DNA of 63,842 nt, the filler included, from Collodictyon triciliatum (lineage: Eukaryota), in the NCBI GenBank assembly GCA_043381765.1. It is 33 parts of 33 records of this genome, joined end to end, with 100 filler letters (N's around TTAATTAATTAA, not from the genome) between each part and the next. Parts side by side here need not be neighbours in the genome. Positions count along the whole stretch, not along the records: positions 44,961 to 46,809 come from JBHJMP010010065.1; 32 more parts are not named here. The stretch is one strand, 5' to 3'. The notes under the pieces are model-generated. The model was not told where the DNA came from. It worked only from the letters and a program-made list of their open reading frames with translations, and did no database searches. Positions 1 to 63,842 of this stretch are shown piece after piece; the stretch's first letter is position 1; each line of letters starts with the position of its first letter. Position numbers and translations under genes: made by a program.

Positions 1-258
1 AAAAAGAGAGAGAAAAAGAGAGAGAAAAAGAGAGAGAAAAAGAGAGAGAAAAAGAGAGAGAAAAAGAGAGAGAAAAAGAGAGAGAGAAAAAGAGAGAGAG
101 AAAAAGAGAGAGAGAAAAAGAGAGAGAGAGAGAAAAAGAGAGAGAGAAAAAGAGAGAGAGAAAAAGAGAGAGAGAAAAAGAGAGAGAGAAAAAGAGAGAG
201 AGAAAAAGAGAGAGAAAAAGAGAGAAAAAGAGAAAAAAAGAGAAAAAGAAAAAAAAAA
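1..258. repeat. (AG)n/A-rich microsatellite; representative of the simple repeats that end most contigs
   Basis: AAAAAGAGAGAG units. Other contig ends carry (TTTG)n, (TAA)n, (ACAT)n, (GT)n, (CTT)n, poly-A/T and similar. Confidence 0.95.
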
Positions 259-259
259 C

Positions 260-1125
260 CGACATCCTTGGGAGCTGCTTGTAGCGCAACCATCCACCGT
301 CTCCTCCACGAGCGGCTCCTGAGTCTGTGCCTGAATCGGTGTAGAGAGACCCTCGGGTGTGGGAGAGACAAACCCGTCCTTTGGGATAATTCTTGAGACA
401 CGATCCCACTGCAGCTGAGCATTGCTCATCTCATCAATATTGAGCGTGTCTCTCATCAGCCTATCCACCTGCTCCATCTCATCGTCCTCATCCACCTTTG
501 CAGCTTGTTCATCTGCATTCGCATTGGCATTCATACTGGCAGATGCAAGAGTGGTCACAGAGGTGATTGTCGTAGGAGCATGGGATTCTGGACTATGCTT
601 TTCCTTTTCCTTATCCTTATCCTTGTCTTTTGCCTGAGATTGTGTTTGCGATTGGGACTGTGCCTGCAATTGAGATTGCTCTAGAAGCAGCTGCGCCTCA
701 TACTCGCCCGAGCCGATGTTTGGGTCGAGTGTGTCGGAGCGGAGGACGAGGATGCAGAGGTCGAGCCACGAATCGACGCGGCGCGTCTTGAGGATGGTCG
801 GGATGCAGTTGTGGAGGATGGCGTCGATGGATTCGATCCACTGGGCAATGTCCTTGTGCGGCTGGAAAAAGCGGTTGTCGGAACTCGGATGCACCAGGCA
901 CAAGCAGTTGGGCCGGTCTGAGAAGCGCGAGCGTTCGTGCGCTATGTTGAGGTAGTCGGACAGATACCAGCAGCCGGATATCTTGGAGTTGGACTCTGGC
1001 CCGTACTCGATGCGGTCCATGTAGAGCCGTGCCCAGCGGCGCTTCCACGTGTGAAAGCGGCTTCCGCGCTTCTCGATCCACCCGTCCATCACAACCTCGT
1101 TTTCCCAGCCGGAGCGTGTGGCCAT
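260..1125 (-). CDS. PH-domain protein, N-terminal exon (partial; not in the ORF track)
   Basis: Manual translation from the ATG at 1125 gives MATRSGWENEVVMDGWIEKRGSRFHTWKRRWARLY...DIAQWIESIDAIL, matching the PH signatures G-W-x-x-K, W-K-R-R-W and the terminal W-I-x-x-I helix. A Q/S- and D/E-rich linker follows, with a probable GT donor at 259. Confidence 0.85.
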
Positions 1126-1791
1126 GGCCGCGTGCAGACGATGTTCCGGTGGCGGGGCGGTTTCTTTTCTTTTGTTTTTTTTATCATACGATTAAGACTT
1201 AGATTTATAGTTATGCTATAATTGGATGGTTATTGCTCTTGCGATGGTTATTGTTATACTATTTATTATTATTAAATTTTACTACTGTTTTTTCTTGGGG
1301 GAATAGAGGTGATTGTAGTAGAGTGCTTGGGAGTTTTTTTTTTTTGGTCTTTTTTTTTTCGTACGGGTCAGTCTTTTATTACTATTACTATTACTATTAC
1401 TTTGTTTGTTTGTTTGTTTGTTTGTTTGTTTGTTTGTTTGTTTGTTTGTTTGTTTGTTTGTTTGTTTGAGTTGTTAATTTCGCGGCGTTTCTTAGTCATG
1501 TTACAGGACGATTCGTCCAGCTTTTTTTCTTTGGAGGGCTTATACTTTTCTCCATCTCTAGCCAATATTTTTTATCCGCTCACTCTTACTCGCTTGCATC
1601 AGAAAAAGCGCAGAGGGTAATACTGCAGATCTGGTTTCAATTTGCTTTCCCCTTCTTTTTATTTCTCGGCCCTTTTCAGGAGTTGGCATGAGGCTTGTTC
1701 GCCTCTTCGCGAGTGATAAAAAAAAAATACGCTCTTCTACTTAACTTCTTCCTTTTATCTGCTTTTTTTTTTTTTTTGGGTGTTTTTCTTT

Positions 1792-1845
<54 letters not shown>

Positions 1846-1858
1846 TTTTTTTTTTTTT

Positions 1859-1958
1859 NNNNNNNNNNNNNNNNNNNNNNNNNNNNNNNNNNNNNNNNNN
1901 NNTTAATTAATTAANNNNNNNNNNNNNNNNNNNNNNNNNNNNNNNNNNNNNNNNNNNN
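1859..1958. other. Artificial contig spacer N44-TTAATTAATTAA-N44 (first of 32; recurs about every 1.95 kb up to 62399-62498)
   Basis: An identical 100-nt block with a palindromic all-frame stop 12-mer separates contigs of 1848-1858 nt. Confidence 0.98.
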
Positions 1959-2360
1959 AACAAAAAAAAAAAAAAACAAGCAAACAAACAAACAAATAAA
2001 CAAACAAATAAACAAACAAACAAACAAACAAACAAACAAACAAACAAACAAACAAACAACCTTTCAAATTAATAGCATAGATTCCTCTGAATTTCTACAA
2101 CTTTTCGGATATGTCTATTTTATATCTCATATATTCACTTCTACGTGTCATTTTCCCTCCAAGACGATTAAAACCCTCCACCGCCATCCAGCGATATTGG
2201 TTGAATTGGATGATACGATAAGTTGCATGAATACTTCATTTCATTTTCTTTTATTAGTTCCATATTTCATCCACTATTACAACCATCTCAACATTGATGG
2301 CAAAGACTAGACTCACTCCCTCCTTTCTGCATTTAGGACAAGTCTCGTCATTTTAACTTC

Positions 2361-2845
2361 GAGTCAATGCGCCTGAAATCCTGTTTGGAGCAAAATGCCA
2401 GATGACCTACGACTCTAGAATACTCTGGACAGTCACAAGGGGACATATGCTGTGATTCCTTATGGAGTGTGCGTCATTCTCTCGCTCCAATGATTCACCC
2501 GAACGAGAAATCAATGTATCCAGGCTTGAAAGCCTCGTGCAATACAGCTTCCTGAACAGTCTGCTGAAACACACTCGCATTCTTCGCTACTCTGACCGCA
2601 AGCGAAGAGATGTGGGAATGTGTCGTGCGATATCTCCCACAGCATATCCAACCCCTGCTACCCACGCAACCAATCAACTAGTTGGGTCGCCCACCTGACC
2701 AACTCGCTATCACTGATTTCTTTCCAGTGCTACCCTCTCCACAGTTGTGTCTTCTCCTACTCGCGTTTGCTCTCTCCCATGCGCTCCTATCCCGCCCCTT
2801 TGTATGGCATAACCTCGCTACACTTTGAATAAAACAAGTAAAAAA
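2361..2845 (+). mobile_element. LINE family A 3' fragment (ORF2 C-terminus plus 3' UTR), degenerate
   Basis: Near-identical to about 18215-18690. It carries a W-to-TGA change and a frameshift relative to that copy. No clear TSD. Confidence 0.85.
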
Positions 2846-2875
2846 GGTGAGAAGCCACTTGTGGTGTCAAGTTAC

Positions 2876-3020
2876 CTTCACAAGAGATCAAACACAACCA
2901 CTCGCCATCCATGTCTTCTGCAGTCTTGGGCTTTTCATCTATGAATAGGCCATAACCGGGCTTGGGCGTAATGAGCCACCCGTGAGATAGGTTGAGGTTG
3001 GACCGTTGGCTTTCAGGCAT
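2876..3020 (-). CDS. Putative first exon of an unknown gene
   Basis: MPESQRSNLNLSHGWLITPKPGYGLFIDEKPKTAEDMDGEWLCLISCE followed by a GTAACT donor. No family recognised. Confidence 0.3.
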
Positions 3021-3916
3021 TCAAATTTTATGGGTAGCCACTGACCTAGCAGAAGTAAAACACAGCGCAACTAGTACACTGCAGCGATTCTACACGTGCA
3101 GAGTTTGTCGGGTGGTGGTCATCTTGTAAATGGTGGAACATTCTGGATGATTCCAGAAGATTCTAGGGACACGATCTCATGGCTAAATTCCACTTCTGTC
3201 TGGACGGGGCGTTGACATTGGATTGCTAGTTTGCTGCGATTCGATATTTTTTAAAATAGGTGCAGGAAATGAAAGGCTTTGTTTGCTTTTGTGCCTTTCT
3301 GGATTCTAATAATTCCCATTTTCCTAAATTCTTTTTGTTTGAAACGTCACCAACCCCAATTTTTTTATCCATTTTGAGGAAAGCTTTACGCGGTGGACTC
3401 ATTTAAATTACACGCAAACGCAGTGGCAACTTTCGATTTCTAAAAGGTTATTACAATTCAACAGGCTTCACCCACACCAGCAAGAGACACCCAATCACGT
3501 GAAATACCCATGGCACGCAAATGGGCCATTGCACATTTCCCATGGGGCAACTGCTAGAAAATATAAGGGAAAAAAAAGAAAAAGAAAGCTACTCACGAAT
3601 CTGATTTTTGCTTTGTCTTTTGGAGACTTTGAGATGGCCTCTCCGTCCAGCGCATCCATCTATGACACACTTCGTACACAGACTGGGCTAGGTGACAGGG
3701 GCAAGAGACTTTTCTTTTTTACTTTTTTACTTTTTTACTTTTTTACTTTTTTACTTTTTTACTTTTTTACTTTTTTACTTTTTTACTTTTTTACTTTTTT
3801 ACTTTTTTACTTTTTTNNNNNNNNNNNNNNNNNNNNNNNNNNNNNNNNNNNNNNNNNNNNTTAATTAATTAANNNNNNNNNNNNNNNNNNNNNNNNNNNN
3901 NNNNNNNNNNNNNNNN

Positions 3917-4208
3917 TGAGGTGATGTCGTCTAAGTGCCATGTAATTTTTTATGAACAAGCAGAGCTCTTCGGCTTCTGCAAACTCCATGGAAAGAGCAG
4001 GTCGTTGCCCCAGAATCCGAAGTCGTAGAGCGCCATGGTGTTTGGGTGGTGCTACAGCTCGAACATGATACTGTCCTTTTTCTCGGCCAGAGCCTTTGGC
4101 AACTGCAAAGAGAGATATATCACTCACTCTTCTTGACGGTAAGGTGGTTCTCCTTCGACTACACCTCATGACCAAACCAAAGGCAGCCGTGCCCAAGATA
4201 TTTTTCAT
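3917..4208 (-). pseudogene. Protein kinase N-lobe pseudogene
   Basis: Spread over two frames: ILGTAAFGLVMRC (Gly loop), FAVAK, E..IMFEL*HHPNTMALYD (TAG at 4052-4054), then MEFAEAEELCLFI. Contains frameshifts and a stop. Confidence 0.65.
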
Positions 4209-5874
4209 GTTTCTCTCAATGTGTGTGGTCAAGAACTCCATGTTTTCTGAGAGGCATGTAGTAGGTGATGTGTCGTTTGAGTGAGATGTTTCATGTAGTG
4301 TAGTCAGGAAATGGATTACCAAGGATGAAATTTTTTTTACTAACTTGCTGATTCTTCGTTTTTATGCGTTTCTCAATGTTGCAGGTTCTATCCGGGATAT
4401 CGACCTGAGGGGAGTATGTTGTCCGTGTACCATCTCGTATGTACGTGTGCCTACATGTAGTAAAGTTGCAGAGCCTGGATGTGTTTCTAACTATTATGTC
4501 CTGTATTTTTCCGGAAAGGAAGTGATGAGATGCCACACGGTGCCCTTCTTATGGCTTGTCTGCAAGTGTGTTTCATCCAGAGCTTCAGATTTATGGGCGC
4601 TTGAATTTGTGTCGTAAGCCTCTCCATCTGCGCACATCACTGTACGACTCTTTTTATTCCAACATCAATGAAAATATATCGTGTTGTATTAGACACCAAA
4701 TTGTTTTAGTTTGTCAAAGATGGTTTTTCTTACGAGAATAAAACTTGTTCCGAAGTTGCATTTCATTATTTCTGTCAACGAGAAAACCCTGGCAGGTATA
4801 AGGTTAAAAATTTTTGATTTTTTAATTTAAATTGTAGCAGCTGTACAATCGCGGAGCCTTTAAAAGAGAAATTTCGGGAATCTACCAGATCTTTGCAAGC
4901 TCTTCAGAAATATCTGTTCGGTTAGACGTCATGACAAGAATGAGGCGGGGGCTGTGCAGGCGAGTGTGCTGGATTTTTGTGAGTGTCTTGCATACTTTTT
5001 ATTTGTTAAGTGAATGCGCGTGACAGAACACACAAAAAGAGCGGCACGGCTGCGTGAGGGACATAGATACTTAGAAGTGTTGTGAGGGGTGGGGCTGACT
5101 GTCGAAAAAGAAAAAAAATAGTTGAACAAATCAGTCTGATACTTGTTTTTAATTAAAAAAACTTTCCTGGTAGTAAATGTTTAGCTCCGACCTGACATCA
5201 AAATATATGCATACAAGTGAATGTGTGTTTTCATTCAGTCATCGTCCTTTCGTGCTGTTGGTAGCAGCATGCCTCACAATTTAACGGGTATTTCGTAGTG
5301 ATTGTTATGGTAAATAATTTTTTGCAATTAATGAATTTCAATATCTAATTAATTATCTATATTGCTGCTTTTACTTTGTGCAGGATGGGCGGTGTTGCCT
5401 TGGTTCGCTAGCCTTTATTTGGACGGACATCACTTGGACATGTCGGTGCACAAGTAAATATCTATCGATTAATTATCATTTTATACACTCATATCATTTT
5501 TTGGATTATTTATCAAGAATATATCTTGGATTTTCTATGCCTTATTTTTTTCTATCAGTCGGTTTTTTTATCAATAAGAATTTTGGTGCAATCGAATGGG
5601 TTGTATCGCACGCGTGAACACTAAAATATCTTACTAAATCATTTCCAACCCAATTGCACACTCGCATCGATTACGACGTGAAATCCAATAAATTGGTATT
5701 GAGCAAATGGTGGGATAAATGCAATTTTTCAAGGAGCTCATCCCATTCGACCAGGCAGACCAGTTAAGATTCTCNNNNNNNNNNNNNNNNNNNNNNNNNN
5801 NNNNNNNNNNNNNNNNNNTTAATTAATTAANNNNNNNNNNNNNNNNNNNNNNNNNNNNNNNNNNNNNNNNNNNN

Positions 5875-7731
5875 CACTTGTCTTTGTGAGCGGCTTGTTG
5901 ATGTCGATAGTGACTCCACCTTGGTGTAACTTGATTCGTGAGTCTGTGTGGCCCAGTATGTACGCATCAATCGCGTCGCCATCCGGGTCAGCTCCGTTCA
6001 GCACAAATGTTACATCTCTCTCTGCTTGGGAGTCTGGAATGAGTATAGATGACTCTTGTGCAGAGATAAAGGGTGAGAAGTTTACATCCTGCACAATGGC
6101 GCTGACTTCGTACTCAACATGCTTGTCACCATTGCTTATCTCAAATACCATAGACCCGCTCTGAGCACCCGTGGATGTGTAGATACTCGGCGCTTGTGGT
6201 GTGATGTATTCGAGTGTGACGCTGGCCGATGTGTCACTGGCGAGTACATCGCCTGTTGATAGTGGGTCGTTGTTGTACGGCAGATAAAGAGACCCGACGG
6301 TTGGTGCGGCTCTCAATTTGATGGTGACGTTGAGGTTGTCTTTGTCGCTTCCAGCCACAGTAATGCTCGTGGACATCCTCTCATCAATAGTAATCATTGT
6401 GGGTGTGCTTGATATCACTGGTATACGAGACACAAAGATGATGTTAAATACAACATCCACTACAGATGACCTCGAGTTGGACGTGTTCGCGCTGTCGATT
6501 ACAACAAAGCTGATGCTATCGTAGTTGTGTCCAAAGTCAGGTAGCAATCCCTCGCTCTCTGATGGCCCGACATATGTGAACGTCTCCGTGAACGAGGTTG
6601 TTGTAAAGTCGTAGCGTTGTCCGTCTGTTATGCGATTGCCTTTGTGTAGCACATTGCCTCTGGTTGTCGGCGGTATTGTTGCAATCAGCGTGACTGTGTC
6701 TACTAGGTCAACATCACTACCTCCAATTACAAAGATGCCTTCTCCATAGCGGCTTATCGTTACGACCGAGGATGATGTCGTGGCAACAGGTTGATGGTTG
6801 ATGTGGTTTACATTAATCACGACCGATTGCTTGTCAGATGTCTCTTTACCATCAGATACAGTGAACGTGAAAGATGTATATGGTGCTCCATACGTGACCT
6901 TCGGAGGTTTGAAGATGACTTTGTTACCCTTCAGCGGTTGATTCTCAGCTACCAAGATGTCTTCGTCGTAGAGACTTCCACGACTGGGTACGGATGAAAT
7001 GATGTATGTAAGTGGGTCTGCTGGGATGTCCACGTCGCTGCCAGTAAGAGTGATAACCAGCTCTCCGTCCTCGTCCATATCTACAGCCTGGGTATATCCC
7101 ACAGGTTTGTGGTTAAGGTCGAGCGTGATGAGGCTTACTGAGAAGCTCGATGAGTATTGGCTGTCCCTGACTGTAAATGTGAAGCTGTCGTTAAACGCCC
7201 GGTAGAGTGCTGGGGTGAAACGCACTTTGATTCCACTTCGAAGAAGAGGGTATGTTTCTTCTGCTACAATTGCTTCTCCAGTCTGCTGTATTATAAAATC
7301 AGAGTTTAGTGTGGCGACAGATGATGGCATGGTTGTAAACTGGATTGTTAGAGAATCGGCACTGTCCACATCTGTGCCCATTAGCGTCATGTCAGTGAAT
7401 GCATCTTCGTAAAGTATAACCAGCTTTTGAGCTGACGCCTGCGGTGGATGGTTGATGTGGTTCACAACTACGTTGAGGGTCTGCTCCGTTGAGTGTAACT
7501 CTCCGTCCTTTACGTAGTACCGAATCGATGTCAGAGGGTTGCCAAACGTGTACAGCGGTGGTGTATATGTCAGTGTCCACTGTCTATTCGCCCCTCCATA
7601 GATTGCGATGCTGCTTGATGTGATGGCGGTCCCGTTTGAGTCGGTCAGAGTACCGACACTTGGAATCCCACTGATATATGCACTCAGTAAGTCATCCTTG
7701 TTGTCGTCTTCTCCTCCAATCACAAACGTGA
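5875..7731 (-). CDS. Tandem Ig-like/cadherin-like (Big_9 / tandem-95 type) repeat surface protein, internal fragment
   Basis: Open across the whole contig. About 100-aa repeats with NHxP, GxDxD, GSLY and FTFTVxDG motifs. No introns. Confidence 0.85.
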
Positions 7732-7831
7732 NNNNNNNNNNNNNNNNNNNNNNNNNNNNNNNNNNNNNNNNNNNNTTAATTAATTAANNNNNNNNNNNNN
7801 NNNNNNNNNNNNNNNNNNNNNNNNNNNNNNN

Positions 7832-9688
7832 ATAGAACAAAACACCCTCCAAGTTGGCACCAGTGAAGTCAGCACCATCAGCAACAGACTGTGACATGTC
7901 GGCATTTGGAATTTGAATCCCTCTGAAATCCATACCACTGAATGAAATGTCAGCATAGTTCAGAATTGTGATGGCATTTGACGCAGCTTGCGCTTTGCTT
8001 GCATCTGTCTTGGACTGCTCAATGATTGAAAACAGATTGTCTTTGTAGGCTTTGTCTTTGTTCACTTTTTCACTCAAATTGAGAAGAATAGCAGGTTCAA
8101 GCTTTTTATCCAGAACATTCGTCTTCATTTTCGATTTCATAACAGAATAGACAATATGGGAGAGCATGGTGCTTGGTGATTTTGCATCAAATTTTTCAGG
8201 CATAGAATTCGCGGCTTCAGAAGATGCAACGTTTTGAGCTTCAGTTGATGGTTGGGCAGAAGCTTTATTTTCCGCATCGGAACTATTGATTTCATCTTTG
8301 ATGTACTCAGCAGCAAAGAATTCGTAGAGCGATTTGTGGAAGAACTCATATGTTGTGGCACTAGATTTCTTAATGGGTGCACACCGCAGCACAAATATGG
8401 AATAAGAAGGCGTTTTCCCATCATCGAGGGTGTGGCCATGATTTGGATTGAAAAATTCTCCGTACTGTGGGTTAGTTGGTAGTTCACCTTCGACGTAGCA
8501 ATATTGAAGCGAAGGTTTTCGTTCTATTTCATGCATCAACTTTGCAATTTTTTTGCATTTTCTTCCCAAAAGGCTATCCAAATCCTCTGGCATTTTTTGC
8601 TTTAACGACAAATTGTTTTCAAGCTTTTCTCTTTCGCGTTCGAACCATCTCCTCGAAAACTTGTCCAGAAAATCTGTTCGCAGGATTTTTGCATTAAAAT
8701 TCGACTTCGACTCAAGTCTTTCCTTCAGTATGGACGGCAGGGTGGTGGCTGCCATGAAAATCATAAACGGAGTGACAGCCAATTCGTCCAGTTCTTTAAT
8801 TTTCTTCAACTCTTCCTCATACTTTTCTCCTTTTTCCCATCCTTCAATGGGATTTCTCGTAGCATATTTGTTGAAGTATTCGAGCCTTTGTTTAGTTTCA
8901 AAAGGTCTTAGATATATTTCATCCAGAGAGTATCCATGACTAGCTTTGGGTGCAAATAGCGATTGGTACAGAAATTTTTTGTCCAAAAACTGCTTGCGGC
9001 ATCCAATGACAAACTTGCAGTTGGGCCATTCTTCAAGCTTATTTGAAATATAAATGGATGTACCACTATCTTCAATCTCATCATAACCATCCAGGAAAAT
9101 GATGAATTTCATCTTTTTCAATTCTTTAACATGTTCGACTCGAAAATCAGAGTCTGGGATGTAGAAGCTGTTTTTACTCTCAGAAAGAAGCAATTCTTCG
9201 ATGGCGTTTTCTCTTGGCTTTACCAACGAAGTAAGCGCAACATACAAAGGAATATGTGTCCTTCCGTGTTTATATTTTTCCCAAAGCAATCGCACAATAT
9301 ACTGTTGTAACAGTGATTTTCCAGATCCAGAATCGCCAAGTATGAGCAGCACTTTTTCATTTCCAGATTTAAAAAAATTCACGATGTATTCTTGGGCATC
9401 AAAATTCTTTCCTTTCTCAGCAATTCTTTCGGCTTGGCCAGGAATATATGTATTAAATCGACTATTGAATTCTACGTTTCGAATGGTCTCCTCCTTAATG
9501 TTCTCGATGATGTCTTGAATCGTTCTTTCGTCTTTACCAGCCTTTTCAAAAAGTGCAGTAGGTAATGTTGACTCTTTTGGCTTATATTCTGCCATTTCTT
9601 GCTTTTTTGATTCCACAAATCGATTAATAACCTCACTTTTCAACCATTTTTCATGACGTGTGATATACTCGATTAATTCGCGGACTTT
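7832..9688 (-). CDS. NACHT (STAND) NTPase with pentapeptide repeat, NLR-like, internal fragment
   Basis: Open across the whole contig. Walker A LLILGDSGSGKS, Walker B IFLDGYDE, CRKQFL, winged-helix FFHKSLYEFFAA, then AASNAITILN..SFSGMDFRGIQIPNADMS..ADFTGANLEGV. Confidence 0.92.
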
Positions 9689-9788
9689 NNNNNNNNNNNN
9701 NNNNNNNNNNNNNNNNNNNNNNNNNNNNNNNNTTAATTAATTAANNNNNNNNNNNNNNNNNNNNNNNNNNNNNNNNNNNNNNNNNNNN

Positions 9789-9860
<72 letters not shown>

Positions 9861-10269
9861 TTTTTCTTTTTTTCTTTTTTTCTTGCCAGGCTCTTTGCTG
9901 TTGCTTCCGTTTTTATGAAGATGCTTTACATTTAAATTACAAAGGTTTGGATGTAAACAACGAAACTGTGGCATTGGCATGTGATATTAGACTTCCTGAA
10001 CAGTGGGTAATCTGCGCGGTGAGGCTGGCATCCTGGGTTCCAGGCTCGGTCCCTTTTCTGGCGCATAGCGTCTGCCTTTCATCTGTTGATTGATTATGAT
10101 AGTTGATTCTGGATAGCTTTATACACAAGGTCGAATTTTTATCCACAGCGCAAGACTTATCTATTGCTCTGGTTAATTGATAGGAATGGTGTGACTTGTC
10201 TGCATATCAACATCTATTTCTATGTCTCTATGCCTATATCTCTGCATACACACGTTTGTGTGTCTGTTC

Positions 10270-11459
10270 GTCAATCATATTTACTTACGGCACTCATACG
10301 GCGCGATGGATGCATGTTTTCATGAAAGGGCTCGAAATAAGGTTCTGCTGTGACTGGATTCTCCTGTATTTTCTCTGGCTGTGAGACTGGATGGGATGCA
10401 TGTTCGGCAGATAGATCAGAGAAGTCGAAATCGGCGTCAACCAGCCCGGAGGACCCGCAGAGCTCGTCCTGGTGGTTTTCTCCGTACTTTGAAATGAGCT
10501 GCCCGAGCTAAGAGGGTTGTTCAAACAAAAACAGGGGGAAATACAATATACAACTGAATCATCAAGAAATATGCTGTTATTTTTTTATCATTAATATTCA
10601 TATCTATCCATGCCATTTGTCACGAGATGAATATCTCGATATGGGGTTATCACTTATACATTATCATACCGCTGTATTTTCATGTCAAGCGATGATGGTA
10701 CCGAGAGAGAGAGAGAGAAAAAAATAAAGAAACGAAGGCACAAACCCGATACATTTGTGTTTCCATAGCCTCAAAGCGCCTGTTTGTATCTTGCGTATGG
10801 CGAACAAGCTGCTCAAGCAAAGGCATAAGCTATATGAGATATGCGAAGGGATTGTAGCTTTGTCAAAAGGTATTCTGTGAATGACTTGTAGAAGAAAACC
10901 GCCCAAATTATACAGATGTCTGTATCAACCCATCAAAGAGTCTGGAAAATTAAACTCAAAAAATTAGAAGGGCCATTTTTATAGCAGATTTCTTTCCATA
11001 ATTCTGAAAGCTTACATTGCTTTGTGACCTTTGCTCTTCCATGTACAAATTGTAGTCCCTACGGCTCTGCTTCCAGTCATGTATAGCATTACTAGCCTGC
11101 ATTTAAAGAAAGGCACGATTCATGGATAAGCTAGTACCACCCACTGTTGATTCATTTTATCTTGAAGGTTTTTCTTCATCTCTTTGTAAGCAAAGACTTT
11201 CTGTGAAGAGGAGTGTGCTTTTTTTTAAAAAAAAAAAAAGTTGAAGATAAAGATGTAGATGTGATAATAATTATAGTACTCGAAGCCTTTCCATGAAAGT
11301 CCATCCTTTTTGTCGCCGTCTTGACCTCCACACTTTTTGGACAGACAGAACGGCTTTCTTTTCAAGCGATCTTTTCCAGTTTTCCTGTTGTGGTAGAGTA
11401 AGAGTATTTCATCATGAGAACCCTGAAATTCCATTCATGTTTTTTGTGTCCATAATGAT

Positions 11460-11518
<59 letters not shown>

Positions 11519-11645
11519 GAAGATAAAGATGTAGATGTGATAATAATTATAGTACTCGAAGCCTTTCCATGAAAGTCCATCCCTTTTGTCGCCGTCTTGA
11601 CCTCCACACTTTTTGGACAGACAGAACGGCTTTCTTTTCAAGCGA
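10270..11645 (-). CDS. Multi-exon unknown protein with an IQ-like motif and coiled-coil (partial)
   Basis: GT-AG bounded exons: ENWKRSLEKKAVLSVQKVWRSRRRQKGWTFMERLR (11280-11384), KVFAYKEMKKNLQDKMNQQWV, ASNAIHDWKQSRRDY.., LMPLLEQLVRHTQDTNRRFEAMETQMYR, LGQLISKYGENHQDE.. Confidence 0.55.
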
Positions 11646-12220
11646 NNNNNNNNNNNNNNNNNNNNNNNNNNNNNNNNNNNNNNNNNNNNTTAATTAATTA
11701 ANNNNNNNNNNNNNNNNNNNNNNNNNNNNNNNNNNNNNNNNNNNNATTCTTTTTTATTCTTTTTTATTCTTTTTTATTCTTTTTTATTCTTTTTTATTCT
11801 TTTTTATTCTTTTTTATTCTTTTTTATTCTTTTTTATTCTTTTTTTATTATTTTTATTATTTTTATTATTTTTATTATTTTTATTATTTTTATTATTTTT
11901 ATTATTTTATTTTCTTTTATTTTCTTCCTTCGCTCGCAACTTGCTTTTCTGTTAACTCTTTTTTTAAAGCGATCGGATGGAAATATGTTTGAATAATGTG
12001 TCGGAGCGCTGACTTTTCTTCATCAGCCACTGCTACAAAACACACAAAATTACGATTTCATCCAGAGTCTGGAAACATTCATTTTGTGGATAATTCATTC
12101 GCACACGCTGACAAAATAAACACTGAGCGGATTCATGGAGCAATTGATGAAATATGCTAACATAGATATTTGCACTTTTCAATATTCGAAAGCTTTGCTG
12201 AAATTTCAACAACAATAATG

Positions 12221-12282
<62 letters not shown>

Positions 12283-12409
12283 TACGACAGACATCGAAAA
12301 TTTCACTTGAGCAAATGATCACATCCAAGCATAGAAATTGTTTTAAAAGATATAATAATCTATTATATTCGCTGCTTTAAGTCAACTGTAAGAATATCAA
12401 TATCACAGA

Positions 12410-13601
12410 ATGTCCTCCGAATCCAAGTGGTCTGTTGTGCTGGTATTTTTACTTGGTAACATGACTTATTCTATTACTAGATAGTGATTTATGTCTTAAC
12501 TTACCGATCCAATTACAGCAATCTGCCTTCAAGAAAGCTTTGTGGATGGGCAAGATTACACTCTCTTCACATTGACTGGCTACGCTAACCAGGTAAGTAG
12601 CGTCATTTTCACCCCAGATAATACATGCCTCGTATCTGGTTACTCCAGCACCAAAGTCATTGTCTACTCCACGTATGATGGGAGCATTATGCAAACATTT
12701 GATGCGCATCCGGGTGCATTTGTTGCAAGTGTTGCTGTCGGGGCAGATAGCACAACACTCGTTTCTGGTGGTGCAGAAGGGAATATTAAGATTATGGATA
12801 TTTTCTTCGGGACCTATACCGCTACACTCACTGGTCATTCTGGCTCCATCAAGAACCTGGCCATAACCCCAGACGGTACTAAAATTGTATCTGCTGGCCC
12901 CGGGGAGATCAGAATATGGGACTTGCCAGATGGGAATCATATTCAAACCTTTAGTGTTCAGTATGTCTGGATATTGTGTGTTGCTGTTTCCTCAGATAAT
13001 GCGATGGTTGTTTCTGGTGGTGATGACTACATTATTAGAGTTTGGCATCTTGACACGGGAGTTGAACTGCTTTATTGGACTGCTCATGAAGGATATGTCA
13101 GCAGCGTCGCAGTCACTCCAGATTGTTCGAAAATTGTATCTGCAGGGAGTTGGGATTCCAAAATCAAGATTTGGAATATTGATACAGGAGCTGAAATTCT
13201 TACTCTGACAGGGCATTCCAGTTGGGTAAATAGTGTTGTGGTTACCCCTGATGGATCCAAGATTGTCTCTGGGGGTGATGACCAAACAATTAAAATCTGG
13301 GACATTAATTCCGGGGTGGTACTTCATACTCTGTTTGGTCATAATGGTGTCGTTTACAGCGTGGCTGTCTCCCCTGACGGCACTAAAATCGGATCTGGGA
13401 GCCAAGATAATACTGCCAAAATATGGAACATGGCTGAGATACCTTTTCCTCAGGCTGAATCCCAGTCTCAGTCTCAGTCTCAATCGCAGTCGCAGTCTCA
13501 GTCTCAGTCTCAGTCTCAGTCTCAGTCTCAGTCTCAGTCTCAGTCTCAGTCTCAGTCTCAGTCTCAGTCTCAGTCTCAGTCTCAGTCCCAATCTCAATCT
13601 C
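12410..13601 (+). CDS. WD40 beta-propeller protein with predicted signal peptide and (QS)n tract; exons 12410-12455 and 12519 to >13601
   Basis: A 63-nt GT-AG intron joins [15 protein letters not shown] to [11 protein letters not shown] in frame with the 371-aa ORF. About 7 repeats of LTGH..V.SVAVTPDG.KIVSG..D..IKIWD follow, then (CAGTCT)n encoding QSQS. Confidence 0.85.
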
Positions 13602-13701
13602 NNNNNNNNNNNNNNNNNNNNNNNNNNNNNNNNNNNNNNNNNNNNTTAATTAATTAANNNNNNNNNNNNNNNNNNNNNNNNNNNNNNNNNNNNNNNNNNN
13701 N

Positions 13702-13733
13702 TACACTTTGAATCGAATAAAGGGAAAAAAAAA
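13702..13733 (+). mobile_element. LINE family A extreme 3' end at contig start
   Basis: TACACTTTGAATCGAATAAAGGG followed by an A-tail. Confidence 0.75.
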
Positions 13734-13932
13734 CTCATTTTTTCAGGCAGCTTCTGTATAGTGCAAGTAAGACTCTTAAGCCAGGGAAAAATGACTACTG
13801 TTTTGCTTCATCATGCAGGATTAAATTGATTGGTTAAGTTTTCCACCAGCTACTCCCACTGAAAATATTCTAGACCAAGGCTTTGGATGTTTTATGGTAT
13901 ATTTGATTCGCAGTAGAGCCTCCGTTCCTGAT

Positions 13933-14205
13933 TTTTTTCCTTTATTCGATTCGGAGTGTAGCGAGGTTATGCCATACAAAGGGGCGAGATAGGTGCGCAT
14001 GGTAGAGAGCAAACGCGAGTAGGGGAAGACATTACCGTGGAGAGGGTAGCACTGGAAAGAAATCAGTGATAGCGAGTTGGTCAGGTGGGCGACCCAACTG
14101 GTTGATTGGCTGCGTGGGTAGAAGGGTTTGGATATGCTGTGGGAGATATCGCACGACACATTCCCACATCTCTCTTCGCTTGCGGTCAGAGTAGCGAAGA
14201 ATGCG
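13933..14205 (-). mobile_element. LINE family A 5'-truncated copy with 18-bp TSD
   Basis: Reverse complement of the family 3' end, flanked by AGAGCCTCCGTTCCTGAT at 13915-13932 and 14206-14223. Confidence 0.92.
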
Positions 14206-15031
14206 AGAGCCTCCGTTCCTGATAACCTAGAGAATCCTTCGAAAAGTCAAAGACTATCGCTAATCTATAATTAATTAATATGCTCTCTGTTTATTCAGGA
14301 TTGTGTGGATAAAACAATATGCTAAATTTAGCACAAGAGAGGCCAAGGATTATAATTAAAGAGAAAAATGGAGCCGCCTTCTCTGTTAATCAATCCCATG
14401 GAAAACCACAGAGCTGTGGAAGAGTATTGCCTTTGTTGAAGTCATCGTTACGAGCGAACCTGGAAACCACGTCACTCTCAAGCGAGTTTTTATAACAACC
14501 ACCTATAAAAAGCTATCTATAAATAGACCGCAAAATCCACATGTATCAGATTAACATATTACCTTCTCTAGCAACATGTGATTCTATTCATAGCCGAAGA
14601 GTTACTGAATGAAGCTATGGGGTCTCTCACCAGCTTCGTCATTGACGAAGGGGCAATTGCGAGAGAACGCAATGTGCTCGTTTGCGCAAGTGTATATAAG
14701 AGAGAAGGGCGGCTATTCAGAAAAAATGGGGAAAAACACACTCCCGGCTAAAGCGAAAAAAAAATGTTAGAGAATATGAAGAGGCGTGAGGGGCGTCTAG
14801 TTGCCAGATGGTTGCATTCAACATGACCTAGCCCTAAATCAAACTAGTTGGTGTGGGTGGCTATACACTGGACAATTGCTCAACATAACTGAAGCCATCC
14901 TTTGAAGCTCTGGCTTTTATACCCTTTTCTCTACTTGGCAGAAACGTGACTTTTTTTTTTGAAATAGAAACAAGCACCTAAGAAAACAACCCACAAGCTA
15001 GCATATTGATTGTACCAAACGCACGGTCAGA

Positions 15032-15556
15032 ATGAGTTATATTAGTGATTTGAAAGAAGCACGCGAAAGGGATTCGAATGAGTCAGCCCAGCAGCCACTC
15101 AACTTTGTTCTATCTGAAAACGCGTCATTGATTATTCAGAATTTGCTTCTGACAAACGCCATCCTATCTTACCAGCTGCAATTGAAGGGAACGTCCATTC
15201 AAGACCAATATCCAGCCCTGTTCATCCCTATCATTAATTCGTTCACCTCTTCTAATATACCTAATGAACCAGCTGCGAAAGTGGATGTTTCAGCAGAAAT
15301 CCCCATCGCATCGCATCCAACTTTCTTCGAAGGTGGATGTCAACATCCTGAACTACAACCGCTATCTGAGCCTGACCAAAGGGATATCTTGCTTGGGGGA
15401 CTGCAGTTTGGTGAGATATCCAACACATACCCAGCTGGCTATCTGAATGATACGACTACTCTCCCTTCATCCAGCGAGCCCGAGAGTTTCCATGTCCCTT
15501 ATGATTATGGCGCACAGGACGTGGATGAGCTTTTCAACCGCGCCGTGGATTATATT
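15032..15556 (+). CDS. Hypothetical protein (runs off contig)
   Basis: ATG-initiated ORF of 175 codons with ordinary composition. No motif recognised. Confidence 0.35.
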
Positions 15557-15687
15557 NNNNNNNNNNNNNNNNNNNNNNNNNNNNNNNNNNNNNNNNNNNN
15601 TTAATTAATTAANNNNNNNNNNNNNNNNNNNNNNNNNNNNNNNNNNNNNNNNNNNNTTTTGAATAAAACTAGTGATAGTTGGCATAC

Positions 15688-17511
15688 TTTTAAATGCGTT
15701 GTATTGAATATATCCCATGAGCAGGATGTTCCTGGAAAGTAGTCGAACTTTCCGCTGCCATCTTCAAGTTTTTCATCTAATGCAGTGACAACCTTCTTTC
15801 CATGACACCAGGTTTCAGCTGGTGAAATTGTATTGAAAAATGTTTTATACAAGTATGACCCAAATATGATACAATTATTATACAAAACAAGTATCTAACA
15901 GTGAATTATATCATAAATTTTTTTTATAAAAAACAAAAAAATCGACATCGAATTACCAAGGGTCAGTCTCAGTAGTAAATTTGATGCAGTCATAACAAGG
16001 GTCTCTGACATTCCCGAAAACATGTACATAACGCCATTTAGTAAAACACTAGAGCCACCATATATACTCCCAGGTTTCGGATGATTTTTGAGAGTTTCCC
16101 TCGCACCATCTTTCGCTACAATTGAAAAAAAATTAGTTCAATGTGCAATTCTTTCATGAATTTGTGTTGGTTGGAATGACCGCAAAGATATGTAATGATT
16201 GATATTTAAAGAGAAGAATTCTGTGATTATCATTTAGTTTTTTTTTTTATTTTTAGAAATAAGCATGTAAGTTAATTACCATCAAACATAATGAATTGAT
16301 TGATAGGACCACCGTTTGAGTCACTCCCACCGAAAAATATCAGATTGACATAGTATTCCATGAATGAATCTTTTTGTGTAATACCAGGTGGAAGGTTTAT
16401 GAGGTGCTCCCAGTTTGCAGATGCTAATTATTTTACGTTTTTGTAAATTTGAAATGATTAAGAAAAAAAAAAAGATATATCAACATTCAGTCAAACTGAT
16501 TCAAATTGAAACGTGTCCTCACCTTGATTGAAACACCATATGCTTGGAGCAGAGCCTGATGAGCTCGTAATATTACCCAAAATACAGAAATTGTCTTTTA
16601 TATTAAGCCCTATCGACCCACTTGTCCCTTGGATACTGCTTTTTTGGAGTACAGTAAAACTCATCGTTTCTTTTTTCATGTCAAATATAATGACTTCTGG
16701 AGTGGCAACTTCGCCAGTGGGATACTGCCCTCCCCAGATATAGACACTGGAGCCAAATTGTTTAAAAGCAACCAAATATCTCAAACAAATGAGTGCAGAC
16801 TGCTGGTCGCCAAAATGAACCGTTGCCCAAGTATTCGAAGCTTTTTTGAAAGTGAAGAGAAGTGTTACATTTTACTTTTTTTTAAAAATTTTTTTGTTAG
16901 GGCGTTAGTCCTTCTGCCGAAGGCTCTATTATTTAGTTAGTTAAATTCAAATATTAGAGTTACCTATTGTATACTTGCGGGCCACGTGAGAGACGTCTCC
17001 ACTCAGAGTGAATCCACCAAGCACAAAAAATGAGCCATCGAAGTAGCTGAATGCCTTTTATTTATAGAGGTTTAATGATTTATACCATGATTCGAATTTT
17101 TAATATTTGAGCCTATTAGAAATCTCTTATTGAAAAAAGATAAAAAAATAAATCTTCAATTGATGGCTAACCCCTCCAAAAACACTCGGGACACAATTGG
17201 ATTCCTTTGTTGTGCACATTTTTTCCTGTGACAATCGCTTCCACATATTTTTTTCTATGTACGAGATTTTCAATATATATTAAAAATTAAAAGAATTAAA
17301 AACTAAAAAATTAAAAAAAAGAGTAGAGAATATCTATAGTTTACCCGTGTTATAAGTCCACAAGTCGTTTATTGGAGCAATAAACGCGTTGGCATAAATC
17401 CCCCCAAAAACAGCAAATTCCGTCTCAGATACTGTGGTCATTCGAGGACTAAGGCGAGGTAGCGGGTAACGGTCCAAGTTATCCCCTAACCAGCGGCTTT
17501 TGTCTGGTTGC
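15688..17511 (-). CDS. Kelch-repeat plus CUB-domain protein (attractin-like architecture), multi-exon fragment
   Basis: Exons with Kelch motifs FAVFGG..NDLWTYNT, FFVLGG, VYIWGG, IFFGGSDS and MYMFSG. The last exon has LEDGSGKFDYFPGTSCSWDI, resembling the start of a CUB domain. Confidence 0.75.
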
Positions 17512-18050
17512 NNNNNNNNNNNNNNNNNNNNNNNNNNNNNNNNNNNNNNNNNNNNTTAATTAATTAANNNNNNNNNNNNNNNNNNNNNNNNNNNNNNNNN
17601 NNNNNNNNNNNACATACATACATACATACATACATACATACATACATACATACATACATACATACATACATACATACATACATACATACATACATACATA
17701 CATACATACATACATACATACATACATACGTAGAAAAATAATAAAAGAAATCATCCGGTTTTTATAAAATTATTCATTATCACAATCCATGCCTTATCTA
17801 GTTATTTGGTTGGGATTTCATATTCATGTGTCTTCCTGTCCACAAACATTGCATCATGACTGGTCGCTCTGATTTTTTTCTTAATTATATATCTAAAATT
17901 TATGAGAATAAGTAGACTTTTGGTGATATGCACAATAAGCGTCTGATGCCTGCGATTTAATCTAGTGAAGTTTATGTCCCATGAGAGAACGGGATAAAAA
18001 GTGGCTGCCTTCTCACAAAGTTTGTAGGTGTAATTTATACTTTGGATCCT

Positions 18051-18698
18051 TGCGCGAGTAGTCCACGCAGCAACGACCTCCCCAGAATGCACCATCTGCC
18101 ATAGTGGAGACGACTCTATCGAACACACTTTTGTGGAGTGCTCCCTTGCTCAAAAAGTGACAGAATCTACCCACAAGATGCTCTCTGAGCTTGATTATGC
18201 TCCCAACCGTCTCAGCGCGTCAGACATCCTGTTTGGTCCACAATACCAAATGACCCACGACTCTAGAATACTCTGGACAGTCACAAGGGGACATATGCTG
18301 TGGTCCCTATGGAGTGTGCGTGCGTTCTCTCGCTCTAACGATTCACCCGAACGAGAAATCAATGTATCCAGGCTGGAAAGCCTCGTGCAATACAGCTTCC
18401 TGAACAGCCTGCTGAAGCACGCTCGCATTCTTCGCTACTCTGACCGCAAACGAAGAGAGATGTGGGAATGTGTCGTAAGATATCTCCCACAGCATATCCA
18501 ACCCCTGCTTTCCACGCAACCAATCAACCAGTTGGGACGACTACCTGACCAACTCGCTATAATTGATTATTTTCCAGTGCTACCCTCTCCACGGTAGTGT
18601 CTTCTCCTACTCGCGTTTGCTCTCTACCATGCGCTCCCATCTCGCCCCTTTGTATGGCATAATCTCGCTGCGCTTTGAATCGAATAAAGGGGAAAAAA
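18051..18698 (+). mobile_element. L1/Tx1-like non-LTR retrotransposon (family A), 5'-truncated, intact ORF2 C-terminus, 14-bp TSD
   Basis: Encodes SPECTICHSGDDSIEHTFVEC (CCHC zf-RVT-type knuckle) and LWSLWSVR, with a stop at 18597. The 3' UTR ends GAATCGAATAAAGGGG(A)n. TSD ATACTTTGGATCCT at 18037-18050 and 18699-18712. Confidence 0.92.
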
Positions 18699-19092
18699 AT
18701 ACTTTGGATCCTAATTTCTCAATCTTTTTGTATTTTTGGTCACACCAGATTTATTTCATCAAATATAAACACAAACAATGAAATATCCGCAAATTTAATT
18801 TAATGCTTGCATAAAATATCATACCACGGGATGATATAAAATAACATAAAAATGAAACATGATGAGAAAAAGGATTAAAAAAACACCTCTTTGTATAACA
18901 CCGTGTGAATTTTGCAAAATACGAAACTTCAACAGAAATACTTCTTGTTAATCATATCAGACATATAGGATTGAACAACTCAGGCAAAATATTCTATGTG
19001 GGAACAATTTCTCTCCTCTATATAAGATCAGTCTTATTTTTTCCTTTATACTCTCATCCCCTGATCATCTAAAGATTTATTCCATTGTTTAA

Positions 19093-19118
19093 TTTTTTCC
19101 CTTTATTCGATTCAAAGT
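19093..19118 (-). mobile_element. LINE family A minimal 3' tip
   Basis: TTTTTTCCCTTTATTCGATTCAAAGT is the reverse complement of the family terminus. Confidence 0.7.
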
Positions 19119-19566
19119 CCTTTTTTTAAAAATATCTTTATCAAAATTTTCAATCAAGCAACAGGGCTTTCTATTCTTTTGTCCACAGCACACTTTTTTT
19201 CTTGAAGCAAAAGTGATCTCTTAATTTTCTTTCTGTATGAATGGGACTTATTGATTGAGGGCTTTATTCCGCTTAAATGTGACTCTTCATGTCACTTCAT
19301 GCAATCTAATCACAGTCTCATCCCCATTTGCTAAATAGCGAAAAAAGGCAGATGGATGGTTATTTTAGAGTGAGAGAGTGAGAGAGTGAGAGAGTGAGAG
19401 AGTGAGAGAGTGAGAGAGTGAGAGAGTGAGAGAGTGAGAGAGTGAGAGAGTGAGAGAGTGAGAGAGNNNNNNNNNNNNNNNNNNNNNNNNNNNNNNNNNN
19501 NNNNNNNNNNTTAATTAATTAANNNNNNNNNNNNNNNNNNNNNNNNNNNNNNNNNNNNNNNNNNNN

Positions 19567-21423
19567 GAATGTTCCCCATAACTGACACATAATGCTATAT
19601 TATGACAAGGAAAATTCATTTTTTTTGCTCTATGCATGAATAAACCTTCTATATGAATTATAATAAAGTTCATCGACTAATGTATAGAGGAAAAAAACAA
19701 AATGCTCGAAGTGAGAGATGGGAAATAGAATATCAGATTGCTTAAGACTTACGGCTTTCGTATTCGGCATAGTGGAGAGCCTTTGCGAATTGTGTGTGTC
19801 CGCGATTCAGCTTTGTTGCCCAATAAGCAGGGAATTAGGCTTCGAATTTTCCCCATATCTGACACAGATTGCACTATTTATGACAAGGAAAATTCATTTT
19901 TTTTGCTATGTGCATGAATAAACCTTCTATATGAATTATAATAAAAACATCGACTAAGTATGCAAGTAAAAAAACAAAGTGCTCGAAGTGAAGTGAAGAG
20001 AATAGAATATCTGATTGCTTAAGACTTACGGTTGTCGTATTCCGGGCATAGTGGAGAGCCTTTCCGTATTGTCCGCAATTCGGCTTTGTTGCTCAATAAG
20101 CAGGGAATTAGGCTTCGAATGTTCCCCATAACTGACACATAATGCTATATTTACGCAAGGATAATTCAATTTTTATGCTCTATGCACGAATAAGCCTTCT
20201 ATATGAATTATAATAAAAAAACATCGAAGTGTGTGGAGTAAAAAAACAAAATGCTCAAAGTGAAGTGAAGATAAAATAGAATATCTGATTGCTTAGGACT
20301 TACGGTTTTCGTATTCGGGCATAGTGAAAAGCCTTTGCCGATTGTGTGTGTCCACGATTCGTTATTCAGTAAGCAGGGAATTAGGCTTCGAATGTTCCAT
20401 AGTCGGACACAGAATGCACTATTTACACAAAGGAAATTCAATTATTGTGCTCTATGCATGAATAAGCCTTCTATATGAATTATAATAAAAAAACATCGAC
20501 TAGGTGTATGCAAGTACAAAACAAAGTGCTCGAAGTGAAGATAAAATAGAATATCTGATTGCTGAAGACTTACGGCTTTCGTATTCGGCATAGTGCAGAG
20601 CCCTTGATGTCCGCGATTCGACTTTGTTGCTCAATAAGCAGGGAATTGAGCTTCGAATGTTCACATAGTCGGACACAGAATGCACTATTTTCACAAGGGA
20701 AATTCAATTTTTGTGCTTAATGCATGAATAAACCTTCTATATGAATTATAACAAAAACATCCACTAGGTGTATGCAAGTTCAAAACAAAGTGTTCGAAGT
20801 GAGAGATGGGAAAAAAACATCAGATTGCTTAAGACTTACGATTTTCGTATTCGGCATAGTGCAGAGCCCTTGATGTCCGCGATTCGACTTTGTTGCTCAA
20901 TAATCAGGGAATTAGGCTTCGAATTTTCCCCATATCTGACACAGAATGCACTATTTACACAAGGGAAATTCAATTTTTGTGCTCTATGCACGAATAAGCC
21001 TTCTATGTGAATTATAATAAAAAAACATCCACTAAGTGTGTGGAGTAAAAAGACAAAATGCTCGAAGTGAAGTGAAGATAAAAAAACATCTGATTGCACA
21101 AGACTTACGGTTTTCGTATTCTAGCAATATGTTGAGCCCTTGATGTCCGCGATTCAACTTTGTTGCTGAATAATCAGGGAATTAGGCTTGGAATTTTCCC
21201 CATATCTGGCACAGACTGCTCTATTTTAACAGGAGATATTCAATTTTTTCCCCTTTAAGCACGCATGAACTTCTTCCGTACGAATTATGACAAAAAAACG
21301 TCAACGAGGTATGTGCTTGCGCAAAACAAAGTGCCAATTGCAAAGCAAAAAAATATAATTTCTGGTTGTAGTTGACTTATAGTTACCGTATTCGGGCGTA
21401 GTGGAGATCCTTCGAGGGTGGTG
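19567..21423. repeat. Tandem satellite, ~270-bp unit, ~7 diverged copies
   Basis: Units start at 19567, 19844, 20117, 20390, 20655, 20921 and 21191 (periods 265-277). No conserved ORF. Confidence 0.95.
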
Positions 21424-21696
21424 NNNNNNNNNNNNNNNNNNNNNNNNNNNNNNNNNNNNNNNNNNNNTTAATTAATTAANNNNNNNNNNNNNNNNNNNNN
21501 NNNNNNNNNNNNNNNNNNNNNNNTACATACATACATACATACATACATACATACATACATACATACATACATACATACATACATACATACATACATACAT
21601 ACATACATACATACATACATGTATGATTGGGCATATTTTTCGACGTCAGTAAGAGCTATATTTGAAGAAACTAAGATATTGTTGTGATTATCATAG

Positions 21697-22109
21697 GGAC
21701 GATGCCTAGTACCACAGCAAGGTCAGACTTCTGGACAGGGGCTGTGCTCGGTGGTTTGGCTGGTTATGTCTTCGGCAGGCCAACTGGCGGGTGAGGGATT
21801 GAGGGCGTCGTGATGAGTAATCTATGTGCTTTCCTCGCTGCCCAGTCTTTGAACATCCTTGATGACACCTGATCGAACATACTACCTCCCTGACTGTCTG
21901 GCAGGTATGGACGCCCAGCGTACGGCGGAGGCGGAATGCGGTTTGGCGGAGGCGGCGGAGGCGGGTTCAGAGTCAGCTCAGGTAAGCCCCTACCAGAAGC
22001 TGTAATATTCGCTTGGTGCATGTGGGCCACCGAGTCTATCTTTGCGGGCGATTGGCATCTGAATACTTTCTTTTCTACCATAGGATTCGGCGGGACGTCC
22101 CGACGATAG
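21697..22109 (+). CDS. SARAF: SARAF/TMEM66-like protein, C-terminal exons (21697-21790, 21905-21981, 22084-22109)
   Basis: Spliced product DFWTGAVLGGLAGYVFGR...RVSSGFGGTSRR* matches the SARAF FWTG..GG..GY.FG motif and the SG(Y/F)GGTxRR terminus. Confidence 0.8.
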
Positions 22110-22465
22110 GCTTGGCGTGGTGCTGTTCCACCTTCCTATCACCCCAGAAGTCCACACAGAGAGGAAGATGTCAGAACCGGAATGAAGGGAGGAAAGATAT
22201 AACTTAAAACGAGAATTAAATACACACCGAAAAGGAGAAAAGAGCAAGGGAAGAAAAGAGAAACAGTCTCATATTACCTTGGATGTGTTCTCCATGCTTC
22301 GCCCAGGGCACACTCGTTTGGCGCATTCAAATAACCCGAAAGGAAGAGATAAAAACAACAACAGAAAAGAAAACAAAAGAGAAAAAAAAAAAAAAACAGA
22401 AAGAAAAGTAGTAAAATTAAAATAGAAAGCATCCATACGGGCAGAACTGCAAGAGGCAAACACAT

Positions 22466-23271
22466 ATGCAGGACTCGCCCACTCTGACCACCATGACGCT
22501 GCTAGCAACCGGACTCTTTGGGGGTCTGCTTGGGTTTTCGCTTCGCGGGCGGCGCTTTCTTCGGCTTGGGATGGACTCCATCGTGGCAAACTCTCGCCAG
22601 CCTGTGCAAAGTCCCGGGTCAGTGCTGGCCAGTGAAGCGGCCGATCAAACAGAGTCTGCCATGAAGGCTGCAACCACAGGCGCACAGGGACTCGACAGCA
22701 AGAGCGGCAAAGAAGAAGCGATTCAGCCGCCAAAACGGAGACGCCAAAGCTCAGGCTCAGAGTCTGCAGCAGCCAAGATCCCGCAGCATACTCGGGAGCT
22801 CCTGCAAGAGGAACACAAGATGGTTTTGCTAATACATGTTTATGTCTGTATGCATGGGAAACTCACAATCCTGCATCATGCGCCCATGCGTCTCTTTGTT
22901 TGTATGTGGGCATAGGTAATGGTCGCAAGGATGGACCTGAAGATGGGCGCTGGGAAGATAGCGGCACAGTGTTGTCATGCCTGTCTTGGAGCTACATTGG
23001 TGGCAAAAAAAGATTATCCAGTATTCTATCAGTAGGTTATCTGTATTGGTAATATGGCCTACAAAAATAATGTGCGATTCTCCAGTAATTGCGATGACGA
23101 TGTTTACAGATGCTGAAATATATACGCTCATATAACTTGCGCTCTTAGTCCTGAGCTTATGTATTCTGCTGCTCACCGCAACATCTCATCCCACAAACTT
23201 TGTCGTAGAAATTGGCTGCATCGAGATGCGCAGTCCAAAGTAGTTGTAAAATCCCCGGACCTTAGCGAGAT
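22466..23271 (+). CDS. PTRH2: Peptidyl-tRNA hydrolase 2 (exons 22466-22822, 22916-23031, 23209-23271; 3' end missing)
   Basis: N-terminal membrane anchor, then [29 protein letters not shown] and WLHRDAQSKVVVK. Confidence 0.93.
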
Positions 23272-23859
23272 GTAAATGAATAATACTAATAATACTAATA
23301 ATACTAATAATACTAATAATACTAATAATACTAATAATACTAATAATACTAATAATACTAATAATACTAATAATACTANNNNNNNNNNNNNNNNNNNNNN
23401 NNNNNNNNNNNNNNNNNNNNNNTTAATTAATTAANNNNNNNNNNNNNNNNNNNNNNNNNNNNNNNNNNNNNNNNNNNNCAAAGGTAGTATTAAGTATATG
23501 TCTGTATCATTTTTATATTTATATTTATTTCCTTCACTACCCGAGCCATACAGAGCTGAGGGTGAATACCAGACCTTAATTTGTTAAGAAATCATCACAT
23601 CCACTTAATCCTACACCCACAGAGCACTTTGTCTCCTTTCAGCCATAATCGAACCCAGAGAGCATAGACCGGAACATATATATGTACTGGTATCGATAAC
23701 TGAGCAGGAAGAGGAAGAAGAGAATAGAAGACCTCACCATTTTTGCGACTTTACGCCTAGCAAAGAATCATTGATTGGGACGGATAGCTGCGCACTGATG
23801 CAGACGTCCTGAAGGAGATAAGTAGGGGCGCCGTGGGCACAAGCGTGCCTGTCCGTGTG

Positions 23860-24760
23860 GGGGCTAATGCGACGGCAAAGAGTGCCCACCAGATACCGAC
23901 GAGGCCGGCGCAGAGGTCGGGCAGGAAGGGGAAGCGTAAGGCCAGGAGTGCCATCAGAGGTGTGGTGACGAGCGAGTAGCCGAGAAGATACCAGACAGCA
24001 ACCAGACAGTGACAGCCCAGACCGCGATGCCTTGCAGCCTGTCGGCTATGTGGAAGACGGCGCCGACTGGGATGAGGGCGGCCGTTTGTCGCTGGTGAAG
24101 GCCGCAGGTACATAGGCACGTGCGAGATGGATTGGGGTCGCAACGAAGGGCAGCAGCACAAGCCCGACAAGGATAGCCACGCAGATGGCCAGCGCCATAT
24201 AGAGCAGGATGTAGACGGTCAGGAGGATGACGTGGGCATCCAGTGCAACAATGTCACCCGCTGCCTCGGCCAGAACCGCGACTCCTCCGAAGCTCGAGAC
24301 CTCCAGCGCAGCCATGACTCCGGCTGCTGGCTCGCCGCATACATCCGTCTGTCACACGCACCAGGCAAAGCTCGCTCTGAGCATCGTGCGCATCAGAGAC
24401 GTGGTCATGGCTGTGCCTGTGAGCCCGAGTTCCGCAGTGCAGATGAGCGCATAGTTTGCTGGGATGTTGAAGAAGTTGGCAGCAAGGCCCAGGCCAGACA
24501 CGGAGCCATACAGCCTTGCGCCTGCTGGTGCTTCTGCAGGACCGAGTACACAACAAGAAACGACACCCCGGGATTCAGCCAGAGGCAGAAATCGCCCGTC
24601 AGCCGCGCAATGCCTGCATCATGTCCCCAGCATGTCGAGATAGGTGCTCACACCGACGCAAAAGAACCACGACAGTTTGAACCATGTGTTGCCCAGCGCT
24701 GCTGCCAGCTCATCTTGCTTGGTGCCACCACATCTGGTCTGCAGTGGGCAGTGGGAACAG
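23860..24760 (-). pseudogene. MATE-family (SLC47/DTX-like) transporter pseudogene, no introns apparent
   Basis: Ordered fragments in shifting frames: ELAAALGNTWF..FFCVGVSTYLDML; GHDAGIARLTGDF..LQKHQQAQG; NFFNIPANYALI..LGLTGTAMTTSL; AGVMAALEVSSF..LDAHVIL; GLVGIWWAL. Confidence 0.75.
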
Positions 24761-24951
24761 CAGCAGATTTGCCAATACTGTGGGGATTCCGAGATGGAGC
24801 AGTTGCTTCAGATTGGCCCGAGTCTCCTACCCAGGCCCCCTTCTGTGTCGCGGTGCTCTGTGTCTTTGTTTGCTTGCTGCTCGTCGCTGCCGTCATTGTT
24901 TTGGTACCGCTGCTCAACGTTCTGCGTGGATGGGTATCTTGCTTCTCCCAA

Positions 24952-25334
24952 TTTTTTTTTGGAGGTGAGACTTTGTAATATGCGCGATACGGCGTATGAC
25001 TTATTCGGGGTTCATTTTTTTTCTTCCTTTCAATTTTGTGCGGGATGGTGAAGATGTTGGCTCGGTTCGATAGCCATCGTTTGCATGAACGCTACTTGTT
25101 GGCTGGTTGGCAGAGAAGTAGTCGGTAATCAGGAATTGCATCATGCAGTTTGGCCTGTAGCCTGGGTCTTGTGCTTGCATGAGAGAGGTAAATCGAGCTT
25201 TAATATCTTTCTCAGCTTCTTTCCACATGTCTCTTCTCACAGGGTCTGGGTAATAGAGAACGTGCAGGTGGCGAAGAAAGCTGGTGAGAAAAGAGATTTG
25301 TATGATGTCATCCAGTCTATTATCAGGAATGGGT
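24952..25334 (-). mobile_element. LINE subfamily B, ORF2 C-terminus plus short 3' UTR and A-tail
   Basis: RLDDIIQISFLTSFLRHLHVLYYPDPVRRDMW...QFLITDYF aligns with family A RLESLVQYSFLNSLLKHARILRYSDRKRREMW...QLAIIDYF. A9 tail at 24952-24960. Confidence 0.7.
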
Positions 25335-26182
25335 NNNNNNNNNNNNNNNNNNNNNNNNNNNNNNNNNNNNNNNNNNNNTTAATTAATTAANNNNNNNNNN
25401 NNNNNNNNNNNNNNNNNNNNNNNNNNNNNNNNNNTTCTCTTTCTTTCTCTTTCTTTCTCTTTCTTTCTCTTTCTTTCTCTTTCTTTCTCTTTCTTTCTCT
25501 TTCTTTCTCTTTCTTTCTCTTTCTTTCTCTTTTGTCAATTGATTCTTAGCTATAGCAAATATTCTCAAGTGCATCATGAAAGGAAAAATGTTCATCCTGT
25601 GATAGAATGGGTAAATTAATCTGCAAAGATATATTCATGACTCACCTGTACATGAAACGTAGAGGAGAATCTTGTCGAACAGAGAAACACCTCGCCTTCA
25701 AAAAACGAATTCATTGAAAACCACATTGTGAGTATTTATTGTAACAAGGAACATATTTGCTATGATTGTATGTGTCAAAATTTTGTAAAATCATTTATAC
25801 CTCGTAGTTATATGGTGCTTCGAAACCAATTACGCCAGACATTCTAGAGAAAAGTATTTTACACTAACATATTTCAACAACGAGCACTCTTATATAGCTT
25901 AATGTATTATTATGTCCTATCACTGCTATAGCTGCCCAATCCGCGTCAAAGAAAGATGCACTAATAACAGTAAAGGAATTGAAAAAGTCGCCTCCTTTAG
26001 CAAAACGTAGACTTCGTAAAGTATAATTCAAAACAGTCTATCACGTTTGATTCTTAATGTAGATTATCATATGGATATACCTTTCGGATTTACTATTTTG
26101 CTATTTACTTTCGTCATTCTCGTCAATATTTCCTTCAGGATTTTTTGTTTAATTTATTTTAAAATGAAACCCGATAAAACAG

Positions 26183-27130
26183 GCTCTTACGAAGAAAGAA
26201 GATTTTCTAATGCCACTACCCCAGTCGAACTTCTCGGGAACAGCTTTGTTATCGAAGGTTCCGCAGCGCTTAGCTCTTGAGTCATCATCTCCAGAAATTT
26301 ATAACCCCAAAATTGACCTCGTCCGCCATTCATTCCCATCTTACACAATACCAAGAGCCGGCAAAGATATCGAAGACTGTAAGTGCAATATATAATGATT
26401 ACACGTGTATGATCCGATGAATATAAACTGCACCAACTGAATACTAAGTTTTAAATTTGGGTGCCTCACGAAGCATATATTCCGAATCTTGGTATTCCTA
26501 GAGATATTCTCGATTACCCGCACAGTTCTGCTTACAACGTAAGGCTAAAATATATATATATAATTCCGGATCAGGTGTCTACTATGAGCTACACTATAGA
26601 AAAAAAGTATATCTTTCTCATTATTGTATGTTTGTTGAAAAATTAGGTGAATTTAAAGTGGGTAAGACCATCTGTCCATCCTGGTGCAGAATTTCGACAT
26701 CAAATAGATAGAGAGAAATTGTCTTCAATTAAGACATACAGCAATCGACCAGAGGTACGAACAGGATGTCATGCCTTAAATATAAAACTGTTTTTTCAAG
26801 GATGTTTATACATGAAAGAGTGAGGAAGGCTTTATACATATATATGAAGGTTTTCATCAGTCTTCATCAATATTTTGACCTTGTTACTGGCTTGAATAAA
26901 TTTTTAATCAATCTAATGAATTGTTTAATTATTGCCACCAAATTCTTCAAATCACTGTGGAATATCGTTCTCAGCTGGAGCCAATATATCCGATAACACA
27001 CGCACTCACCCCCGATTTTTCCAAATCGACTGGTCGAGGGGAATCTCTGTTTGTAAAAGACTTACCCGGCTCAAGTACTGACCCTGAGATTCCATATAAT
27101 CCCTCGGGTGCGTGCCAAATATTCGTTTGA
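26183..27130 (+). CDS. Multi-exon unknown protein with SHIPPO/STPG-like motifs
   Basis: Exons with IYNPKIDLVRHSFPSYTIP, AYNVNLKWVRP and PDFSKSTGR, with GT-AG boundaries. The family call is weak. Confidence 0.4.
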
Positions 27131-27390
27131 CAGAGCGACTCAATATCTGATGGTTTTCCCTTTCTCTTTTATATATTATCTATTCTTTTTTTTCTCTTTT
27201 TTCTCTTTTTTTCTCTTTTTTTCTCTTTTTTTCTCTTTTTTTCTCTTTTTTTCTCTTTTTTTCTCTTTTTTCTCTTTTTTCTCTTTTTNNNNNNNNNNNN
27301 NNNNNNNNNNNNNNNNNNNNNNNNNNNNNNNNTTAATTAATTAANNNNNNNNNNNNNNNNNNNNNNNNNNNNNNNNNNNNNNNNNNNNCA

Positions 27391-28473
27391 TCTCATTTTC
27401 AAGTTTTGTCATATCTGGCGAACTTCGATGTCGACTGGAGCTCCACCATATTCTCCATAATGAAAATACCAGCTCTCTTTTCATTTTCTCTTTCTATAGA
27501 CACGTATCCGATGGAATGTAGATTCGAAATGACAGTTTATGATAAGGTTTTGTTTTCGATGATAACCCCTTTGATTCTGATAGGAGTGGTTTTTTTTATA
27601 GTTACAGCCAAAATTGTGTGGAAACTAAGAACCAATCAAATTAATAGCAGAGATGTTACTTTCTTCAAAATTAATCAAGAGTTTGTTTTTTCCATGCTAG
27701 TCATGCTGTTTTTTGTTCATCCCACGATTATGTCGTCAATATCAAACATATTCCGTTGCGAGAGGTTTGGTGATGAAAGTTACTTGAAAGCTGACATGTC
27801 GATAATGTGTGGTGATGCAAATTATATGGCTTGGAAAAACATCGCTATCGTTTACGTGATTCTTTATTGTTTTGGTGGCCCAATTATTCTCGCTGCATAT
27901 ATGTTCTACAAAAAATCATCACTGATTGACCCGGCTTCAAATACTTACAACTTACTCCGATTTTTGGTTGATGGATACACGAGAGAATGCTTTTACTGGG
28001 AAATTGTGACTATGATGCAAAAACTGCTTGTCGTTTTGATAAGCATTTTCTTTTCTTCAGCCTTGCAAATTTACTTCGGACTGTGGTTACTTTTAATGAC
28101 TATTGCATCATCTCTGTATTTCAAGCCATTTATGTCCAATGTGCTCAGGAAGTCACAACTTTACTCAATATCAGTCCTTTACTTCACCTTGATGACAAGC
28201 CTTCTCTTCAGATATACAGAACTTAGTATATTTTCAGAATATTTTCTTGTTGCACTGGTTGTTTTGTTGAATGGAATGATTGCAGCAGTATCTTTAATGA
28301 AAGCTGGGCCTGCTGTAATCATGTCTTTCTTGGTAAAAATAGAAAAATATGTAGAGCCAATTTACAAATTCGTGATGGAATCATCTGTCATCACTTGCGT
28401 GAAAAACAAATGGGAATTAAAGAAAAAAGAAACAGAAATGAGGGATTTCGATTATGCTGCCACATCTTTTTAA
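27391..28473 (+). CDS. Multi-pass (about 7-9 TM) C-terminal membrane domain typical of large protist surface receptors
   Basis: HFQVLS..W, ECRF, IFRC, YLKADMSIMC, FLVDGY..FYWEIV..QKL and KPF motifs with alternating hydrophobic helices. Stop at 28473. Confidence 0.85.
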   Translation, partial: SHFQVLSYLANFDVDWSSTIFSIMKIPALFSFSLSIDTYPMECRFEMTVYDKVLFSMITPLILIGVVFFIVTAKIVWKLRTNQINSRDVTFFKINQEFVFSMLVMLFFVHPTIMSSISNIFRCERFGDESYLKADMSIMCGDANYMAWKNIAIVYVILYCFGGPIILAAYMFYKKSSLIDPASNTYNLLRFLVDGYTRECFYWEIVTMMQKLLVVLISIFFSSALQIYFGLWLLLMTIASSLYFKPFMSNVLRKSQLYSISVLYFTLMTSLLFRYTELSIFSEYFLVALVVLLNGMIAAVSLMKAGPAVIMSFLVKIEKYVEPIYKFVMESSVITCVKNKWELKKKETEMRDFDYAATSF

Positions 28474-28704
28474 AATAATCCCTTCAAATTTCTCTCACTC
28501 TCTCACTCCCTCACTCTCTAAAATAACCATCCATCTATCATTTTCGCTGTTTAGAAAAGGGGGATGAGACTGTGATTAGATTGTATGAGGAGATGCAAAG
28601 ATTTTTACCAAGAAGAATAAAACAATCGATTAATAGGTGGTTTTTCAAACCACCCATTAAAAATCTGAATGAATCATCATTCACCCTATATAATTTACAT
28701 TCAT

Positions 28705-28936
28705 GTTTTTACTAGATTTGAATATAAGTGCTGCAACAGTGTTAAGCCGTACAAGAAGCGAGATAAATGCGCAATATAAAGATAAAAAGAGAGTATGAGA
28801 AGACGCTACTGTGAAAAATCTATCATTGGAAAGAAATCAGTGTCTGTGAGTTTGTTTGGTTGGCAGCCCAACTTATTGATTGGCTGCAAGGGTAGCAGTG
28901 GTTGAATTTATTGTGGGAGATTTTCCATGGCACATT
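28705..28936 (-). mobile_element. Old, diverged LINE family A 3' fragment
   Basis: Colinear patches (GCGAGATA, AAGACGCTACTGTG, TGGAAAGAAATCAGTG, CCCAAC..TTGATTGGCTGC..GGGTAG, TGTGGGAGAT..CACATT) match 13950-14162. Confidence 0.7.
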
Positions 28937-31634
28937 TTTTTTTTATTCTAAAAGTCTTAGCTGTTGAGCCCGTCTCAACAATCTTTCAATCAACCATCAG
29001 GCAAGTAGTTCCAAAGTAGGTGGTGATGTGTGGGAGATAGAAAAAGAAAAACAGGGATAAAGGGAAAAAAAAAGGGAAAAGAGATGTCCTTGAGGCTTGA
29101 TAAGAGACGCATGGATTTCTTTTGGGGACGCGTGATAGTGTCACACGAGTATGAAAAAAAGGGACGGGTGATATTGATTGGATGGAGGAGGGGGAATACT
29201 GCTTTGATGGCGCAAGCTGTCGAAAAGGATGGTGAAAAGAGANNNNNNNNNNNNNNNNNNNNNNNNNNNNNNNNNNNNNNNNNNNNTTAATTAATTAANN
29301 NNNNNNNNNNNNNNNNNNNNNNNNNNNNNNNNNNNNNNNNNNCCTGTTCGGTCTATTTCCGTGAATAGCGGCATCGTAGCGCTCCTGCTAACTTCACACC
29401 ATGGCAATCAACACACACAGATGCATCATGGCGTCCATACGATGCAGGGTAAACCCGCAGATACATATCCTTCCAGCTTGTCTAATGCCTCGGAGTCCCA
29501 TGTTTTGAAATATGTAATCAATATATTGTGGCATAATATTAATCAATATTGACTCCAAACATGCTATTCTAATTCAATAATAATAGTGATGTAGTCAAAT
29601 AAACATCATTTTCAGTTCTACTCATTAAGCACAAATATATTCAATCGTACACAGAATAATCTGTAATTGATAATCAGTTCCACCATATAGCAGCACATAG
29701 TTGGGAAACTTTTTTATGAGCTTTGATGACATCAAATAAGTGCATGACAAATCCGCACGTATGTGAGCTTTTGTACAGGTTCTTTCCGTTCAAATCGGCA
29801 ATCCCAATATTACATGGCTCTCCAAAGTCGCAGGTTTGTCTCGAAAAAACAAGGATACCTGATTCCTGAAATGAATGAGACTAATGGACGTAAATGCTTA
29901 TAAAAAACCACATATGATTTGTGCAATCGAATACACAGGACATATATTTACAGATATATAATCTATCAGGCTTGAGCAAAAGTGAAATATTGCATTTCTA
30001 ATTTTGTATTCATATCCAGATTGTGCTGTGGATATAAACGGAAAAACCATTTTATCATATTGTGTTTGCAATGAATGTAAGATGATAAACTTAATCGGGA
30101 TTAGGATTGTTTGACCATTTCCAAATTATATAGCCATATGAGTTAAAAATATGATAAAATATTTTATATTACAATGCCTTTTGTAATGAGAAATAAAACA
30201 CTGAGACAATTATTTGTTTCATTTTAAAACCATTGATATTAAGAATTTTAATTGAAAGGCATTTACTAAATATATCGATATTCCCAACAAATTTGATTTA
30301 TTGTGTAACTTCAAAAATAATATATTATATCTCATCATCTTGCTCATTTTTGTATCATCTTGTTGAATAGTGATTCTGAGCTTTGAGTCGATATGTGAAA
30401 CATTCATAGAAATTTTTTTAAACAACTTCAAATCATACCATTGAAAGTCTATATGAATCACAACATGTTAATAAATTATTGATATAAAAAATTATCATAT
30501 AAAACTGGAACAAGAAGTAAACGTTAATGTAAATTTTTTAATTGTCATCAAAATACACATAAATATAAAATCTGATAACAATAATACTGAGAAATTATGA
30601 GGTCTTGAAACAATAATATTTTGAAAAATATAGAGTGCTATATGCGAATTTTACATAATTACTGAGTTTTTACACAATAATTGATTATGTAAAAAAAATG
30701 AAACTGATTTTAATATCTTTTGATTACAATACAATTTTAAAAATATAAAATAGTGAATTTTATGCATTAATATTCAAAATTTTTTTGTTGAGATAATTAA
30801 ATCAAGGAAAGGTACTCAAATTTATAAATGGAAATATTAGTTTCTATTATGGTCACTTAAGTGGTTTAAAACAAATTATATCTTACTTTTAAGATATGAA
30901 ATGATCAATGAATAATCGATTTTTCATTTTGAATAATAAGATAGATTTAAAAATAATAAAAAGGAATAATGGAAATTATTTAAAATTAAATAATAATATT
31001 ATGATATAAATGAAAAGATATAATATAAATTTACAATAAGAATTAAAATTAAAATTAAAATTAAAACAAAATAATAAATATATACATAAATATATACATA
31101 AATATAAATATAAATATAAATATAAATATAAATATAAATATAAATATAAATATAAATATAAATATAAATATAAATATAAATATAAATATAAATATANNNN
31201 NNNNNNNNNNNNNNNNNNNNNNNNNNNNNNNNNNNNNNNNTTAATTAATTAANNNNNNNNNNNNNNNNNNNNNNNNNNNNNNNNNNNNNNNNNNNNTCTT
31301 TTTTTCTTTTTTTCTTTTTTTCTTTTTTTCTTTTTTTCTTTTTTTCTTTTTTTCTTTTTTTCTTTTTTTCTTTTTTTCTTTTTTTCTTTTTTCTTATTTC
31401 TTATTTCTTATTTCTTATTTCTTATTTCTTTTTCTTCATTTCTTTCTCTTCATTTTGTTCAGCTTGCGTTACCATTTTCCATCTTTACGATGGGTTTCAA
31501 GTTTTTAAAGTTTAAGCTTCTTGTGGAGACATAAATATCTTTTAATTGCGTTTGATTTCTTGTTTGTCTGATATATCACGATGTTTGGATTTTAATCTCA
31601 TCATATTTTCCGTGGCATCATTATTTTCTTGTAG

Positions 31635-33040
31635 AGGAAACTTTTTGCGATACAACATCTACAAAGTTTTCCAGAAGTCCCGAAAGTATGTGTCGAAAGT
31701 CGCAAATATGCAGGATTTCATCGAAAATATCAGTAGAGTTTCTCACAGTAATGACCCAATCGCCCGTGCTTTGACCATTCGGTAACACATTGCCACCGTG
31801 ATATATAAAAGGAAGAGAACAAAATAAAAATTAGACTTTATCAGATAAATGTCATTATTTCCTCCTTCATTTTGCAAATTTTGGTCATTAAATAATCCGA
31901 TTGATATTGATGGTATCTAGGATTATGGGTTGTCTCGCAGAGCTTGTCAAAGACAACGTCTATATACACCACAGGTATTCACGTGACATCCATAGTCATA
32001 AAATACAGCAAAACTATATGAAAACACTAGCTTTTATATTTTATTGTATTTTATTGTATTTTATTGTATTTTATTGTATTTTATTGTATTTTATTGTATT
32101 TTATTGTATTTTATTGTATTTTATTGTATTTTATTGTATTTTCTTTTATTTTCTTTTATTTTCTTTTATTTTCTTTTATTTTCTTTTATTTTCTTTTATT
32201 TTCTTTTATTTTCTTTTATTTTCTTTTATTTTCTTTTATTTTCGCGAAATCTTAATCGTATTGTTCGATGTGCTCAAGTAAATATTGTACTCGATTCGCT
32301 TTTTAGGATAAGGCTCTCCTTGGACTCACACCACCGCGAGGAGGCTAGCTCCGCTCTCTTTGCGATAGACAATGTCATACAAAAGTCTCCCTTGTTTTCT
32401 AGAGGCATCCTTCCTTTACTAGAAGACAAGATAAAAGGTTTTAATATCGCGATACGTCACCAGCTGATTGTTTAGTGGCAAATTGTGCTTAACTTCAAAC
32501 CTTCCCCGAATCGAATATATACAGTCCATCAATTTAGAGCTTGGGAAGAGCTAAATTACAAAATGAATGTAAAAACACCTGTAAATATAGATTTATATGC
32601 TCATAACTTGAAACAAAAAAATCTTTCTGCAAATTATACAGATATTTCGACCGATCTGACCTATAAAATCAGAATGATTCGCAGCTTGCGTGGAATGAGC
32701 CATGACGTGGAGCTCGCCAGAAAAGTAAAAATTAGAGGGAAAAAAAAAAGGAAAATTAATGTAGGACTTAATGTATGCATTATTCTAGGCTAGAACTTCT
32801 TTGCTTGGTTTTATTACCGCATTACCAACAGCAGCTCTGGTAGAGGCTACTATAGACACCCTCAGCACGTTGGCATATCGCGACCACATCCACATACTTG
32901 ACCAGGTCCGGTTAGACTAAATCATCTGTGAAATGGGGTAAAATGTTCGCATTTCATCATCGGTGAATTTATCGATTTTATCTCTTAATCACCTAGATTA
33001 GGTTACTGGTGGGGATACTTCTTGAGGAGCCGCGGCAAAA
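31635..33040 (+). CDS. INTS7: Integrator complex subunit 7, N-terminal exons (31635-31781, 31921-31974, 32307-32437, 32642-32724, 32789-32905, 32997-33040)
   Basis: GNFLR..HSNDPIARALTIRIMGCLA..HHRIRLSLDSH..E...ALFA..MSHD..LA.KAR..DQIRLL..EPR matches INTS7 as I recall it. Confidence 0.9.
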
Positions 33041-33423
33041 GTCTCTTTTTACCTCCTTCTTCTTCTTCTTCTTCTTCTTCTTCTTCTTCTTCTTCTTCTT
33101 CTTCTTCTTCTTCTTCTTCTTCTTCTTCTTCTTCTTCTTCTTCTTCTTCTNNNNNNNNNNNNNNNNNNNNNNNNNNNNNNNNNNNNNNNNNNNNTTAATT
33201 AATTAANNNNNNNNNNNNNNNNNNNNNNNNNNNNNNNNNNNNNNNNNNNNAAAGACAAAATAAAAAAGACAAAATAAAAAAGACAAAATAAAAAAGACAA
33301 AATAAAAAAGACAAAATAAAAAAGACAAAATAAAAAAGACAAAATAAAAGTTGTATCGTTGACTCCATAATATATAATCAACGATACAACAGCAAAGGAT
33401 GAATGCAGATTCAAATTCCTTCC

Positions 33424-33479
<56 letters not shown>

Positions 33480-33514
33480 GCAATCTTATCCAAGCAGAAA
33501 TTTTTTTTGGGGGA

Positions 33515-34596
33515 CTAAACACAGACACGATTCGGGCAAGTTAGAGATGGATTAATAGAAAACCTATTCATGCTGCTTGTGTCCATAAGAGATTCATTGA
33601 CAGAACTGCCCTCGTTTTCAGAGGACAGAGTAACTCCAGCAGGAGGTGTGCGGTATGACCTTTGAGGAAGAGCTTTTGGATTTACAACCTGTCGTGTTCT
33701 TGGAGGCAAGGATTTCTTTTCATGTGCGGCTGAAAGGTCGCTTTCTGATGCCGGTTCTTGGTATTGTTTCTGGTTCGACCGCAAGACATCCAATAAACGA
33801 TGTGAATATGCCTTGAATATAAGAGTGTAGTAGCAGAAGATCAATTTTTTTAAAAAAGTAGCACATCGCAGAGGTACTACATAAACCTGAAGGTGGATCT
33901 GTAATGCTGCTTATTATAAGATGTATGCTTACAGAGCCAATTTCTGTCAGAAATACCAGTCCTTGGTACCACACTTCAAAGTCCCTCCAGTTGGAGACAA
34001 CTATGTCTATTTCCTGGTTGAGAATGAATTGCGCTATCAACAATGAATTCCTCAAATATGATCATCTGATATCAGAAGCACACACGTTCATTACGCGCGA
34101 ATGAAGCGATTAATCAAGCACATATACTCGTGGATACCTTCCTATCTTTTGTAATGACAAGAAAGCTCGGAGGGTCGGCCGGCGATGGGATGCGGGAGCC
34201 GCCTTGCTCGTTGACAATGTCTTTGATGTCAGCCAATGAGACTAAGCGAGTGTGGAGGAGAATCAGGAAATACAGACACGCACGAGCACGCTTAAACAAA
34301 CATATTAGTCCAAAAACATATACTCGAATGGCTGTCTTGTTAACATGCATGGGTGGTTTTTGGGTTTGGGTTTGGGGTTTGTTTTCGTTTTGCAAGTATC
34401 TTAACGAACGTGCTGCAGAGCGGGTTCTATCACGCGGGTCGGCCCATGACAGGGTGGAGAGCGTCGGGTCCAAAGAAAACCACAGCGGCTGCAGCCCTCT
34501 AGCTGTCCTGATCATCAGTTGGCCGCCCGATTTCATTTGTTGCACATACGCTCGAAGGCGAAGGAACTTGCGGAAGTTTGGCGAACACACATCCAT
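33515..34596 (-). CDS. PH-like domain protein (PLC/Mcp5-type PH), multi-exon
   Basis: MKSGGQLM..WFSLDPTLSTLSW | VSLADIKDIV..SFLVITKDRK | EIDIVVSNWRDFEVWYQGL, followed by a Ser/Pro-rich tail. Confidence 0.7.
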
Positions 34597-35033
34597 GGCG
34601 AAGACGGTCGCACTCTGTTGTTGCCTGCGGCGGGGTTTTCAAAATGAGACAACTTTGTGTGTGTTCTTCACCAGTGCGTGTTTAGATGGGGGCGAGACAA
34701 AGAGGTTGTCTCTCGCTTGCGCACTCAAGAGGGAGCGCGAGGCCTAACATCTCGTTCAGGAAAGACCTTCCTGTGTGCTCTGTGTGTGGGAGTGAGTTGA
34801 AGAAGCGCCGGCCGTTTGCCGATACCATTTGTGGATCTTTTGTCATCGGTTTGTACTCACTTTATTCTGGTAGAAACCCAAACAGTGTTGCCTGCCGACA
34901 GCCGTTATTTTTGTTATTATTATTATTATTTTTTTTTTGCGCACAGTCGCTGGCTGATTGGTTAGCTTAACTGTAGCGGGCGAATTGGAGTTTGGGCCGT
35001 GCGGTAATGAAGATGATATGAAAGTAAATGAAG

Positions 35034-35071
<38 letters not shown>

Positions 35072-35760
35072 AAAAAAAAAACAAAAGAGAAAAAGGAATA
35101 AANNNNNNNNNNNNNNNNNNNNNNNNNNNNNNNNNNNNNNNNNNNNTTAATTAATTAANNNNNNNNNNNNNNNNNNNNNNNNNNNNNNNNNNNNNNNNNN
35201 NNTATCATTATTATTATCATTATTATTATCATTATTATTATCATTATTATTATCATTATTATTATCATTATTATTATCATTATTTATGGAGATTTACTGT
35301 GTTTTTTTATCTTTGAACTAAAATTTGACATAGCTTTGTCATACATGCACGACTCTTTTGTAGTATGCCTTCCAGTAGTGTCTTTTGCTTTCTGTTATTC
35401 ATAGACCAAAAGGGAAAAAATGACAAAGTCTCTCGTCCTTTTTTTTCCCTCTTAATGATCACGGACTTAGTATTACTTCTCTCTTAGGGGTTTTGTAGCG
35501 TCTGAATGGAGCCACCTCTCAAAGTACCTCTTGAAGCTCTTATTCCAGCCTCGTCCTTTAGCCGTGCTGGGAAAGCTGCTTCTGCTGTATACTTGACTCA
35601 GTCCTGTATGTTCAAATCAGCTCCACACATCCATCAATAACGAGCTGCACAAAAGAACAGTTTCTAATGTCCCTATTACTATTTCTTTTATCGGTGTTAA
35701 CATCTATATTAGGGATATCATTGAAATGTATTCTTGAGTGTTTTGTGTTTCATCAAATAG

Positions 35761-36897
35761 CTGGGGATTTGATTACGAATTTACTCATGATGAAACTTGT
35801 ATCAATAAAATAGTATTTCCCCCGCCTGACCCTCCAAAACACCACGAGCCAAGCCGGAAGGTGATTGATGATGATAGTCCACCGACTGATTACGTCCCAG
35901 TGGATTTGTAAGGCCAATTTGCATTGTGTGCTCGTTGATATTATTCTTATCTACATATGCCAGACTACCTCAACCATATTTATTATTGATAAAGGGGAAG
36001 GGGCCATGCTATAAGCTCATCTCCTAGAACAAAGTCCATCGAGAACCCGGCTGAGGTGAATCTTGTGTTTTCTTTATATGAGTGAGATACGCTGCGTACA
36101 AATACTATCGAAAATCGTTCTCTGATGAACTTTACGTCATTCCGCAGGAATCTGCATTAGCTATACGACCCAAGGTTCTACACGAAAATGAGCTGAGTCC
36201 GATGGTACGAAATTTCTTAGGTTAGGGTTTTTTTTTTCCTTTATTCGATTCAAAGTGTAGCGAGGTTCTTAGGTTAGGGTTTGAAATTTATTTTCCTCAA
36301 ACAATATCACGGCGTGTAGCATAGTTATGATTCTGATATTTTTTTTCACATTCTTGGGATGTGTAAATAATTACATTTCCAACATCTTTATGTAATATTT
36401 AGCCTCCATTGATGATAAGAAATCTAAAGATGCTGCAAAGGAGAAGAAGGTGTCCCATGGATTTTTTATCCATAAAATGTACATTCATCGAAACTAAATT
36501 GTAATTAAAATTATACACATATCTGTTTAACTTATAGTAACTACTTCAAAATAGGACCAAAATCAAATGACTACGTTTGCTTTCAACGAACCAGCCCATG
36601 TATCCGACATCGAAGTATTGAAAAAGCAGCACCCCTCAAGAAATTCCCCTTGCTTTTCAAGCCCAGAGCGGTGGAAGGAAGCTACACAGTTCCACCCGCC
36701 TCCCATCGGACATTACCGTCCCAAATTAGCCATCATTAGCTCTCGGTTTGCATCAATCAAATGCACATCAATGAGGCAAGTGTAACAGTCCGCATTAATC
36801 ACATTTATTTCAAAAGTCCAAAAGTTGTTGATTTCAGCACCAGCGTTGCTAACAGTACGAAACCGAGGAGAAAAGACAAGGATTTTCCAATTAGAGG
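35761..36897 (+). CDS. Multi-exon unknown Pro-rich protein (SHIPPO-like motif)
   Basis: Short GT-AG exons, for example WGFDYEFTHDE..PPPDPPK, SPCFSSPERW..PPPIGHYRPK and SPKVVDFS. Confidence 0.4.
36231..36265 (-). mobile_element. 35-bp LINE family A retrocopy with 17-bp TSD, in a probable intron
   Basis: Family 3' tip flanked by TTCTTAGGTTAGGGTTT at 36214-36230 and 36266-36282. Confidence 0.88.
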
Positions 36898-37790
36898 TTC
36901 TTTCTTTTCTTTCTTTTTCTTTTTCTTTTTCTTTTTCTTTTTCTTTTTCTTTTTCTTTTTCTTTTTCTTTTTCTTTTTCTTTTTCTTTTTCTTTTTCTTT
37001 TTCTTTCTTTTTCTTTCTTTTTCTTTCTTTTTCTTTCTTTTTCTTTCTCTTTCTNNNNNNNNNNNNNNNNNNNNNNNNNNNNNNNNNNNNNNNNNNNNTT
37101 AATTAATTAANNNNNNNNNNNNNNNNNNNNNNNNNNNNNNNNNNNNNNNNNNNNACACGGCATTTTATTCATTTCGTCACACACCTGCATATATGACTGA
37201 TTTTTGAGGAAATACTCACATCATCGTCATTTCTTGAATCCAGTCGACAGTAAACCATTCAAAATTACGAGAAAACTGAGACTAACAATTTTGTTAAGCC
37301 ATCAGCCTAGCTATGAGCACCACTAACAAATGTCCATTTATCGTCGAATCATTCAGAGGAGGGCGGGATGATTCCGCCAAATATTTCACCAAAACTTAAC
37401 CAGAGATTTCATGTAAATGTAATTTGTGTATCGAAACAAAGTAAATACCAATTCGCCTTGCCCAACTTATCGGCCATCAAATCGGCCAGGTTTACCAAGG
37501 ATGGTATCGTGGAACGGAGGTTGCGATTTAGAGCTCTTCTCACAACATCCATCAAAGTAGCTCGTCCGAGAATTTCGAGCAGAAGTCTAAATTTTATTGC
37601 GTTTTTAACTCTCAAGTTAGACCAAAAACATATTTGATGTCTTTTTTATTATTATTGCAAACCCCTTATTGCATTCGTGGACAAAATTCAAAATACTTCA
37701 TGAAGAAATTATATTTGTTCAATTCATCGTTTGTTAAACCAAATTATCTAAGTAAGCTTGCGATTAAGTTTAAGAAACACCGTACATAGC

Positions 37791-38560
37791 CACTTGAGAC
37801 GTCCGGATGTTTGTCTGTTTATGGGTGCGTGGATAGAGCTTCATGACCTGTGTATCGTCATGTAATTCTGTGCTCGAGGTTCTCTCAACTATGTCATAAA
37901 ATACCGCCTCCCGCCTTTGCCTCTACGCAGATTGCAAGTCGCCTTTAATGTATCGTTGTATGTCAGCTATTTGCACGTAAGAAAAAACTGCACATAATTC
38001 GCCGAGACCTGAAATCGTCAAACATGTTCTTTTTTTATGAATCATAACTCGTTTTAAAATGTTATTTTTGCTTTTTTTTCATTCACACTTGACGCATAAA
38101 CAGATTGGCAGAAAACCGGGCTGCCAAAGTGGCGGATTTCGGAATGAACAAGGTCAAGCGAAATTCATCCTTTTCGAACGGGACGATTGGCACGCCGTGC
38201 TGGGTCGCTGATGCTTTTTTATAGACAGGTATATCCCGATTGTTTTTTTTTGTTCCAGGTTTCATCAGCCTTACTCTATCACATTCCCAATTCAGTAAAT
38301 GAAGGAAAAAATAAAAGAAACAAAAATCCACCCACCATAACATTAAAACTGCATCAAAAAGTCCAACGAAAAGGCGGATGTCTTCGGCACGGGCGTCATC
38401 ATTTAGGAGCTCTGGACAATGGAGAGGCCGTTCAGCTCGATGCCTGCACTCCAGGTTGTCCGGATAATTCGCTTCTGTAAAAACTTGGCTCCCTCACCCC
38501 ACGACCGCGATGCTTAATACGCAGACCTCACCCGAGCATGCTTCGAAGAGGCGATGTGTG
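37791..38560 (+). pseudogene. TKL-group protein kinase pseudogene (introns retained)
   Basis: LRRPDVCLFMGAW..LCIVM*FCARGSL (TAA 37863-37865), SYLH, IIRRDLKSSN, AKVADFGMNK..GTPCWVA, EKADVFGTGVII*EL..RPF (TAG 38404-38406). Confidence 0.85.
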
Positions 38561-39235
38561 AGTGGAATATGGAGAGTGTGGTTGGGATGCTGAGGCGGAT
38601 TCGGAGGTGCATGACCGATGCTGCAAAGAGCCCCGTAATGCAGGTGTATGGTTGCCCACTGTGGCTGTGTGAGCGAGATTATAATTTGTCTGGTGTTTAT
38701 GCATGCAGAACAAGGAATAAAGTGCAGATGACACATGTTTTCATGCATCGAATTACATTAGTGAATCCATTTATCATCATTCTTTTGTTCATTATCTAGG
38801 TTGAACATACCATTTTTGTTCGAAAACGTTTTTTGGTCTCAACAAGAGTCAGAAATCTTGTAATTACAGGGAACAGAAAGCTTAAAAATGAAAAAGAAAA
38901 AACAAAAGTCAAAAAAACAAAAAAAACAAAAAAACAAAAAACAAAAAAACAAAAAACAAAAAAACAAAAAACAAAAAAACAAAAAACAAAAAACAAAAAA
39001 AAAAAAAACNNNNNNNNNNNNNNNNNNNNNNNNNNNNNNNNNNNNNNNNNNNNTTAATTAATTAANNNNNNNNNNNNNNNNNNNNNNNNNNNNNNNNNNN
39101 NNNNNNNNNAAAAAAAAAAAAAAAAAAAGATAACATAAAACCAATTGAAAACAAAGAAACCCCCCATTTGAATTTATTTATGATAAGGAGGAATGTAAAT
39201 GTCTTAACACCATAAGGCTCAATTAGATTAATTAC

Positions 39236-40795
39236 CATCGCAAAAAATAGGACAGAAAATAACTGTGGCAATGGCATCATCGCAAGGGCATCTGGAAAAA
39301 CTACGAAGGCAAGGGACGGACCTCCATTGGTAACTTCGGAGACAGACAGCCCCTGAGTCCGAAATCGTTGGTGATGGTTGAATGCACAGGGCGGACAGGA
39401 GAGTTAAAGGATAAAGTTAGGACCTGGGTGCATAAATAGTATGTATGGAATAGAAATCACAAATCGAACAATTCAAACTGACCAGAGGGTATGAATAACG
39501 AAAAGTTCTTTTCGATTCTTACCCTGATATGCGCCATATGACCAAGGTACGAAAACACAGTCATCCCAGCGAAAATAGAGAAGGAAACATCAATGGCCGA
39601 TATTGATAGAGCCTCTTTCAAAGTGTCATGGTCGCGCGGTAGATAGCTTCCATAAGCTATCATTACTCCAAGCCCAATAGCGATAGAGAAAAATATTTGG
39701 GCCATGGCATCTGAGAAATCGATAGGTCGGGTCGCAAAGGATGTGATGCACATTCAATTTAATTGACGTCGGCTCTTGGATAAAGATATAATGATGAACA
39801 GGATTTATTCTATGCAGTCATCAATAAAATAAAAATCATTCACAAATGCCTACCCAGCCACACTTTGGGGTCAAATATCTTCTCAAGCTCCGGTTCCCAG
39901 AAATATTGAATACCTTGACCGGCGCCATCCAAAGTCAACCCACGAATAAACAGGATAACTAGCACAAGAACTGGAATGGGCATCACCCAAGCAGAAATCT
40001 ACGTGTTAAATAAGTAAAAAAAAATAATTAATTGCATAATATCATCAAAAAAAATGGAAGGAGTATATGAATTATGTATTTTTACGCATGAATAGAAAGG
40101 AATTGATCAATTGTATGAATAAATAATAAATCCAGGAAATCAAAAAAAAATAAACCTTTCCGAGAATCTTAACATCCTTCCAGATACAAAAGTATATCAC
40201 AAGCCACGTTAATAGAAGAGATAAGCATATTTTGTACTGGACAGGTCCAACTTCGTGAACATCACCGGAGTACTGCAGAACATCATCATAAAAGAAATCT
40301 TCTGCAGCCTTTTGCCCACCTTCCCATGGGAGATTGCTCTATGTTATCACATCAAGTACGGCACGAAATTGTTCAAATGTCAAATTTAGGGGCAATATTT
40401 TCTATGAAAACTGTGCTAATTTACATAGTTAAGTAAAGCTTAATAGTCACGCTTTGGAGATAACAATTAAAAACGTTGAAAATAAGTGGCCAGTGCGAAT
40501 GATACGGTATATCAATAAGTTAAATACTATTCGCAGCAACGTGAACAAATGATCCATTTATTTAGATAACGACATGCAAAATTGAATGAAAATGGAAAGA
40601 GGCCAAGAACTGTGGGGAATCCAGAATTCAAAATTACTTGGAATGAGGTGAAGAAATAAATCCAGGACCACGCGATGATAACATTGTAGTATATCACCAT
40701 ACAAAACGATGCAAAAGGGGCAGCAAATCCGATTCCCCAGAATCGCCCATTAATGGTGGCCAAAGCATGAACCGCACCTTTTTGAGTTTGCTGGC
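39236..40795 (-). CDS. SLC6/NSS sodium:neurotransmitter symporter family transporter, 5 internal exons
   Basis: [88 protein letters not shown]. Confidence 0.95.
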
Positions 40796-40843
40796 CTAGG
40801 ACGTGGATGAGAATAACATAAAATAGATATCAACATTAATATT

Positions 40844-40960
<117 letters not shown>

Positions 40961-41060
40961 NNNNNNNNNNNNNNNNNNNNNNNNNNNNNNNNNNNNNNNN
41001 NNNNTTAATTAATTAANNNNNNNNNNNNNNNNNNNNNNNNNNNNNNNNNNNNNNNNNNNN

Positions 41061-41121
<61 letters not shown>

Positions 41122-41239
41122 TATGTTAGATTTTCATAGCTTACCTTTTTTTTCTTGGGATTATTTGTAAAGGTTCATTCGGATTTCAAACAACCTGCCC
41201 GTGTCTCTATTCCTTCATCCTTACGAACCCAATATTCAG

Positions 41240-42321
41240 GTCAAAATCGTTACGACGCTTCCCGATCCAATCACCGGAGTCCCAACCCAGTTGGCCCTGC
41301 AAGGACACATGCTCGACAACTCAAAGTCTCGAAACTATGCAATCCGAGAGCACAAGATAAGTACTACCGCAATTCCTTTATCGCACTCTAATCTAATCTG
41401 GTGCTGGACGTCTCTCGTATACACTTTCTGTCGCCTTGGAATTGAATGTTTCCATCTCTGCTTGTCTTTTATGAAATCCAATCTATTTCAGGGATACATC
41501 TAGTCCATGCTCATTTAGTTCATCTTTCTGACAGGAAAGGGAATCCAGTGCACTTACCAGGGAAAGTTTGCGTACCGCATGGATGTCAGTCTGCCGGATG
41601 AGTATCGCAGAAAACTAAACTCGAAATCCAAGGGCGTCACTCGCCCAGGAGCGACGTTCACCATGGACACCAAAGAGGAGAACTTGATTGTAATACCAGA
41701 CATATATATCTTTCATCGATGGACACATTATATTGATTTTCTCCTTCCTTCTATCTCTATCTCTCTATATATATCACCATCAATTGAACGAGTTTATATA
41801 ATACTCTTTTGTGCAGATGCAGCAGAGGAGAAACCAGACAAAACCGAAGGAGGTGGCCAATCGGCGATTCCGAGCAGACAAGGAATTGGCCACTGCGTCC
41901 ATCGTGCAGATGTTCCAGTCCAGAGATTTACTCAGCATGGGCGAAATCATGGGCTCCAGCGACTTCAAGGAGCAGCCCGAGGTTTGTTGTATTGTCTCTC
42001 AAGCATTTACAATATCATCGATTACACTACCAATATATATAAAGATGTGATGTGATAGCCTCCTCCTTCTTTTTTTGAGGAGCAATTTATTCTTACTTTC
42101 ATTCGAATCAACACTCCTGGTCGATATGTTTGCGAGACCAGAATATACATACACATTATTTATTTATTATTTTAAAAAAGAGGCAATGATCGAACATTAG
42201 CGCATCATTCTACTCACTTGTTCAAACAATCACAAACTTTCAGACCTTCGTGAAGGAAATCCTTTCTGATGTTTGCACATTGGAGGGAAGGAAGTACAAA
42301 CTGAAACCAGAGTACAAATAA
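41240..42321 (+). CDS. GTF2F2: TFIIF beta subunit (RAP30/Tfg2), 3' exons
   Basis: RFRADKE...MF...QPE | TFVKEILSDVC...YKLKPEYK* matches the RAP30 winged-helix terminus (RADK, QP..LKEIL, LKPEY). Confidence 0.85.
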
Positions 42322-42657
42322 ATAATCGTTATTTTCTCTGAGAAAGGTATGCATTTAGTCTGCCAGGGTTGAGTCGTTTCCATTAAACCCCTATGCCTCA
42401 TTCATTAGTGCGTTCCTGTCTTTGCCACTCCATAGTGGAGAAATGAAAAACTTATATGAAGTTTATTAACAAAAATAAAAAAAAAATGGAGCAAGAGAAA
42501 GCAATGGCAAGACACTATTTAAACTTATCACTTCGGAGCGAAAAGTGTAGAAATATTAGATAAAAAATAGTGAGAGTTTTGATTTGTTGCGCCGTTCCGA
42601 ATCCTTCTTGGCTTACTTGAAGACTTGAAGATATGATTGTATTTCGGACAGCTTGAA

Positions 42658-42780
42658 TCACACACCCGAAAGCTCGCGGAGAACGGTAGTCAATCGTGAA
42701 ACCTTTTGTGCATTCAGTTTTTTTTCGTTCTCCAAAGCAATCAGGAGGAGGCGAAGGTCATTCTCATCTATGACGTGATT
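42658..42780 (-). CDS. Terminal exon of an unknown gene converging on TFIIF-beta
   Basis: AG acceptor followed by NHVIDENDLRLLLIALENEKKLNAQKVSRLTTVLRELSGV*. Confidence 0.4.
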   Translation of the reverse strand, partial: NHVIDENDLRLLLIALENEKKLNAQKVSRLTTVLRELSGV

Positions 42781-42856
42781 CTATGATGAGGAAATCAAAT
42801 TGTGTCTGTCGTTGTTATGGTTTCTCTCACTCTCTCTCTCTCTCTCTCACTCACCC

Positions 42857-42910
<54 letters not shown>

Positions 42911-43010
42911 NNNNNNNNNNNNNNNNNNNNNNNNNNNNNNNNNNNNNNNNNNNNTTAATTAATTAANNNNNNNNNNNNNNNNNNNNNNNNNNNNNNNNNN
43001 NNNNNNNNNN

Positions 43011-43065
<55 letters not shown>

Positions 43066-43195
43066 ACACATGTTAGTTTATCATAGATGGGTTGATTTTC
43101 GACCCAATTAAGTACTTGACAAATGAAAAGCTACAAATAAAAAAAAAATAGTAAAACGGGTTAGAATAAAGGAATACAAAAAAAATTATGAAAAC

Positions 43196-43689
43196 CTTAT
43201 CTGTTTCATAGTCAGCAATTTCGCGATGCATGTTGAATTTCATGAACACCATGTTAAGTTTTTCGACATCTCCAGGATGGTTGGCTTTGAGGTATGAAGC
43301 CAAAGCCAAGCGGAGGTCGTCTTTTCCATCCTTTTCAAAATTTGTCGACGACAGTAGCAAATCAAGCTGATTTTGCGTTTCTTGGTTAAGGAAGTTATTT
43401 TAAAATGTAGAAATATTACAGCTCTTGATTGATTCAGTTCAAAGAACTTGTTCTCCATTGAGGGTGGTTCATATGACACGCTCAGGTTTCTGATTATTAT
43501 TATCATTTCATCAAAATAAAGGATATTCCAGTAAAATGTCGAAAATAGCATCCAGTTCATGGAATGCATTCGTTCCGACCAAAAGTCGAGTGAGAAGGCG
43601 GAAATCCCCGCTCTTAGCATATTCCTATGAAATATTTAATTGTATTTTATATGCAAAACGACAAAATAGACAAAGGAAATGACTGAATT

Positions 43690-43788
<99 letters not shown>

Positions 43789-44755
43789 GCTGATTTCTTA
43801 TAATCGAATAAAAGACTAGTCGATTTTATTTTGATATATATAATTCAAATATAATACAGGTATTCTTTTAGCTGCTGCCTGTAATAATGTTGAAGCACCC
43901 TCAACATTTATAGCTGCGATGAAACAATAATGCGCTCGGATAAAAAGCTCAACCTTAGAAGATATAAATTTTTAACTCTGACACAAAATTAATTATTTGG
44001 AAATATACTTGATTACACAATTAAATTATTAGTACATACTTCACACGCATATGGCATTGATTCCTTAGTGGTATGACTTAATAGTTGAATTCCAATCATT
44101 GTCATGTCCTGCACACATACATTCACATATGAGGGGTTTCAAGAGATTTGAATAAATATGTCATATACTTATGCTACAAAGTCAAGTATATCTTAAACTG
44201 AGGTTTTCGTAATACACCAGATATCCCAACATATAATTCACATGGTTTTTACAGAAATAAAATAAATAGAGTTAGTATTCAATTAGACGTACACCAGCTA
44301 GAGAAGCCAAAGCCAAAAAATCTTCCTTGCTGCATTCTGGATCGATTTCAGTTTGTCGAGAGCCCTCTGTGTAAAACTTCAATAAGGCACGGTAGAAGGA
44401 ATGAGCAATCACACGAGCAACCTACATAGTTTCCCCCATTTCCTTTTAAAATGCTTTTTTTTTATTATTATTATTGTATTTAGATAAGGATACCTAAATT
44501 GAGCGTAATAATCCAATTCATGGGAATATAGATCAATTTCTACTTTTTTTTATCCGAAAAATGGAAAGGAATGATTTGGATAAAATATTGTCCTTTTTTT
44601 TTTTTTTTAACCTTCTCATTGGACAATTTATGTGACGTGATAAAGGTCTTGCACAAGTTGTAGTTGTCCTTTCCGAGAGAGACAAGTTTGTTTACCGTGA
44701 TCAAAGGGTCATGTTTGCTAACGCTCTCATAAGCAACATTTAAAGCTTTGCAGAC
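43196..44755 (-). CDS. SPG11: Spatacsin C-terminal domain, 6 exons
   Basis: VELFIRAHYCF..VEG..LLQAA; DFRLLTRLLVG..FHELDAIFDILLEQNQLDLLL; LRLALASYLK..PGDVEKLNMV..FNMHREIA matches Spatacsin_C. Confidence 0.9.
43377..43526 (-). other. U12-type (minor spliceosome) AT-AC intron, 150 nt
   Basis: 5' end ATATCCTTT, branch site TTCCTTAAC (43393-43385), 3' end AC 8 nt later. Removal restores the frame (GA|G = Glu). Confidence 0.92.
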
Positions 44756-45733
44756 CTATGTATGTATGTATGTATGTATGTATGTATGTATGTATGTATG
44801 TATGTATGTATGTATGTATGTATGTATGTATGTATGTATGTATGTATGTATGTATGTATGNNNNNNNNNNNNNNNNNNNNNNNNNNNNNNNNNNNNNNNN
44901 NNNNTTAATTAATTAANNNNNNNNNNNNNNNNNNNNNNNNNNNNNNNNNNNNNNNNNNNNTTTCTTTTTTTCTTTTTTTCTTTTTTTCTTTTTTTCTTTT
45001 TTATCTCTTTTTTCTTTCCTTATTTATTTCTTCGGTCTAATTCAGCCTGTAAATAGATTAACTTCATTGCAAAGGTTGTGACGAACTTGGTTTTATCCCT
45101 TTCAAGGCACAACACTTTTTATACAACGAAAGTGTACCCATATATATAGCTTTATTGCACAGACAACCATCAAATTAAATCTGGGTCGACGAAAACAGGA
45201 GCTTTGGTGAATCCAAGAAACAACCTGAATAAAATAATAGTTTAATTAGCATACAATAAGATAAAAAAATACTTAATAATCTCATATATTCCTTTAATTA
45301 ATTTTATTTTATTTTTCATTTATGTAATATTATCATTAAAATTCAAAAATGACAAACAAGTCCTTGTCTTGGCCCAGACAGAACCCACCCTATAAACCTG
45401 CCATCAAACATGCATCTCAAATAAGCTACTATCCACACTTGCGGCGGTAATCATGTTCTTCGGGGCCAATATGATGACTTTCAGTCGCAATGATTATACG
45501 GCCGTCCTTTCGAACTCGCCGAATCGGCTCTCAGTGTTTTGTTTCAAATCACTTGTGAAAAAAAACTTTGTGTGTTTGTTTGCCACAAAGCACACATTTT
45601 GAGAGTCTCGGTAGATGCTTAATTTTACATAAATTGATTTATGCAGTATAATTAAATGACCTATCGACTAAAGTTTTATTAAATTGAAAACTCAGTGGTT
45701 TTCTAAAGGAAAAAGTAAAACAAAGACTTTCAT

Positions 45734-46809
45734 ATGAAGAAAAGAAAACGTCTTGAGTTTGAGAATCTAAAGTATGTAAAACCAGACCATCGAAATGTGA
45801 AAACATCCCTAAAGTTGATTGTAAAGAATCCGGGCGACTATGACAAAATCAACGATGTGGTTTTATTGTGTCATAATTTGGTTACCGAAACTTATCTGTT
45901 TGCAAGATGTTACATACTGAATTCACAACAACTCCCAACAATCGATGAAATGTTTTTTTGTACGCTTAAAGACAGTCGGAAAAGTTTCATTAGACACGCA
46001 AGTTTAAAAAAAAAAACCCAGAAATGAGCAAAGACATGACAACTTTTTATTTCTATGATTTTCAATTCCTTTTGTCCCGAGAAGAACGCTTTCCGTTGGT
46101 CGGATTGTCTCATGTATTACCGTACTTGGCGAAGCAAATGCTAACAGCTTATCATAATAACATTAAGGAGCACTTTGCAAAGAGGTTACTGCGCTTTATA
46201 AATCAAACAGTTCCTAAAGATGAGAATGTTACGGAAGTTGTTTAAAAGGCAGAGTTACGAAAGTTTTTTTTTTTAAAAAAAAAAAAAGCCATCTTCAAGA
46301 AACTCGAAATGCCGGAACAATATAAAGAATGGACTAAAATACATCTGCATCATATCATTCCCAGTGATATTGTAAATGGTATCGAATATGACGCCAAAGT
46401 CAACCCAAATAAGTACACTCCATGTCTGATTTACATGAATCGCATTTTTGAGGATATTGGAACCAAACTGGTTCGACCAATCTCTATAAGAACTACCAAT
46501 ATACCATGTTATATTGCTCTAGATACTGCATGTTTGGTAGATATATTAGTATCATCTGGTAAATCATCATTAAAGAAGAATATATCAGGATGCAAAGAGA
46601 CCCTATGGGGTGAGTTCTTTGAAATGAAGAAGAGGGTCTTTCATCAAAGAGACTTCAGTTTTAAATACATGATATAAACAGACAGCATGACGGGGTCATT
46701 ATTGTTTGAAAAGAAAGGCATTTCAAATTCAAAATTCAAGTATAATAAACCGCGCCCCCCCCCCCCCCCCAACAGCAATTCATTGTCAAGAGTCACACTT
46801 TAGGAAAGT
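45734..46809 (+). pseudogene. Fanzor1-like (eukaryotic/giant-virus TnpB homologue) gene, decayed, cut by the contig end before RuvC
   Basis: VKTSLK..INDVV..C..LV..TYLF; L.YLAKQMLTAYHNNIKEHF..L.RFIN; YDAKVNPNKY..CLIYMN; IRTTNIP.YIALDTA.L; W..FF..K..F..F.YMI*TDS..SLLF. One frameshift near 46006-46024 and stops at 46243 and 46675. Confidence 0.75.
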
Positions 46810-47114
46810 NNNNNNNNNNNNNNNNNNNNNNNNNNNNNNNNNNNNNNNNNNNNTTAATTAATTAANNNNNNNNNNNNNNNNNNNNNNNNNNNNNNNNNNN
46901 NNNNNNNNNAAACACATAAAACACATAAAACACATAAAACACATAAAACACATAAAACACATAAAACACATAAAACACATAAAACACATAAAACACATAA
47001 AACACATAAAACACAACACAACCACATAAACCACAACACAACCACATAAAACACATAAAACACATGAGACAAAAACAAAAAGAGAAACCGCAAAGCACAG
47101 AAGGCAACCAGGAA

Positions 47115-47956
47115 ATGGAGAAGCAGCCGACTCTGAGGCCACTGGAGCGAGGCGCCATCTCGAGGAAAGCCACTGTGCAGATCCCGCGAGAGCAGCCGCT
47201 GCTGGGACACTGCCTGGTGGCGCGGGAGACGGAGGCGGGGTTCGAGGCGGGCGAGTGGGTTGCGACGTACGCGGGGCCGGTCTCTGCGCAGCCGTCGCGC
47301 TTCTCGGTGCAGGTGTCGCCGACAGAGCACATCACGGACGAGGGCCTGGCCAAGTTTGCCAACCACTCGTGCCGTCCCACGTGCCGCCTCGTCCTCGCGC
47401 CACGCGCCTTCCCGCTCGCCGTGCTGCTTGCGCGCCGCCGCATCCGCCCGGGCGAGGCCCTGACCTTCCACTACGGCGCCTCCGAGTGGCACATGGACGA
47501 GCCCTTCGCCTGCCTCTGCGCCGCCCTGGATGCGCCGCCTGCTGGTGAGTCCACGGCCCGCCTTTGCCGCTCCACTCTGCGCAGCCCCGCCTTCTGACCG
47601 TCTTGTGTCTGTGTGCAGCCTCGGATGCGGGCGCGTCGCTCCATGATGAGGCAGAGTGTCTCGGCCGCATTGCGGGCCTGCAGCATCTGCCCCTCTCCAA
47701 GCAGATGGCCCTGCGTCCTCTCATGCCCGCGTATCTGAGGCGGCATGTCGACTGGCGCGTGGCTGCCGGCCATGGCTTGGATGCAGACTCCGTGGCTCTC
47801 CACATCGTCCCGCCCGCCCATGCGGACGACGCGCCCACGGCCGACCAGCTGGAGGAGGAGCAGCTCTTCTACCAGACCCTGGAAAGGTATCCCGAGCTGA
47901 TTCCCAACCACGATGAGGAGAATCTAGAGGCGGAGGCGCTCGGGCAGACCCGCTGA
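47115..47956 (+). CDS. Small SET plus post-SET domain methyltransferase (exons 47115-47544, 47619-47956)
   Basis: GHCLVAR..GE; FANHSCRP; IRPGEALTFHYGASEW.M.EPFACLC...CLGRIAG. A GTGAGT...TGCAG intron keeps the frame. Confidence 0.9.
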
Positions 47957-48396
47957 TTTCCCATGTCCGTGCCCCTTTTCATTCCTGCCATCAATCTTAT
48001 TCTCGCAGATGAATTTTTTTTTCTTTGTTTGTTTTGCTTGTTATTCTTTATTCCAATGCTCTGCCGTTTTCATGTCGCATTGATTTACCATCTCTATCCC
48101 GTCGATATGCCCCATCACCGCATAAAATAATGCCCCGAAACCCTTTCTTGCTTTGCGTATGAAAGTCCCACACACAGACACTCAAAAAGACAATGGTAAT
48201 CAGAGAACAAAAACTGGAGCTGGCAATGCATGCCAAATACGAACAGCAGGTGATTCATACCAAACGCGCACCGTCCTTATTTGATCAAAACTTGATTCCA
48301 ATCACAAACACAAGCAACAGATCAAACAACGCTGATCAATCACAAACTCGCGCGGCAGCAGACGCAGACTCAGCTCGGAGCACCAGGCAACCGCAG

Positions 48397-48580
48397 ATGA
48401 AGCAGCAACAGATCTTCCTCCGATCCCCACGGACAAAAGAGTGGCAAGCACTCCACCTGGACGCTGCCTGCTGCGCCTCCCACAAAGATCACCTCTCCAA
48501 CTATGTGCAAGACACGTGGGGCCTCCAACCAGCCGATTTCTTCCTAGTCTGCAACAAAACTACCACACAGCCACAGACCG
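48397..48580 (+). CDS. First exon with ubiquitin-like fold features (possibly Sde2-like)
   Basis: MKQQQIFLRSP...WGLQPADFFLVCNK followed by a GTACAA donor. Weak resemblance only. Confidence 0.3.
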
Positions 48581-48979
48581 GTACAACCATAGAAAAAAAA
48601 AGGCTTTTCGAACCACTCTTTTTCCTCCTTTTGTTTTGTTTTTTTTGTTTTGTTTTGTTTTGTTTTGTTTTGTTTTGTTTTGTTTTGTTTTGTTTTGTTT
48701 TGTTTTGTTTGTTTGTTTGTTTTGTTTTGTTTTGTTTTGTTTTGTTTTGTTTTGTTTTNNNNNNNNNNNNNNNNNNNNNNNNNNNNNNNNNNNNNNNNNN
48801 NNTTAATTAATTAANNNNNNNNNNNNNNNNNNNNNNNNNNNNNNNNNNNNNNNNNNNNAAGAAGAAAAAAGAAGAAAAAAGAAGAAAAAAGAAGAAAAAA
48901 GAAGAAAAAAGAAGAAAAAAGAAGAAAAAAGAAGAAAAAAGAAGAAAAAAGAAAAAAAAGAAAAAAAAAGAAAAAAAAG

Positions 48980-49010
<31 letters not shown>

Positions 49011-50091
49011 AAAAGAAAAAAAGAAAAAAAAAGAAAAAAGATGATACCACCAAATTGCCGAAAGTTGGGTTTGTGATTACAAGCAGTTTTCATGATTCTT
49101 TGAATGAATGAGTAAATGCACCTTTCCGGTCAATTCAGTCGGGAAGTCGTCTGGATCAAAACGCGGTCCGTCGCCACAGACACGGCAAAAGAAACCATTT
49201 TCCTATTATTGATGTTAGAATGGCTTCATTTCTTCCCACTCTGGTGAGCCATTTCTCGTTTGTTTGGTATTTTCTCATAATACTATTGGGTGTATATAAT
49301 ATAATAAAAATAAAAATAAAAATAAAAATAAAAATATATCTTTAGCCAGATGAATTGAAATTCAACGTGTCGGAAGAAGGTTACCGGCACAATCGTCACA
49401 ACACGAGATGCTGGGAGGGTCTGATACTTCATCGGAGCTTTTACTTGGCAGGCCTGTACACCAAAACAAATACATACGAGAATAAATTTAAGAGATTGAA
49501 AGAAAAAAAGAAAAAAAGAAAAAAAGAAACAAAGAAACAAGGAAACAAAACAAAGAAACAAAGAAACAAAGAAACAAAGAAACAGGAGAAAATACGGACG
49601 TGAGGGCGAGGAGGATAACCCACAGCAACTGCCTGTCATAGGATCAGCCGAAAGGAGTTTGATCAAAATGTGTGGTGATAGTTTTTATACACCACACCAT
49701 AAAATTCCACATTGGTGAAGAAGTCTGCTTCGATGTTCGATACGCAGGTATGAGTTATGTCACTGCGAATTGAAAGGGTGATGGAATTGTTGCCTTGTGA
49801 TGAAATAGTTGAAAAACAATATAAAATAAGTTGTCGGAGGGCGTTGCCATTATGCTCTTCAGGATATCATCGCGAATCACACTTTCTTTGCTGGGTGGAA
49901 GCCTTATGATTTATACAGCGATGAGAAACACAAGAAACACAAGAAACATATTGGAATGATTCTGCCACATGATTCAAAATTGAACATTTTTTTTTATTAT
50001 CTTTCCTTTTTCTTCTCATTCCATCATTTCTTTCAACTTTGTGTTTTTTTGTTTTGTTTTATATTGTTCTGTTCTGTTGTTGATGATTTGG

Positions 50092-50559
50092 TTACTGCTT
50101 TTCTCTCAGCGTATTTACGAGCCTGTTTGGAAGAGTCAGAAATATAATCATCAGTAATGCTTTTTTTTTTTGGAGCGATTAGATGAATAGTAGCCATACA
50201 GAATCGATCGCCATAGGGTGAGTAGCGTACAGATAGTGTGATTTGACATCTGTATATATTTCTTTGTGGAGGCACTTACCAGTCTAATCCTTCGTTGATT
50301 CCTTCGCCCTTCACGGCAGAGCATTTGAAAATAGACCATTGCCGGTTCTTGAGGGTGGTCAAACCAAGACCTTCTGAGACTTCCGTGGGCGACATTGCTG
50401 AAGGAAGATCTGCAATATTCAAAGTTTGTAAAGCTTGCTCTTAAGGCAATTGACCGAATTTTGGGCGGAGGTTATAATAATAAGTAGATTTACTGGACAC
50501 ATTAGCGTACCCTGTTTGTTTGCTAGAACCAGCAATGCTGCATCTTTCAACTCTTCCTC
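50092..50559 (-). CDS. ARL1: ARF-like GTPase Arl1, 3' exons (50511-50559, 50280-50409, 50092-50122)
   Basis: EEELKDAALLVLANKQDLPSAMSPTEVSEGLGLTTLKNRQWSIFKCSAVKGEGINEGLDWLVNTLREKQ*. Confidence 0.9.
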
Positions 50560-50617
50560 CTTTTGGATACAGTTTTCATAAAATGAGAAAGAAAAAAGAA
50601 AAAAAAAGAAAAAAAAG

Positions 50618-50707
<90 letters not shown>

Positions 50708-52755
50708 NNNNNNNNNNNNNNNNNNNNNNNNNNNNNNNNNNNNNNNNNNNNTTAATTAATTAANNNNNNNNNNNNNNNNNNNNNNNNNNNNNNNNNNNNN
50801 NNNNNNNTTTTTTATTTTTTTGTATTTTGTTTTTGTATTTTGTTTTTGTATTTTGTTTTTGTATTTTGTTTTTGTATTTTGTTTTTGTATTTTGTTTTTT
50901 GTTTTTTGGATTTTGTTTTTTATTGGGTATTTGCTTACAGGGTCACAACGTAGGTGACATCTTCAGCGGTTTCCCCTTGTTAAAACGCTTGGGTAGGGCA
51001 GTTGCTCAGGCCAGAGCACAACATTTTCGCACCACGGCGACGATGGTTATGTCCTCATCCTCGAGTGCTAACGACCCCGAGCCGTTTTGAAACTCTAGCA
51101 AGGCAGATAACGCTTTCGGTCTTCAGTATGGTGCGTCTCGGGATTCAATCCCCCATAAGTTAAACACAAAGTTATAAGCATATGCCTTCTAGCTTTGGCG
51201 TCGCCCTTTCACCACATATCGTTGAAAATGTTAGAGTAACATGTATCGAAGGGAATAAACATATAGGAAGCCAAGTGATTCATTTTCGTTTAAGTTGTTT
51301 CTCACCTCACGCGTCGTGTAGGCGTGGTTTCGCATTTTCTGATTGCTCGATTGTTTTCTTTCACTCCAGCAAAAACAAATTCGCACACGTTACCTTCAAA
51401 AGCTGCATTTATAGATAGAAAAGTGTGCTGGCACTCACATTAAAGGTGGATGATGAGCCAAATAATAGAATGTTCATTCATTTTATTGGGTATACATCAG
51501 AAAGTTTGACGATTTTAAATCAGGAACAAGTGTTGGTGGATTGTGATAATAAAGGCATTTCATGCTTTAATAATCTCAATACACCCTTCCCCTTAAAACT
51601 ATTCGAGAAATAAAATCTATTCCAGTGATTTTGTTTTTAAAAAAAAACTTTTTTCGGATGTGAAGCAAAATATATTGTTTTCCATTATTTTCTTGAGGTT
51701 TCCAAATGCTACAATTTCCTGAACCATAGCCAGAGATTCCGTAGTATGGCAAGAAGAAATGAATCGAACAATATTGGGTTCATTTAAATTCTTGATTGAT
51801 TATCGAAGGCTGGATATTGAATAGCATCACATATTAAGTTATTCATGATGAACATCAAACCATCAGTCGCATATATAAATGTGGTTGGATGGAATTTTAT
51901 CGGTAGATTTCTTTTATTCTTCCTTTCAGTTTGTGAGTGATGGCGGAGGATATGTGATTTGTAGAGAAAAGACAGTGGTAATATCGGATAAAAAGAATTG
52001 AGTCGAGGCATAGATGGGAGATGATATTCTCACACACAGACTGTTCTACCCGAGGTGAATCACCTCCAACGCGATTTTTGGTTGTATTCGAGACTGACAG
52101 AAGAGCGGATAAGGTTGTCGGGTCGATGAAAGTACGCACATGGCAGTTACTTTGAAAATCGATTCCAACGAGTCCTTTCAACCATCCAACTCAGACAAGG
52201 TTTACATCCTATTTCATTCCACAGGATGAGTCTTTTGAGGGGACAACGGGTCACTTTCCTTGCGTTCCTTGCGTTCCTTGCTGGGAGACTCAGACAAAAA
52301 GCGATACATCGTTGTTTGTTTGGTATTCACGGAAGTGGCGCTTGACCGTCCCCTGGTTTCGGGAACCGTGCGTAGCCGGCAGTGGTCTTTGTTTAACCGG
52401 AGTATGGATATGCGTTTGTGGTTTTAGAAGCATAAGCTCCTGCTTGCTCGGACTGTTTTTGGTGTGTGGAGTTCCAAGCTTGGATTCTACTTGTGGTGTC
52501 TGCTCATGCTCCTTGGTTCCCGGTGCGACGGGCTGGGGCAGGGTAAACGGACTATTTTTGGTGGGCGCTGGTTCTTGTGTTGCCTTCGCTTTGGAGTATC
52601 CTTTCGGATAAGTAACGAAGACTGCCTTGAGGCCTCCTATGTTAACCATATTCACNNNNNNNNNNNNNNNNNNNNNNNNNNNNNNNNNNNNNNNNNNNNT
52701 TAATTAATTAANNNNNNNNNNNNNNNNNNNNNNNNNNNNNNNNNNNNNNNNNNNN

Positions 52756-52840
<85 letters not shown>

Positions 52841-53260
52841 TATGTGAATAAAAACTTATCGAGCTCAAGCCATCGACCCACTGATAGCAAGGGAACAGGA
52901 AACTACTAAAGAAAGGCCTGAAAGGCCTAAGGCTCTAGCCACCGACCCATGGGCAGCAAGATTAGTATGAATATAGTGCTCAGTATTATTTGCTCTGATT
53001 CATTCAGCCGTTTATTTTTTCTTCCCTTTTTTTCTTTTTCTTTTCTCATTCCCGTTGCGAATCACGAGTACTCTTGCCAATATTAAATAGGTATGCAACT
53101 TAATGGATATATCTGTAATATTCAACAATTTTACAAAGGATTCAATTAAAGGGATTAATTCTGTCTGTATTGGCACACAAGTGAAATTCTTGAATAATGA
53201 CTTATTAATCTTAAATATCTTCAAGTATTTCTTGAAATGAATGCACTTTTGACTTTTGAC

Positions 53261-53427
53261 TTTTTTCCCCTTTATTCGATTCAAAGTGCAGCAAGGTTAT
53301 GCCATAAAAAGGGGCGAGATAGGTGTGCATGGTAGAGAACAAACGCGAGTAAGGGAAGACACTACTGCGGAGGGGCTGGCACTGGAAAGAAATCAGTGAT
53401 AGCGAGTTGGTCAGGTGGGCGACCCAA
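53261..53427 (-). mobile_element. LINE family A 3' fragment
   Basis: Reverse complement of the family 3' UTR. Imperfect flanking repeat CACTTTTGACTT / CACTTTTTACTT. Confidence 0.88.
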
Positions 53428-54115
53428 TCCACTTTTTACTTAATATTCCCTCGTTTGCTGCCTTATCCATAAACTATTCTATATCATGATTTTATTTACT
53501 TTGTAACAGAAAAGGCACTAATTATATTATGATTTCCAAAGATATTTACATATCAAAGTTTAGAAAAGAGATAATAATTGTAATGAATCAAAAAATACAC
53601 GCATAAAATACTGAAATTAATTTTTAATCATTAAAACCTCTAACCATGATATCCAGCACTTGCAAAATATCATTTGGTACTTCAATCATATTTCCAGGAA
53701 TTTTATTAAATTTTTGGTCGGGAGGGTTTTTTTTTTCATAACTTTTTCTACGAATGTAGATGGTTTTTTTTTCAAAAGTACATTTATAAAAAAATCAATA
53801 TCCAGTTAGGTGATAGAAATGTCCCTTCTTAATATTAAATCATGATTTAAATTCCAAGCAGACTTTACCCAAATTTATGTTATAGGGATATCATTTTTAT
53901 TGCTCCTCTATGATAATCACCCGATAAAACCAAGCTTAAGGGATTCTTATGGTATTGAATCAGTATACATTATCTTATAATATGAATTTTTCAATGTTTT
54001 TGACTTTTATTATAATGTGAACAGTTGTAATGGAAACTAATGGAAAATATTAATAATGTTATTTTTATATTTAAAAAATTAATTTTAATGATAAAAAACA
54101 ATAAGGTCTGATAGA

Positions 54116-54137
54116 CTTTGAATCGAATAAAGGAAAA
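54116..54137 (+). mobile_element. LINE family A minimal 3' tip
   Basis: ACTTTGAATCGAATAAAGGAAAA. Confidence 0.65.
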
Positions 54138-54530
54138 TATAGGAAGGGTTTGATGAATTTTCCATCATTTTTTTTTCAAAAGTTTCAGTTCATGAATCAA
54201 AGAAGTAAATTTACATGGACGTTTAATTTATATATTCTCATAGATGAAGTACTATTCAAAACTTACTAATGATTCAGTTGTTAGGATATTTATGAGATTA
54301 TCTTGTAAAATTGACATTTTTTGTAATATTCATCTGAATTTTTTTTATTCCTGTCAACACAAATAAGGCCTCTTCAAGTATATTGCATTTCAATTTTTTT
54401 TTGTGATCATATCACTCGATTTCTGATTATTTTTGAAATATCAGTAGATAAATAATCGAATTCTAATATAAGCTATACGACACGTGTTATTAATTAAATC
54501 CGTATCATTTGTTCAAACTTTTTTTTTGGG

Positions 54531-54603
<73 letters not shown>

Positions 54604-56064
54604 NNNNNNNNNNNNNNNNNNNNNNNNNNNNNNNNNNNNNNNNNNNNTTAATTAATTAANNNNNNNNNNNNNNNNNNNNNNNNNNNNNNNNNNNNNNNNN
54701 NNNTTTATTTTATTTTATTTTATTTTATTTTATTTTATTTTATTTTATTTTATTTTATTTTATTTTATTTTATTTTATTTTATTTTATTTTATTTTATTC
54801 TTCCTTTCAATTTGTGCAAGATGGTGGAAGTATTGGCTTTGATTTGTTGGCCATCGATTTTGTTTCTCTTTTATACTTATAATTTGATATTGGAAGGTCA
54901 TAAGTCCTATTATTGTATATTTAAAAGAAAATCTATATAAAAATTCCCCACCAAAAGGGGTATTCCATTCGCCTCTGATACAGTAGCGATGATTTGGTTC
55001 ATGAGCTGACTGGATATAAAATTATGCATTAATATGCCCCCAATTTCAAAAGCCTTTGATTCGCCTCTTATTTCATCTACTTATTTTTGTGAAAAAAAAT
55101 TCATATGGCCTTTTTGATCAATTGGAATGCTTACATGAATGCATATTGAATGAAATATCCTATATATTTTGATTCAAGAACGACCACATTTCCGAGAGAA
55201 ACAGGATATTTTCCTTGTGGATTAGATATTTGTTCGACAACTGCATAAAAATATTATTCCATGATTAGTCTGCGCATATAATCAGCTTTATGATACCTTT
55301 TATCATATGATCAGTTTTATAAATCTTATTAATATAATTTGGACCAAAAAATTAAGAGAAAAATGCACCACGGTGTGTTTCTTTTTTAATTGAACTCTTT
55401 CTTTCAATTTCTACAAAAGACGGGGAGGTTATATGACTGTTTCAGTTGAAATAGGTATTAAGGGAGGGGGAAAAACCTGTAAAGTTAAACTGAATCCTCA
55501 AGTTCTGAATAACCGAAGAAATTAATGTCGTATTGATATTTCCTCCCCCAAGCGTGGCGTTGAAACCAGTGTTATTAAGACCAGGAACTGGTATAAGAAA
55601 AAATCAGATCAGATAATAGCAATTAAGACCATTAAGATGGCAAGTGTTGAGGTTTTCTGTAAGAAGTAATATCGATTCTTTAAAAATAACAATTATGTGC
55701 GGAAAGATTAAAGTGGTGAGAATGAGAAGATAGCGAACCAATCTCAACACCTCTCATTTTGTACCAATGGAAAGGAATAATTAAAGAAAAATGATGACAA
55801 TTACAATTACAATGACAATGACAATGACAATGACAATGACAATGACAATGACAATGACAATGACAATGACAATGACAATGACAATGACAATGACAATGAC
55901 AATGATAATAACAATGACAATAACAATAACAATAACAATAACAATTACAATGTAAATGAAATTGATAATGATAATAAAATTATATAATAGACATAAAAAT
56001 AAATATAAAATAAGGAAAAAATCCGCAGCAAGGATGCCTAAAGTAATATTTTTTTCCACTTTAC

Positions 56065-56365
56065 CTCAGTCTCCTTCTCTTCAGCTATGTCCCACAATTT
56101 TGAGGCAAAAACCGTAGGATACAATGGGTTACCTCCCTGTTTTTGGTAAAGATATGCTTCGCGTTGAGTCATGGCTTTTTTTCTTATCTAAAGCAATAAA
56201 AAAGTTTTTCTAAATGAGAACAATTCAGTAAAACTATGCAATTAAATAAATGAGATGAAAAAAATCAGAGCCTAGTACGCATCAAAATGACAGGTTCTGG
56301 CAGGCTGAGACCCAGTCAGCGAAAGATAGGGGACTTTGTCTTTGTCGACGCAAAACCAGCTGTCC
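56065..56365 (-). CDS. Two exons of an unknown gene
   Basis: DSWFCVDKDKVPYLSLTGSQPARTCHFDA | KKAMTQREAYLYQKQGGNPLYPTVFASKLWDIAEEKETE with GT-AG ends. Confidence 0.35.
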
Positions 56366-59300
56366 TGACAGAACCACAGATCATATCATAGATCACGTCG
56401 AAGGAGAAATAGCAAAAGAAAAAGTATAACTATTAATCAAATGTGGAATTTATTTAGACATCACGATTTATTGCTCAGGATTATTTTTATGGTCAAATGG
56501 AAATAATTTCGGGCATTAGAATAATCGAATGTATATCTGAAGATGCAATCANNNNNNNNNNNNNNNNNNNNNNNNNNNNNNNNNNNNNNNNNNNNTTAAT
56601 TAATTAANNNNNNNNNNNNNNNNNNNNNNNNNNNNNNNNNNNNNNNNNNNNTCTGCTCATTCACTGAAGCTGGTAAAGGTGTACATGTTGTATAGCACTG
56701 AGGAGCAGCAATCCATTTTCGAACTTTTCTATCTCTCTGTTCCCTTTGTGGTGTCGTTACCTTGATAATTTAATCATGTGTACTCGATTGAGATTTCATT
56801 ATTTAAGCTGTTGAATTTCAAAAGAACATAAGGTGATCAACTATCCAAATTAAATTCAAACCCTGTCGATAAATATGCACGACCGAATCAAAACGACTGT
56901 TCCTTTTTCATCTTCCTTTGCAAGTCCTTCAAAATATGTGGAAAAGTTGGTGGAAGCCAAAATTAAAAACTCATGATTTAGGTGGATAAAATATTATTAC
57001 AAGTGATTTTTACTGGTAATTAATTCGATGAAAGAAAAGCAAATAAAGCAATGATTGACAAGGTGTGGAGAGAATAGGAAACTAGCATTTACCATCAAAC
57101 AAGAAAGGGATATTGTGTTTTTGGCAAAGGGTCTTGGCTAGATGGTATCTTTCTTTTGAAGTTTTCTTTATGTTTTATTGTGTTGCTTAGTTGATATTTG
57201 AGATCAAATAGATAGACTAAAAAGTTAGTGATCAAATAAATTTGGTTATTACGCCAAAGTCAATCTTCATCTTAAGGCTGCTTTGAATCAAAATCCAGAT
57301 AATTAATCCGATTATGTCTGCTAGTCGACAATTTTATTGAATAGATGAGAGGTATAAAAAAAAAATCACTGCGATTCATACTTTGTTATAAAGTTTAGCA
57401 GGATAAGTCGAAACCTTGGAAGTTAGCAGTCTTCGCTCTGTGTTGTTCTTCTGCATCAATATCTGAGTTTTCGACAGTTCATTTTCGCAATGAATCCTGA
57501 TTTTCTCTTACGAATGTCAAGTCTTCGATTGGTCTTTGGCTACATATTGTTCCAAAAAAAAAAGCAATAGTATTCTAGAAATCTGACCAATAGTTTACGT
57601 TTGTTTGCGGTAAAGAAAAAAAAACAAGAAACGAAAATATGAATCATATTTTGAGTTAACATGCAATTTGAAATTGAAAAACTGTGCCTGCTTAACATAT
57701 AATGCGTCAAAAAACAAAACAAATTTATGTAATCAACAACAAAAACCCTACGCCGATAGTCGTGTGTGATAGTTGGGTATCGCTTTGTCTGAAGTTATTT
57801 CAACCAGCATTATAAGAAAGAAGCAGTCCTCCATGTCAGAATCTACATTTGCGGCTGCGAGCTCTACCTTACCTAACTGGTAATTGCTCCATTCTAAAAA
57901 AGCCTATCATGTGTTCAAGCTAGTTTAATAAATTAGATCACGGATACTGGGTTTGTATCAGAGCCCCTAGTAGGGCAAGCAAGAATGTTCCGCCTTCTTT
58001 GAAATCCCTTTGTAGAAGAATATTCTATTGACATGATAATTTCAAGCATAGAATAAAAAAAAAAAAANNNNNNNNNNNNNNNNNNNNNNNNNNNNNNNNN
58101 NNNNNNNNNNNNNNNNNNNNNNNNNNNNNNNNNNNNNNNNNNAACTAATTGAAAGAAATCACCTCTTTGATTTCATCCTTCTCACTCGATTGCAAGGGAG
58201 CTTCTTTCTTGGCCTTCCTGGAACTGCCAAAAAGACGCATCGGCAGCACCTCGTTTCCCCCTCTCTTTCTTATGCCAATAACTGCAAATAGCACATTCGA
58301 TTATTTTCATATTGGATAGAGGAAAAATTAAATGAAAAAAAAATAAAACATGAATTAATGGAAAAGAGAAAGTAAATGAAAAATGAAAAATGAAAAATGA
58401 AAGATAAAAGATGAAAAAGAATAAATGAAAGAAGAAAAAGAAAATAAAAATAGATTAATGAAAAGGAAAAGGAAAAAGGAAAAAGAGAAAGAATGAGAAN
58501 NNNNNNNNNNNNNNNNNNNNNNNNNNNNNNNNNNNNNNNNNNNTTAATTAATTAANNNNNNNNNNNNNNNNNNNNNNNNNNNNNNNNNNNNNNNNNNNNT
58601 TTATTTCTTTCTTTAACATATATATAAATATATAAATATATAAATATATAAATATATAAATATATAAATATATAAATATATAAATATATAAATATATAAA
58701 TATATAAATATATAAATATATAAATATTAAGTTCACATCAAATGAAGATGAATTTGTGACAATATTATAGCGCGGGGGTCTAAGGTCGAAAAGCACACCC
58801 CCTATTATGTCAGCACCCTACGACACAGCGCCACCAGAGCCAAAAGAAGCCCCATCAAATCTATCTGGGGATTCACGAGTATAGTCAGAAATTCAAACAG
58901 AAAAGACAATACACTGATTTTATTATCCTGGCAGCCAAAATGTTGGGGTTCACTGTTATCAACTATGCATCTAAAAACAACCGAACAAATAATTCCATAT
59001 GGTAAAGAATGAAATTGTAAACCAAACGTCTAACATTACAAATCAAACAAAAAATAGAGCTTTTCGAGATTAATCAGTGTTGGCAATACATCTTCGGTAC
59101 ACGAAGCGCTGCACTATAGCATCCCTGAGAGTAGGAATTCCAAAACAAATTCTGTTTTCATTCCATCTCCTATGCAGTATATGTAGAGATTATGGCGATA
59201 AAAAAAACACACTCGATTTTCATTCGCTTGTAAGAAGTGCTCTTGGTCGTACAATTATTCGTAGTGCCAAATCGATCAAGTTGAAATAAAAGGCACAATC

Positions 59301-59375
59301 GCAATGACTAATCTATTGATCAATCGTATGAAAGCCTCTACGTTTACTGTACGTTATTTTCTTTATTGACTACAG

Positions 59376-60136
59376 AAGACCTCCCAACATCCATCAAAGG
59401 AACAACCGAGCTCGACAAAGAATCCAGAATAACCCGAAACGAGGTTTGTGCCGCATGATAAAAGAAGCAGAAAGATTACCTCGGATATGTCGCTGCTATC
59501 TCGAGCATCATCACCCCGCTGGCGTTTCATATTTCTTGAAAGAATTAATTCAGTCATCAACTTCGTTCCGATTTCTTTTTCCTTCTGCAGGCGCGCCTCA
59601 CCCGCATGCGAGAAAGCCACGCCAAGGCCGAGCGCTGTGCTTTGGAGCTAGAAATGAAAGTACAGTGCATCCACCCATCGCCCGTGTTCGCTCCTGCTGC
59701 TCACAAAGGCCTACATTTAATCGCGACGTTTTGTTACGCCCACAGAACGAGGACAGAATCAACGCCCGCATCGACGCTTTTAAGTGCCAGAGTGACAGCT
59801 ACAACAACACCTTTGCGGGAATCAACAACAAGCCGCTGCCACGGCGAGGCTTTCTATTCGAAGCCGGACACAGAGAGATGTGCCACAGGAATGAAGAAAT
59901 TTATGCCGTGAGTATTTCAGTCTGATGCACATTCCGCGCCTGCCCTAAAGCCCTGAAAATGTGCCCAGAGCAACCCAGTGCCAGGAAGTACGAAGCATCA
60001 CAACCCTACAAAACAAGGTGAGACGCCCGTAACTTTGCCAACCGCTTCCAAGGCATTACGTTCGTAACTCGTCTTTTCAACTTATCGTATAGAGGCCAAA
60101 ATCCACACCTTTCTGAGGGCTATTGCAAACTCTTGA
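59376..60136 (+). CDS. Multi-exon hypothetical protein, 3' part, converging on RPL31
   Basis: Phase-compatible exons DLPTSIKG..RNE | ARLTRMRESHAKAERCALELEMK | NEDRINARIDAF..IYA | SNPVPG..KQ | EAKIHTFLRAIANS*. Confidence 0.5.
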
Positions 60137-60355
60137 CGCTGTGAATCATGGCTCGGTGGTTCGCTGGTGACGTTCCGGGATGAGATTATTGTAAGCTTGA
60201 CTATGAGTAGCTAGAAAGGTGCACTTGGCGTGAATAAACTATCGCCTCTAGAAGTGTGGCCGGGATGCACCGTCTGGAGAGCTGACATTAGGGGTATACA
60301 GGACATGGGTATACGAAGGTTTTGAGTTACGTTCTAGACAAAGCTGGAATATGGT

Positions 60356-60447
60356 TTATTCCGCGACGTTGGCAGCGCCAAGACCCTTGAAGGACTCGAC
60401 CGGGACGTGGCTGACGAGCGTGTAGAACTTCTCCTTGGCATCTTCGT
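60356..60447 (-). CDS. RPL31: 60S ribosomal protein eL31, C-terminus
   Basis: EDAKEKFYTLVSHVPVESFKGLGAANVAE* matches the eL31 terminus EDAKE.LYTLV..VPV..FKGL. Confidence 0.85.
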
Positions 60448-60547
60448 NNNNNNNNNNNNNNNNNNNNNNNNNNNNNNNNNNNNNNNNNNNNTTAATTAAT
60501 TAANNNNNNNNNNNNNNNNNNNNNNNNNNNNNNNNNNNNNNNNNNNN

Positions 60548-60780
60548 CAATAACCCAATAACCCAATAACCCAATAACCCAATAACCCAATAACCCAATA
60601 ACCCAATAACCCAATAACCCAATAACCCAATAACCCAATAACCCAATAACCCAATAACTCAATAACTCAATAACTCAATAACTCAATAACTCAATAACTC
60701 AATAACTCAATAACCCAATAACTCAATAACTCAATAACCCAATAACTTAATAACTCAATAACCCAATAACCCAAAACTCA
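60548..60780. repeat. (CCCAATAA)n octamer array grading into (CTCAATAA)n
   Basis: Perfect units at the contig start and variant units inward. The reverse strand reads TTATTGGG. Confidence 0.9.
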
Positions 60781-62664
60781 AACTAATATAAAAAACCAGC
60801 GTTTAAACACCGAATTTTTTTTTTTTAAAAAAATGAAGAGAATATTCGCATAACGCAAGACTATTCAGAAAATAAACGGCACTTTACAAACATGAATATA
60901 CACAAGAGTAGAACCATTTAATTTTAGTCCAATACAGGCATATAATTCACTGAGGAAATTAAGATAAATAGTTATGAATACATTTAGCGTGCTGATTGTT
61001 AAAAAAAAAAAAAAAGAAGAGAAAACTGTTATTTGTCTAATATTTAATTGCTACTCAGTCATTTTCTATGCTATTTTTTTTTTTTTTAGCTTTTTACATA
61101 AAAAGTGAACATTTTCTTTTCACCTTTTTTTTTTTTTTACTCCCGAAGCAAATAGAAATTCTCGCCAGAAAAATTCTGATTTTTATGTTTGCAGATTTTA
61201 TTATTAACATTATTATACCGTTATATTTCTCTACAGGTTATTCTAAAGTTCTCCAGTCTTCTCTATGAGGCCAAAGGAACAGGAAATCCTAATCGATCAC
61301 CAAAAGGTCTCTAATTCTCAAAATATTATCTTCATTCGGTCATGATGGTCTTGTACTTTGCACCAAATTGTATCCCTTTTTTTATGGTATAAAAAATTGA
61401 TTTGAGGGATTAGTTTAGAATTATAGAGTATACAGTCTTCACTCAAGCCAATATACATAGAAACATACGCGGAAGTTATTCTAGACTATGTTATATTTAT
61501 TTGATTCAATTACTCTTTCGGGTAATTTTCAACGGGTGTAATTTTTTTATTATTAAAAAAAAAAAGGCGAACTACCATTCGGCTATTATGGAGATAAAGT
61601 TTTATCTGATTTTATGGAGATACTCGATGCAATTCACCAACAAGTAATGTTTTCTGGCGCATTTTTATATGTTCTTTTTCGTAAAACATATTACAATTTA
61701 ACATATTTATTTCACTACGAATTGACATAGGATATCCTCGATACATAAAGATATATCACAATTAATACCTATTACTGTAATCACAATACAAAAAAAAACT
61801 GAAACAAATATTTATAGTTTCATTTCTCCAAATAATCTTGTTCTATAAACTAGCCGTCTCATATAGATTCTCACTTATCACCAAACAATATTGGACTCTT
61901 GAAAGTGTTCACCAGTTCACTCTTTCTACAGTTTCATCCTTTATACGTAAGGAAATCATGTATCTTTTTGGTGTGGACTCCATGGATCCCCTATACCCAT
62001 ATTCAATAAAAGTATTCGATAAAAGCTATTTGAAAAATTTCCTTATCTTTTTCTGGGATCCCATTCTCCTGTTTGCTCGAATAAAAAATCATCATAATTA
62101 AAAACAAACAATAAGAATATATGCAGAAATAATGAAAGAACTACATTGTTCCGTATTTTCTTTGCGTTAAATTTATCAGCCATAATACATAGGTTTATTC
62201 TATTTGGGTGGATAATGACACTTTTAGCAGCTTTACATATGGACATGTCAAGGCACTGCATCCATTCCCTCTGAGTATTATTCTTCCAAGATTAGAGCGT
62301 TCCCGCGTCAGAGCCAATATGGATTTGATTGGCATCACAGATAACGCTATCGTAAGTTAATAGTTAATTCTAAACTCATAAATACTTTCTTTCTGCCCNN
62401 NNNNNNNNNNNNNNNNNNNNNNNNNNNNNNNNNNNNNNNNNNTTAATTAATTAANNNNNNNNNNNNNNNNNNNNNNNNNNNNNNNNNNNNNNNNNNNNCT
62501 TTGTTTGTTTGTTAGTTTGTTTGTTTGTTTGTTTGTTTGTTTGTTTGTTTGTTTGTTTGTTTGTTTGTTTGTTTGTTTGTTTGTTTGTTTGTTTGTTTGT
62601 TTGTTTGTTCGTTTTAAGGTGCATTCATGATGAAAACTTCAACATGATTCTAATTGGTGCCTAC

Positions 62665-63777
62665 ATTACGCTTAGAATGAGGAACAGGAAGAAGATGATA
62701 GCGCGGGCGATTTTGAGATTTAAAGTCCCATGCCTTGATCAGAGAGTCTCGACTATTGATAAATTAAAAATAACATTTTATACTGGTGACATTTGTTACT
62801 CCATTCAATATGTAGTGGTTTGACTAGATTCGAATTGGAAGTACGCAGTAGAAGGTTAAATTTAGAAAAAAAGGTATACCTTATGGTAATATAAAGTTCC
62901 ATCTCATTGATTATTAGCACTCGGTCAATCACACCAGAGTGAGTAAATGACTCATTCGGCAGCGTAGCCGTAAGATAATGCAACTGAGCATTAAAATAAG
63001 GTATGTCATTGTTAATTTGTTTTTAATATTTATTTGGTAAATAAGCGAACACAAATAGAGGCTAAAGATAGCATTTCTCCTTGAGAAGTTTTGACATTAT
63101 AGCTGGTAATCATAGAATATAAAAATCTAACAAAATCAAGTGAATCCTAAAAGTATAACAATGATGCATACAAATGAGATACAGATATAATGGGAAAAAA
63201 TCCAAAAAGGAAGCCAAAAATATTACATTTGTAAATAAAAAAAAAGTTGTGATGTGCTTGACAAAACTAGAAAATAAAAATAGAGAACACATTCAAACGA
63301 AAGGAGTATGGAAATGATAGAAAATTTATTATCGATAATATGCGACTGAATTTAACCTGACGGGCAGATATGTCTGCTACCCCTGTTTTGTATTTATTGT
63401 AAAGGAAGGTGACAAAGTTGCTGTATGTGGTGGTTCCTTTATTTTCAGCATCCACAGCGTGAAAAGTCCGTATAAGTTCAGAAAATGGAACCAATAACGC
63501 ACTCGCCAAAGAAAAGATGAACTACGAAATGTAATTAGCTGAAAGTAGACAAGGTCCATATCGATTGACTGAAATTTTTTTTTTTAAAAAAATAATTATT
63601 GAATGGGAACCTTGTCTTCAAAAAATGGAAAAAAATCAGAGCATAGCATCGATCGGATAATGTAGAGATAAGGCAGAATGAATATGTACTTGGAGAAGGT
63701 TCACAGTTCCTTCTGCATTTCTTTTGTGGAATTCATTGCTGATGTTATGGAGGTCTTTAATTGTGATCATGTCAAGC
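62665..63777 (-). CDS. EF-hand-like plus WD40 protein (WDR49/EFCAB8/WDR64-like), multi-exon fragment
   Basis: ELIRTFHAVDAENKGTTTYSNFVTFL | ..HSGVIDRVLII..LYITIS | RDSLIKAWD. Confidence 0.6.
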
Positions 63778-63799
63778 CTGTATGGATGGCAGGATCGTC

Positions 63800-63841
<42 letters not shown>

Positions 63842-63842
63842 C

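Follow-up and report, generated by a model that had tools for sequence, protein, structure and literature searches.

A decayed, truncated Fanzor1 gene at a contig end in the Collodictyon triciliatum assembly, from a multi-copy element family

The window, the whole stretch of DNA analysed (63,842 bases), consists of 33 contigs of ~1.85 kb, apparently sorted by size and separated by N44-TTAATTAATTAA-N44 linkers. One contig, at 44961-46809 (1849 bp, about 31% GC), carries on its plus strand, at 45734-46752, a gene part that covers ~336 of the ~648 residues of a Fanzor1 protein, the N-terminal half. Three open reading frames make up most of it, at 45734-46027 (ORF1), 46024-46245 (ORF2) and 46309-46677 (ORF3); they exist as the initial annotation had listed them, ORF2 and ORF3 in one frame and ORF1 in another. 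Fanzor1 residues 1-75 are encoded in the ORF1 frame at 45734-45958, as evidenced by hhalign and by tblastn with residues 1-77 of the relative P0158 (65% identity). ORF1 contains a basic patch, KKRKR, at 45737-45751 and also holds the first WED strand, KTSLK. Residues ~90-336, comprising REC and the second part of WED, are encoded in the ORF2/ORF3 frame at 45997-46752, as evidenced by a family profile, tblastn with P0004 and P0158, and PDB alignments. Between these two parts lies a scrambled zone at 45953-45997, where three-frame comparison with the relatives P0008 and P0158 reveals at least three frame changes. A C16 run and the contig end occupy 46755-46809; missing from the contig are the half with RuvC and the zinc ribbon, the region of the omegaRNA and the element's right end. 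The contig thus stops, as had been noted, at 46809, ahead of RuvC and the right end.

Window composition ranges from 22% to 47% GC per 2 kb. Given this spread and the linkers, no feature should be taken to continue from one contig into the next, and more than one organism may have contributed contigs. Two contigs are filled by intronless minus-strand ORFs, one at 5875-7723 with bacterial Ig/cadherin-like domains (Big_9, E 7.8e-17) and one at 7832-9643 with NACHT and pentapeptide repeats (E 1.8e-9 and 5.9e-5, respectively). Such architectures are typical of filamentous bacteria, and both ORFs may come from bacterial companions in the assembly. The contig at 46910-48758, adjoining the Fanzor contig in the window, is GC-rich and quite unlike it in composition; it starts with a tandem 8-mer, (AAACACAT)n, carries a SET-domain ORF at 47064-47597 (PF00856, E 2.9e-8) and finishes with a short repeat rich in T and G. 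The 32 contigs other than the Fanzor contig hold no further Fanzor piece.

Similarity to Fanzor proteins, originally claimed from the motif order, was recovered by searches with the ORF2 and ORF3 read-through (P0001, 262 aa, the table-6 translation of 46024-46809). In plain phmmer against the PDB this query matched three solved Fanzor1 proteins, Parasitella parasitica PpFz1 (9cf0, E 3.2e-9), Guillardia theta GtFz1 (9cer, E 3.8e-9) and Spizellomyces punctatus SpuFz1 (8gkh, E 3.8e-5); at E<=1e-3 it matched Fanzor1 only among all PDB chains. Against 1.84 billion protein representatives it found 933 proteins at E<=1e-3, 375 of them at E<=1e-10, with a best value of 3.4e-63. Full-length relatives are 600-700 aa long, and the read-through aligns to approximately residues 100-340. 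A family profile (A1) was assembled from 40 full-length relatives picked among the best 150 of the 933. A six-frame search of the contig with this profile gave E 5.7e-76 (profile 82-336, corresponding to 45979-46752) and 1.4e-14 (ORF1 frame), and beyond those two matches only noise. ORF1 alone had no PDB match below E 0.05; hhalign placed it on the A1 profile with a probability of 98% (E 1.6e-13), over ORF1 residues 17-75 only. Pfam searches of the ORFs and the read-through returned sub-threshold matches only (Ig_ADGRF3, E 0.017; HEPN_Swt1, E 0.01-0.03), and PF26935 (DUF8286) was listed for relatives by two other tools, yet went unreported in the Pfam scan of the ORFs.

The domain order of the fragment, WED-REC-WED, is colinear with the solved Fanzor1 proteins over 8gkh chain residues 522-729 and 9cer chain residues 528-694. 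The former correspond to SpuFz1 128-335, with a 394-residue tag offset derived from the alignment. The TDG strand near the end of the fragment is equivalent to SpuFz1 residues 328-330. Saito et al. assign SpuFz1 R315, R317 and Y345 to WED (PMC10432273). The strand lies between R315/R317 and Y345, which bears out the earlier reading of the motif order as the pre-RuvC half of Fanzor1, a reading also supported by the PDB alignments and profile columns. By sequence comparison the fragment comprises WED-REC-WED, and RuvC falls beyond the contig end. The motifs KTSLK, YLF, YHNNIKEHF..RFIN, YD..NPNKY..IYM and R..IPCYIALDT are present as described, but the last motif, claimed as TDG, reads TDS in this copy. 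Residues 1-336 of P0158 are colinear with the gene part by tblastn, and colinearity with intronless relatives over ~336 residues agrees with the proposal of a single intronless gene. The first six residues of ORF1, MKKRKR, resemble a nuclear localization signal (NLS) by eye, and P0004-P0007, P0157 and P0158 have comparably basic N-termini. A predicted NLS is reported in about 60% of Fanzor ORFs (PMC10530073), making it a frequent rather than a defining feature.

The half that is missing here can be followed in the full-length relatives. The A1 profile aligns end to end with SpuFz1 (E 9.8e-101, profile 8-605) and matches PpFz1 and GtFz1 in the PDB at 2.5e-98 and 1.6e-81, respectively. The next PDB match after the Fanzor1 trio is LaTranC at 4e-3, and TnpB and Cas12 chains are absent at E<=0.01. 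Counted along the alignment and corrected for the tag, DPGK, DEfrTS and nRDlN of the profile lie opposite SpuFz1 D383/N385, E541 and D606, residues that coordinate two Mg ions according to Saito et al. (PMC10432273). Within A1, D372 is invariant, the Glu, T533/S534 and R580/D581 are at least 90% conserved, and D372 and T533 are spaced by 161 residues. Bao and Jurka (2013) describe a Fanzor motif of the form D-X(125,275)-[TS]-[TS]-X-X-[C4 zinc finger]-X(5,50)-RD (PMC3627910), which the conserved C-terminal residues of A1 fit. The C-terminal motifs of P0158 read DPGK...EFRTSKLCCNC...TRD. The Fanzor assignment had been tied beforehand to the presence of RuvC in full-length homologues; these keep the Asp/Glu/Asp columns, and the assignment stands.

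Comparison with known systems places the fragment within Fanzor1. It shares the REC/WED region with SpuFz1, GtFz1 and PpFz1, and its full-length relatives share their Asp/Glu/Asp residues. The fragment differs from these three proteins in being only ~25-35% identical to them (by eye), truncated before RuvC, frameshifted and interrupted by two stops. TnpB proteins (IS200/IS605, IS607) and Cas12 have a RuvC/zinc-ribbon core of common ancestry with Fanzor1, and some full-length relatives weakly match PF07282, Cas12f1-like_TNB (P0020, E 1.4e-6; three of the ten scanned reach E<=0.01). However, the REC of TnpB is short (about 100 aa), whereas the REC/WED region of the fragment exceeds 300 residues. 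Saito et al. (PMC10432273) describe the enlarged REC, which is in the half preserved here, as inserted in comparison with TnpB. Membership in prokaryotic TnpB is ruled out by this long REC/WED region together with the lack of a TnpB chain at E<=0.01. By analogy with characterized Fanzor1 proteins, an intact family member would be a nuclear protein of ~650 aa whose basic N-terminus resembles an NLS. WED and REC, the part kept here, would bind the heteroduplex of guide and target and recognize the transposon-adjacent motif (TAM). An omegaRNA transcribed at the element's 3' end would guide the protein, and the C-terminal RuvC/zinc-ribbon lobe would then cut matching DNA flanked by the TAM.

The Fanzor1 copy is part of a multi-copy repeat. 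Three runs, none of them an RNA run, contained related pieces: X1, labelled as an aquaculture metagenome, and X2 and X3, labelled as organism A and organism B and belonging to one study. These are Logan contigs, with 5-8% of sampled words, and are data from relatives, uninformative on this particular copy, its expression or its habitat. At a likeness of at least 80%, X1 yielded 7 pieces and X2 and X3 yielded 288 each. Pieces in the identity classes 99+, 95-99, 90-95 and under 90 number 24, 58, 109 and 97 in X2 and 25, 61, 109 and 93 in X3. Cover by run contigs extends from 45023 to 46758, leaving the first 62 and last 51 bases of the contig uncovered. The closest intact relative found is P0158, a 648-aa protein on a 2.6-kb ENA contig, which is 53% identical to the Fanzor1 copy over its residues 77-336; identity is higher over residues 1-77, as given above. 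The fragment P0002 is 82% identical. Together, the 288 pieces in each of X2 and X3 and the intact 648-aa ENA relative indirectly support the view that the source genome hosts a Fanzor1 family. The label of transposon copy rests on the copy number and on the known biology of the family.

The repeated unit extends upstream of the gene. A non-coding stretch at 45023-45733 (+), ahead of the ATG, is repeated with the gene according to run-contig cover, and single contigs bridge into the ORF from 45427, 45453 and 45497, which indicates that a minimum of 300 bp preceding the ATG travels with the gene. Some X2 and X3 copies lack 163-164 nt within 45529-45697 (joints 45533>45697 and 45534>45699). The direct repeat CTCAGTG (45529-45535 and 45691-45697) bounds this stretch, which could be a small nested insertion with target duplication or the site of a microhomology deletion. 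Rfam gave no match on the Fanzor contig at E<=1. Repeat searches of the same contig revealed no credible terminal inverted repeat: what they returned were paired homopolymers and weak arms with 73-93% complementarity. Matches of the P0158 C-terminal part upstream of the ATG (tblastn, E 0.5-6.5) were attributed to chance, since an unfiltered search with the family profile finds no C-terminal remnant.

More distant kin are common on viral contigs. Of 546 pattern-matched stretches on IMG/VR contigs (many of these contigs named GVMAG), 340 encode a relative at an identity of 40% or less, and the viral relatives are 32-40% identical to the Fanzor1 copy; of 262 such stretches on JGI and other metagenome contigs, 113 do so. 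The atlas clusters nearest P0004 are 92-100% viral (Nucleocytoviricota) and carry PF26935/PF07282. On L001, which is part of a 173-kb IMG/VR contig, a DDE_3 transposase (PF13358, E 1.5e-15) and a 634-aa Fanzor1 point away from each other across 330 bp (L001 positions 3345-6599), and a large ORF adjoining the pair resembles an mRNA capping enzyme, a label given by eye. A DDE_3 homologue occurs in the fetched flanks of at least 25 of 80 viral loci and at least 34 of 80 metagenome loci, counts that are lower bounds because many flanks are short and that include some contigs present in both sets. In nearly all such loci the homologue is upstream of the Fanzor gene and on the opposite strand. Bao and Jurka (2013) describe PGv-1 and PUl-1, Fanzor1-in-Mariner elements of giant viruses (PMC3627910), and the distant kin found here are likewise mostly on giant-virus contigs, often with DDE_3. 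The kin also agree with Jiang et al., who associate one Fanzor1 clade with Mariner/Tc1 (PMC10530073). Tc1/mariner-type Fanzor1 elements nevertheless differ from the present copy, which has no trace of a transposase in the 770 bp upstream or in the window: the L001 transposase gave only chance matches (E>6) across the whole window and none on the Fanzor contig, including those 770 bp.

These kin raise the question of whether the fragment is itself giant-virus DNA, as a viral contig or an integrated segment, rather than part of a cellular transposon family. The abundance of relatives at no more than 40% identity on giant-virus contigs, the largely viral clusters around P0004, the capping-enzyme-like ORF beside Fanzor on L001 and the AT-richness of the Fanzor contig are all consistent with that origin. 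However, hundreds of diverged pieces, from 80% to 99+% identity, are present in two organism-labelled runs and point to genomic repeats. Moreover, the closer relatives P0002, P0003, P0008, P0157 and P0158 (53-82% identity) are on NCBI and ENA contigs without a viral label, and the 1.85-kb contig carries no viral hallmark gene. A viral origin for the fragment is accordingly improbable. Taken together, the protein matches, profile alignments and repeat structure argue that 45734-46752 is, very probably, what is left of a decayed Fanzor1 gene, its 5' half only, truncated by the contig end and belonging to a eukaryotic multi-copy transposable-element family.

The copy is dead, as first judged. It has two TAA stops, a scrambled frame, a T11A13 insertion and a contig end before RuvC. 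Less accurate was the initial account of the frame, which placed a single frameshift at an A-run: the frame changes three times or more, and it does so 5' of the A11 run (46006-46016). Both hhalign and tblastn with P0004, P0005 and P0158 trace the ORF1 frame no further than 45958; the ORF2 frame is solidly homologous from 45997 on, still ahead of the A11 run. The 38 nt between match piecewise in all three frames (..EMFF, FLYA, LKTVGKVS.. and ..KFKKKNPEM). We infer that the first frame change is in or at the T7 run at 45953-45959. The second is a missing T at 45965-45967, a base carried by 12 run contigs (7 in X2 and 5 in X3), and the third precedes 45997, outside any homopolymer. The net shift across the zone is one base, which explains how it was mistaken for a single frameshift. 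A relative from NCBI, P0008 (82% identical, on a 714-bp contig), begins with ~43 residues that represent an out-of-frame Fanzor N-terminus upstream of the same T-run; the entry is an ORF call on another frameshifted member, and the present copy is thus not the sole damaged one in the family.

The two in-frame TAA stops are located as initially described, at 46243-46245 and 46675-46677. The first replaces a residue that is Lys in P0002, in a column that is variable in the family. The second occupies a Gln site ahead of the conserved TDG strand; in alignment A2 this column is Gln in five of the six covering relatives and Arg in the other. Compared with P0002 and P0158, the low-complexity T11A13 tract at 46264-46287 adds 5-7 codons while keeping the frame. 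At 46684-46686, Ser replaces the nearly invariant Gly of the TDG strand in WED (G320, at least 90% conserved in A1). Across the fragment, 13 of 14 invariant or nearly invariant A1 columns, counted by eye, are retained, suggesting a recent rather than an ancient death. Several lesions fall in or beside homopolymers (T7, T2/T3, T11A13 and C16), so that errors of sequencing or assembly may account for some of the damage. As read from its sequence, with the frame broken after codon 75, two nonsense codons, a homopolymer tract inserted and the catalytic half off the contig, the copy cannot make the Fanzor1 protein.

If homopolymer errors accounted for the frame changes and the organism used a ciliate-type nuclear code with TAA read as Gln, the gene could be intact in the organism. 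The TAA at 46675 does fall on a family Gln column, as such a code would give, table 6 opens the ORF2/ORF3 frame from 46024 to the contig end, and long homopolymers are plentiful on the contig. Against this, every covering run contig reads CAA at this codon, with C rather than T at 46675 (1 of 1 in X1, 15 of 15 in X2 and 15 of 15 in X3; 31 of 31 overall), so the TAA is private to this copy. Would-be Gln codons in the homologous part are CAA seven times and TAA twice by our own count, and other window contigs, possibly from other organisms, carry standard-code ORFs of 355-634 aa, including a 375-aa PH-domain ORF. In addition, no genetic code explains the frame changes, the third of which is outside a homopolymer, and there are substitutions beyond homopolymer error, such as the TDG Gly to Ser. 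An intact gene is very improbable, and the reading as a decayed copy is retained.

It can be dismissed that the ORFs arose by chance or have nothing to do with Fanzor, or that ORF3 alone encodes a domesticated short protein: the ORFs have no significant Pfam family (HEPN_Swt1 is best, below the cut-off) and ORF1 alone lacks a PDB match at E<0.05, but the E values reach 3.4e-63 in the protein library and 5.7e-76 with the family profile, and the reading is colinear over 336 residues of the intact P0158, with its stops inside conserved domains.

As a decayed gene, the copy is an ordinary truncated pseudogene in a well-described, widespread Fanzor1 family, where remnants of this sort are common, and holds no lessons on mechanism. 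Recognition of the Fanzor1 motifs from raw sequence alone proved sound, and one more host joins the long list of eukaryotes that carry Fanzor1. The high copy number and the near-identical pieces make it plausible that the source organism has intact copies, which may be active. The fragment is thus of value as a probe: the family is high in copy number, near-identical pieces are present in two runs, and an intact relative exists at ~60% identity, so a search of the full assembly could recover active nuclease/omegaRNA pairs. It is also possible, although this stronger view is held only tentatively and is less likely than not to be right, that the dead copy marks a very abundant and recently active Fanzor1 family, spread over two differently labelled organisms and an aquaculture metagenome, with deeper kin on giant-virus elements of the Tc1/mariner type. 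If intact copies with omegaRNA exist there, they would represent a new, active and possibly virus-exchanged Fanzor1 lineage that may be usable as a compact editor.
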